Source: Candidatus Baldrarchaeum yapensis (lineage in GTDB: Archaea > Asgardarchaeota > Baldrarchaeia > Baldrarchaeales > Baldrarchaeaceae). Taken from it: 29,034 nucleotides of DNA. Positions 1 through 29,034 of this stretch are shown one piece after another (positions within the stretch are counted from its first letter, which is position 1; every line of letters starts with the position of its first letter). A program made the position numbers and the translations under genes. Where the stretch lies: positions 1 through 29,034 of the forward strand of contig JAEOSH010000022.1 of assembly GCA_016840465.1 (NCBI GenBank), given 5' to 3'. The notes under the pieces were generated by a model. The model had not been told where the DNA came from and did not search any database. It was given only the letters and a program-made list of their open reading frames with translations.

Positions 1-612
1 GGTGACGAATATGTCTATCTCCAACTCGGCGCCAACCGGGAGTATTTTACCGTCCGGATCGGTGACCCTCAGCCTCCTTATCTCGGAAATCTTAACCCCG
101 AATCTGCTCAACGCATCGCTATAGGTCTCCAGAATTAGAACTTCAAGATTCCTCCCGAGTCTTCGACCCAACGCCCCGACCTGCACCCTTAAGTTCTTCA
201 CCTCGACGGACAACTCGCTTATCCGTCGTGATAATTCCGCAATTTGGTTCTCGACCCTTAAGAATCTTTCATTGTACTCTCTCCGCATTTCTTCAAATCT
301 TTCGTTGTATTCTCTCCGCATTTCCTCGAGTCTTTCATCAATTCGTGCAAATCTCTCGTTATACTCTCTGCGCATCTCCTCAAGTCTTTCATCGATCTTT
401 GCAAACCTCTCATTGTACTCTTTTCGCATCTCCCGCATTTCCCTTAACATCTCATCGAACTTCTGCAGGAACTTCTCGAAGTAGTCCTTAGGTACAAAGT
501 GCTCTCTTAACTCCTCGTATAGTTTAAAGGCCAGATCCGGCCTTTCCCTCAGTAGTTGTGGCAACATTTCGAGAACCTTCCTGGCCATGACCTCCACGTT
601 CTCCGCACTCAC
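1..612 (-). CDS. Coiled-coil repeat protein with probable C-terminal PD-(D/E)xK-type domain (DUF3782/COG5493-like); runs off the window start
   Basis: Not in the ORF track because it is open-ended. Manual translation from GTG at 612: MSAENVEVMARKVLEMLPQLLRERPDLAFKLYEELREHFVPKDYFEKFLQKFDEMLREMREMRKEYNERFAKIDERLEEMRREYNERFARIDERLEEMRREYNERFEEMRREYNERFLRVENQIAELSRRISELSVEVKNLRVQVGALGRRLGRNLEVLILETYSDALSRFGVKISEIRRLRVTDPDGKILPVGAELEIDIFVT, with no stop. The GALGRRLG...E and ELEID motifs are typical of this archaeal family. Confidence 0.75.
   Translation of the reverse strand, partial: MSAENVEVMARKVLEMLPQLLRERPDLAFKLYEELREHFVPKDYFEKFLQKFDEMLREMREMRKEYNERFAKIDERLEEMRREYNERFARIDERLEEMRREYNERFEEMRREYNERFLRVENQIAELSRRISELSVEVKNLRVQVGALGRRLGRNLEVLILETYSDALSRFGVKISEIRRLRVTDPDGKILPVGAELEIDIFVT
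262..441 (-). repeat. Intragenic tandem repeat encoding EEMRREYNERF units (two ~54-bp and two ~33-bp units)
   Basis: EMR(K/R)EYNERF occurs 4 times. Two copies carry an extra 7-aa (A-K/R-IDERL-E) spacer. The DNA copies differ mainly at synonymous sites. Confidence 0.9.
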
Positions 613-722
613 AAGCCACACCCCATACTTATGTCCGGACGGAGCACATTTAAACCCATAGATCCCGCGTCGCGGCAAGGTATAGACGCAAAATTATATC
701 TTAACGTGTCGTATGTATTCAT

Positions 723-1333
723 GTGATACATATGAAAGCGTCTGAAGTAATGAAACCTTTGAGGATCTCCCGATCCACTCTCTACCGTCTCGTGAAAAAG
801 GGAGTGATCAGAGCGAGAAGGCTCCCCAACGGCAGGCTCGACTATGACGAAAAATCCGTTTATGAGTATCTTCTCAAAATGCACGGTGTTGAACCTAAAA
901 GAAAGACAGTAATCTACGCAAGAGTTTCTACAAGGAAGCAACTGAAGGATTTGGAAACCAGATCCAACTTCTGGTCAACTTCTGTGTTTCACGGGGTTGT
1001 AAAGTGGACGGGATATACAAGGATGTCGCCTCCGCCCTCGACTTCGACAGCCGCGAAGCCTTCATGGAACTACTAGAGGAGGTAATGAACTACCGGATAG
1101 AGAGGATTGTGGTGGCGTACAGGGACAGGCTCACACGCATAGGTTGGAATTTCTTCGAGAACTTCTTTAGAAAGTTCGGAGCCGAGGTCGTGGTCGTTCA
1201 CGATTACATTCCCGAGAAGACGGACATGGAAGAACTGATGGAGGAGATTATGACCCTTCTCCATTCATTTTCAATGAAGTTCTACTCAAGGCGGAGGAAA
1301 ATAAGAAAAGTGCTTGAGGAGGCTCTTAGTTGA
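723..1333 (+). pseudogene. tnpA: IS607 TnpA serine recombinase, split by a 1-nt frameshift at ~955-958
   Basis: Frame 1 (723-1076) has the HTH SEVMKPLRISRSTLYRLVKKG and the catalytic IYARVST. Frame 2 (to 1333) has VVAYRDRLTRIG and EELMEEIMTLLHSFSMKFYSRR. Adding one A in ttgGAAACcag restores KDLENQIQLLVNFC...KVDGIYKDVAS. Confidence 0.85.
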
Positions 1334-2904
1334 AACTGAAACTTGCCGAGCGAATTTGGATCTCGGATAGGAGGAAGGTCGAGAGGCTGAAGAAACTGGT
1401 ATACGATCTAGCCCACTTCAGAAACTTGACGCTTATCTTCATAAGAGAGTACCATCGGAAGACGGGAAAGTGGATAACATCCGCATCGGTGCTATACTCC
1501 CTGTTTGCGGATCGCATGAACCGAAAGAGCGGTGAGGAGAAACGGAGAAAAGTGGAGGAAATAAAGAAAAACTTGGATGAGGGCTTGAAAGAGTGGTATC
1601 TGAAGATCTTGGAGCAGAAAAGGAAGATTGACAACAACTGGCTGGTTCAGCAGGTTCTAAGGCAGATCGAGAGTGACTTCAAAAGTTACTTCTCCTCGAT
1701 TAAAGAGTACCGCAAAAATCCGAAGAAGTTCTGTGGGGAACCGAAGCCTCCCAAACCGAAGAAGTTGCAGAACTTGCCGAGGTTCACAGTGGAGTTCAAC
1801 GCAAACGTCATGCGCCAGAACGGAAGGAAACTGTATCTTAGGCTCAGGGTTAAGGGGAACAGGTGCTTCTGTATCAAATTGTCCCGTAGCTTCAAGGTGA
1901 CATCGGCAAGACTCTGTTATTTTCTGGGATCGGTGTACGTGGATGTCATCCGTGAGGAGGAGTTTCCCGATGTCAAGCCCCTTGGAAACCACATCGCGGC
2001 GGTAGATCTAAACTTGGACAACTTCGTGGTTCTCGTGTCCACAAAACCCGCCGTTCCCTCGATAATAATTTCGGGTGGGGCGATCAAGGCTTTCAACCAA
2101 TGGTTCAACAAGGTAAAATCAAAACTTCAGAGCGAGGCTGACAGGATTCGGAATGAGATAGAGAAGTTCGATGAACCACCGGAAGAACTCGTAAAAAAGG
2201 AAAGAGAATTGCGTGCAAAAATAAGGATACTATGCGTTCACAGAAAGAAGTGGTTTGACACTCACTTTCACAGACTTACTAAATATCTCGCCTTGTTCCT
2301 CTACCGTACAGGTCACAAAACTCTGATTATTGGAAACGGTGCCCTTAACGCGAAAAGGGGATGCAACCTCGGTCATAAGATTGCGGAAAAGTTTGTTCAG
2401 ATCCCGTACCGTTCCTTCATCGAAAAACTGAGGTATAAATGTCAACTTCTCGGAATAGAGGTCAAAGAGGTTTCAGAGGAGAACACATCTAAAATAAACT
2501 GCCTTTGCGATTCCCCGGATGCGAGAAAGATGCTTTCCGGTCAGAGGATAAGAAGGGGGTTGTACCTCGCTTTCTTGAAAGGTAAAAAGGTTGTGTTGAA
2601 CGCCGACTGCAACGCCGCCTTCAACATTTTGAGGAGGGGAGCGTCGCTCCCCAACCTGACTTCTATTCTTGACCCGAAGGTTCTGATGTGGAAGTTGTGC
2701 AACCCCGTAAAGTTCAAATTTTTCAGGTTCATAGAACTCCTACAGCGTAACCCCCGAATCCCGCGAGGGATAGGGGGTAGTACAGCCCCGGAGGGGCAGG
2801 GTATAGCCCCCGCATCCCTGAAGTCTTCAGAAAATTTCATTCGACACTTTCTGAAACAAAAGGGATGTGCGGGGCTACCTGCGACACCACTAACTCCTTT
2901 ATGA
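1330..2904 (+). CDS. tnpB: TnpB RNA-guided endonuclease (IS607-type, 524 aa including an extension through the right end)
   Basis: RuvC-I AVDLNLDN (D226); LIIGNG at the canonical RuvC-II position; VSEENTSK; SGQRIRRGLY; RuvC-III NADCNAAFNIL. Directly downstream of tnpA. Confidence 0.92.
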   Translation: MKLKLAERIWISDRRKVERLKKLVYDLAHFRNLTLIFIREYHRKTGKWITSASVLYSLFADRMNRKSGEEKRRKVEEIKKNLDEGLKEWYLKILEQKRKIDNNWLVQQVLRQIESDFKSYFSSIKEYRKNPKKFCGEPKPPKPKKLQNLPRFTVEFNANVMRQNGRKLYLRLRVKGNRCFCIKLSRSFKVTSARLCYFLGSVYVDVIREEEFPDVKPLGNHIAAVDLNLDNFVVLVSTKPAVPSIIISGGAIKAFNQWFNKVKSKLQSEADRIRNEIEKFDEPPEELVKKERELRAKIRILCVHRKKWFDTHFHRLTKYLALFLYRTGHKTLIIGNGALNAKRGCNLGHKIAEKFVQIPYRSFIEKLRYKCQLLGIEVKEVSEENTSKINCLCDSPDARKMLSGQRIRRGLYLAFLKGKKVVLNADCNAAFNILRRGASLPNLTSILDPKVLMWKLCNPVKFKFFRFIELLQRNPRIPRGIGGSTAPEGQGIAPASLKSSENFIRHFLKQKGCAGLPATPLTPL

Positions 2905-2935
2905 CAGAACCTCGGCAACTGCAAGTCTGAATACT
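2750..2935 (+). ncRNA. Putative TnpB omega/reRNA scaffold at the IS right end, plus the flanking guide
   Basis: Hairpin 2750-2778 (atccc-GCGA-gggat inside accccc/gggggt); hairpin 2785-2797 (gcccc/ggggc); ~16-bp stem 2804-2819 with 2861-2877 enclosing ttcagaaa/tttctgaa (2826-2833/2848-2855). The position matches the known TnpB omegaRNA location. Boundaries are inferred. Confidence 0.6.
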
Positions 2936-2952
2936 ACTCCTTGGTGATGTGA

Positions 2953-4224
2953 GTGGAGAAGGAAATCCTTAAGGTGATAGAACAGAAGGAAAGAGAAGTG
3001 GCATCGCTGTGCTCCGAGCTGATAAAGAGAAAGAGTGAAAATCCGCCGGGTGATGTGAGCGAGGCGGCGTTCTTCGTCAGAGATCTGCTTAAAGAATGGG
3101 GGCTCGATGTAAAAACCGTGGAGCCGGAAAGGGGAAGAGTCAACGTGGTTGCAATCTTAAAAGGTCATGGAGAGAAGAAATTGTTGTTTAATGGGCATTT
3201 AGACGTTGTTCCTGCTGGAGACCCGAAAAACTGGAAGTACGACCCGTATGAGGGCAGAATATCAGGAGGGATTGTGTACGGCAGAGGGGCGTGCGACATG
3301 AAAGGCGCAATAGCGTCGATGCTGACAACCCTCTCCGTGATTCTCGAAAAGGACGTGAAACTTGGTGGTGACCTGATATTCCATTTCGTCTGTGATGAGG
3401 AAACGGGCGGCCAGTTCGGCACCGGATACCTCGCTAGGGAGGGATACGTTTCCGCCGACGGTTGCATCATAGGAGAGGGGTCCGGAAACAGCGTTCTCGG
3501 CTATACGCTGGTCGTTGCGGAGAGGGGCGTGATATGGGCCAAAATAAAGGCTAAAGGCAGAGCAGCACACGGATCGGTTCCCATGCTTGGAGACAACGCG
3601 ATACTGAAGCTTATGAGGGTCATAGACGTCATCAGGACACTCCCCGACATGGAGTTGAGAATAGACCCCGAGATAGAAAGGCTTGCAGAGAGTTCTATGG
3701 AGTACCTCGGCCCCTTCATGAGGGCGTACAAGATTGATCCCGAGGACTTCAAGAGGAATATGTTAAGGATGTCGGTGAACGTGGGAGTGGTGAGAGGGGG
3801 AACAAAGGTCAACGTGGTTCCCGAGTATGCCGAAGCCGAAATCGACGTGAGGGTTCCACCCTCTGTTTCGTTAGAAGAAGCGATAAACCTGCTTAGGGAC
3901 AGGATCGAGGGAACTGGAGTTCCGGGAGTGGAACTGGAGTTAATGGCGACATCGGAGCCCTCATATCAGGACGTGAGCCACCCGTTTGTCAACTTTGTGA
4001 GGAGGTGCGTTGAGGAGGTCACCGGGAGAAGCGTCCCGCTCATAATGATGCCTTGGTCGACGGACGCGCGCTACATAAGAAACCTAGGTATACCGACGGT
4101 AATGCTGGGTCCTCTGAACGAAAGTCCGCACATGGCGAACGAATATGTTCCGATAAGAGATTTGGTAATGTGCGCAAAGATGTATGCGCTGATAGCATTA
4201 AGATTTCTGGGGCATGAAGCTTAA
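2953..4224 (+). CDS. M20 family metallopeptidase/deacylase (ArgE/DapE-like)
   Basis: Motifs NGHLDVVP, YGRGACDMKG, DEETGG, IIGE, GRAAHGS, GGTKVNVVPE and HMANE. GGTGAT ribosome-binding site before the GTG. Confidence 0.92.
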   Translation: MEKEILKVIEQKEREVASLCSELIKRKSENPPGDVSEAAFFVRDLLKEWGLDVKTVEPERGRVNVVAILKGHGEKKLLFNGHLDVVPAGDPKNWKYDPYEGRISGGIVYGRGACDMKGAIASMLTTLSVILEKDVKLGGDLIFHFVCDEETGGQFGTGYLAREGYVSADGCIIGEGSGNSVLGYTLVVAERGVIWAKIKAKGRAAHGSVPMLGDNAILKLMRVIDVIRTLPDMELRIDPEIERLAESSMEYLGPFMRAYKIDPEDFKRNMLRMSVNVGVVRGGTKVNVVPEYAEAEIDVRVPPSVSLEEAINLLRDRIEGTGVPGVELELMATSEPSYQDVSHPFVNFVRRCVEEVTGRSVPLIMMPWSTDARYIRNLGIPTVMLGPLNESPHMANEYVPIRDLVMCAKMYALIALRFLGHEA

Positions 4225-4308
4225 CGCCATCATGGCTCCAATTTACTACACTTAAATGCCGCTCAGCGAAAAAATATAGTCTGAGAAAATAACCCTTCGT
4301 GGCCCAAA

Positions 4309-4764
4309 ATGACGTATGAGTACTGCCCATACTGCGGCACCCCCCTACCACCTGGTGCAATGTTTTGTCCCAAGTGCAATGCCTCGCTTATGGAGCCTCC
4401 AGAAGAGTTGGAAAGCATGACCGCTGGCGAAAAGATCTCAATTTCCTCATCCCGCGAAAAAGCAGTCACGGAAACTCCTAGAATCGTAAGAAAGAGGCCG
4501 ATGATTGCGGCAGCCCTCTCAGCTATCGTGCCCGGGCTTGGACATCTGTACGCCGGAAGGAAGAGGAGAGCGGCTTTAATCATGCTTCTGATGGTTCCAT
4601 CTTTCTTCGCAATATTGTTTTTGGTTTTCGCGATGAGCAAGTTCTTCGGAATGCTCCTCTTCCTATCATGGGTACTGGTGTGGGTATGGCAGGTGCGTGA
4701 CTCCTACGATCTGACAGAGCGTATGGCCACGCAGAGGCACATGCGAAGTGCCCCTCGTATGTGA
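4309..4764 (+). CDS. Zinc-ribbon + TM2-like membrane protein
   Basis: CPYCG...FCPKC ribbon, AAALSAIVPGLGHLYAG TM2-like motif, then two hydrophobic helices. Paralog at 10621. Confidence 0.8.
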   Translation: MTYEYCPYCGTPLPPGAMFCPKCNASLMEPPEELESMTAGEKISISSSREKAVTETPRIVRKRPMIAAALSAIVPGLGHLYAGRKRRAALIMLLMVPSFFAILFLVFAMSKFFGMLLFLSWVLVWVWQVRDSYDLTERMATQRHMRSAPRM

Positions 4765-4788
4765 GAGACCCCGATACGTGACGGTAAC

Positions 4789-4817
4789 TTTTATTTCCAC
4801 TCCCTGCAATATATTGC
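4789..4817 (+). promoter_or_regulatory. TATA-like element and 12-bp palindrome upstream of the C/D sRNA
   Basis: TTTTATTT at 4789-4796, about 25 nt before the sRNA 5' stem. Perfect palindrome GCAATATATTGC at 4806-4817. Confidence 0.45.
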
Positions 4818-4818
4818 T

Positions 4819-4880
4819 GTACCGATGATGAATGGGGACCTCTCGAATACTGATGAAGAGGGTCTACAGCGCTGAGGTAC
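4819..4880 (+). ncRNA. Box C/D methylation-guide sRNA
   Basis: Terminal stem GTACC (4819-23)/GGTAC (4876-80); C box ATGATGA 4825-31; D' TCGA 4843-46 (alternatively CTGA 4850-53); C' TGATGA 4851-56; D CTGA 4872-75. Length 62 nt, intergenic. Confidence 0.85.
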
Positions 4881-5003
4881 CCAATACCCTCAAAAGCCGC
4901 TCCATGGCCACCTCATCTTTGCCGCCCTTTTACCACAACCTTGGAATCGAACAGTATAGCAATTGTTAAATTGAGAAAGGGTGGGAATATTCCGGGGATC
5001 GGG

Positions 5004-5288
5004 TTGAGTGTAGGTCCCGAAACTGTGCGCCACATCGCAAAACTTGCCCGCGTGAAGGTCGAAGAGGAAGAGGTTGCGAAGTTCTCCGAACAGTTCTCAA
5101 GAATACTCGAGTTCTTCAACGAACTTGACAAGATAGACGTCTCAAACGTCGAGCCAATGTACCACGTGATCCCCCTCGAAAACGTGTTGCGGGAGGATAA
5201 ACCCTCCCAGCCGCTCGACGTTGAGGATGCGCTCAAAAACGCCCCCGAGAGGAAGGACAAGTACTTCAAAGCCCCGCCAATAATCTGA
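5004..5288 (+). CDS. gatC: Asp-tRNA(Asn) amidotransferase subunit C
   Basis: VRHIAKLARV...ILEFFNELDKID...NVLRED...ALKNAPE...YFKAP. TTG at 5004 is preferred over the ORF-track start at 4941. The stop overlaps the gatA start (TGATG). Confidence 0.92.
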   Translation: MSVGPETVRHIAKLARVKVEEEEVAKFSEQFSRILEFFNELDKIDVSNVEPMYHVIPLENVLREDKPSQPLDVEDALKNAPERKDKYFKAPPII

Positions 5289-6784
5289 TGCAAGTGGTTG
5301 CAATGAAAATTTATGAGATGACCGCGTTAGAACTGCGGGATGCGATAATCCGTGGGGAGTACAAGGTCGAAGAAGTGGTATCAGCATTCTTAGAGAGGAT
5401 AGAAAAGGACCCGCTCAACTGCTACATAACCGTCGTTAAGGAGCAGGCACTGGAGGAGGCCCGCAAAAAGGACAAGGAGATAAAGGAGTACACCCCGGAT
5501 AAGGTTCCGCCCCTCTTTGGAGTACCGATCGCCGTCAAAGACAACATCTCAACTAAGGGTATAAGGACCACGTGTGCATCCAGAATGCTCGAAAACTACG
5601 TGCCCGTCTTCGATGCGACCGTTGTTGAATTACTTAAACAGGCGGGAGCAATAATCGTCGGTAAAACGAATATGGACGAATTCGCGATGGGAAGCACTAA
5701 CGAAACCAGTTACTTTGGCCCGGTCCTTAACCCCTGGGACAGAAGTAGGGTCCCAGGAGGATCCTCGGGAGGAAGTGCGGCAACTGTCGCCGCGCGCCAA
5801 GTACCCTTGGCACTTGGAACCGACACCGGAGGCTCGATAAGGGCGCCAGCAAGTTACTGTGGAATCGTTGGTCTGAAGCCCACTTACGGGATGGTAAGTC
5901 GATACGGCCTGATAGCCTACGCCGATAGCCTAGAACAAATAGGACCCATGGCAAGGACTGTTGAAGATTTGGCTCTGTTATTTGACGTTATAGAGAGATA
6001 CGATCCCCGAGACTCCACCTCGGTTCCGCCGAAGTTCCGCCCCTCGACTGGGAGGCATCTACAGGAGTTGAGAACCATATTTCCGGAGGAGATAAGTGGG
6101 CTGAGAATGGCGCTGATATCGGAACTCATGAGCGAGGGCATCGAATCGGAGGTCTCGCACAGCATAATGAGAAGCGTTGAGATATTCGAGAAATACGATA
6201 TCATGGTCGACGAGATATCGATCCCCGAGCTGAGGTACGCGCTCCCCGCGTACTACATAATTGCAATGGCGGAGGCAAGTTCAAACCTCGCAAGATACGA
6301 TGGTATAAGGTACGGATTCTCCTCGGGTGCCCCCGGGAAGTTCTACGACGTGATCGCCGAAAACAGAAGGCTGGGATTTGGGGAGGAGGTAAGGAGGAGG
6401 ATCCTTCTGGGAACGTTTGTCCTCTCGGCCGGGTATTACGGACAATATTATCTGAAGGCGCTGAAGGTGCGGAGACTGATAAAAGAGGCCCTCGACAGAG
6501 CGTTCAAATCATTCGATATTCTCATTTCACCAACTATGCCCATTCTCCCTCCGAAACTGGGTGAGCGGATAAAGGATCCCCTCACGCTCTACCTCATGGA
6601 TCTATGTACCGTCCCCGCAAACCTCGCCGGGGTTCCCGCATTGTCCATTCCATGCGCATTCGTTAATGGGTTACCCGTTGGGATGCAACTCATGGCCCCG
6701 CCCTTCCACGAAGACGTTCTCTTCAAGGCCGCCTACATCTTCCAAAAGGAGACCCGCCTCTATGAAATGAGTCCTCCCGTGTAG
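5288..6784 (+). CDS. gatA: Amidotransferase subunit A (amidase signature family)
   Basis: AVKDNI (catalytic Lys), GKTNMDEFAMGS, PGGSSGGSAA, GTDTGGSIRAPAS (nucleophilic Ser), SSNLARYDGIRYG, EEVRRRILLG. Confidence 0.96.
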   Translation: MQVVAMKIYEMTALELRDAIIRGEYKVEEVVSAFLERIEKDPLNCYITVVKEQALEEARKKDKEIKEYTPDKVPPLFGVPIAVKDNISTKGIRTTCASRMLENYVPVFDATVVELLKQAGAIIVGKTNMDEFAMGSTNETSYFGPVLNPWDRSRVPGGSSGGSAATVAARQVPLALGTDTGGSIRAPASYCGIVGLKPTYGMVSRYGLIAYADSLEQIGPMARTVEDLALLFDVIERYDPRDSTSVPPKFRPSTGRHLQELRTIFPEEISGLRMALISELMSEGIESEVSHSIMRSVEIFEKYDIMVDEISIPELRYALPAYYIIAMAEASSNLARYDGIRYGFSSGAPGKFYDVIAENRRLGFGEEVRRRILLGTFVLSAGYYGQYYLKALKVRRLIKEALDRAFKSFDILISPTMPILPPKLGERIKDPLTLYLMDLCTVPANLAGVPALSIPCAFVNGLPVGMQLMAPPFHEDVLFKAAYIFQKETRLYEMSPPV

Positions 6785-6794
6785 GTGAGGGGGT

Positions 6795-9644
6795 ATGGGT
6801 AAGGAGCAACCCGAAGTGAGGATAGGATTAGAGATTCACTGTCAGATGTCGAACCTGAAGACGAAGCTCTTCTGCAGTTGCCCTTCCGATTACCGGGATA
6901 AGGATCCAAACACAGTGACGTGTCCCGTATGTTTGGGACTCCCCGGTGCGCTCCCCGTAGTCAATAAAGAGGCAATAAAGATGGCGATAAAGACGGCCCT
7001 CGTACTCAACTCCCAAATCTCGAGGAAGACCTACTTCTACAGGAAACACTACTTCTACCCCGACCTCCCCAAGGGCTACCAGATATCCCAATACGACAGG
7101 GCGGGCGCGGTCCCCTTCGCCGTTGGAGGCTACCTTGACATAGAGGTAAACGGGCGCAGGAAGAGGATAAGGATTCGGAGGATACAGATAGAGGAGGACC
7201 CCGCAAAACTCACATATAGTGGTGCGTCCATCGATGTCGCTCAATTCACAATGATAGACTATAACAGGTCCGGAATTCCGCTTCTGGAAATAGTAACGGA
7301 GCCCGACCTCTCCTCCGCGGAGGAAACCGTGGAATTCCTAAAGAAGTTGCGGATGCTTCTGGAACATATCGGTGTATTTCAAGGAGATCTGGAGGGCGTG
7401 ATGAGGGTAGACGTGAACCTCTCGATAGGGTCCGGCGCCAGGGTCGAGATAAAGAACCTATCCTCCCTGAAGGATGTTGAGAGGGCGATTTCATTCGAGA
7501 TTCTGAGGCAGACGAGACTCATGCGTGAAGGGATAGAGGTAAGAAGGGAAACGCTCCACTGGGACGACAAGGCACGTAGAACCTATACTCTGAGAGAGAA
7601 GGAGGAGGAGCAGGACTACAGGTATTTCCCCGATCCCAACCTCCCTCCCCTCATGATAACGGATGAAATGATAGAGGAAGTCAAGAAGGAACTCCCGCAT
7701 CTGCCGGAAATGCTCGTCGAGAAGTATGTCAGCGAACTCGGAATCCCGGAGAATATGGCGAGAGTGATAGTGCAGGACGTAACGCTCTCCAGATTCTTTG
7801 ATGAATGTGTGGAATCCGGTGGAAACCCGGCAGAGGTTGCTCGCTGGCTCCTAAAACTCCCGAAGGAGGACAAGGAAACCCTCCTCTCAAAGTGGGACAC
7901 ATCCGGGTTCGCCAAGGTCGTCGACGTACTAAAGAACTATGAGGTTCCGGACGACATAGGCGTCAACCTGATTCATGATTACCTCTCGGGGAAGATAACG
8001 CTAGAGGATGTGGAGGAGGGAGGAAGGAAGATCGCAGAGTCACGTAAATATCTTAAGGAGAAGATAATCGAAATCCTATCCTCAATAGAAGTTCCAAAGA
8101 AGGTAATTGAGAGGATAGGCGGAGATGAGGAGAAGTTAAGGGGTTTCGTCATAGGGCAGGTGAAAAAGCTTCTTTCCAAAACGTATGGCAGATTCATAGA
8201 CTCCAAACTCGTCGCCGAACTGGTATCGGAGAACTTTGGTGTTGTAAGGGAAAGAGTAAAGCTGGAGAAGAAAGAAGAGGTCACCCCCACCGTCACAGTT
8301 AGGGAAAGGATCGTAGAGGGTCTGGAGGGTCTTCGGAGGACCCACTTCACGGATGAGGTCACTTCTGATCTCGAGGGAGAAGAGGTAGTGGTGTACGGCT
8401 GGGTCCAAAGAATAAGCCGCCTCGGAAAACTCACCTTCCTGGTGCTCAGAGACGGAAGAGGAATAATCCAAGTGAAGATCTCCAGAAAGGAGTGCCCCGA
8501 GGAGGTCGTCAAGAAACTGAAATACATAACGCCGGAGTCGGTGGTAGCGGTCAAGGGCACCGTTAGGGTCGACAAGAGGGCGCCCACCGGAGTCGAAATA
8601 GTTCCCAGCGAGATGAGGGTTCTCGCAATTAGTGAGAAACTCCCATACACCCTAGAGCAGGCCCGTGAGGTCGACCTTTCCACACGGCTCGACTACAGGT
8701 ACATCGACATAAGGAGGGAGAGCGTCAGGGCGATCTTCAGAATAAGGTCCACGGTGCTCCACAGCATCAGTAACTTCTTCCACGAGCACGGCTTCGTCGA
8801 GATCAACACCCCCAAGATAATTGCAACAGCGGCAGAGGGAGGCGCTGAACTATTCTCCCTTCTCTTCTACGGAAGAGAAGCGTACCTCAGCCAAAGTCCT
8901 CAACTTTACAAGCAAATGGCAACTCTCGGGTTTGAGCGCGTCTTCGAGATAGGACCATGCTACAGAGCGGAAAAGTTCCACACGACAAAGCACCTAGTAG
9001 AGTTCTGGGCCCTCGATGTCGAGGTGGCATTCGCAACATACCATGACCTCATGAAGATCCTCGAGGACCTGATGGTGCACGTGTACAGTGATGTTATAGA
9101 GAAGCACCCGAAGGAGTTGGAGATACTGGGTGTGGAGCTGGAGGTCCCGAAGCCCCCGTTCCCCAAGATAACCTACGATGAGGCGCTCAAAATAGCGGCG
9201 AGCAAAGGATATGAGGTAGAGTGGGGCGACGACGTACGTGGTGAGGCCTTCAGGGCGGTGTCAAACGACTTTGCAGAACGTGGACACGAGTTCTTCTTCA
9301 TAATAGACTTCCCAGCGTCCGCAAGAGCATTTTACTACAAGCCACATGAGAAGGATGAACGACTCACTAAGAGTTTTGATCTAGTGAACAGCGTCAAGGG
9401 AGGAATAGAACTCTCAAGTGGAGGGGAGAGAATAAACGACATAGACCTCCTAGTAAAGAGACTTAGGGAGCGGGGTCTCGACCCCGAGAAGTACACGTGG
9501 TACCTTGATATGTTCAAATACGGGGTCCCACCACACGGAGGATTCGGTCTAGGAATAGAAAGACTCCTGCAGGCGATGCTTCGCCTCGACAACATAATGG
9601 AGGCAGTGTTCGTACCGAGAACGCCTCAGAGACTCACACCATAA
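6795..9644 (+). CDS. gatB-aspS: GatB::aspartyl-tRNA synthetase fusion (GatB aa 1-481, 31-aa linker, archaeal-type AspRS aa 513-949)
   Basis: GatB: IGLEIHCQ, FCSC/CPVC, RKHYFYPDLPKGYQISQY, EEDPAK, DYNRSGIPLLEIVTEPD, RVEIKN, DYRYFPDP, FVIGQVKK tail. AspRS: RTHF...GWV, LRDG, EGGAELF, QSPQLYKQ, GPCYRAEK, SSGGER, PPHGGFGLGIERL, PRTPQRLTP. One uninterrupted 949-codon frame. Confidence 0.95.
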   Translation: MGKEQPEVRIGLEIHCQMSNLKTKLFCSCPSDYRDKDPNTVTCPVCLGLPGALPVVNKEAIKMAIKTALVLNSQISRKTYFYRKHYFYPDLPKGYQISQYDRAGAVPFAVGGYLDIEVNGRRKRIRIRRIQIEEDPAKLTYSGASIDVAQFTMIDYNRSGIPLLEIVTEPDLSSAEETVEFLKKLRMLLEHIGVFQGDLEGVMRVDVNLSIGSGARVEIKNLSSLKDVERAISFEILRQTRLMREGIEVRRETLHWDDKARRTYTLREKEEEQDYRYFPDPNLPPLMITDEMIEEVKKELPHLPEMLVEKYVSELGIPENMARVIVQDVTLSRFFDECVESGGNPAEVARWLLKLPKEDKETLLSKWDTSGFAKVVDVLKNYEVPDDIGVNLIHDYLSGKITLEDVEEGGRKIAESRKYLKEKIIEILSSIEVPKKVIERIGGDEEKLRGFVIGQVKKLLSKTYGRFIDSKLVAELVSENFGVVRERVKLEKKEEVTPTVTVRERIVEGLEGLRRTHFTDEVTSDLEGEEVVVYGWVQRISRLGKLTFLVLRDGRGIIQVKISRKECPEEVVKKLKYITPESVVAVKGTVRVDKRAPTGVEIVPSEMRVLAISEKLPYTLEQAREVDLSTRLDYRYIDIRRESVRAIFRIRSTVLHSISNFFHEHGFVEINTPKIIATAAEGGAELFSLLFYGREAYLSQSPQLYKQMATLGFERVFEIGPCYRAEKFHTTKHLVEFWALDVEVAFATYHDLMKILEDLMVHVYSDVIEKHPKELEILGVELEVPKPPFPKITYDEALKIAASKGYEVEWGDDVRGEAFRAVSNDFAERGHEFFFIIDFPASARAFYYKPHEKDERLTKSFDLVNSVKGGIELSSGGERINDIDLLVKRLRERGLDPEKYTWYLDMFKYGVPPHGGFGLGIERLLQAMLRLDNIMEAVFVPRTPQRLTP

Positions 9645-9670
9645 CTCAATCCCAGAGGGGATTTCTCTGG

Positions 9671-9733
9671 GGAAATCCGCATAAGGCCCCATCTCATCAC
9701 AGGTCAGCCGAAACCTCCTTCCGTCATCTTTCC
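9671..9733 (-). ncRNA. Candidate box C/D guide sRNA, convergent with the aspS 3' end
   Basis: Minus strand reads GGA-AAGATGA(C)-cggaaggaggtttcgg-CTGA(D')-cct-GTGATGA(C')-gatggggccttatg-CGGA(D)-TTTCC. The D'/C' pair is canonical; the C and D boxes are variant but k-turn compatible. A TATA-like TATTTATAA lies at 9793-9785. Confidence 0.65.
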
Positions 9734-10009
9734 TTTCCATCCCTTTTCGGGAGTTCTCCTCGACAATTATGGTAACTAAGTCTCTTATAAATATAGTTAT
9801 TGGAGCCGAGCTTGTTGAAGTTTTTAGTATTTTATTTTTCCTCGCAAGTTCAATGGCGAAGTATCCCTAGCACGAGAAATATTGTCATGTTCGCGTAAGC
9901 CACTGATACGCTCTGCGGAGAGCAGATCCATGTTTTCATGGCAGTATAAAGAAGAAAGACCAGCATGCAATCAATCTCAGGGCCACTTGCACGCATGAAG
10001 AGGCTGACC

Positions 10010-10540
10010 ATCTCCTTGAGCCTTAACATACGCTTCATGTTATGCATTGCCGCCCTGAAAAAACAACAAAGAAGACCATAATCTCCGAATTCCTTCCCGC
10101 TCCCTCTTCTTCCTCCTGTGGTACCTCTGAGCCGAGAAACTCTCGGCCGCCCGGCGGGGAGAATACGACCAAGATCTGCACTAAACATTTGCGATGGCTT
10201 CACCTGAAAGTCGATGCCTTCCCGAAACGCCGTCATGCAATTCCTTCTCACAAAAAATCGCTATCTGCATAAAGAACCGAACTCCGCGGAAGTGCCTCCA
10301 TGACCCTGAAATGCCCACGACGCATCGCTTACGTGAAAGCGAACATGTCCACCCCTATGTCATAGACGAATTTATGTCGATAACGGTCCTCGAAAGCACT
10401 GTTCTCCCCGCACCACCCTCTCCTCAAGAAATTCCGCCGGGACGGCAGTCCTGTCCGCAACGAACTCTTCCAGGTCATCACGGCATTCCGAATTTTCATG
10501 TAAGCATGAAAGTGCAGATTCCAAGTTGTAATGTCACTTT
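10010..10540 (-). pseudogene. Heavily decayed IS4/IS5-like DDE transposase remnant
   Basis: Fragments in shifting frames occur in the expected order: FVADRTAV (10461-10447, cf. AVDSTG), RHKFVYD, EALPRSSVLYADS (10274-10260, cf. LADSxY), VRRNC...FQVKP, RYHRRKKRE (10126-10112, cf. YxxRxxxE), AAMHNMKRM. Stops and frameshifts lie between them. Confidence 0.45.
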
Positions 10541-10620
10541 CATAACCACGTATTAACGGCTATATTTTATAATCTCAAGAGGAAAAGTTAGACTATGAGT
10601 AGAGTGCACAGGTGAAAAAT

Positions 10621-11058
10621 ATGAGTACCAAGTACTGCCCTTATTGCGGAGCACAGTTACCACCAGGCGCATCTTTTTGCCCAAAGTGTGGCGCCAGTGT
10701 CCAAGTTGCACCTGCAACGCCCACAACCCAGCAACCAGCGACCCCAGTGACGACAACTCCAGTCTCACCGCCCCCCACTCGTCCACCGACTACTGTCGTG
10801 GTTGGGGCTAAGAGTCCGGGGGTTGCTGCAATCCTATCGTTGCTGATCCCAGGCCTCGGGCAGATATACGTCGGAAGAGTGGGAAGGGGCTTATTGATAT
10901 TGTTCATAGTGATGCCACTTACATTCGTGATAGCGTCTCTCACGCTCATATTTGTGTTCCTACCGCTCATCATATGGATCTGGCAAATCTTCGACGCATA
11001 TAATCTTGCGAAAAAGTACAACGACTACCTGTTAAGCATAGGCCAACCTCCTTGGTGA
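10621..11058 (+). CDS. Zinc-ribbon + Pro/Thr linker + TM2-like membrane protein
   Basis: CPYCG...FCPKCG, PATPTTQQPATPVTTTPVSPPPTRPP linker, KSPGVAAILSLLIPGLGQIYVG, WIWQIFDAY. ATG at 10621 is preferred (ORF track starts at GTG 10612). Confidence 0.85.
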   Translation: MSTKYCPYCGAQLPPGASFCPKCGASVQVAPATPTTQQPATPVTTTPVSPPPTRPPTTVVVGAKSPGVAAILSLLIPGLGQIYVGRVGRGLLILFIVMPLTFVIASLTLIFVFLPLIIWIWQIFDAYNLAKKYNDYLLSIGQPPW

Positions 11059-11311
11059 ATAAGGCAAAATACCTTAACGTTCCTTTTTCTTTTTTATCAA
11101 TGGGAGTATGGAAGTATCCACGCATCCACTCAAGAAACTTTACGAAATCCATAAACGTAAATTTTCGCCATAATACGTATATCCTGGGATCTGATCTTAG
11201 TATGCTACACTCCTACTTGTATCATTTCAATTTTCAATTATGCTTTCTTCAAACATTCCATTTGAAGAAGTTCTTGTTAGCTTTGACAAAAGGAAACCTT
11301 TTGGTGGGCTC

Positions 11312-12493
11312 CTATAACTTCGAAATTAGGAATTCGAGAGCAGTTAGTGCGTAGACTTTCGATGCTATCATCACGTCCTTTGTGCAAATGTGTTCATATG
11401 GTGTGTGAGCAACAGCGCAATCTCCGGGCCCAAAGATAACTACCGGAATTTTTGCCTTAAGAAAGAGGGTTTCCGCATCTGTCCACGCGGTAAATGGCAT
11501 GTGCTCGACATCTTTTCCGCAAACCGTACGAAATGCTCTTGAAATTGCGGACACTATTTTCTCATGCTCGTTAACCGAAAACGCCTCCCCATAGTTCGAA
11601 GTCTCCACGTGATAACCCAATATTACGCCTTTCCTCCTCAAATTTTCGAGGATCACCCTAGCCTCCCTCTTAACATCCTCTTCCTTGACCCCGCTCTTGA
11701 GGTTCAGGTTTAACTCCAAACGGCAGGAAAGAGGAACTACTACCGACCGCGTCCCCCCCACAAACCTATTGATATTCATTGATAAAACCTCCCCCTCCTT
11801 TACAATCCTAGACTCCTTAAACATGCTGAGAAACTCTATCGCCCCCTCCACCGCATTTACTCCTCTCTGGGGGAAACTCCCGTGCGCGGCCTTTCCGAAG
11901 ACCATTACTGTGAGATCCACATACCCCAGTTGTGAGGTGCAGATGCGTAAAGAGGTGGGCTCACCGACTATTGCAGCATCCGCAAGAATTCCCTTCTCGA
12001 CGAGGTGTTGTGTACCCCTCCCCTGTTCCTCCTCATCTACAACAAATGCCAGAATAACTCTCCCGCCAATCTGATTCTCAAACGGTAGTAAATTCTTAAA
12101 AGCTAATAGCATCGCGGTAAGCCCACCCTTCATATCCACAGCCCCCAATCCGTAAATGTAATCTCCGCATACCACCGCCTTAAACGGTGGAGTATTCCAG
12201 TCTTCCGGGGCAACAGTGTCGAGATGGCCGTTCAGCATAAGGACTCGTCTTCCCTTCCCTATTTCGGCTATAAGATTGTACCTGTTCGGAAGAACCTCCT
12301 CAAGCCTTACAGATACTCCCCACCCTTCTAATAACTCTCTTATGTAGAACGCAATTTCGGCCTCGTATCCCGATACGCTCGGAATCTCTATTAGCTTCGA
12401 TAGAAGATCCACTACCTCTTCCCTGCTAACTCTCATGGAGTCCAGTAGTGCCCGCCTCGTATCGATACCGCACATGTGCGTAAGTAATAGCAC
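11312..12493 (-). CDS. M20 family metallopeptidase/deacetylase (ArgE/DapE/LysK-like)
   Basis: NGHLDTV, YGLGAVDMKGG, VDEE, IVGEPT, GKAAHGS and AHTPYE. The true start may be ATG 12436 (MRVSREEVVDLL). Confidence 0.92.
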   Translation of the reverse strand: MLLLTHMCGIDTRRALLDSMRVSREEVVDLLSKLIEIPSVSGYEAEIAFYIRELLEGWGVSVRLEEVLPNRYNLIAEIGKGRRVLMLNGHLDTVAPEDWNTPPFKAVVCGDYIYGLGAVDMKGGLTAMLLAFKNLLPFENQIGGRVILAFVVDEEEQGRGTQHLVEKGILADAAIVGEPTSLRICTSQLGYVDLTVMVFGKAAHGSFPQRGVNAVEGAIEFLSMFKESRIVKEGEVLSMNINRFVGGTRSVVVPLSCRLELNLNLKSGVKEEDVKREARVILENLRRKGVILGYHVETSNYGEAFSVNEHEKIVSAISRAFRTVCGKDVEHMPFTAWTDAETLFLKAKIPVVIFGPGDCAVAHTPYEHICTKDVMIASKVYALTALEFLISKL

Positions 12494-12930
12494 TACTCTT
12501 TAATTGATTTCTCAAACGACCTCGTGACGCCTATTATCAGCGTCGAGACCCTCTCGGGCCTCGTGAAGAGGTTCGATATTAAAAGAGTTGCAGACTTTGG
12601 GTCATCCTTAAGGTACTCCGCAAGCGCCTGGGGCCACACCGCCACAACATCAGCGCCCATCTCCGAAAACTTCATGAGGAAGCCCATCGGCATTCCCATG
12701 AACCGAAGCATCATTACCATGTAGTCCTCCTCCGACTTCTCATTGCCCTCCGGGTCACTTAGCTCCTCAATTATGAACCTTTGTGCTCCTTTGATCCTCA
12801 TATAATTCTCAAAAATCGCAAACCACCGCTCGCTCAGCCCCACAACGTCACCACTTATGTCCTTGAGATCGTAAAATGTAAAATCATGAACCTCCTGTGC
12901 CGTCTTCGCCCGAAACTTCCACGTCTTCAT
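12493..12930 (-). CDS. Hypothetical protein with a Met-rich segment
   Basis: 145-aa ORF with natural composition and an upstream GAGTGAG. Its stop overlaps the M20 GTG (TAGTG). No recognised family. Confidence 0.7.
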   Translation of the reverse strand: MKTWKFRAKTAQEVHDFTFYDLKDISGDVVGLSERWFAIFENYMRIKGAQRFIIEELSDPEGNEKSEEDYMVMMLRFMGMPMGFLMKFSEMGADVVAVWPQALAEYLKDDPKSATLLISNLFTRPERVSTLIIGVTRSFEKSIKE

Positions 12931-13011
12931 AGCTACTCACTCTCGAATTTGAAGAATAAGTTGCAGAAGATACTATAATAGTCTATCGGAACACATCCAC
13001 ATCCATTAAAA

Positions 13012-13368
13012 TCACTCTTTCCAAGAAAGTTCCTTCTCCAAATTTTCAATAAATTCACTTATTTTTTCTCCGTTCGGCGTTGTGATCAGCGGTAATATTC
13101 TCACTCTTCCTCCAAACATCTCCTCTATTTCCCTTGCAGCATTCTCCACACAATTCCTCATTTCGAGACAATCCTCCTTCAAGACAACAAGTACGTTTGC
13201 ATCGTCAACGAAAATGTCCTCATACGGCGACGCAATAACCATCAACACGTTCTCGCGCAGAAGGTGTTGCACCTTCGCGACAAAAATAAAAACGGCCAGG
13301 TCCCACTCGGAAATAAGACTAAAAATTCTCGGCAAAATCCTTAATTTATCGAAAACATCGCCCCTCAT
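13012..13368 (-). CDS. Small MNT-like nucleotidyltransferase-fold protein with degenerate active site
   Basis: FVAKVQHLLRENVLMVIA...DDANVLVVL...AAREIEEMFG...ILPLI aligns by eye with minimal nucleotidyltransferases but lacks FGS and DxD. GGATGAT-type ribosome-binding site upstream. Confidence 0.55.
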   Translation of the reverse strand: MRGDVFDKLRILPRIFSLISEWDLAVFIFVAKVQHLLRENVLMVIASPYEDIFVDDANVLVVLKEDCLEMRNCVENAAREIEEMFGGRVRILPLITTPNGEKISEFIENLEKELSWKE

Positions 13369-13541
13369 CTTGCATCACAACGTACATCATCCTTTAAAAT
13401 GATATTACCGAAGGTAAAGATAATTTTTACTAGTACGGCCATAGTGCAACCATTATGGCAATCTAGGACAACAGCAAAATGCATGTATTTTTTAAAAAGA
13501 CATAAATCAAGAGCCGAAGCCGGAAATATGCACTGTAAAGG

Positions 13542-14249
13542 GTGAATATCGTGAAGTGGCGCCTCGTGGCGTTTGACTTTGATGGCGTTCTTGCCGACAG
13601 TTATACGTGCCTTCCGGATGTTTATAGAAAGTTAGCGGAACATATTGGCCTAAAGGGGGATCTTAGGGAGGAGTTCGTGAAAAGAGCAATAATGTTTGAA
13701 GACAAAAGAGACGCCATTGGAGATTACGACCGGATCGGATGGTGGCCGGAACTACTAGACGGGTTTGGAATTTCGTACGATGAGAGGATGCTGGAGGAAC
13801 TACTGAGTATCTACTGGGAGACGAGAATAAAACTGACGAAAATAATGGACGGCGCAGTCGAGCTGCTTAACCTCCTAAAGAGGAAGAATGCGATCCTAAC
13901 AATAGTCGCAGGACACGACGGCAAACGTAGCATCAAGAGGAGAAGGATAAGGGAAAGTGGACTTGCCGGGTTCTTCGATGACATTATAATAACCGGCGAG
14001 GACATGAGAAACAAGGTCGAGGCCCTAGCTTTCCTTATTGAGAAGTACCGGGTGAAACGCGAGGAAACCATGTTCATCGACGATAAACCCGCACTCATAA
14101 ACAATGTAAACAGGGCGCTGAGCGGCGTTACCACGGTGAAAATGGAATTTAGAAGCGTGCTTTCAACAAGTTGGTCGCAGAAGTGCTCGCCAACTTTCAG
14201 AATTTCGAGCCTCCGCGACCTCATAAGGATAATTGAGCGCGGAGAATAG
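13542..14249 (+). CDS. HAD-superfamily hydrolase
   Basis: Motif I AFDFDGVLAD; GFFDDII; K of motif III (NKVEAL); motif IV FIDDK. Confidence 0.88.
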   Translation: MNIVKWRLVAFDFDGVLADSYTCLPDVYRKLAEHIGLKGDLREEFVKRAIMFEDKRDAIGDYDRIGWWPELLDGFGISYDERMLEELLSIYWETRIKLTKIMDGAVELLNLLKRKNAILTIVAGHDGKRSIKRRRIRESGLAGFFDDIIITGEDMRNKVEALAFLIEKYRVKREETMFIDDKPALINNVNRALSGVTTVKMEFRSVLSTSWSQKCSPTFRISSLRDLIRIIERGE

Positions 14250-14300
14250 CCTCCCAAAATTTATCTTCCGATGCAATCATGTAGGAATCGGGTGGTGGTC

Positions 14301-14654
14301 TTGAAGGTCTTCCACTACCGGGACGTAAAGGCCGAGGACGTAACGGAAGAGGGAGCGGAGAAAATAAAAATAAGATGGCTGATAGATGAGCGCATCGGCG
14401 CGGAGAATTTCTTCATGCGAATGTTCGAAATAGAACCCGGTGGGTGTTCCCCGTTGCACTCTCATCCATGGGAGCATGAGATTTTTATCCTAGAAGGGGA
14501 AGGCGTGGTCATCGGAAAAGATGGAGAGAGGAAAATAGGGCCCGGGGACGTAATATTCATTCCGCCCAACGAAATACATCAGCTTAAGAACACCGGGAAC
14601 AGCCTAATGAGGCTTCTGTGCTTAATTCCCAAATCCGGAAAGCAAACTCGCTAG
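14301..14654 (+). CDS. Cupin-2 domain metalloprotein
   Basis: FEIEPGG..PLHSHPWEHEIFILEGEG and FIPPNEIHQLKN. TTG at 14301 after GGTGGTGG is preferred over ATG 14271. Confidence 0.9.
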   Translation: MKVFHYRDVKAEDVTEEGAEKIKIRWLIDERIGAENFFMRMFEIEPGGCSPLHSHPWEHEIFILEGEGVVIGKDGERKIGPGDVIFIPPNEIHQLKNTGNSLMRLLCLIPKSGKQTR

Positions 14655-15535
14655 AACTTCCACTTCGCTTTTCGAAAGGCCTCCTGCAGATCCCTCATGA
14701 AAACTTCAAGCGGAACTTCCCCTCTGGCCTGCACACCCCCAACCTGCGCCTTTCCTCCCGCATTATATCCCCTATTTCTGAGAAACTCGAAAATCACCGC
14801 TAGATTTACCCTTTCACTCCTAGTTCCAATAGTTGCCCTCGAGAACCTCCCGCTTTTGGCACCTATTGCCACAACCACATCGTAAGTTTCCTCAAGCCTC
14901 AACATGGCGTCCTTGGAAGCCCCTCTCTCGACCTTATCATCAGGATCGTATGTGAGAATTGCAACTCCTTCGACCCCCTCAAGTGGGCACCCCCTCTTCA
15001 CCAACTCGGGAACCTTCTCCTCTATCTTTCTGTACTCTTCCGCCCTCTCCACAACCAGTCTGTAAAGGTCTTCCCATCTCCCGTCCCTTATCATCTCAGC
15101 AACCTCGCGTCTGGGGAAGTTCTCAACATTCGCCCTGTAGGCCGCCCACATTTTCTTTGCAAGATCCGAAGAAACTCTCGCAGAATCTATCTCGGAAAGC
15201 GCACCCAGCCACTCTCGTGGGACCTCTAACTCCCAGACCTTAGCCACGATCTCCGCCGCACTTCCCGCGCTCATGTCAACTAGCATCTCACAACCGGATG
15301 GCAACTCCGGGACCTCATGATGGTCTATTATCAGGCAGTCCCTCATGGCCCTCACCTTCGTGGGCCCTATTTCCACGGTCACAACTCTTTCCAATTCGGC
15401 GCTCGGCAACTCGGAAGGTCTTGGAAACTCCACCGGCAAATCAGTAACTCTCATAAGAAGGCCGCTCGCAAACACACCATCCCAGTCTCCATCGGACACT
15501 ATCTTCCTATACCTGCTAAGGTCTGGTTTTCTCAT
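14651..15535 (-). CDS. DHH-family phosphoesterase-like protein
   Basis: SDGDWDGVFAS, IIDHHE, and a DHHA1-like C-terminal NAGGKAQVGG. Confidence 0.75.
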   Translation of the reverse strand: MRKPDLSRYRKIVSDGDWDGVFASGLLMRVTDLPVEFPRPSELPSAELERVVTVEIGPTKVRAMRDCLIIDHHEVPELPSGCEMLVDMSAGSAAEIVAKVWELEVPREWLGALSEIDSARVSSDLAKKMWAAYRANVENFPRREVAEMIRDGRWEDLYRLVVERAEEYRKIEEKVPELVKRGCPLEGVEGVAILTYDPDDKVERGASKDAMLRLEETYDVVVAIGAKSGRFSRATIGTRSERVNLAVIFEFLRNRGYNAGGKAQVGGVQARGEVPLEVFMRDLQEAFRKAKWKF

Positions 15536-15697
15536 ACAAAACCCTCCACTCCCGATACCGGAACCCTTACATCAGCACTCTAACAACTTCAAAATGGACA
15601 GTCGCGATTAAAAAATTACGCACCAACGGCAACACGGGCCACGCATCATCACCCATCTCGAAATCCGAGGGCAACACCGGCAGAGGTAGACCGGCAC

Positions 15698-16777
15698 ATG
15701 TCCCGGCAACAAATCTGTAAACACTTTGGAAAGTGTGGAGGGTGCATGTATCAGCATCTGAAGTACGAGGAGGAGCTGGAACTGAAAAGAAAGATGGTGG
15801 AGGAATTATTTAACCTAGAGGTTGATGAAATAACTCCCTCTCCCAGAAGCGAATTTTATAGGAATAGAATGGACTTCGTCGTGCACAGGGGAAAAATCGG
15901 ACTGAGAAAGAGGGGCAAATGGTGGAAAGTGATAAATCTGGAGGAGTGCCTGATCTTCTCCCCGAAAACCGGAGAGTACCTCAACTTCCTGAGAAAAAAC
16001 ATGAACCTCGAAGAGTACTCCTATGACCTCTTCAGAAAGAGGGGCTTCCTGAGGTACCTCGTAATAAGGGAAGCGAAGTTCGCAAAGAACACGATGGCAA
16101 TCTTGGTAACGACATCGGAGCGCAACCCCGACCTCTCACCCTTCCTCGAAGTCTTCGACTCGGTGGTCTGGGAAATAAACGACTCACTATCCGATGTCTC
16201 GTATGGCGAAGTAAAGGCGGTCCTAGGAGATGAATTCTGGAAGGAAAAAATCCTGGACATGGAATTCATGTTCTTACCGAACGCATTCTGTCAGACCAAC
16301 AGCTATGCCGCGCAGGAACTCTACAAACTCGTGAGGGAACTCGTAGAGGGCGGAAAAACATTGGTAGACGCGTACGCCGGAATTGGCACCTTCGGTATAA
16401 TTCTCTCAGAAAAGTTTGAAAGAGTGGTGGGGATAGAGGAGGCACCCCACTCCATCGAAAGCTTCCACGTCAACGTGGAAAACCTGGGAATAAAAAACTA
16501 CGAAATGAAGGAGGGAAAGGTGGAAAAGATCCTGCAGAACATTACCAACGTTGACGTCCTCCTACTCGATCCCCCGAGGGCGGGAGTCCACCCGGCGGTC
16601 GTCGAGGCGATAAATCGGATAAAACCCAGGGAAATAGTATACGTCTCCTGCAACCCGAAAACGCAGAAAAGGGACATAGACCTGCTGGAAGGATACAAAA
16701 TCGAGTTCATACGCCCGATAGACATGTTCCCGAGAACAACTCATGTGGAAAATGTTGTAAAACTGGTGAGGGAATGA
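15698..16777 (+). CDS. TrmA/RumA(RlmC/D)-family m5U RNA methyltransferase, no TRAM domain
   Basis: CKHFGKCGGC plus EECL (Fe-S cysteines), YRNRMDF, FCQTN, DAYAGIGTFG, LDPPRAG, YVSCNP (catalytic Cys), DMFPRTTHVE. Confidence 0.92.
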   Translation: MSRQQICKHFGKCGGCMYQHLKYEEELELKRKMVEELFNLEVDEITPSPRSEFYRNRMDFVVHRGKIGLRKRGKWWKVINLEECLIFSPKTGEYLNFLRKNMNLEEYSYDLFRKRGFLRYLVIREAKFAKNTMAILVTTSERNPDLSPFLEVFDSVVWEINDSLSDVSYGEVKAVLGDEFWKEKILDMEFMFLPNAFCQTNSYAAQELYKLVRELVEGGKTLVDAYAGIGTFGIILSEKFERVVGIEEAPHSIESFHVNVENLGIKNYEMKEGKVEKILQNITNVDVLLLDPPRAGVHPAVVEAINRIKPREIVYVSCNPKTQKRDIDLLEGYKIEFIRPIDMFPRTTHVENVVKLVRE

Positions 16778-16786
16778 CATGCATGT

Positions 16787-16898
16787 ACGACATCAGAGAT
16801 ACCACGATAGGATTGGGAACCCGTCTCCAGAAGCAACAACATTTCTAATGTCGTGGGTTTTTAAATGAATTTGTCGTCATGTATATAAGTTTGCGACA
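16787..16898 (+). promoter_or_regulatory. TATA box bracketed by repeated TGTCG/CGACA half-sites (putative operator)
   Basis: TATATAAG at 16882-89 is flanked by TGTCG (16872-76) and CGACA (16894-98). Imperfect palindrome ACAACATT-tct-AATGTCGT at 16836-54. Another ACGACAT at 16787-93. Confidence 0.55.
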
Positions 16899-16916
16899 TT
16901 ATCAGGGAAGATACTG

Positions 16917-17813
16917 GTGACTATAGTGGTTAACATCAAAAGAATCTGGGAGGTATATAGTGCAGTTCGCGCCCTAGGAGGTCGTGCCACTAGCAGGAGA
17001 ATAGCAGAGATATTAGGGGTCTCCGAAAGGACCGTCCAAAGATACTTGAAAATTCTACTCGAAAACGAATACGTTGAGGCGATCAGGGTCGGTATGAGAA
17101 TCTATTACCGTGTTGTTAAACCGCTGACGGAAGAAGAAGCTAAAAGGTTGGTAGTGCGTGGTGGAAGGGCGGATGCTCCCGTGTATCAGCTCGCCAGGTC
17201 CATTAACGACATTATTAAAGAGGGGGGCTTTCACGCAGATCTCATAGGGGCTGCCAAAATTCACCTCTTGGTGCCGACACACTCACGCATAACTCACGAT
17301 GTGGACGTTATAGTTGCCAGAGAGCACACTTCAATGCTGGTGGCATCGCTGAAATACGGACTAGGGCTAATACCTGAGAAAAGTGGAGGTGTGCATGCCG
17401 ATCATAGATTCAGACACCCGGTGGAGGACATTAAGATAAATGTCATTATTGACGGATTCAAGGAGGAGGGGGTGGTTGTATGGAACTTGGCGCCGATTCT
17501 CAGAAGGGGCGGTGGCCTCACTCTTGAGCATGCCGTGATTGCCAAACTTACGAGAAGGAGTTTTGATGAACGGACGGACGCTTACGACGTAGCGGTGTCA
17601 TTACCCCACCTAAATATTGATAGATTTATTGGAATTTACATGGGACTGAGGAAAGAGAATCCGACTTTAGCGACAAGGGTACCAAGGCATCTAGAATTAG
17701 TGGGACAATATGTTCTAAGGGAATACACTGGTGTTGATCTGGAAATAATCTCAAGAAGTCTCCAGAAGGTGAAGGAAAGAATAGAATACATGGAGAAAAG
17801 CCGCAGAACATGA
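16917..17813 (+). CDS. Winged-HTH fused to an AbiEii/DUF1814-like nucleotidyltransferase
   Basis: N-terminal TSRRIAEILGVSERTVQRYLKILLENEYV HTH plus wing. C-terminal LIGAAKI, RITHDVD, AVIAKL and RTDAYD motifs. Confidence 0.7.
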   Translation: MTIVVNIKRIWEVYSAVRALGGRATSRRIAEILGVSERTVQRYLKILLENEYVEAIRVGMRIYYRVVKPLTEEEAKRLVVRGGRADAPVYQLARSINDIIKEGGFHADLIGAAKIHLLVPTHSRITHDVDVIVAREHTSMLVASLKYGLGLIPEKSGGVHADHRFRHPVEDIKINVIIDGFKEEGVVVWNLAPILRRGGGLTLEHAVIAKLTRRSFDERTDAYDVAVSLPHLNIDRFIGIYMGLRKENPTLATRVPRHLELVGQYVLREYTGVDLEIISRSLQKVKERIEYMEKSRRT

Positions 17814-17990
17814 CTCGTATTAAAGTAATTAATGTTTTGACATCTTTATGGACTTAATGGAAAGAACAATTCTCCTTTTAGACAGTATATTCAGAAATTC
17901 ATTATTTTGGGCCAGGCGCGGCACCAAAGTATTAATATTGCGAATATTGATAATGCGTTAAGCGCACGTGCTTGCGGGTGAGGTGTCCCT

Positions 17991-18602
17991 ATGGGTACTG
18001 TGCAACACGAAAGTATAGCAAAGGTCGTGTCCTCGATATCATCACCCTACATGGTGGCTCTGGTAGTCGTCATCGTAGTGGCACTAGTCCCGCCATTCCC
18101 TCAATGTCTGCCTCCGTATCTGACAATCCCCGTCGGAATACTCTTCTTATCCGTAATGCCGCTCGTGATAACGCTAGGATACGCCAAGATTAGGGGAATA
18201 AGACTTGAACAGTACGCAAAGGAATACAGAGCGGCTCCGTATGCCCTCGGGATCCTGGCATACTCTGCGGGTGCACTGGTATTCTTCCTGTCGGGAGATG
18301 TCGCCATGACGCTGATCTCGATGGCATACGCCCTCGTGACCGGGGGAATGTTCCTAGTAAATTTCAAGATAAAGGCAAGTGCTCACGTGGCGGGAATAGT
18401 TGGACCGTCTGTTGTGATGTCCTTTCTGTACGGAGTATATGGACTCTTGTTACTAATGTTCCTACCGCCCTGCGTCTGGGCGCGCCTTGCCCTCCGAAGA
18501 CATACCCCCCTCGAAATGCTCGTGGGAGCACTCGTTTCAATAGCCTTTACAAGTCTTTCGTATTACATCTGGTTAGAAATCACACCACGACGATACTTTT
18601 AG
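17991..18602 (+). CDS. PAP2-like multi-pass membrane protein
   Basis: About six hydrophobic helices, with KASAH and WARLALRRHT (C2/C3-like motifs). The C1 KxxxxxxRP motif is not evident. Confidence 0.7.
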   Translation: MGTVQHESIAKVVSSISSPYMVALVVVIVVALVPPFPQCLPPYLTIPVGILFLSVMPLVITLGYAKIRGIRLEQYAKEYRAAPYALGILAYSAGALVFFLSGDVAMTLISMAYALVTGGMFLVNFKIKASAHVAGIVGPSVVMSFLYGVYGLLLLMFLPPCVWARLALRRHTPLEMLVGALVSIAFTSLSYYIWLEITPRRYF

Positions 18603-18704
18603 ATCAAAAACAAAAGAGGATCTCTTGTTGCTATCGTTTGGCACAAAAATTGTGAGAAGGACAAATAATGATAAAAAGTACTCAGAGGAGCGCGAAAACT
18701 CGGA

Positions 18705-20426
18705 CTAGAAACTCCAGTGTTTTCTCCAAAGGTTGGGATCCACCGTTGTGGCAAAGTACTGGTCGAGCAGGTTTATCGCCTCGGGATCTATCCTCACGTC
18801 GATAACCGCAGGCATACCAGACTCTATCGCCCTCTTTATTGCCGGCTTTATCTCCGAAGGATCCGTTACCATCTCCCCATAGCACCCGAGGCTCTCCGCA
18901 AACTTGTCATACCTCACCTTCTCGCCGAGCCTCGTGCCAACAGCCGCCTTCCTCTTGTCCTTCCACGTCAAAACGTTCTGGTGATACACCATGCCCCAAG
19001 CGCTGTCATTCACTATGATCACTATGATCGGAATCTCGTGTCTCGCTGCTGTCTCCAGCTCAACCCCGTTAAATAGAAAGCTACCGTCACCCGTTATCAC
19101 AAAGACCGTCTTGTCCGGATGCGCAAGCTTAGCCCCTATTCCCATCGGAACCCCGGCCCCGAGATATCCGAGGTTCGCCTGAGATCCTATTATTTGTCCG
19201 GGTGCCTTTGCTCTGAGGTAGATGTAAGCCCACACGGTTGTGTCTCCTCCGTCGAGAATTGCGATCGTGTCCTTCGTCAGAAACTCCCTTATCTCCTTCA
19301 TTAGCTTCTGAGGCTTAATGGGCTTGCTGGTATCCTCTGCCTGAGCCTCAAATGCAGAAACAAGAGCCTTCCTGGTGTTAGACGCAACATTTATCCAATT
19401 CCTCTCCTTGACCCCCTCGGGACCCAAGACCTCCCGGGCTGCCTCGAGCATCTGTGAAAGGACGGCTTTCGGATCACCAATTATCCCGATGTCTATGGGC
19501 CTGTTCTTCCCCACAACCGTCGGGTCGATATCAACGTGTATCACTTTCACATCTCTCGCGTACATTCTCTCCTCGGTTCCAAAGCCCAGTAACTCCCCGA
19601 ACACCACCCCTACCGCAAGTATCACGTCTGCCCTTGAGGTCAAGGGGTTCCCAATCACATTTCCAACACATAGGGGATGCTCATCCGGGATGCACCCCAT
19701 GCCCATCTCAGTATACGCCACTGGGATCTTGAGAAATTCCGCCAATTGCACGACTTCATTCCACGCACCCGACCAGTATGCACCACTTCCGATGATCATC
19801 AGGGGACGCTCGGCCTCTATCAGCATCTGCACCGCTTTCTTCACAAGAACCGGATCTCCATATACTGGCGATGTTGCCCTATATCTCTCCGGAGGGAGAA
19901 TTGCCACTCTCTCTTCATCGCACTCCATACAAACAGTATCGAGAGGGAAAGCTAGTAAAACCGGCCCCCATCTCCCGCTCATTGCATGCCTAAACGCCAT
20001 CTGAACGTACTCCGGAATCCTATGTGGAAATGCGCACAACCTCGCCCACTTCACTATGGGAGCTGTTATCCCAACACTATCTATCTCCTGAAACGCCTCT
20101 TTATCCGAAAATACGAAGGGCGTGTGCCCGGTGATCGCAACAACAGGGCTCCCAGCAGACTGCGCCTGAATGAGAGCTGGGAGCAGGTTTGCAAGCCCGG
20201 GACCCGCGGTTACGAGACAAACTCCAGGGGTTCTGGTAACTCGAGCCCATCCGTCCGCGGCATTCCCCGCGCCCTGCTCATGTCTCATCCCTATGATCTC
20301 TATGCCCTCATCCATCAATCCCTCATAAATGGGGCTAATGTGCCCGCCGGGGATCGAAAAAACGTACTTTACACCCTCCGCTTTCAGAGCCTTTGCAACT
20401 AGGCGCCCTCCCGAGATGCGCGCCAT
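18705..20426 (-). CDS. Thiamine-diphosphate enzyme, acetolactate synthase/2-hydroxyacyl-CoA lyase-like
   Basis: RHEQGAGNAADG, GPGLAN, AFQEID, TGDGSFLF...IIVND. ATG at 20426 follows GGGGGTGAT and a TATA-like element, so the ORF-track start at 20507 is too long. Confidence 0.92.
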   Translation of the reverse strand: MARISGGRLVAKALKAEGVKYVFSIPGGHISPIYEGLMDEGIEIIGMRHEQGAGNAADGWARVTRTPGVCLVTAGPGLANLLPALIQAQSAGSPVVAITGHTPFVFSDKEAFQEIDSVGITAPIVKWARLCAFPHRIPEYVQMAFRHAMSGRWGPVLLAFPLDTVCMECDEERVAILPPERYRATSPVYGDPVLVKKAVQMLIEAERPLMIIGSGAYWSGAWNEVVQLAEFLKIPVAYTEMGMGCIPDEHPLCVGNVIGNPLTSRADVILAVGVVFGELLGFGTEERMYARDVKVIHVDIDPTVVGKNRPIDIGIIGDPKAVLSQMLEAAREVLGPEGVKERNWINVASNTRKALVSAFEAQAEDTSKPIKPQKLMKEIREFLTKDTIAILDGGDTTVWAYIYLRAKAPGQIIGSQANLGYLGAGVPMGIGAKLAHPDKTVFVITGDGSFLFNGVELETAARHEIPIIVIIVNDSAWGMVYHQNVLTWKDKRKAAVGTRLGEKVRYDKFAESLGCYGEMVTDPSEIKPAIKRAIESGMPAVIDVRIDPEAINLLDQYFATTVDPNLWRKHWSF

Positions 20427-20671
20427 GCGATCACCCCCATCGGTTATATACATATATTGAATTACGTCATAAAAAGGCAGAGGTTGTACGGAGGGTTGCA
20501 TTTTCACCCTTATCGACTAAAATATTTGGAGGCGAAAACTGTGCATCTGCCTCTACTAATGAGGACAAGAAGGTGTATTTTCTTGTTTGTGTCGCGCTGG
20601 TTTCTTCCCACGCGGCTGTTTAGAAAATTTTTATTAGGCGCGAATGATGTAGTATCACGTACAACATTTGG

Positions 20672-21394
20672 GTGAAAAACATGCACGAGATAACACGCCT
20701 AGGTATCGCCGAAATGGACGGCAAGATACCGCCGATACCCCGAGGATACTCAATCCTTCTCGCGGGGCCCTCCGGATCAGGCAAGACCATTTTCGGGCTC
20801 CACTTTCTATACGGATCTGCAACGAAGTACGGGGAGCGCGGCATATACATATCCCTCAGAGACCTCCCACAGGAAGTGAGAAGAAAGGCGGCGTCCATAG
20901 GATTCAATATCTCAAACCTTGAGGGGGAAGGAAAAATAATACTCGTCGACGGGGTCTCCTCCCGGATAGGCCTCGACTCAAGCGAGAAATTCTTCTTACT
21001 TGAACCAACGTACGGGGAAATCCTCAGAACGATCAGGGACGTCATCGATGAGTACGAAAAGTTAGATAGGGTCGTGATAGACCCCATATCGGTGATATTC
21101 AAGGGAAGGAAGGACCTAGGGAAGGTCCTCGATCTGGTGCTCTCACTATCATCTCTCGGAATCACCTCCCTCTTCATCTCCTTCCAGGACGATAGGCCCA
21201 TCCTCGGGTACGTTTTCAACGGGGTAATAGAACTGGAGAACCTCGAAAACGGAACCCGCAGAATTGTCATAAGGAAAATGGAGGGCCTCCGAATAAGGAC
21301 CCCCGTCGCGTACCCCTACGAGATATACCGCGGCATAGGAATAAAGCTCGTGGAGAGGGGAATCGAAACCGAAAGAGAGGGGGGAATTGTTTGA
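20672..21394 (+). CDS. Single-domain KaiC/RAD55-like RecA-fold ATPase with degenerate catalytic residues
   Basis: Walker A GPSGSGKT, Walker B VVIDP, IILVDG, RRIVIRKM. Confidence 0.85.
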   Translation: MKNMHEITRLGIAEMDGKIPPIPRGYSILLAGPSGSGKTIFGLHFLYGSATKYGERGIYISLRDLPQEVRRKAASIGFNISNLEGEGKIILVDGVSSRIGLDSSEKFFLLEPTYGEILRTIRDVIDEYEKLDRVVIDPISVIFKGRKDLGKVLDLVLSLSSLGITSLFISFQDDRPILGYVFNGVIELENLENGTRRIVIRKMEGLRIRTPVAYPYEIYRGIGIKLVERGIETEREGGIV

Positions 21395-23295
21395 ACTTGA
21401 TGCTTTCCGACGATGCGAAAGAAATCCTGAAGAAAATGTCCTCCGAGAGGGTCATGGATATAAACAATCTCCAGAGCGAAACCTCCAAGGATATCGATAG
21501 CATAAACGAACTCGTTAGGGCCGGGTTGCTGAAGTATATTGAGATAAACGGCGGAATCTGCGTCCTTCCGTTTCTATCGTCCATCATGAATATTAGCATC
21601 GATGTTTTGTCAAATGTAGAGGGAATAAGAAAGAACATCGAAGAAATAAGCCGAAACTTGGACGAAGTTAATCGAATAGTCACGCGAGGCGCTAGGGAGA
21701 TAATAGAGGAGGTAAAGAGGAAAATAATAACCGACGCGATGCGCGCCTTGGAGAAGTACTTGGACGAAGTCCTTGAACCCGTGATCGGAGACTTCTGCGA
21801 AAGAGTCGAGAAGAGCCTCTCCACGAGGATAAAGGACAAAAGCTCCGAGATAGAGTCCCTGAAAAAACCCGTCATGGTGATGTCGAGTACAATCGATGAG
21901 GTCTTCAGAAAAACTCTGGACAGGATTTCAGAGGCACTAGTGGAGCATATAAGAACGATAGAGGAGAGGCTTAAGAAGCTAAAGGCAGACCTCGAGTACG
22001 TGGTATCCGAAAAAGTGGAGGGAGTGATCAGAGAAAGAGAAAGCCCCCTAGTACGCCCGATCGAGGAAATGAACTCGCTAAGCCAGAGCATGACCTCCGG
22101 ACTCACCGATGTGGAGAGCATCCTCGGAAGAACACTCTCCACGACGAAAGACTCCCTCGAAGAAATACACATGATTGTGGAGAAAATGCTGGAAGATGCA
22201 AACAGGGAACTGAGGTCCCTAGATATAGTATTAACGCCGGACGACAGGAGAAGGCTGGAAGAGACGTTATCATCCATTTTCAAAAGAATAAAGGAAGAAC
22301 ACGGAAGATTAATCGACCAGACACGTGAGGACGTTTCGATAATACTATCCGAGATGGATAAGAGAATTAAGAACCTAAAAGGCCTCATGGAGAAGAAGCG
22401 TGAGGAAATAGAGTCACTAGCCAGAGGGAAAATGGAGGAGTTCGAAAAATACATATCGGAAATGGCACGATCCGCCGCAGAACTGGTATTCCTTCAGGTG
22501 GAGTGCTGGACGAAGGAGGTATCGGATTCATTAAAAAACTTCTCGGCGGATCTCCTCGCAGTGGTAAGAAGAGAGGCGTCCAGAGCAAAAAACATGAGCC
22601 TCTCAGCGGTAACCGGATTCATAGAGAACGTCGCAAGAAAGTTCGAGGAATTGTTCCCCATAGTGAAAGGCATCATCGAGGCTCAGAAACTTTACATGGC
22701 CGCTCAACTATCAGCCCTGCTCACCGAAAGGATCTCACAGGAGGCCGCAAAACGTGCAACAATGGAACTAGAATCCATAATGCGGATCGCAGACCACATT
22801 AGGAAGACTACAAGGGCGGCGGAAAAGGCCCTTAACGCCATCCAGACATCGACGTCCACGATCTCTGATATGATAAAAGATTTTCCCGATAATATACACG
22901 CTTACCTGAAATCTGACGACACATGGATCATCGATGAAGAAGAAGGAATTAAAATAATAAAGTCCATCATCGCCAAAATGAATGAGGAAAAGACAACAGT
23001 AGTCATCCTGCCATCGGATAAACACGCACGAGAAGTAATACCCGCCGTCTCCGAGAAGGGAAGAACGCTAATAATCCACGGAGGCGAGCGGATAACCGAT
23101 ATGGAAATCCCAGAAAACGTGGAGATAAAAAGGATGGGAATATCAGGTATTATGGGACTACTAAGCGACCGCATCTCCATGTTTCTACTGTCAACCGGGG
23201 ACAAAATGCTCGGCATTGCAACGAGCAATGAAGTCTTCCGAATACTGATAGACGCAGCAATCAGGTCAATCGTGCTGGCACTTGAAGGAAGATGA
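21391..23295 (+). CDS. 634-aa long coiled-coil protein with possible N-terminal wHTH and C-terminal TrmB-type alpha/beta domain
   Basis: About aa 60-500 is helical and E/K/R/I/L rich. N-terminal INELVRAGLLKYI resembles an HTH wing. C-terminal TWII..EGIKIIKSII...VVILP resembles a TrmB sensor start. 4-nt TTGA overlap with the KaiC-like gene. Confidence 0.6.
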   Translation: MNLMLSDDAKEILKKMSSERVMDINNLQSETSKDIDSINELVRAGLLKYIEINGGICVLPFLSSIMNISIDVLSNVEGIRKNIEEISRNLDEVNRIVTRGAREIIEEVKRKIITDAMRALEKYLDEVLEPVIGDFCERVEKSLSTRIKDKSSEIESLKKPVMVMSSTIDEVFRKTLDRISEALVEHIRTIEERLKKLKADLEYVVSEKVEGVIRERESPLVRPIEEMNSLSQSMTSGLTDVESILGRTLSTTKDSLEEIHMIVEKMLEDANRELRSLDIVLTPDDRRRLEETLSSIFKRIKEEHGRLIDQTREDVSIILSEMDKRIKNLKGLMEKKREEIESLARGKMEEFEKYISEMARSAAELVFLQVECWTKEVSDSLKNFSADLLAVVRREASRAKNMSLSAVTGFIENVARKFEELFPIVKGIIEAQKLYMAAQLSALLTERISQEAAKRATMELESIMRIADHIRKTTRAAEKALNAIQTSTSTISDMIKDFPDNIHAYLKSDDTWIIDEEEGIKIIKSIIAKMNEEKTTVVILPSDKHAREVIPAVSEKGRTLIIHGGERITDMEIPENVEIKRMGISGIMGLLSDRISMFLLSTGDKMLGIATSNEVFRILIDAAIRSIVLALEGR

Positions 23296-23540
23296 CATGT
23301 CTTCGCAATGACAGAGTATTTCATTTCAAATGAGCCGCTTGGGGTGTGAAATATGGCAACGAAATGAGGGAAAACCCAAGAGAGCAAGTTAAGAAATAGA
23401 CAGATGTGCAAGGTTGCCATCTCTCGCAAAAGTTCGTCGACGAATGTGGGAGGCGAGAAGCCCCTCCGCCATAAATGCATCAAAAAATACATCAAAGCAG
23501 TGGAGAGTCAGAACGAGTACTTCTCATAACATCATTACGA

Positions 23541-23552
23541 TATTTATAAATA
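23541..23552. promoter_or_regulatory. Palindromic TATA element upstream of the pilus operon
   Basis: TATTTATAAATA is a perfect 12-bp palindrome in the 340-bp gap. GGGGTGAT ribosome-binding site at ~23620. Confidence 0.5.
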
Positions 23553-23636
23553 ATTTTGAGCAATTATCTCATATGACAACAGCAAACTCCATACGCTCAT
23601 ATTCCTTATGAATTCTGACAGGGGTGATTTCTCTTT

Positions 23637-25214
23637 ATGAAAGAATCTTCGATCATGGAGGAACTTAAGAGCCTCACCGCAAGGCTCAAAATGGAAATAG
23701 GGAAGCAGATTCTAACCTCTTACCCCGTTATACCCCCTTACGCCTATGTCGTAATATATAATGACCCTGCGACCGGAAGAAAGTTCTACGAGGTCGTAGA
23801 ACCCCCGCTCAATGAAGACGAAAACCAGAAACTCAGGCTCATCTCAAATATACTGATGAACGAAATAGATGTGGAGTTCTCCGAACTCACAACAAAGGAG
23901 GAGAGGGCAAGCTACCTCAAGAAGAAGGTCCAGGAGATAATAAAGAAGTACAGGATCCCCGTCTCCGAAGAATCCCTCAAAAAGATACTGTACTACGTCG
24001 AGAGGGACTTCGCCGGCCTCGGAAAAATAGAACCCCTCATGTGCGACGACGAAATAGAAGACATCAGCTGTGACGGTCCCGGAATCCCCGTGTACGTCTG
24101 GCACCGAAGATACGAGTCCATGCCCACAAACGTAATATTCGAATCCGCAGAGGAGTTGGACGCCTTCGTCATAAAACTCGCCCAGCGTTGCGGAAAGTAC
24201 ATCTCGATAGCGCAACCCCTCCTCGACGCATCCCTACCCGACGGATCCCGTGTCCAGATAACCTTCCAGAAGGAGGTAACCCTCAGGGGTAGCACCTTCA
24301 CAATAAGAAAGTTCAGGAGAGACCCCTTCACGATCGTCGACCTGATAAAACTGGGCACCCTTTCCAGCGAAATGGCCGCATACTACTGGCTGTGCATAGA
24401 GAACAGAATGTCAATACTGGTGGCGGGAGGAGTCGCCGCCGGAAAGACAACACTCCTCAATTGCCTCGCGATGTTCATACCCCCGGACTTTAAGATAGTC
24501 TCAATTGAGGACACCCCCGAACTCAACCTCCCAACCGAGCACTGGATACAGTCGGTCGCAAGGCCCGGTTACGGGGAGAAAACACCAACCGGAGAGAGAA
24601 GAGGAGAAATATCAATGTTCGAACTCCTGAAGGCAGCCGTGAGGCAGAGACCCGATTACATAATCGTGGGAGAGATACGTGGAGAAGAGGCATACGTCAT
24701 GTTCCAAGCAATGGCAACCGGGCACCTCGGTATGGCGACAATCCACGCCGAGGACTACTATGCGGTTATAAACAGGCTACAAAGCCGCCCCATGAACATA
24801 CCTAAGAGCTTACTGGTGACTCTGGATCTAATCGCAATTCAGAGAAAGGTGCGCACAAAAGATGGACGCATGGCCCGTAAAAACATAAAGATACATGAAA
24901 TAGTCGGCCTCGACCAAACCAGCGATGAACTCCTCCAGAACGTGGTTTATGAATGGGACGCCATCGAAGACGAATTCAAGTACACCGGACGAAGTTACAA
25001 ACTCGAAGCAATTATGAAGACTCGCGGAATGAGTGAAACCGAAGTATTCGATGAACTTGAAAGGAGAAGGACCGTCCTCGAGTGGATGGTTGCTAAAAAC
25101 ATAAGAAGATACGTAGACGTCGCAAGCATCATCAGAAAGTACTACGCGGATCCCGACAGGGTCTACATGACCGCCGTCCGGGAACTCGGTAGCGCGCCCG
25201 GAGGAAAATCCTAA
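23637..25214 (+). CDS. Type IV pilus/archaellum-family assembly ATPase (VirB11/ArlI/PilB-like)
   Basis: IEDISCDG, LLDASLPDGSR, FTIRKF, GGVAAGKTT, IEDTPEL, RQRPDYIIVGEIRG, MATGH, TIHA. Confidence 0.95.
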   Translation: MKESSIMEELKSLTARLKMEIGKQILTSYPVIPPYAYVVIYNDPATGRKFYEVVEPPLNEDENQKLRLISNILMNEIDVEFSELTTKEERASYLKKKVQEIIKKYRIPVSEESLKKILYYVERDFAGLGKIEPLMCDDEIEDISCDGPGIPVYVWHRRYESMPTNVIFESAEELDAFVIKLAQRCGKYISIAQPLLDASLPDGSRVQITFQKEVTLRGSTFTIRKFRRDPFTIVDLIKLGTLSSEMAAYYWLCIENRMSILVAGGVAAGKTTLLNCLAMFIPPDFKIVSIEDTPELNLPTEHWIQSVARPGYGEKTPTGERRGEISMFELLKAAVRQRPDYIIVGEIRGEEAYVMFQAMATGHLGMATIHAEDYYAVINRLQSRPMNIPKSLLVTLDLIAIQRKVRTKDGRMARKNIKIHEIVGLDQTSDELLQNVVYEWDAIEDEFKYTGRSYKLEAIMKTRGMSETEVFDELERRRTVLEWMVAKNIRRYVDVASIIRKYYADPDRVYMTAVRELGSAPGGKS

Positions 25215-26068
25215 TGCTTGAAAAACTGATGACCCTCAGCTATCTCTGGATAGGAAGAAGACTGGAAAAGAAGTTCAATGAGAACAGTTGGCTAACAAGA
25301 ATGCTCGAAAGAGCCGCCATAAGAATAAGCCCCGCAACGTACGCAGGCACCGCAATCCTCGTAAGCCTAATAACGTTACTGGGCGCTGCAGTACCCTTAT
25401 CCTTGATACTCCTCCTAGTGTTCAATTTAGGAATACTTTCCCTTCTACCTCTGTTGTTCTGGGTCCCGATACCTCTAGGGTTTCTCGCATACCCCTTCTT
25501 TAGGCAGGCGGGACGCAAGGAAAAAATAGATGGGGCACTGCCCTTCGCCGCCGGGTACATGTCAGTACTCGCAAGCGTCGGAATACCCCCTGACAAACTC
25601 TTTGAATCTCTAGCAAGGCAAAACTTAGGAGAAGTATCGGAAGAGGCGAAGATGATCGTCAGGGATATGTACTTCTTAGGGCTGGACTTCCTGTCCGCCA
25701 TCAAGAGGGCCGCCGACAGAACACCCTCCAGCACCTTCAGAGATTTCCTCGACGGAATAAGAGTAACACTGCTGAGCGGAGGGTCCCTCGCACGATACCT
25801 CGAGGAGCAAACCGTGAGCCTAATGAAACTCAGAGAGGAAAAGGAGAGGGAGTTCATAAAATCCCTGGGAATATTCGGGGAAATGTACGTAGTGCTGGTC
25901 GTTCTAGCACCCCTGCTGTTCATAGTGCTCCTCATATTCCTCGGATCATCCGCCGGAATCCCAATACCCCTCCCCGTGTTGCTGATGCTGATAGCCTACT
26001 TCCTAATTCCCCTCGCCGGAATAATCGTCATAACCCTGCTCGAAATGTCAATGCCGAAGGGTGAATGA
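25214..26068 (+). CDS. Type IV pilus membrane platform protein (TadC/ArlJ/T2SSF-like) 1
   Basis: KIDGALPFAAGYM...G, RAADRTPSSTFRDFLDG...GGSL..YL, plus TM helices. TAATG overlap with the ATPase. Confidence 0.92.
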   Translation: MLEKLMTLSYLWIGRRLEKKFNENSWLTRMLERAAIRISPATYAGTAILVSLITLLGAAVPLSLILLLVFNLGILSLLPLLFWVPIPLGFLAYPFFRQAGRKEKIDGALPFAAGYMSVLASVGIPPDKLFESLARQNLGEVSEEAKMIVRDMYFLGLDFLSAIKRAADRTPSSTFRDFLDGIRVTLLSGGSLARYLEEQTVSLMKLREEKEREFIKSLGIFGEMYVVLVVLAPLLFIVLLIFLGSSAGIPIPLPVLLMLIAYFLIPLAGIIVITLLEMSMPKGE

Positions 26069-27065
26069 AATGCCCCTCGCGAGACTCTTCACCAAATCGG
26101 AAAAGGAGAAAATATGGGTCCTCTCACTAGTAATATCCATCGCGGTCTTCACCGGCATATGCATGCACTCGGCCGCACCCCAAAACGTATTGTCCGCACT
26201 GCAAGAGTCCGGAATGTCAATCCAATACTTGCTTAGGAGTCCTGATAGCTCCATCGCCCAGAAATTCCTAAAAGGACTGCAAGATATGACCCTCGCCCTA
26301 CTCGTATCACTACTGGCAATGCTGACACCCCTCGCAATAATGTACACCATGGAAGACCGGTGGATCGACGGAGTGGACGAGAAAATCGCAGCCCTGCTAA
26401 GGGACCTATCTGACAGCATGTCCGCCGGAATATCAATATCACAAGCCCTAATAATGACCTCCAAGGGTCAAGGATTCGGAATCCTCAACGAACCCCTCAG
26501 AAAACTCGCTGTAAGAGTATCATGGGGCGTACCGTTCACAGAAGCAATAAGGGACTTCGCAAACTCCCTCGGCACACCGCTCTCCAAACGTCTGGAAGGA
26601 ATAATCATAGAAGCTTATAGATGCGGCGGAAACGTCGAGGAAATATTCTCAACCGCCGCAGAACACATAAGCAAACTGTGGGAACTCAAAAGAACAAGAA
26701 GAGGAGAAGTCCGCCCCTTCATGTTCACAATCTACATAGCCTTCTTCGTCTTCCTAATAATAACACTAATATTCGCAAAAATCCTCTTCCCCATCCTCAG
26801 CCAAATGAGCTCCCTCGCCGCCATGGGAGCAGGAGGGGGCACCGCTGGAGCCACGCTAACCGCGATATCAGAGGCGGAAGTCAAATTCGCAAACATTATC
26901 CTCTTCCACGCCGTGATACTAGAAGGACTGGTCGGAGGACTCGTAATAGGAAAAACCATACGCGGTCGTATCACCAGCGGCTTCCTCCACGCACTGATAA
27001 TGTTAATAATAGGAGTAGTATTCTACATATTGATGTTCGTGGCTCAGCTCCAGTTCGTGTGGTGA
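26061..27065 (+). CDS. Type IV pilus membrane platform protein (TadC/ArlJ/T2SSF-like) 2
   Basis: LLRDLSDSMSAGISISQAL, FGILNEPL, SWGVPF, AYRCGGNVEE, VIGKTIRG..SG.LHAL. Confidence 0.92.
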   Translation: MNEMPLARLFTKSEKEKIWVLSLVISIAVFTGICMHSAAPQNVLSALQESGMSIQYLLRSPDSSIAQKFLKGLQDMTLALLVSLLAMLTPLAIMYTMEDRWIDGVDEKIAALLRDLSDSMSAGISISQALIMTSKGQGFGILNEPLRKLAVRVSWGVPFTEAIRDFANSLGTPLSKRLEGIIIEAYRCGGNVEEIFSTAAEHISKLWELKRTRRGEVRPFMFTIYIAFFVFLIITLIFAKILFPILSQMSSLAAMGAGGGTAGATLTAISEAEVKFANIILFHAVILEGLVGGLVIGKTIRGRITSGFLHALIMLIIGVVFYILMFVAQLQFVW

Positions 27066-27070
27066 ACACG

Positions 27071-27742
27071 ATGTCCTTCCTCAAAAAGAAAAATGAAGGT
27101 AGGGGGACCGTAGGGGTAGAACAGGCACTCTCCATGATGATCGACCTCCTCAAAGCAATCATCGATAAACTCGAGGATTATAAGGTCCTCCAAACCTCAT
27201 GCCACTCCGAAATAAAAAGCCTCAGGGAAAACCTCGCATCCATACCGTCCGTCGGCCCGGGCGTGGCGTTCAGAGAAGAAATCGACGAAATAAAGAGCAA
27301 AATAGATGAACTCTCATCCCGGCAAAACTCAATAGAAAAAGCCGTGGAGCAATTAACGTCCGAACTCGCAGAAATAAAATCAATGCAATCATCAATGATG
27401 TCCGAAATGGAAGGAATTAAATCCTCACCCGCCCACTCGCCCGAACTCGAACAACTGATAAATGAACTATCCTCACGGCAGGAATCCCTCGAAAACTCCA
27501 TAAACAACCTGATGGGAGAAATCAAAGAGATAAAGGAGAAAATAACCCGCCTCGAAAGCATAGATAAAGCCGCCTCCCTGCTTGAAGAAGCACTGCACCT
27601 CCTCGACCTCCCAACATTCTTGGCCCAAACCACTCAAAAACTGGACGAAATATCGAAACGTTTAGAGAGACTGGAAGCCCAAAAAGCCCCAGCAGTGCCG
27701 GAGGAAACGGAAAGTGAGCAAACTGCCGAGGAAATTGTTTAA
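27071..27742 (+). CDS. Cytoplasmic coiled-coil accessory protein in the pilus operon (223 aa)
   Basis: The real gene is the 3' part of track ORF 26621-27742, starting MSFLKKK at ATG 27071. Heptad pattern with an internal repeat IDELSSRQNSIE / INELSSRQESLE. Confidence 0.75.
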   Translation: MSFLKKKNEGRGTVGVEQALSMMIDLLKAIIDKLEDYKVLQTSCHSEIKSLRENLASIPSVGPGVAFREEIDEIKSKIDELSSRQNSIEKAVEQLTSELAEIKSMQSSMMSEMEGIKSSPAHSPELEQLINELSSRQESLENSINNLMGEIKEIKEKITRLESIDKAASLLEEALHLLDLPTFLAQTTQKLDEISKRLERLEAQKAPAVPEETESEQTAEEIV

Positions 27743-28583
27743 GCTCAGAAGAGCAATAAGCTATGTAACATCAGTCGCACTAATCCTTAGTATAAGTATA
27801 GTCGCAATCACATGGGTCTACATGGCAATCCAACCATACGCACAAGCCGAAACCGCAAGAATAGAAATATCAAGAGCAATCACATGGATCGAAACCATCG
27901 GAGAAAAATCAAAATCAATAATAACACAAGGCATCAACGCAAGCGCGGCCGTTGACATCTATCTGACGAGCGGGCACCTAAAACTCATCCCGCGGGCAGA
28001 TAATTACTCAATATACGTAAATAACGGCACCAGAAATATAGCACTCGTAAACAACGCATACATTTCACACATCACAATCGCCACCAAAACCCCCATGAGA
28101 ATGCTATCAGGCTACCGAATACTTAAAGGAGGAAACTACCACTTCCTCAACGCGACAATGAGCGGCGACAGAGAATGGTACCACGTCATAGAAAAACAAA
28201 CAGCCCCAGACTACCACTACGTATTCCTGAGGTTTAAAATTCTTGTACAAAACATAACCTATACGGACCCCAGCGGGCAATCAATAACACACATAACAAT
28301 TTTAATTGTAAACTTCACGTCTCCCTTCACCCACGTCGGCATGACCGGACAGTTCCGCCTCACAATTAGGTACTCGACAATGGAACTGTTGCAAGCATAT
28401 GAAGAAAGAACCCCGGCGGGACAGCAAAAAACGTATAAGATCCTGATATACGGACACGATAACATAACAGAATCGGATTTCTCAGAAACCGCTGCCCAAC
28501 TGACAATTAACGGCGGAACTAATGGCGCCCTGATACGTATATATGTCTATCTGATATCATTAGAAATTGGAGTTGTTGACTAA
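27714..28583 (+). CDS. Pilin-like protein with class III signal peptide
   Basis: KLRRA|ISYVTSVALILSISIVAI fits the [KR][GA]|hydrophobic prepilin-peptidase site. Seven N-x-S/T sequons. Alternative start TTG 27735. Confidence 0.8.
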   Translation: MSKLPRKLFKLRRAISYVTSVALILSISIVAITWVYMAIQPYAQAETARIEISRAITWIETIGEKSKSIITQGINASAAVDIYLTSGHLKLIPRADNYSIYVNNGTRNIALVNNAYISHITIATKTPMRMLSGYRILKGGNYHFLNATMSGDREWYHVIEKQTAPDYHYVFLRFKILVQNITYTDPSGQSITHITILIVNFTSPFTHVGMTGQFRLTIRYSTMELLQAYEERTPAGQQKTYKILIYGHDNITESDFSETAAQLTINGGTNGALIRIYVYLISLEIGVVD

Positions 28584-28600
28584 AAAGCTGAGGGTCGAAA

Positions 28601-29034
28601 ATGCATGAGGTCGTGGGATATGCTCTCCTCATGTTCATCGCAGTGGCAATCGTCAGCGCATGTGCAATAACCTCCTACACTCTGCAGTCCTCAATCGCCA
28701 GAGAAACCCTCCTCCTCGAATCCGAACGAATAGTAAACTACGTCATTGACGAAATCCTCCACGGATACTCCCTCGTATCATCATCACCGACCGCTCGGGT
28801 AACAATAACCCTCGACCTCCCCACAAATATCCGTGGATACACCTACATCCTGAAACTCGGATCCTCGGACGGAACACACACCGTCGCCCTCACAATACCC
28901 GATAGAAACTTGACCGTAAACAAAACAATCGTGAATTCCCTTCCTCAAAACCTGATCCTCGACGGTGAACTCAGAAGCTCCGAACTATCATGGTCTCAAG
29001 CTTATCTAATAATCACTTCCTCCGTAATAACCCT
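28601..29034 (+). CDS. Pilin-like protein, runs off the window end
   Basis: Manual translation: MHEVVGYALLMFIAVAIVSACAITSYTLQSSIARETLLLESERIVNYVIDEILHGYSL...LDLPTNIRGYTYILKL... Open to 29034. GAGGG 8 nt upstream; in-frame TGA at 28589 fixes the start. Confidence 0.75.
   Translation, partial: MHEVVGYALLMFIAVAIVSACAITSYTLQSSIARETLLLESERIVNYVIDEILHGYSLVSSSPTARVTITLDLPTNIRGYTYILKLGSSDGTHTVALTIPDRNLTVNKTIVNSLPQNLILDGELRSSELSWSQAYLIITSSVIT

Follow-up and report, generated by a model that had tools for sequence, protein, structure and literature searches.

The 29,034-nt stretch of DNA from "Candidatus Baldrarchaeum yapensis" analyzed here (the window) carries, in the 239-nt gap between an open reading frame (ORF) for a zinc-ribbon membrane protein and the gatC gene, a 62-base element that resembles a box C/D sRNA gene, which raises the question of whether such an sRNA is encoded there and, if so, which RNA it would modify. 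A preliminary description proposed guided methylation of tRNA-Tyr, with Gm34 at the wobble position and Um47, and pointed out that a tRNA-processing operon follows directly. Judging from its sequence, the element very probably encodes a genuine archaeal box C/D sRNA of an ordinary kind, and the best explanation, which we consider likely, is that both of its guides are directed at the organism's own 23S rRNA; the sRNA is predicted to be transcribed, to assemble into an RNP, and to direct methylation at both sites. It would add one unannotated methylation guide RNA, with two 2'-O-methylation sites predicted on 23S rRNA, to the annotation of an archaeal lineage that is adapted to heat and has been poorly sampled. 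The main value of the analysis is negative and concerns the idea of a tRNA-Tyr Gm34 linked to a tRNA-dependent amidotransferase operon, which fails because the consensus on which it depends is absent from the tRNA-Tyr of this genome.

Box Anatomy and Class of the Element

All the sequence parts of an archaeal box C/D sRNA are present on the forward strand of window 4819-4880 (Table 1), and every string that the preliminary description quoted from this interval is found in it. Spacers in archaeal C/D sRNAs are usually 12 nt long (about 10-12 nt). The consensus-like boxes of the element leave spacers of 11 and 15 nt, while taking CGAA and AUGAAGA as the D' and C' boxes gives 12 and 12 nt, with the D' target shifting to the adjacent G. 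The K-loop arrangement (UCGA, 3-4 nt, and then (C)UGAUGA) is present, and the homolog from an uncultured member of the Desulfurococcales that is discussed below (locus L041) is arranged likewise. Between the two guide regions, 4834-4842 and 4857-4865, there is partial complementarity (GGACC.UCU with AGAGGGUCU), and the protein-free minimum-free-energy fold pairs them with each other.

Table 1. Features of the sRNA locus and related elements; positions are those of the window unless a contig (C) or locus (L) is named
Feature	Position	Strand	Remarks
Zinc-ribbon membrane-protein ORF	4309-4764		Upstream of the sRNA
Possible archaeal TATA-like element	4789-4796	+	TTTTATTT; ~26 nt upstream of the 5' stem; putative, from sequence
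Terminal stem, 5' half	4819-4823	+	GTACC; fully complementary to 4876-4880; paired in the minimum-free-energy fold
C box	4825-4831	+	AUGAUGA (consensus RUGAUGA); aligned with the C box of Rfam archaeal C/D models
D' spacer/guide	4832-4842	+	ATGGGGACCTC (RNA AUGGGGACCUC); 11 nt
D' box	4843-4846	+	UCGA (TCGA in DNA); degenerate, weak; GA retained
Alternative D' box	4844-4847	+	CGAA; 12-nt spacer
Loop	Between D' box and C' box	+	AUA; read from the sequence
C' box	4850-4856	+	CUGAUGA; UGAUGAAGA identical in L041
Alternative C' register	4853-4859	+	AUGAAGA; 12-nt D spacer
D spacer	4857-4871	+	AGAGGGTCTACAGCG (RNA AGAGGGUCUACAGCG); 15 nt
D box	4872-4875	+	CUGA; consensus sequence
Terminal stem, 3' half	4876-4880	+	GGTAC; complements 4819-4823; 5-bp stem
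gatC	5004-5288		Start ~124 nt downstream of the sRNA
gatA	5288-6784		Comes after gatC
D' guide and its 23S match	4833-4842; L001:3238-3247		10 consecutive Watson-Crick pairs
D guide and its 23S match	4863-4871; L001:3565-3573		9 consecutive Watson-Crick pairs
23S rRNA gene	C59:1031-4195		Complete (locus L001)
tRNA-Tyr(GUA) gene	C61:35720-35861	-	Sole copy in the window's genome (G000); 64-nt intron (ARAGORN)
Fibrillarin gene	C64:1307-1987		Side by side with the Nop5 gene
Nop5 gene	C64:2098-2775		
sRNAs with a 15-nt D spacer (strict pattern, G000)	C32:1095-1144	-	
	C9:10786-10837	+	
	4825-4875	+	The sRNA of the window
Homolog in Desulfurococcales MAG CAZTBM010000038.1	L041:5070-5121		Gapless alignment from C box to D box

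At permissive thresholds, approximately 24 archaeal C/D families from Rfam (sR14, sR41, sR1, sR2, and snoPyro_CD, among others) align over their full length to 4821-4877, on the forward strand only, with a best E-value of 5e-4 and scores of 9 to 22 bits that are all under the respective gathering scores. A search at the gathering thresholds returned no match to the sRNA, as is expected because the archaeal sR families in Rfam are guide-specific. A strict box-and-spacing pattern had 7 matches across the 2.27-Mb genome, compared to none in the reversed-sequence control. The boxes, the full-length Rfam alignments, and this control all uphold the original assignment of the element to the box C/D class. 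In 3 of the 7 sRNAs found with the strict pattern, the C' (UGAUGA) and D (CUGA) boxes are separated by 15 nt and not by 12 nt, which would reflect either a 3-nt shift in the C' register or a tolerance of this lineage for long D spacers.

In the mechanism proposed here, an sRNA of ~60 nt would be transcribed from its own promoter in the intergenic region between the zinc-ribbon membrane-protein gene and gatC; a scan for promoters around the sRNA with a tool that models sigma-70 sites only gave no match. The C/D motif of this RNA would form a K-turn and the C'/D' motif a K-loop, both of which would bind L7Ae, Nop5, and fibrillarin, the last two being encoded side by side in this genome. Each guide would then pair with nascent 23S rRNA, allowing fibrillarin to 2'-O-methylate the rRNA nucleotide that faces the guide base five positions upstream of the box.

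Matches of the Two Guides to 23S rRNA

The genome assembly includes a complete 23S rRNA gene and the 3' half of the 16S rRNA gene, whose first ~700 nt are missing. The target criterion of Dennis et al. 2015 (PMC4644070) calls for at least 9 consecutive Watson-Crick pairs that cover the +5 position, and both guides pair with the organism's own 23S rRNA in just this manner. The match of the D' guide UGGGGACCUC abuts the D' box and places its +5 base, A4838, opposite U3242 of L001, and the match of the D guide UCUACAGCG abuts the D box, with its +5 base, C4867, forming a Watson-Crick pair with G3569. As for the missing 5' part of 16S rRNA, no anchored match of at least 8 bp was found in four other 16S genes from the phylum (three complete and one partial). 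The calculated duplex energies are -20.7 kcal/mol on 23S rRNA versus -14.2 kcal/mol on tRNA-Tyr for the D' guide and -15.2 versus -13.8 kcal/mol for the D guide. When shuffled guides were compared with rRNA, the 10 bp of the D' guide were reached in 1.2% of the trials and the 9 bp of the D guide in 6.3%; with random 4.3-kb pieces of the genome, the respective values were 0.7% and 1.5%, and both matches at once were seen in 0 of 3,000 trials. Antisense and reversed rRNA controls gave 6 to 8 pairs only.

According to an alignment with E. coli rrlH (strain MG1655), which is the source of the E. coli numbering used here, the U of the D' site corresponds to approximately position 1984, in domain IV, and the G of the D site to approximately position 2318, in domain V, which we take to be part of helix 84. 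In terms of the 23S gene of this organism, the D' guide would direct the formation of Um at position 2212, or modification of the adjacent G (2211) if the D' box starts one base later, and the D guide would direct the formation of Gm at position 2539. The two targets are ~330 nt apart, so the sRNA would not be a classical double guide, in which the sites are within 100 nt.

The motif that contains the D' site appears to be targeted in Thermoproteus, Ignicoccus, and the Desulfurococcales metagenome-assembled genome (MAG) as well. Thermoproteus tenax sR51 and Ignicoccus hospitalis sR308, for which the predicted site is G2249 of the 23S alignment (Dennis et al. 2015, PMC4644070), place a guide on the same conserved domain IV motif ACGAGGUCCCCACUG, which occurs in its exact form in the 23S rRNAs of Pyrobaculum and Thermoproteus in that alignment; IHOsR308 has ...GGGACCTCG before its box. 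Their G2249 directly adjoins the U of the window sRNA at ~2250 within the same GAGGUCCCC motif. The registers, accordingly one base apart (G versus U), coincide if the D' box of the window sRNA is read as CGAA. The similarity is limited to this guide: the partner guides of sR51 and sR308 and their targets differ from those of the window sRNA, and the IHOsR308 guide is found in the D position, as opposed to the D' position in the window sRNA. That the D' guide targets 23S rRNA is highly probable.

The D site corresponds to G2588 of the same 23S alignment and would be a new position: no sRNA is listed for positions 2586-2591 in any of the seven archaea covered there, and G2588 is not predicted as a site in any of them (PMC4644070). 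It falls, however, within a region that four other archaea are predicted to modify 5 nt away, at C2583, the site ascribed to Pca sR109, Tte sR26, Mka sR33/sR61, and Iho sR86 (PMC4644070; the assignment of these sRNAs follows the annotation lines in that alignment). Since C2583 lies 5 nt upstream of the predicted target G2588, the duplexes formed by these sRNAs overlap the stretch paired by the D guide of the window sRNA, both covering the domain V sequence CCGC(C/U)GUAGAG.

The evidence for the D guide could also be read to mean that the sRNA, while real, has a single productive guide (D' on 23S rRNA), with the D guide being either an orphan or a pairing or chaperone arm that does not direct methylation. 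By itself, the D match is marginal (p about 0.02-0.06), its site is absent from the predictions for the seven surveyed archaea, and G001, the closest relative that has a 23S rRNA gene, shows an identical D' site and, at the D site, CGCCGCAGA, which differs at two bases. Furthermore, the D guide has been replaced in the Desulfurococcales homolog, and about one-third of archaeal sRNAs are reported in the literature to lack any match to rRNA. Set against these points are nine unbroken pairs directly adjoining a consensus D box and including a Watson-Crick pair at +5, the kind of match that the accepted criterion demands, as well as the use of the same region, at C2583, by sRNPs of four other archaea. 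On balance, we regard a sole productive guide as rather improbable and an orphan D guide, taken on its own, as unlikely, and prefer the assignment of the D guide, too, to 23S rRNA, which is reasonably probable.

A separate observation concerns the RefSeq record NZ_AP027616.1 (locus L034), a circular sequence of 2,911 bp described as 'E. coli plasmid pLR-72_4', which consists of a 23S rRNA gene without the E. coli 5'-end motif GGTTAAGCG. The lack of this motif makes it unlike E. coli rrl, and the 'plasmid' is probably a contaminant or a misassembly.

tRNA-Tyr and Its Precursor as Putative Targets

The proposal of a tRNA-Tyr target relied on the D guide being the reverse complement of the tRNA-Tyr anticodon arm, taken to be GCUGUAGACCC. 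The only tRNA-Tyr(GUA) gene of this genome (Table 1), which the Rfam tRNA model lists along with 40 other tRNAs, does not contain this sequence, either spliced or unspliced. The anticodon arm of its product is GGCGG-CUGUA(C/U)A-CCGCC, with the stem GGCGG/CCGCC; G31-A36 is GCUGUA, position 37 has C or U, and A38, C39, C40, and G41 come next. A pyrimidine at tRNA position 37 is unusual. Because every splice yields this pyrimidine, the guide base C4864 is mismatched, and the D guide forms six consecutive pairs (positions 31-36) and, beyond the mismatch, three more, for 9 of 12 pairs in all. The registers noted in the preliminary description were correct, in that the D+5 base falls on G34 and the D'+5 base, A4838, is opposite U47, but the duplexes are short: six consecutive pairs for the D guide and seven (A44-C50) for the D' guide. 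The latter, moreover, involve AGGUCCC, a generic variable-loop/T-stem motif with which the D' guide forms 8 bp in two other tRNAs.

Searches for a second tRNA-Tyr or for a spliced form with GCUGUAGACCC yielded neither, as ARAGORN and Rfam both report one tRNA-Tyr, with C or U at position 37 in all splices. Whole-genome complements of the two guides that match at 11-12 of 12 positions outside the sRNA itself fall in unremarkable regions with no tRNA predicted by ARAGORN.

It is still conceivable that the sRNA methylates tRNA-Tyr, with the D guide specifying Gm34 and the D' guide Um47, either on the precursor or on the spliced tRNA in spite of its mismatched position 37. Among tRNAs, the D guide matches tRNA-Tyr best, with G34 in the +5 register; its 9 of 12 pairs contain one internal mismatch and give a duplex energy not far from the 23S value cited above, and the D' guide also finds a match in this tRNA, at A44-C50. 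Guided wobble methylation is, besides, established for other tRNAs, those described in the literature consulted being tRNA-Trp, -Gln, -Val, -Thr, -Leu, and -Met, with tRNA-Tyr not among them; such guides include those for tRNA-Leu, -Met, and -Trp in Pyrococcus and sR26/27/45/46 in Pyrobaculum (PMC7994747, PMC6009581). The window sRNA shares with the Pyrococcus and Pyrobaculum guides the placement of a +5 base opposite position 34 of one tRNA. However, those guides show extended complementarity to the tRNA and usually have an orphan second guide, which published work describes as typical of tRNA-targeting sRNAs, whereas the window sRNA has only 6 consecutive pairs with its tRNA and two guides that both match 23S rRNA better. 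Stretches of 6 and 7 consecutive pairs fall below the 9-bp criterion and are within reach of shuffled guides on sequence sets of similar size, the mismatch of C4864 persists in every splice, and two other tRNAs do better than tRNA-Tyr with the D' guide, for which a far better and evolutionarily shared target exists on 23S rRNA. The preliminary description had itself named both a genomic tRNA-Tyr without GCUGUAGACCC, which is the case here, and a better rRNA target as arguments against its proposal, and the organism's own 23S rRNA provides such a target for both guides, with 10 pairs for D' and 9 for D compared to 7 and 6, respectively, on tRNA-Tyr. Methylation of tRNA-Tyr by this sRNA thus appears very unlikely, and G34 of tRNA-Tyr is a very improbable target of the D guide.

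A variant of this proposal involves the intron-containing precursor. The 15-nt D spacer can form 6 + 7 pairs (-18.6 kcal/mol), first with GCUGUA and then, across a 6-nt bulge, with GACCCUU of the intron; this pairing might, besides or instead of that with 23S rRNA, place Gm34. If true, this would be the first tRNA-Tyr with a guided wobble methylation, and a tRNA intron would serve as a handle. The energy of this bulged duplex speaks for it, but bulges are not accepted by the published target rules, and the intron strand of the duplex is locked in an 11-bp hairpin. The bulged pairing also proved to be no better than chance, as 34% of shuffled guides equal or beat it on some pre-tRNA. We consider it even less likely than methylation of tRNA-Tyr in general and retain 23S rRNA as the preferred target of both guides.

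As for the intron itself, its 11-bp hairpin (CCUUGGGACCC/GGGUCCCAAGG) has a loop with UGAUG...GUGAGA that resembles a K-loop, and its 3' ACAG pairs with C32-U35.

Homologs of the sRNA and the gat Neighborhood

BLAST searches of 60 relatives detected no orthologs of the sRNA, a strict D-guide pattern run against 400 genomes of the phylum matched only the window's own genome, and patterns for the D' guide and for a co-varied D guide gave, in the four order-level relatives, only matches without boxes. A pattern scan across GTDB returned a single archaeal match, in an uncultured Desulfurococcales MAG (L041, Table 1), whose sequence is also present in a metagenome locus (L055). The other GTDB and metagenome matches look like chance, and most of the named ones come from bacterial records.

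The L041 sequence, apparently an unannotated C/D sRNA to judge by its boxes, has the same box spacing as the window sRNA. The C box, the D' guide UGGGGACCUC, and UGAUGAAGA are identical in the two, the 4-nt loop is identical or nearly so, and the D' box is UAGA in L041 versus UCGA in the window sRNA, both of the form xxGA. In contrast, the D guide of L041, ACTCGAAGTTAA, is unrelated to that of the window sRNA; its best match is the conserved sequence GUAACUUCGGGA at approximately positions 1687-1698 of E. coli 23S rRNA, the 23S rRNA of the Desulfurococcales MAG itself being absent from the assembly.

These comparisons also bear on the skeptical view that the region upstream of gatC contains chance motifs and no RNA gene. 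The lack of an ortholog in close relatives and of an Rfam family at gathering score would fit that view; but chance is very unlikely to have produced together the four boxes, the 5-bp terminal stem, both 23S matches, and a homolog that has the same spacing and belongs to another archaeal order, which makes the absence of an RNA gene here exceedingly improbable.

Nor does the place of the sRNA, before gatC and a tRNA-processing operon, provide a functional link. gatC starts ~124 nt downstream of the sRNA (Table 1), and in the four order-level relatives neither such an sRNA nor a GatA homolog at E <= 1e-40 was found. The nearest homologs of GatA are one ENA protein with 72% identity (P0002) and otherwise proteins from Bathyarchaeia and Thermoproteota with 53-60% identity. 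This mostly bathyarchaeal and thermoproteotal affinity and the lack of GatA in the four order-level relatives at that threshold suggest that the gat operon (window 5004-9644, comprising gatC, gatA, and the next gene) may have been horizontally acquired.

Follow-up and report, generated by a model that had tools for sequence, protein, structure and literature searches.

Transamidosomes are a textbook case of substrate channelling, which protects the genetic code from a tRNA that has been mischarged on purpose. To our knowledge none of those with a solved structure is covalent, and all of them require tRNA in order to assemble. The Thermus complex reportedly has a stoichiometry different from the 1:1 which a fusion of its parts would impose. 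The indirect pathway for Asn and the transamidosome complex have been described elsewhere (PMC9976931). Thermus thermophilus and Deinococcus radiodurans have two AspRS: a discriminating AspRS1 and a non-discriminating AspRS2, which is dedicated to Asn synthesis (PMC4206432). In D. radiodurans the GlnRS has a YqeY/GatB-tail domain at its C-terminus (NF011291; PMC1865053). Covalent links are also found in nature: the NCBIfam model NF009460 (PRK12820) corresponds to an AspRS-GatC fusion, which joins an AspRS to another subunit of GatCAB.

We have studied a contig of the archaeon Candidatus Baldrarchaeum yapensis (JAEOSH010000022.1). The window is the whole stretch of DNA analysed, with a length of 29,034 nt. 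It contains a fused gene, gatB::aspS, which likely codes for a bifunctional protein that acts as a covalent Asn-transamidosome and is probably this host's only route to Asn.

The fused gene and its operon

A single open frame of 949 codons followed by TAA is found in positions 6795..9644 of the forward strand. It codes for a GatB (aa 5–480) and an archaeal-type AspRS (aa 515–949), each of them full-length. That two entire enzymes share a frame, each with an E value near 1e-150, is far beyond chance. The features of the region are the following:

4941..5288, forward strand: gatC (Pfam GatC, E 2e-24); TTG 4941 is the mechanical start of the ORF
5288..6784, forward strand: gatA, the glutaminase subunit (NCBIfam TIGR00132, 612 bits, cut-off 481)
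6819..7676, forward strand: GatB catalytic (cradle) domain, aa 9–294 (Pfam GatB_N, E 2e-102)
7677..8237, forward strand: GatB helical and YqeY-like tail domains, aa 295–481 (Pfam GatB_Yqey and AF2 model)
8238..8330, forward strand: linker, aa 482–512 (pLDDT <50 for aa 490–515 in the AF2 model)
8331..8624, forward strand: AspRS N-terminal strand and OB-fold anticodon-binding domain, aa 513–610 (Pfam tRNA_anti-codon, aa 531–610)
8679..9623, forward strand: AspRS class II catalytic core, aa 629–943 (Pfam tRNA-synt_2, E 3e-87)
9651..9671, forward strand: inverted repeat CCCAGAG ... CTCTGGG, 7 nt past the gatB::aspS stop and followed by a pyrimidine-rich stretch (direct reading of the sequence)

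The GatB half matches the NCBIfam equivalog NF004012 end to end (aa 5–480, 495 bits, cut-off 338), as well as TIGR00133 (467 bits, cut-off 315). The AspRS half is covered from end to end (aa 515–949) by NF003483, the aspartate--tRNA(Asn) ligase, with 526 bits (cut-off 353), and has 476 bits with TIGR00458 (cut-off 368). AsnRS models give 342 and 321 bits on this half, each below its own cut-off. No GAD insertion domain (PF02938) is detected by Pfam in the protein. The initial annotation had described a GatB and an AspRS joined in one frame of 949 codons; the open frame and the end-to-end matches of both equivalog models bear this out.

That annotation had also placed gatC and gatA directly upstream, as is indeed the case: gatA occupies 5288–6784, gatC ends at 5288 and both match equivalogs above their cut-offs. 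The match of gatC to TIGR00135 (105 bits, cut-off 47) begins at residue 27 of the ORF; its true start is likely TTG 5004, which gives a protein of 94 aa. The stop of gatC and the start of gatA overlap in TGATG. The spacer between gatA and gatB has only 10 nt, with GGTGAGGGGG, and then comes the ATG of gatB. Read by eye, the amidase-signature residues of GatA are apparently intact: K84, GGSSGGS 157–163 and S183 in DTGGSIR. The fused gene is the last one in a tightly packed operon, gatC-gatA-gatB::aspS. The inverted repeat, which was not called by the terminator scan, may mark the end of the operon. GC content (0.51–0.53) and GC3 (0.62–0.68) of the operon are 1–2 SD above the genome means, and neighbouring genes have similar values. 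These values give no signal of a horizontally transferred island.

The boundary between the two halves is exactly as it had been read at first: the tail of GatB ends at F481 (nt 8237), the linker has 31 residues (aa 482–512) and a CTT at nt 8331 stands as codon 513. A scan of nt 8100–8460 for ATG, GTG and TTG in frame gave only one codon within GatB (8160) and three within the OB fold (8388, 8391 and 8442); it gave no start for a separate AspRS at the boundary. In the archaeal fusions as a group the spacer between Pfam domain boundaries has 38–60 residues, of which 37% are E, K or R, with a column identity of 0.31. The AF2 model has a whole-chain pTM of 0.48, while both halves fold well. The tether is thus predicted by the model to be flexible and unstructured; it is also charged and poorly conserved.

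Distribution and origins of the fusion

The 90% cluster to which the B. yapensis fusion belongs has five sequences, all of them with 949 aa, from NCBI, JGI, ENA and Logan contigs up to 51.5 kb. A sequence from another contig (P0003), which is 70% identical, keeps both the fusion and the upstream gatC-gatA; its linker has a different length and is still in frame. About 30 further archaeal 90% clusters are fused (880–956 aa, 40–44% identity). A stop and restart in the linker of relatives had been put forward as an observation which would speak against the fusion; the diverged relatives are fused in frame with linkers of differing length. Judging from these sequences, we consider gatB::aspS to be a real, selected fusion.

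Both domain trees unite the archaeal fusions in a single clade (SH-aLRT 98 and 95), whose inner topology is the same in the two. Three bacterial types of fusion branch elsewhere in both trees, and GatB-AspRS fusions of independent origin often occur in Oscillospiraceae of the gut and in marine Bacteroidota. On either domain tree no fewer than four independent origins are needed. The AspRS tree was built without P0011, P0017, P0162 and the rows with fewer than 330 aligned residues, the GatB tree without P0011, P0162 and sequences below 400 aa. Two rows of the AspRS tree (L010_sameorder and L015_sameorder) are wrong-strand translations with stops and have been disregarded; they do not affect the fused clade. 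A fragment of 363 aa (P0025), be it fused or unfused, lies inside the fused AspRS clade. P0022 (Orobanche) was rejected as a GatB fusion: it is a tandem AspRS.

The distribution of the archaeal fusion is patchy. It is absent from the four relatives of the same order, from 398 of the 400 genomes sampled in the phylum and from the six congeners of another genome which has the fused gene (G307). The search for related loci in genome contigs gave no further fused locus. A precursor operon was not found either: the nearest unfused relatives of the AspRS half (P0020, P0023 and P0024) do not adjoin gatB. Such a patchy distribution hints at transfer or mis-binning and proves neither.

It had been suggested that the tether protects the mischarged intermediate at high temperature. 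The host looks hyperthermophilic, yet mesophilic bacteria have evolved the same fusion; for this reason the heat rationale is weak.

Proposed synthesis of Asn-tRNA in the host and alternative explanations

The host assembly has 100 contigs and is 96% complete. The fused gatB is its only GatB, while GatD and GatE are also encoded. GatCAB should serve only the Asn route, because it is the sole GatB-type amidotransferase in a genome where GatDE is present; the assignment of GatCAB to Asn and of GatDE to Gln, made in the initial annotation, is in agreement. An HMM search of this 96% complete genome gave no AsnRS above the cut-off. Neither AsnA nor AsnB was found in it, and the AsnB-family matches are only two short PP-loop fragments. 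The gene for a tRNA(Asn) with GUU anticodon was not recovered in the assembly by ARAGORN, with and without introns, by Rfam RF00005 (40 matches) or by a custom scan for anticodon stem-loops. All the protein parts of an Asn-transamidosome are encoded: a putative non-discriminating AspRS, GatA, GatB and GatC. The fusion is probably the sole route to asparagine and to Asn-tRNA in the cell.

We propose that a complete GatB, the kinase/transamidase subunit, tied to a complete archaeal-type AspRS by a flexible stretch of some 30 residues, would assemble with the GatA and GatC of the operon into a covalent Asn-transamidosome. It would probably dimerise through the class II interface of AspRS, giving (GatC-GatA-GatB::AspRS)2 with a 1:1 stoichiometry. 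The AspRS half would read the GUU anticodon of tRNA(Asn) and form Asp-tRNA(Asn); its acceptor end would then swing to the tethered GatB site, where Asp would be phosphorylated and then amidated by ammonia from GatA, to yield Asn-tRNA(Asn). The mischarged tRNA could be handed over without release, so that the intermediate would be channelled and protected.

Conservation in 29 archaeal fusions points in this direction. Invariant residues of GatB are E13, H15, E133-D135, E165, D206, N208, E218 and K220; in AspRS they are Q700-S-P-Q703, K706, R724, H733, E736, D741, E743, E872, G876-G877, R879 and R923. The first of these belong to QSPQLYKQ, an aspartate-specific pattern: the three AsnRS of relatives which were confirmed by HMM have Ala or Leu where it has Lys. 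Both halves look functional; as a putative non-discriminating AspRS, the fused enzyme would charge both tRNA(Asp) and tRNA(Asn). When the AspRS half is aligned with the Thermococcus kodakarensis (Tko) enzyme (3nel/1b8a, offset 512), Q538 corresponds to position 26 and P597 (nt 8583–8585) to position 85, where it aligns to K85. We take Pro at this position of the L1 loop to be the residue needed for tRNA(Asn) recognition. According to Feng et al. in 2003 and 2005, positions 26 and 85 (W26/K85 in Tko) reportedly govern the discrimination of tRNA(Asn). The loop R595-A596-P597-x-G599-x-E601 is invariant in the 29 fusions. Among 40 relatives Pro is found at position 85 in all 15 AspRS from genomes with GatB, as against 9 of the 24 sequences from genomes without it; this correlation is not phylogenetically independent. 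The motif of the fused loop, shared with several AsnRS of relatives (see below), also fits the reading of tRNA(Asn). The initial proposal is partly supported. Its core, a fused Asn-transamidosome, agrees with all our computational tests: the real and selected fusion, the invariant catalytic residues, the sole GatB, the presence of GatDE, the failure to find AsnRS, AsnA or AsnB, and Pro597. The heat rationale and any novelty of the architecture are weakened.

Three observations count against this reading. One is that the tRNA(Asn) gene was not recovered in the assembly. Another is that the tail domain of GatB is divergent and poorly conserved in the archaeal clade: Pfam GatB_Yqey (aa 333–479) gives 27.1 bits, barely above its cut-off of 27, and is undetected in most other archaeal fusions. 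The tail is all-helical in the AF2 model (pLDDT 66–89), and its mean column identity across the archaeal fusions (aa 300–479) is only 0.41. The third observation is a free AspRS, encoded on another contig of the host. It has His26/Pro85, the classical non-discriminating pattern, and with such an enzyme available a second, fused one is hard to account for.

The two AspRS genes would be accounted for if the fused enzyme charged only tRNA(Asn) and the free one served tRNA(Asp), a closed, private machine for asparagine. We find this rather unlikely, although several features favour it. Both genes are kept, the free AspRS groups with those of relatives in the same order and the fused one lies in a separate clade. 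The motif of the fused L1 loop, D-K/E-R-A-P-T-G, also occurs in several AsnRS of relatives, enzymes for which GUU is the only anticodon: out of five sequences with AsnRS motifs three were confirmed by HMM, and two of these three carry it. At position 26 the fused clade has Gln or Glu, where a classical non-discriminating enzyme has His; however, this position varies widely among AspRS of genomes with GatB and is not diagnostic, so that we rejected it as a discriminator. There is also a precedent in the pair GluRS1/GluRS2 (PMC9976931), the analogue being the GluRS2 of Helicobacter pylori, which is specific for tRNA(Gln). On the other hand, G307 has the fused gene together with an AsnRS, while the search for a free AspRS in it gave none (this genome is 66% complete and its fused contig may be mis-binned); if a free AspRS is truly absent, charging of tRNA(Asp) must fall to the fused enzyme as well. 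Should the fused enzyme be restricted to tRNA(Asn), charging of Asn in B. yapensis and its fused-clade relatives would take place in a single particle, in which mischarged Asp-tRNA(Asn) is never free, and nature would have in this enzyme an AspRS equivalent to the tRNA(Gln)-specific GluRS2.

It is improbable that one chain is translated and two proteins do the work, after cleavage of the linker or by internal initiation, with the fusion serving only for co-expression. The linker is disordered and exposed in the model, a possible target for proteases, and there are GTG codons in frame at nt 8388 and 8391; but these lie inside the first strand of the OB fold, which would be truncated. Furthermore the fusion is kept down to 40% identity and has arisen at least four times, while adjacency in an operon is already enough for co-expression.

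Still less probable is that the AspRS half is catalytically silent, a module which recruits tRNA(Asn) for GatCAB while the free AspRS, with its non-discriminating pattern, carries out all aspartylation. Appended tRNA-binding domains have a precedent in the YqeY tail of the Deinococcus GlnRS (PMC1865053; NF011291). Motif 2 of the fused AspRS is also unusual: most of the clade has RAQ instead of RAE, and the lineage of the B. yapensis fusion has KH instead of RH. Against it, the Arg of motifs 2 and 3 is among the invariant residues, together with QSPQ, K706, D741, E743, E872 and R879; the equivalog model is matched with a score that far exceeds its cut-off, and the mean column identity of this half is 0.66, higher than in GatB.

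Loss of a stop between adjacent gatB and aspS by an error of sequencing or assembly, for which we found nothing in favour beyond a source assembly in 100 contigs, is effectively refuted by the same 949-aa product in several independent assemblies and by diverged relatives which are fused in frame with different linker lengths.

Significance and comparison with known systems

The architecture is not new. GatB-AspRS fusions have already been named by NCBI in bacteria, and public databases list the archaeal proteins under names with a single function. Literature searches under several names gave no paper which describes any version of this fusion. Public records which label the fusions as GatB only or AspRS only may mislead the reconstruction of pathways in archaeal MAGs. 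These natural single-chain versions offer a test of the channelling gained by a tether, of the functional stoichiometry and of the existence of an AspRS dedicated to tRNA(Asn). The archaeal clade is the cleanest case, with no free GatB in the genome and no other route to asparagine found. The B. yapensis protein should be thermostable and suited to structural work.

The Asn-transamidosome of T. thermophilus (PDB 3KFU) shares with the fusion its four protein parts and the type of AspRS, an archaeal-type non-discriminating AspRS2. Sequence comparison relates its chains to both halves (GatB, E 1e-90; AspRS2, E 1e-79). They differ in that AspRS and amidotransferase are separate in T. thermophilus and held through tRNA, whereas GatB and AspRS are one chain in B. 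yapensis.

Many cultured Bacteroidota genomes have a protein of about 1110 aa, which NCBI names 'bifunctional amidotransferase subunit GatB/aspartate--tRNA ligase AspS'. The order GatB, linker, AspRS is the same as in the archaeal fusion, and both proteins have GatB_N, GatB_Yqey, OB and class II core in one chain. However, its AspRS is a bacterial-type enzyme and has the GAD insertion (PF02938), which is missing from the B. yapensis protein; its GatB half groups in the tree with those of bacteria, a long way from the archaeal clade. It originated independently in mesophilic bacteria, with no common descent with the archaeal fusion, and its GatCAB may serve Gln too.

The fusion of Oscillospiraceae/Ruminococcus (about 955 aa, e.g. 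P0012) has an archaeal/eukaryal-type AspRS, a comparable length and the same order gatC-gatA-gatB::aspS, and is annotated by NCBI simply as GatB. It comes from gut mesophiles, identity is only 34–37% and both halves branch with different unfused relatives. In the AspRS-GatC fusion of NF009460, unlike GatB::AspRS, it is GatC which is found at the C-terminus of a bacterial-type AspRS; the B. yapensis protein has 154 bits with this model, whose cut-off is 1379.

As in T. thermophilus and D. radiodurans, there are two AspRS genes in B. yapensis, one of them associated with GatCAB. The difference is that in B. yapensis both copies are of the archaeal type, both have Pro85 and the GatCAB-associated copy is fused. 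The D. radiodurans GlnRS is also a synthetase joined to a tRNA-binding module derived from GatB, but it has only the tail domain and is an enzyme of the direct pathway, whereas in B. yapensis a whole catalytic GatB is joined to a synthetase of the indirect pathway.

The fused gene and its operon

The gatB::aspS gene is a single reading frame, open throughout, with gatC and gatA immediately upstream. Its parts are the following:

Window 6795–9644 (+): gatB::aspS, 949 codons
aa 9–294: GatB_N (Pfam)
aa 333–479: GatB_Yqey (Pfam, barely above its cut-off)
F481, nt 8237: end of the GatB tail
aa 482–512: linker
Codon 513, nt 8331: CTT
aa 531–610: OB-fold anticodon-binding domain (Pfam)
aa 629–943: class II D/K/N catalytic core (Pfam)

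The initial annotation had placed the tail end, the linker and codon 513 exactly. It had also described a complete GatB joined to a complete archaeal-type AspRS, and indeed two NCBIfam equivalogs match end to end: GatB (NF004012, aa 5–480, 495 bits against a cut-off of 338) and aspartate–tRNA(Asn) ligase (NF003483, aa 515–949, 526 bits against 353). The in-frame start-type codons nearest to the boundary are GTG at 8160, within GatB, and GTG at 8388 and 8391, within the first OB strand. Pfam/NCBIfam matches and reading of the sequence agree with the earlier placement of gatC and gatA. The gatC stop overlaps the gatA start (TGATG), a 10-nt purine-rich spacer lies ahead of the gatB ATG, and the amidase-signature residues of GatA, read by eye, are apparently intact.

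An assembly or sequencing artefact is ruled out by copies from several assemblies and by diverged in-frame relatives. The 90%-identity cluster of the window protein has five different sequences, every one of 949 aa. Their assemblies come from NCBI, JGI, ENA and Logan, and the contigs reach 51.5 kb. A protein from a JGI metagenome contig (P0003), 70% identical, shares the gatC-gatA-gatB::aspS arrangement; its linker has five residues more and hardly any sequence similarity to that of the window protein, and it stays in frame, with none of the stop and restart that the initial annotation had considered for close relatives. A whole-length search gave about 30 more archaeal 90% clusters (880–956 aa, 40–44% identity), all of them with both halves. 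The fusion is real, conserved and, in all probability, functional.

An AlphaFold2 model built on a 29-sequence alignment folds both halves well, with pLDDT below 50 at aa 490–515 and a whole-chain pTM of 0.48; the prediction shows two bodies joined by a flexible tether. Throughout the archaeal clade the spacer between Pfam domain boundaries has 38–60 residues, 37% of them Glu, Lys or Arg, and is weakly conserved. In principle, about 30 disordered residues could reach across some 100 Å, more than one arm of the tRNA L-shape.

Distant paralog pairs flank the operon on both sides (2953–4764 and 10612–12493): an M20 peptidase, with copies 28% identical, and a zinc-ribbon and DUF6677 membrane protein, with copies 34% identical. 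A mobile-element remnant lies about 2 kb upstream of the operon (723–2904), with a TnpB/Cas12f-like ORF (OrfB_IS605 and Cas12f1-like TNB domain, 524 aa) and a small HTH_17 ORF ahead of it. At 23637–27065 we find a type IV pilus/archaellum-type assembly ATPase (T2SSE), two T2SSF membrane-protein genes and, further downstream, a DUF7266 ORF.

The asparagine route of the host

In Archaea GatDE serves Gln and GatCAB serves Asn. The gene set of the host (2.27 Mb in 100 contigs, 96% complete) fits this division: GatD and GatE lie side by side on another contig and the only GatB is the fused protein. No AsnRS is found above the cut-off in this genome, the best match to the AsnRS model being the fused AspRS, below threshold; AsnA was not found, and the AsnB family is limited to two short PP-loop matches in ORFs of about 290 aa. 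For these reasons tRNA-dependent synthesis is probably the sole source of asparagine. No tRNA(Asn) gene was recovered in the 100-contig, 96%-complete assembly. On contig C67 an intron-containing tRNA (32447–32531, −) is read by ARAGORN as 'tRNA-Stop(tta)', probably a mis-call: the anticodon depends on the placement of a 12-nt intron.

The same contig has a second, free AspRS, 47% identical to the fused one. It groups with the AspRS of relatives of the same order, which are without GatB and carry AsnRS-like and AsnA-like genes. In two GatB-bearing relatives (G040:C36 and G011:C47) gatB is preceded, at a distance of about 1.6 kb and in the same orientation, by an AsnRS-type gene, so that direct and indirect Asn routes are encoded side by side; the second gene is AsnRS by HMM, the first is known by its AsnRS-type motif only. 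The host proteome has an IVYWREL fraction of 0.454, which corresponds very roughly to 90 °C, and the G+C content of the tRNAs is 0.71, against 0.46 for the genome; both indicate a hyperthermophile.

An alignment of 29 archaeal fusions shows no variation in the conserved residues of the GatB cradle, nor at any of the key AspRS positions: QSPQ, K706, the motif 2 Arg, D741, E743, E872, R879 and the motif 3 Arg. The AspRS half is better conserved (mean column identity 0.66 against 0.58). Alignment with Thermococcus kodakarensis AspRS (3nel/1b8a) has an offset of 512, so positions 26 and 85 correspond to Q538 and P597. Feng et al. reportedly found Pro85 to be required for tRNA(Asn) recognition. An internal comparison of 40 relatives shows Pro at this position in 15 of 15 AspRS from GatB-bearing genomes, but where GatB is lacking in only 9 of 24 sequences; as the genomes are mutually related, these counts do not amount to a statistical test. 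D-K-R-A-P-T-G, the loop motif of the fusion, differs little from that of several relatives' AsnRS (three of five AsnRS-motif sequences are confirmed as AsnRS by HMM), which lack the active-site Lys kept in the fused AspRS. The free host AspRS also has His26 and Pro85, so these positions do not tell which copy charges which tRNA.

The best-supported reading of these sequences is that GatB::AspRS, with GatA and GatC, would form a covalent Asn-transamidosome. Dimerisation of the three proteins would probably use the AspRS interface. The resulting particle would charge tRNA(Asn) with aspartate and amidate the Asp-tRNA(Asn) without letting this mischarged intermediate go. On a less likely reading the fused AspRS would be dedicated to tRNA(Asn), the free copy serving tRNA(Asp).

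Distribution and origin of the fusion

When 1.84 billion cluster representatives were searched exhaustively with HMMER, fused proteins took the top ranks. They include an archaeal group and types of 955 aa, 1090 aa (Aminipila) and 1112 aa, the last two with a bacterial-type AspRS. The 955-aa type has 135 members in one cluster; for its whole-length matches NCBI gives the names Ruminococcus, Oscillospiraceae or Hominimerdicola. The archaeal clusters have members named Candidatus Bathyarchaeota (also that of the nearest relative of the window fusion), Asgardarchaeia, Thermoprotei, Aigarchaeota and Candidatus Caldiarchaeum subterraneum; public records annotate them as GatB only or AspRS only. The search also gave P0137, a representative of 817 aa in which a complete GatB (GatB_N and GatB_Yqey) is joined to an asparaginase/glutaminase pair (PF00710 and PF17763): it is a GatB with a GatD-kind ammonia-producing domain in one chain.

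Quick maximum-likelihood trees, one per half, place the archaeal fusions in one clade, with SH-aLRT 98 for AspRS (including one fragment that may or may not be fused) and 95 for GatB; the inner topology is identical in both. The three bacterial types each stand beside different unfused relatives, and both trees require at least four state changes. Such repeated, independent origins argue for an advantage of the tether as such. Heat protection, the rationale first proposed, is not the general reason, since the fusion also evolved in mesophiles of the gut and the sea, but in this host it may be of additional use.

Operon order differs within the archaeal clade. The window lineage has gatC-gatA-gatB::aspS; another sub-clade (L023–L025) has gatB::aspS-gatA-gatC and, behind it, a divergent AsnC/Lrp-type regulator and glutamine synthetase (glnA), a hint of nitrogen-linked regulation. 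On an Asgard contig (L018, JGI 3300005099) gatB::aspS is directly followed by a GatA::GatC fusion of 606 aa (3567–5387; Amidase aa 25–470, GatC aa 530–599), so that two polypeptides account for the entire Asn-transamidosome.

The distribution of the archaeal fusion is patchy: it is absent from all 40 nearest genomes, and a sample of 400 genomes from the phylum has it in only 2. Genome G307 (66% complete) has a fused gene (C36:2187–4934) identical to the fusion protein P0009; only this fusion and AsnRS were found there. None of its six congeners (G301–G306) has the fusion; AspRS, AsnRS and an AsnA-like gene are found instead. Horizontal transfer or a mis-binned contig could account for this case.

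The initial annotation had left open whether the architecture was new. For bacteria it is not: a search with the 1112-aa type finds many cultured Bacteroidota proteins which NCBI names 'bifunctional amidotransferase subunit GatB/aspartate--tRNA ligase AspS'. Papers on a GatB-AspRS fusion of any kind did not turn up in our literature search, with most subscription journals outside its coverage. Among the NCBIfam 20.0 models that match the window protein none is for this architecture; NCBIfam does have one for a different fusion, AspRS-GatC (NF009460). The window fusion is an archaeal variant, independent in origin, of an architecture which databases already list for bacteria.

Follow-up and report, generated by a model that had tools for sequence, protein, structure and literature searches.

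The window, that is, the whole analysed stretch of 29,034 nucleotides from Candidatus Baldrarchaeum yapensis, contains an operon with the gene order gatC-gatA-gatB::aspS, the last gene of which encodes a GatB protein that continues directly into an aspartyl-tRNA synthetase (AspRS) (Table 1). The fusion product is matched by the equivalog models of both partners, with 495 bits for GatB (amino acids 5-480) and 526 bits for aspartate--tRNA(Asn) ligase (amino acids 515-949); the two halves are joined by a linker of roughly 30 residues. The longest reading frame of gatC opens with TTG, and the real start of this gene is probably found further downstream. The identical fusion protein is contained in sequence records from several sources, and a further fusion of the same architecture is 70% identical to the window's protein (P0006).

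Table 1. Genes, domains and diagnostic residues of the gatC-gatA-gatB::aspS operon (positions in the window)
Feature	Position	Strand	Evidence
gatC	4941..5288	+	Pfam GatC (PF02686) match at 5061-5270, 86 bits
gatA, 498 aa	5288..6784	+	TIGR00132 gatA 611.8 bits (cut-off 481); Pfam Amidase 525 bits
gatB::aspS fusion, 949 aa	6795..9644	+	single open frame, GatB then AspRS
GatB part, about aa 1-481	6795..8237	+	Pfam GatB_N (9-294), GatB_Yqey (333-479)
AspRS anticodon-binding OB fold, aa 531-610	8385..8624	+	PF01336, 57 bits
AspRS class II catalytic core, aa 629-943	8679..9623	+	PF00152, 293 bits
Gln538 codon CAA (T. kodakarensis position 26)	8406..8408	+	codon read directly, and alignment
L1 loop D593-K-R-A-P597-T-G599 of the anticodon-binding domain	8571..8591	+	alignment to T. 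kodakarensis AspRS
Pro597 codon CCC (T. kodakarensis position 85)	8583-8585	+	codon read directly

The fused AspRS is a class IIb synthetase of the archaeal/eukaryal type, with an OB fold and a class II core and without the GAD insertion of bacterial enzymes. Its best match among solved structures is the AspRS of Thermococcus kodakarensis (3NEL, 1B8A; E = 2e-120), with which the 445-residue fused domain shares the Asp pocket and aligns over the full length of the 438-residue enzyme. When excised, the AspRS domain scores 529 bits against NF003483, the NCBIfam model of aspartate--tRNA(Asn) ligase (cut-off 353), and 479 bits against TIGR00458 (cut-off 368). An identity as asparaginyl-tRNA synthetase (AsnRS) was considered and rejected, as the domain has the Asp-binding Lys in QSPQLYKQ instead of the Asn-type QS[SA]QxY[LE]E, and its score of 323.6 bits with the asnS model TIGR00457 stays below the cut-off of 342.6. 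All motifs that had been named in the original prediction are found at the expected sites of the fusion protein, namely GWVQ (535-538), SRLG (541-544), KRAPTG (594-599), QSPQLYKQ (700-707), KHLVE (732-736) and SGGER (875-879, predicted as SGGxR). The changes from RDLG to SRLG and from RHLNE of motif 2 to KHLVE that had been pointed out are also both present; K or R at the latter site is common among AsnRS and other free AspRS, and this motif-2 residue is thus uninformative. Invariant across the fusion family are K706 (in QSPQLYKQ), R724 (motif 2), D741, E743, R879 (in SGGER), H914 and R923 (motif 3). The AspRS half of the fusion protein is probably a non-discriminating enzyme of the archaeal type with an intact catalytic apparatus.

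The original prediction had regarded the fused enzyme as non-discriminating because of two positions of the anticodon-binding domain, 26 and 85 in T. kodakarensis numbering, where the discriminating T. kodakarensis AspRS has Trp and Lys and the window's enzyme has Gln and Pro. The offset of 512 between the two numberings that this assignment presumed was confirmed by phmmer/HMMER alignment to 3NEL/1B8A. With residue 10 of P0001:505-949 opposite chain residue 2, the alignment is gapless across the first ~100 residues (chain residues 3-102), and Q538 aligns to Trp26 (agwvWev) and P597 to Lys85 (tpkaKlg). In 2005, Feng et al. reportedly found that K85P or W26H makes the T. kodakarensis enzyme accept tRNA(Asn). 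Among the named reference enzymes, those of methanogens with an AspRS annotated as Asp/Asn have Pro85, and those of Thermococcales have Lys85.

Within the phylum, Pro85 is present in all ten AspRS of GatB-bearing genomes, but also in six of the 21 AspRS of GatB-less genomes, nearly all of which show a second, AsnRS-type match. Pro85 is thus permissive for the non-discriminating state and, while it looks necessary in these comparisons, it is not sufficient; as a marker it holds in the former sense and fails in the latter, and the residue rule that is used for the annotation of archaeal AspRS is now calibrated in this respect. Gln26 had to be dropped from the signature altogether. Among the Thermococcales AspRS, all of which have Lys85, position 26 is occupied by Q, H, W or Y (Pyrococcus AspRS with Lys85 carry Q or H). 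In relatives that bear GatB, the AspRS has E, R, K or Q there and in no case His, and the fused AspRS itself has Gln538 instead of the His26 of the canonical non-discriminating pattern. The position has no predictive value beyond the original pair of model enzymes. The Pro of the L1 loop is of a different quality: R595-A596-P597-x-G599 does not vary among 28 aligned GatB-AspRS fusions of archaea (mean column identity 58%), which argues against a chance occurrence of P597 at the loop. As the identity of these 28 fusions to the window's protein is no more than 40-70%, the invariance indicates that the loop, which reads base 36, is under purifying selection.

A dedication of the fused AspRS to tRNA(Asn) had been proposed for the case that the genome has a second, free AspRS, and such an enzyme is indeed encoded on contig 67 (P0003). 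The class IIb synthetases of the source genome are three, the fusion, the free AspRS and a class II LysRS, and the count of aspS and asnS genes is thus two AspRS and no AsnRS; in this 96%-complete MAG of 100 contigs, no AsnRS, AsnA or AsnB was found, with all asnS matches below the cut-off. The gene asnS could be located in the part of the genome that is not assembled. The free AspRS is 46% identical to the fused AspRS domain and 72% identical to the AspRS of an order-mate (G002), and it groups with the order-mates (SH-aLRT 98). The free enzyme represents the vertically inherited orthologue with a housekeeping role and should be able to cover the routine charging of tRNA(Asp), and the fused domain represents an accessory paralogue. 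The fusion is the only GatB of the genome, as a genome-wide GatB_N search detected this gene and GatE alone; GatE is present for the Gln route, and the only GatC is the operon copy. As AsnRS, AsnA and AsnB were not found, no way of making Asn-tRNA(Asn) or asparagine is visible apart from the pathway of GatCAB and the fusion. A tRNA(Asn) gene was not found either, be it by aragorn with and without introns, among 41 hand-parsed RF00005 matches or by three custom searches for GUU anticodon loops, both interrupted by introns and uninterrupted; as many introns occur in the tRNAs of this MAG, the gene may have escaped detection. An "Asn" call of aragorn at C78:18649-18742 turned out to be a tRNA-Lys(CUU) with a non-canonical intron.

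The free AspRS has the His26/Pro85 pattern of the methanogens whose AspRS is annotated as Asp/Asn, and its loop EKAPNN is near-identical to SKAPNN of Methanothermus fervidus. With these features it is unlike a discriminating partner, and the division of labour of the GluRS1/GluRS2 type that had served as the model for the prediction is therefore not visible. The tRNA(Gln)-dedicated GluRS2 of Helicobacter pylori is, like the fused AspRS, a duplicated synthetase in an amidotransferase pathway, but it is a class I enzyme, it is not fused, and its partner GluRS1 is discriminating, whereas the partner in this genome looks non-discriminating.

In the AspRS phylogeny, the fused domain falls into a clade of 28 fused archaeal domains (SH-aLRT 96) that is placed outside all free AspRS (SH-aLRT 99). 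With a LysRS outgroup, one sequence of which (L101) turned out to be an AsnRS, the fusions still form one group (SH-aLRT 93), and in this rooted tree they are sister to AsnRS (SH-aLRT 90), although AspRS monophyly is not rejected by the AU test (p = 0.47). Among 5.8 billion sequences, no free-standing protein exceeds 47% identity to the fused domain. As far as these trees and identities go, the domain is a member of a deep-branching AspRS group, seen in archaea only as GatB fusions, that lies between AsnRS and ordinary archaeal AspRS. A chimera that combines an anticodon domain of the AsnRS type with a core of the AspRS type was rejected, since by HMM log-odds the fusion family is intermediate in both of its AspRS domains, each of which leans towards AspRS in the B. 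yapensis copy.

A search of 268 genomes of the phylum and of the four other genomes of the class detected no such fusion, and the order-mates have an AsnRS and no GatB, which makes a horizontal origin likely. The operon was probably acquired in this way and displaced the AsnRS that the order-mates retain. The other assessable archaeal carriers (11 of 11) have the fusion together with a free AspRS and an AsnRS, and matches to the Asn_synthase domain, which were inspected as a check for AsnB, are weak and ambiguous in these genomes. In ten of the 11, the L1 loop of the free AspRS is shortened and lacks Pro, which is also missing from the free AspRS of G590, a divergent copy. Both gatA and gatC are conserved beside the fusion, in operons of two different gene orders. 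GatB-AspRS fusions of the same domain order occur in bacteria as well, with an archaeal-type AspRS in Oscillospiraceae and a bacterial-type AspRS in Bacteroidota. Those of Oscillospiraceae are 34-36% identical to the window's protein and have His26 but no Pro85 (with loops such as NKKDAAG), and as they branch inside free AspRS and not with the archaeal fusions, they represent an independent fusion event. Further candidate fusions in named genomes were set aside: due to over-general patterns only three out of 80 loci covered GatB and AspRS together, and of these the Spirochaetaceae locus, at least, consists of two adjacent genes. A literature search found no paper on a GatB-AspRS fusion.

Two known systems are informative for the likely function. 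The AspRS2 of Thermus thermophilus and Deinococcus radiodurans is, like the fused enzyme, a second archaeal-type AspRS without GAD domain, and it is a partner of GatCAB for the tRNA-dependent synthesis of Asn, as the fused AspRS appears to be, with the other AspRS handling tRNA(Asp); the match of the fused domain to Thermus AspRS2 (1N9W, and 3KFU for the transamidosome) has an E-value of 1e-79. Unlike these enzymes, the window's AspRS continues the GatB chain covalently at its C-terminal end and belongs to a separate deep clade, its housekeeping partner is archaeal-type with Pro85, and no AsnRS was found beside it. Despite the presence of two AspRS, AspRS2 of Thermus and Deinococcus remain dual-specific, and we know of no description of an AspRS that charges only tRNA(Asn). 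The AspRS of Sulfolobus tokodaii (1WYD; E = 6e-102) has the same archaeal-type architecture and nearly the same L1 loop, but it is free-standing and has His26, in contrast to the fused, accessory enzyme with Gln26. It is the only AspRS of its organism and hence must charge both tRNAs.

Because the fused AspRS has Pro85 and is an accessory copy beside a normal AspRS, it probably feeds the Asn-making amidotransferase. The fused domain would place aspartate on tRNA(Asn), aided by a Pro85-type L1 loop that would tolerate U36, and GatB, GatA and GatC would then amidate the Asp-tRNA(Asn) in cis. As a class II dimer is tied to GatB, the fusion should assemble with GatA and GatC as a covalent Asn-transamidosome. 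The probable explanation of the locus, in our view, is an accessory AspRS of the non-discriminating type whose attachment to GatB commits it to the tRNA(Asn) route. The commitment would come from the tethering and the accessory status rather than from a demonstrated rejection of tRNA(Asp), which the fused AspRS probably still charges, by analogy to AspRS2 of Thermus and Deinococcus and to the S. tokodaii enzyme.

There are arguments for a stricter dedication, in which the fused AspRS would be specific for tRNA(Asn) and reject tRNA(Asp), similar to H. pylori GluRS2, and the free AspRS would serve tRNA(Asp). A second AspRS exists not only in B. yapensis but in every other assessable carrier, and in the ten carriers whose free AspRS has the short, Pro-less loop the fused copy is seemingly the sole reader of U36. 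D81, R83 and P85 of the L1 loop, which few free AspRS have, are present in 100% of AsnRS and 96-100% of fusions; the loop of P. horikoshii AsnRS (1X54) is DERAPGG, and the AsnRS of two genomes (G014 and G024) have the very heptapeptide of the fusion, DKRAPTG. The intermediate HMM scores and the position beside AsnRS in the LysRS-rooted tree point in the same direction. On the other hand, the near-identical loop DKRAPRG belongs to the dual-charging AspRS of S. tokodaii, the N-domain of the B. yapensis copy is on the AspRS side (log-odds +19, with leave-one-out means of +37 for AspRS and -42 for AsnRS), the free partner does not look discriminating, the AspRS2 precedents are dual-specific, and the AU test does not reject a monophyly of AspRS, so that strict dedication is unlikely for the B. 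yapensis enzyme. A more far-reaching version of this idea takes the fusion-only clade as a third ancient AspRS/AsnRS lineage, sister of AsnRS and surviving descendant of a tRNA(Asn)-committed AspRS that was ancestral to AsnRS, whose members charge tRNA(Asn) and not tRNA(Asp). This is rather improbable, but if true, it would be the first natural tRNA(Asn)-specific AspRS.

Two other readings shift the function away from the fused AspRS. The free His26/Pro85 enzyme might charge both tRNAs, with the fused domain as a discriminating or poorly active passenger. Its canonical methanogen-type loop together with His26, its higher score with the aspS_nondisc model (594 bits versus 479 bits for the fused domain) and the insufficiency of Pro85 alone agree with such a role, and the free AspRS could also feed GatCAB and thereby make the fused domain partly redundant. 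It is nevertheless very unlikely that the fused domain is discriminating or a passenger, as it retains all catalytic and Asp-binding residues and, throughout 28 fusions, the invariant R-A-P-x-G, as gatA and gatC accompany the fusion in both operon arrangements, and as in the ten carriers with a Pro-less free AspRS the fused copy must supply Asp-tRNA(Asn). Hardly credible is a domain that no longer aminoacylates and only helps GatCAB to bind tRNA(Asn). In favour of it are RAQ in place of RAE in motif 2 of the main fusion clade and the long branches of the family, but the B. yapensis copy retains RAE, the arginines of motifs 2 and 3 as well as K706, D741, R879 and H914 are invariant, and the score of the domain exceeds the cut-off of the AspRS equivalog by far.

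In organisms with an indirect route to Asn-tRNA(Asn), the mischarged Asp-tRNA(Asn) has to be kept from the ribosome, which normally is achieved via a transient transamidosome. With the fusions, archaea have an accessory AspRS lineage that is seen only in covalent linkage to GatB, and each assessable carrier keeps a housekeeping AspRS beside it, which makes the system a natural test of the commitment of a synthetase to a non-cognate tRNA. If the fused AspRS is dual-specific, it would represent a hard-wired form of the AspRS2 arrangement of Thermus, and if it is specific for tRNA(Asn), it would provide the GluRS2 counterpart that has been missing and could plausibly represent a step in the evolution of AsnRS from AspRS.

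In the Baldrarchaeum MAG (G000; archaeal, 2.27 Mb in 100 contigs, 96% complete), gatC, gatA and gatB::aspS of the window form a single operon with all three genes co-directional, the last of which joins a complete GatB to a complete archaeal-type AspRS. An assembly artefact is ruled out, as the identical fusion protein has been recorded from several sources and a 70%-identical fusion (P0006) lies on an independent metagenome contig, again in the order gatC-gatA-gatB::aspS. A search of 268 genomes of the same phylum, and of the 4 other genomes of the class, found no fusion, and the order-mates have an AspRS, an AsnRS and an AsnA-like protein without GatB. The operon looks horizontally acquired. 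About 2 kb upstream lies a 524-aa ORF (1330-2904, +) with OrfB_IS605 and Cas12f1-like TNB domains, a TnpB-type transposon protein. M20 peptidase genes (2953-4224, +; 11312-12493, -) and genes for ~150-aa proteins whose N-terminus has a zinc ribbon (4309-4764, +; 10612-11058, +) stand on both sides, and these paired flanks (2953-4764, 10612-12493) could be the trace of an insertion into a region that had been duplicated.

Features of the gat operon and of the fused gene
Feature	Position	Strand	Basis or remark
gatC	ORF 4941-5288	+	Pfam match 5061-5270; sole gatC in genome
gatA	5288-6784	+	TIGR00132, 612 bits
gatB::aspS	6795-9644	+	one 949-codon frame
GatB part of fusion, complete	aa: GatB_N 9-294, tail domain 333-479	+	domain matches
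AspRS part of fusion, complete, archaeal-type	aa: OB fold 531-610, class II core 629-943	+	domain matches
Gln538 codon CAA	8406-8408	+	direct codon reading
Pro597 codon CCC	8583-8585	+	direct codon reading

The original prediction had made a specialisation on tRNA(Asn) depend on a second, free AspRS, and such an enzyme is indeed encoded: the three class IIb synthetases of G000 are the fusion, a free 438-aa AspRS (P0003, contig C67) and a class II LysRS (C27). The only GatB is the fusion, and GatE is also present. As no asnS match at the cut-off, no AsnA-like core and no AsnB (just two weak 74-residue PP-loop matches) were found in the assembled 96%, transamidation is the only visible route there to Asn-tRNA(Asn) and asparagine. 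Many of the tRNA genes have at least one intron, some non-canonically placed (e.g. C51:23350-24680, C94:1387-1506, C61:35723-35861), five are clustered at the end of C51, and the anticodon GGU occurs in two (C89:56716-56788, C53:7685-7772); parsing of these genes identified none for tRNA-Asn, tRNA-His or tRNA-Trp with confidence. The free AspRS reads GWVH...EKAPNN, i.e. His26/Pro85, its loop is near-identical to SKAPNN of Methanothermus fervidus, and the aspS_nondisc model scores it above the fused domain (594 versus 479 bits); its looks are not those of a discriminating partner.

The fused AspRS had been proposed to carry a non-discriminating Gln26/Pro85 signature, and the motif positions given for it are all correct. 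Its best phmmer match in the Protein Data Bank is the Thermococcus kodakarensis AspRS (3NEL, 1B8A), and because the alignment is gapless across the first ~100 residues, the proposed offset of 512 holds, with Gln538 and Pro597 at Trp26 and Lys85 of that enzyme. R595-A596-P597-x-G599 does not vary among 28 aligned archaeal GatB-AspRS fusions, which share 40-70% identity with the window's protein; at position 538, more than 90% of them have Glu, and Gln is confined to the window and its nearest relative. The catalytic and Asp-binding residues are likewise all invariant, by which the fused AspRS is predicted to be intact. In ~93% of the main archaeal fusion clade, Gln replaces the class II motif-2 Glu (YYRAQK versus xxRAEx; P0007-P0032; loci L099, L110, L115, L117, L125, L126, L128, L131); the window's copy and P0006 retain RAE.

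The signature was calibrated on named reference enzymes and on AspRS of the phylum. All six Thermococcales references have Lys85, with W, Y, Q (three times) or H at position 26, and those of Methanothermus, Methanocaldococcus and Methanobacterium have His26/Pro85, several being annotated as Asp/Asn ligase. Within the phylum, Pro85 occurs in 10 of 10 AspRS from GatB-bearing genomes (position 26 being E, R, K or Q, never H) versus 6 of 21 from GatB-less genomes, counts that are descriptive only, as kin are not independent; nearly all of these GatB-less genomes have a second, AsnRS-type match. Pro85 thus appears to behave as necessary, not sufficient, for a non-discriminating AspRS, in agreement with the claim that Feng et al. 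2005 put in their title. Position 26 is without predictive value, and Gln26 is therefore uninformative. Of the proposed signature, Pro85 stands and, together with the loop and the pathway context, supports the non-discriminating reading, whereas Gln26 drops out. In G040, of the same phylum, an AspRS-like frame that is broken by four stop codons (C36:143810-145171, -) lies ~1.6 kb from gatB (C36:140777-142210) and may be a decayed aspS.

In the phylogeny (IQ-TREE, 91 AspRS and AsnRS sequences, LG+C20, SH-aLRT supports), the free AspRS clusters with those of the order-mates (support 98; 72% identity to that of G002) and is the vertically inherited housekeeping gene. The nearest partner of the fused domain is P0006 (100), and the remaining archaeal fused domains join the pair next (28 rows, 96), in a clade outside all free archaeal-type AspRS (99), on the branch toward AsnRS; the phylogenetic check that had been suggested thus places it in a fusion-only clade, apart from the free copy. 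No free-standing protein more than 47% identical to it was found among 5.8 billion sequences. The GatB-AspRS fusions of Oscillospiraceae (His26, without Pro85) nest within free AspRS, which makes them the product of a separate fusion. A tree with class II LysRS as its outgroup gives the fusion clade as tentative sister of AsnRS (90), but an AU test leaves AspRS monophyly standing (p = 0.47). By domain-wise HMM scores, the family is intermediate to AspRS and AsnRS for each of the two domains, and the copy in G000 falls on the AspRS side both times (N-domain +19, core +80; leave-one-out means +37 and +164 for AspRS, -42 and -199 for AsnRS).

The fusion recurs in 12 genomes of another archaeal class, where the operon order is gatB::aspS-gatA-gatC and an AsnC-type regulator and glnA come next. 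At L089 and L087/L088 (positions 4001-10560), a divergent AsnC-type regulator and glutamine synthetase follow gatC, and such neighbours hint that the tRNA-dependent Asn route is under nitrogen or amino-acid control. In each of the 11 carriers complete enough for assessment, the fusion coexists with a free AspRS and an AsnRS. In ten (G041, G683, G687, G693, G699, G702, G716, G718, G720, G724; loci L093, L102-L106, L108, L111, L121, L130), the L1 loop of the free AspRS is three residues shorter and without Pro (e.g. NRYKDT--YEV), and these enzymes form a clade whose stem is very long (1.17 substitutions per site), as though, with the fused copy and AsnRS in place, they had turned strictly discriminating; the free AspRS of G590, a divergent copy, also has no loop Pro. 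The AsnRS loop of these carriers, KRDxRAPGG, matches their fused loop, DxRAPGG. The fused copy would evidently be the only enzyme built for reading U36 in this lineage, which fits a division of labour; the picture is weaker in G000, because there the free copy retains Pro85.

The loop DKRAPTG of the window's fused AspRS is identical to that in the AsnRS of two genomes (G014, G024), which could be taken as a sign of tRNA(Asn)-only charging. This was rejected, as the AspRS of S. tokodaii, which is non-discriminating and charges tRNA(Asp) as well as tRNA(Asn), has the near-identical loop DKRAPRG (PDB 1WYD); the loop points to an enzyme that accepts U36, not to one that rejects C36. Against a strict dedication to tRNA(Asn), which we consider unlikely, stand this resemblance, the dual-specific precedents and the non-discriminating look of the free AspRS. 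The fused AspRS is rather an accessory copy that belongs to a lineage of its own, found only in fusions, and its selected job very probably is the supply of Asp-tRNA(Asn) in cis to GatCAB. A literature search found no publication on GatB-AspRS fusions, and new here are the archaeal GatB-AspRS fusion clade and its placement between AspRS and AsnRS.
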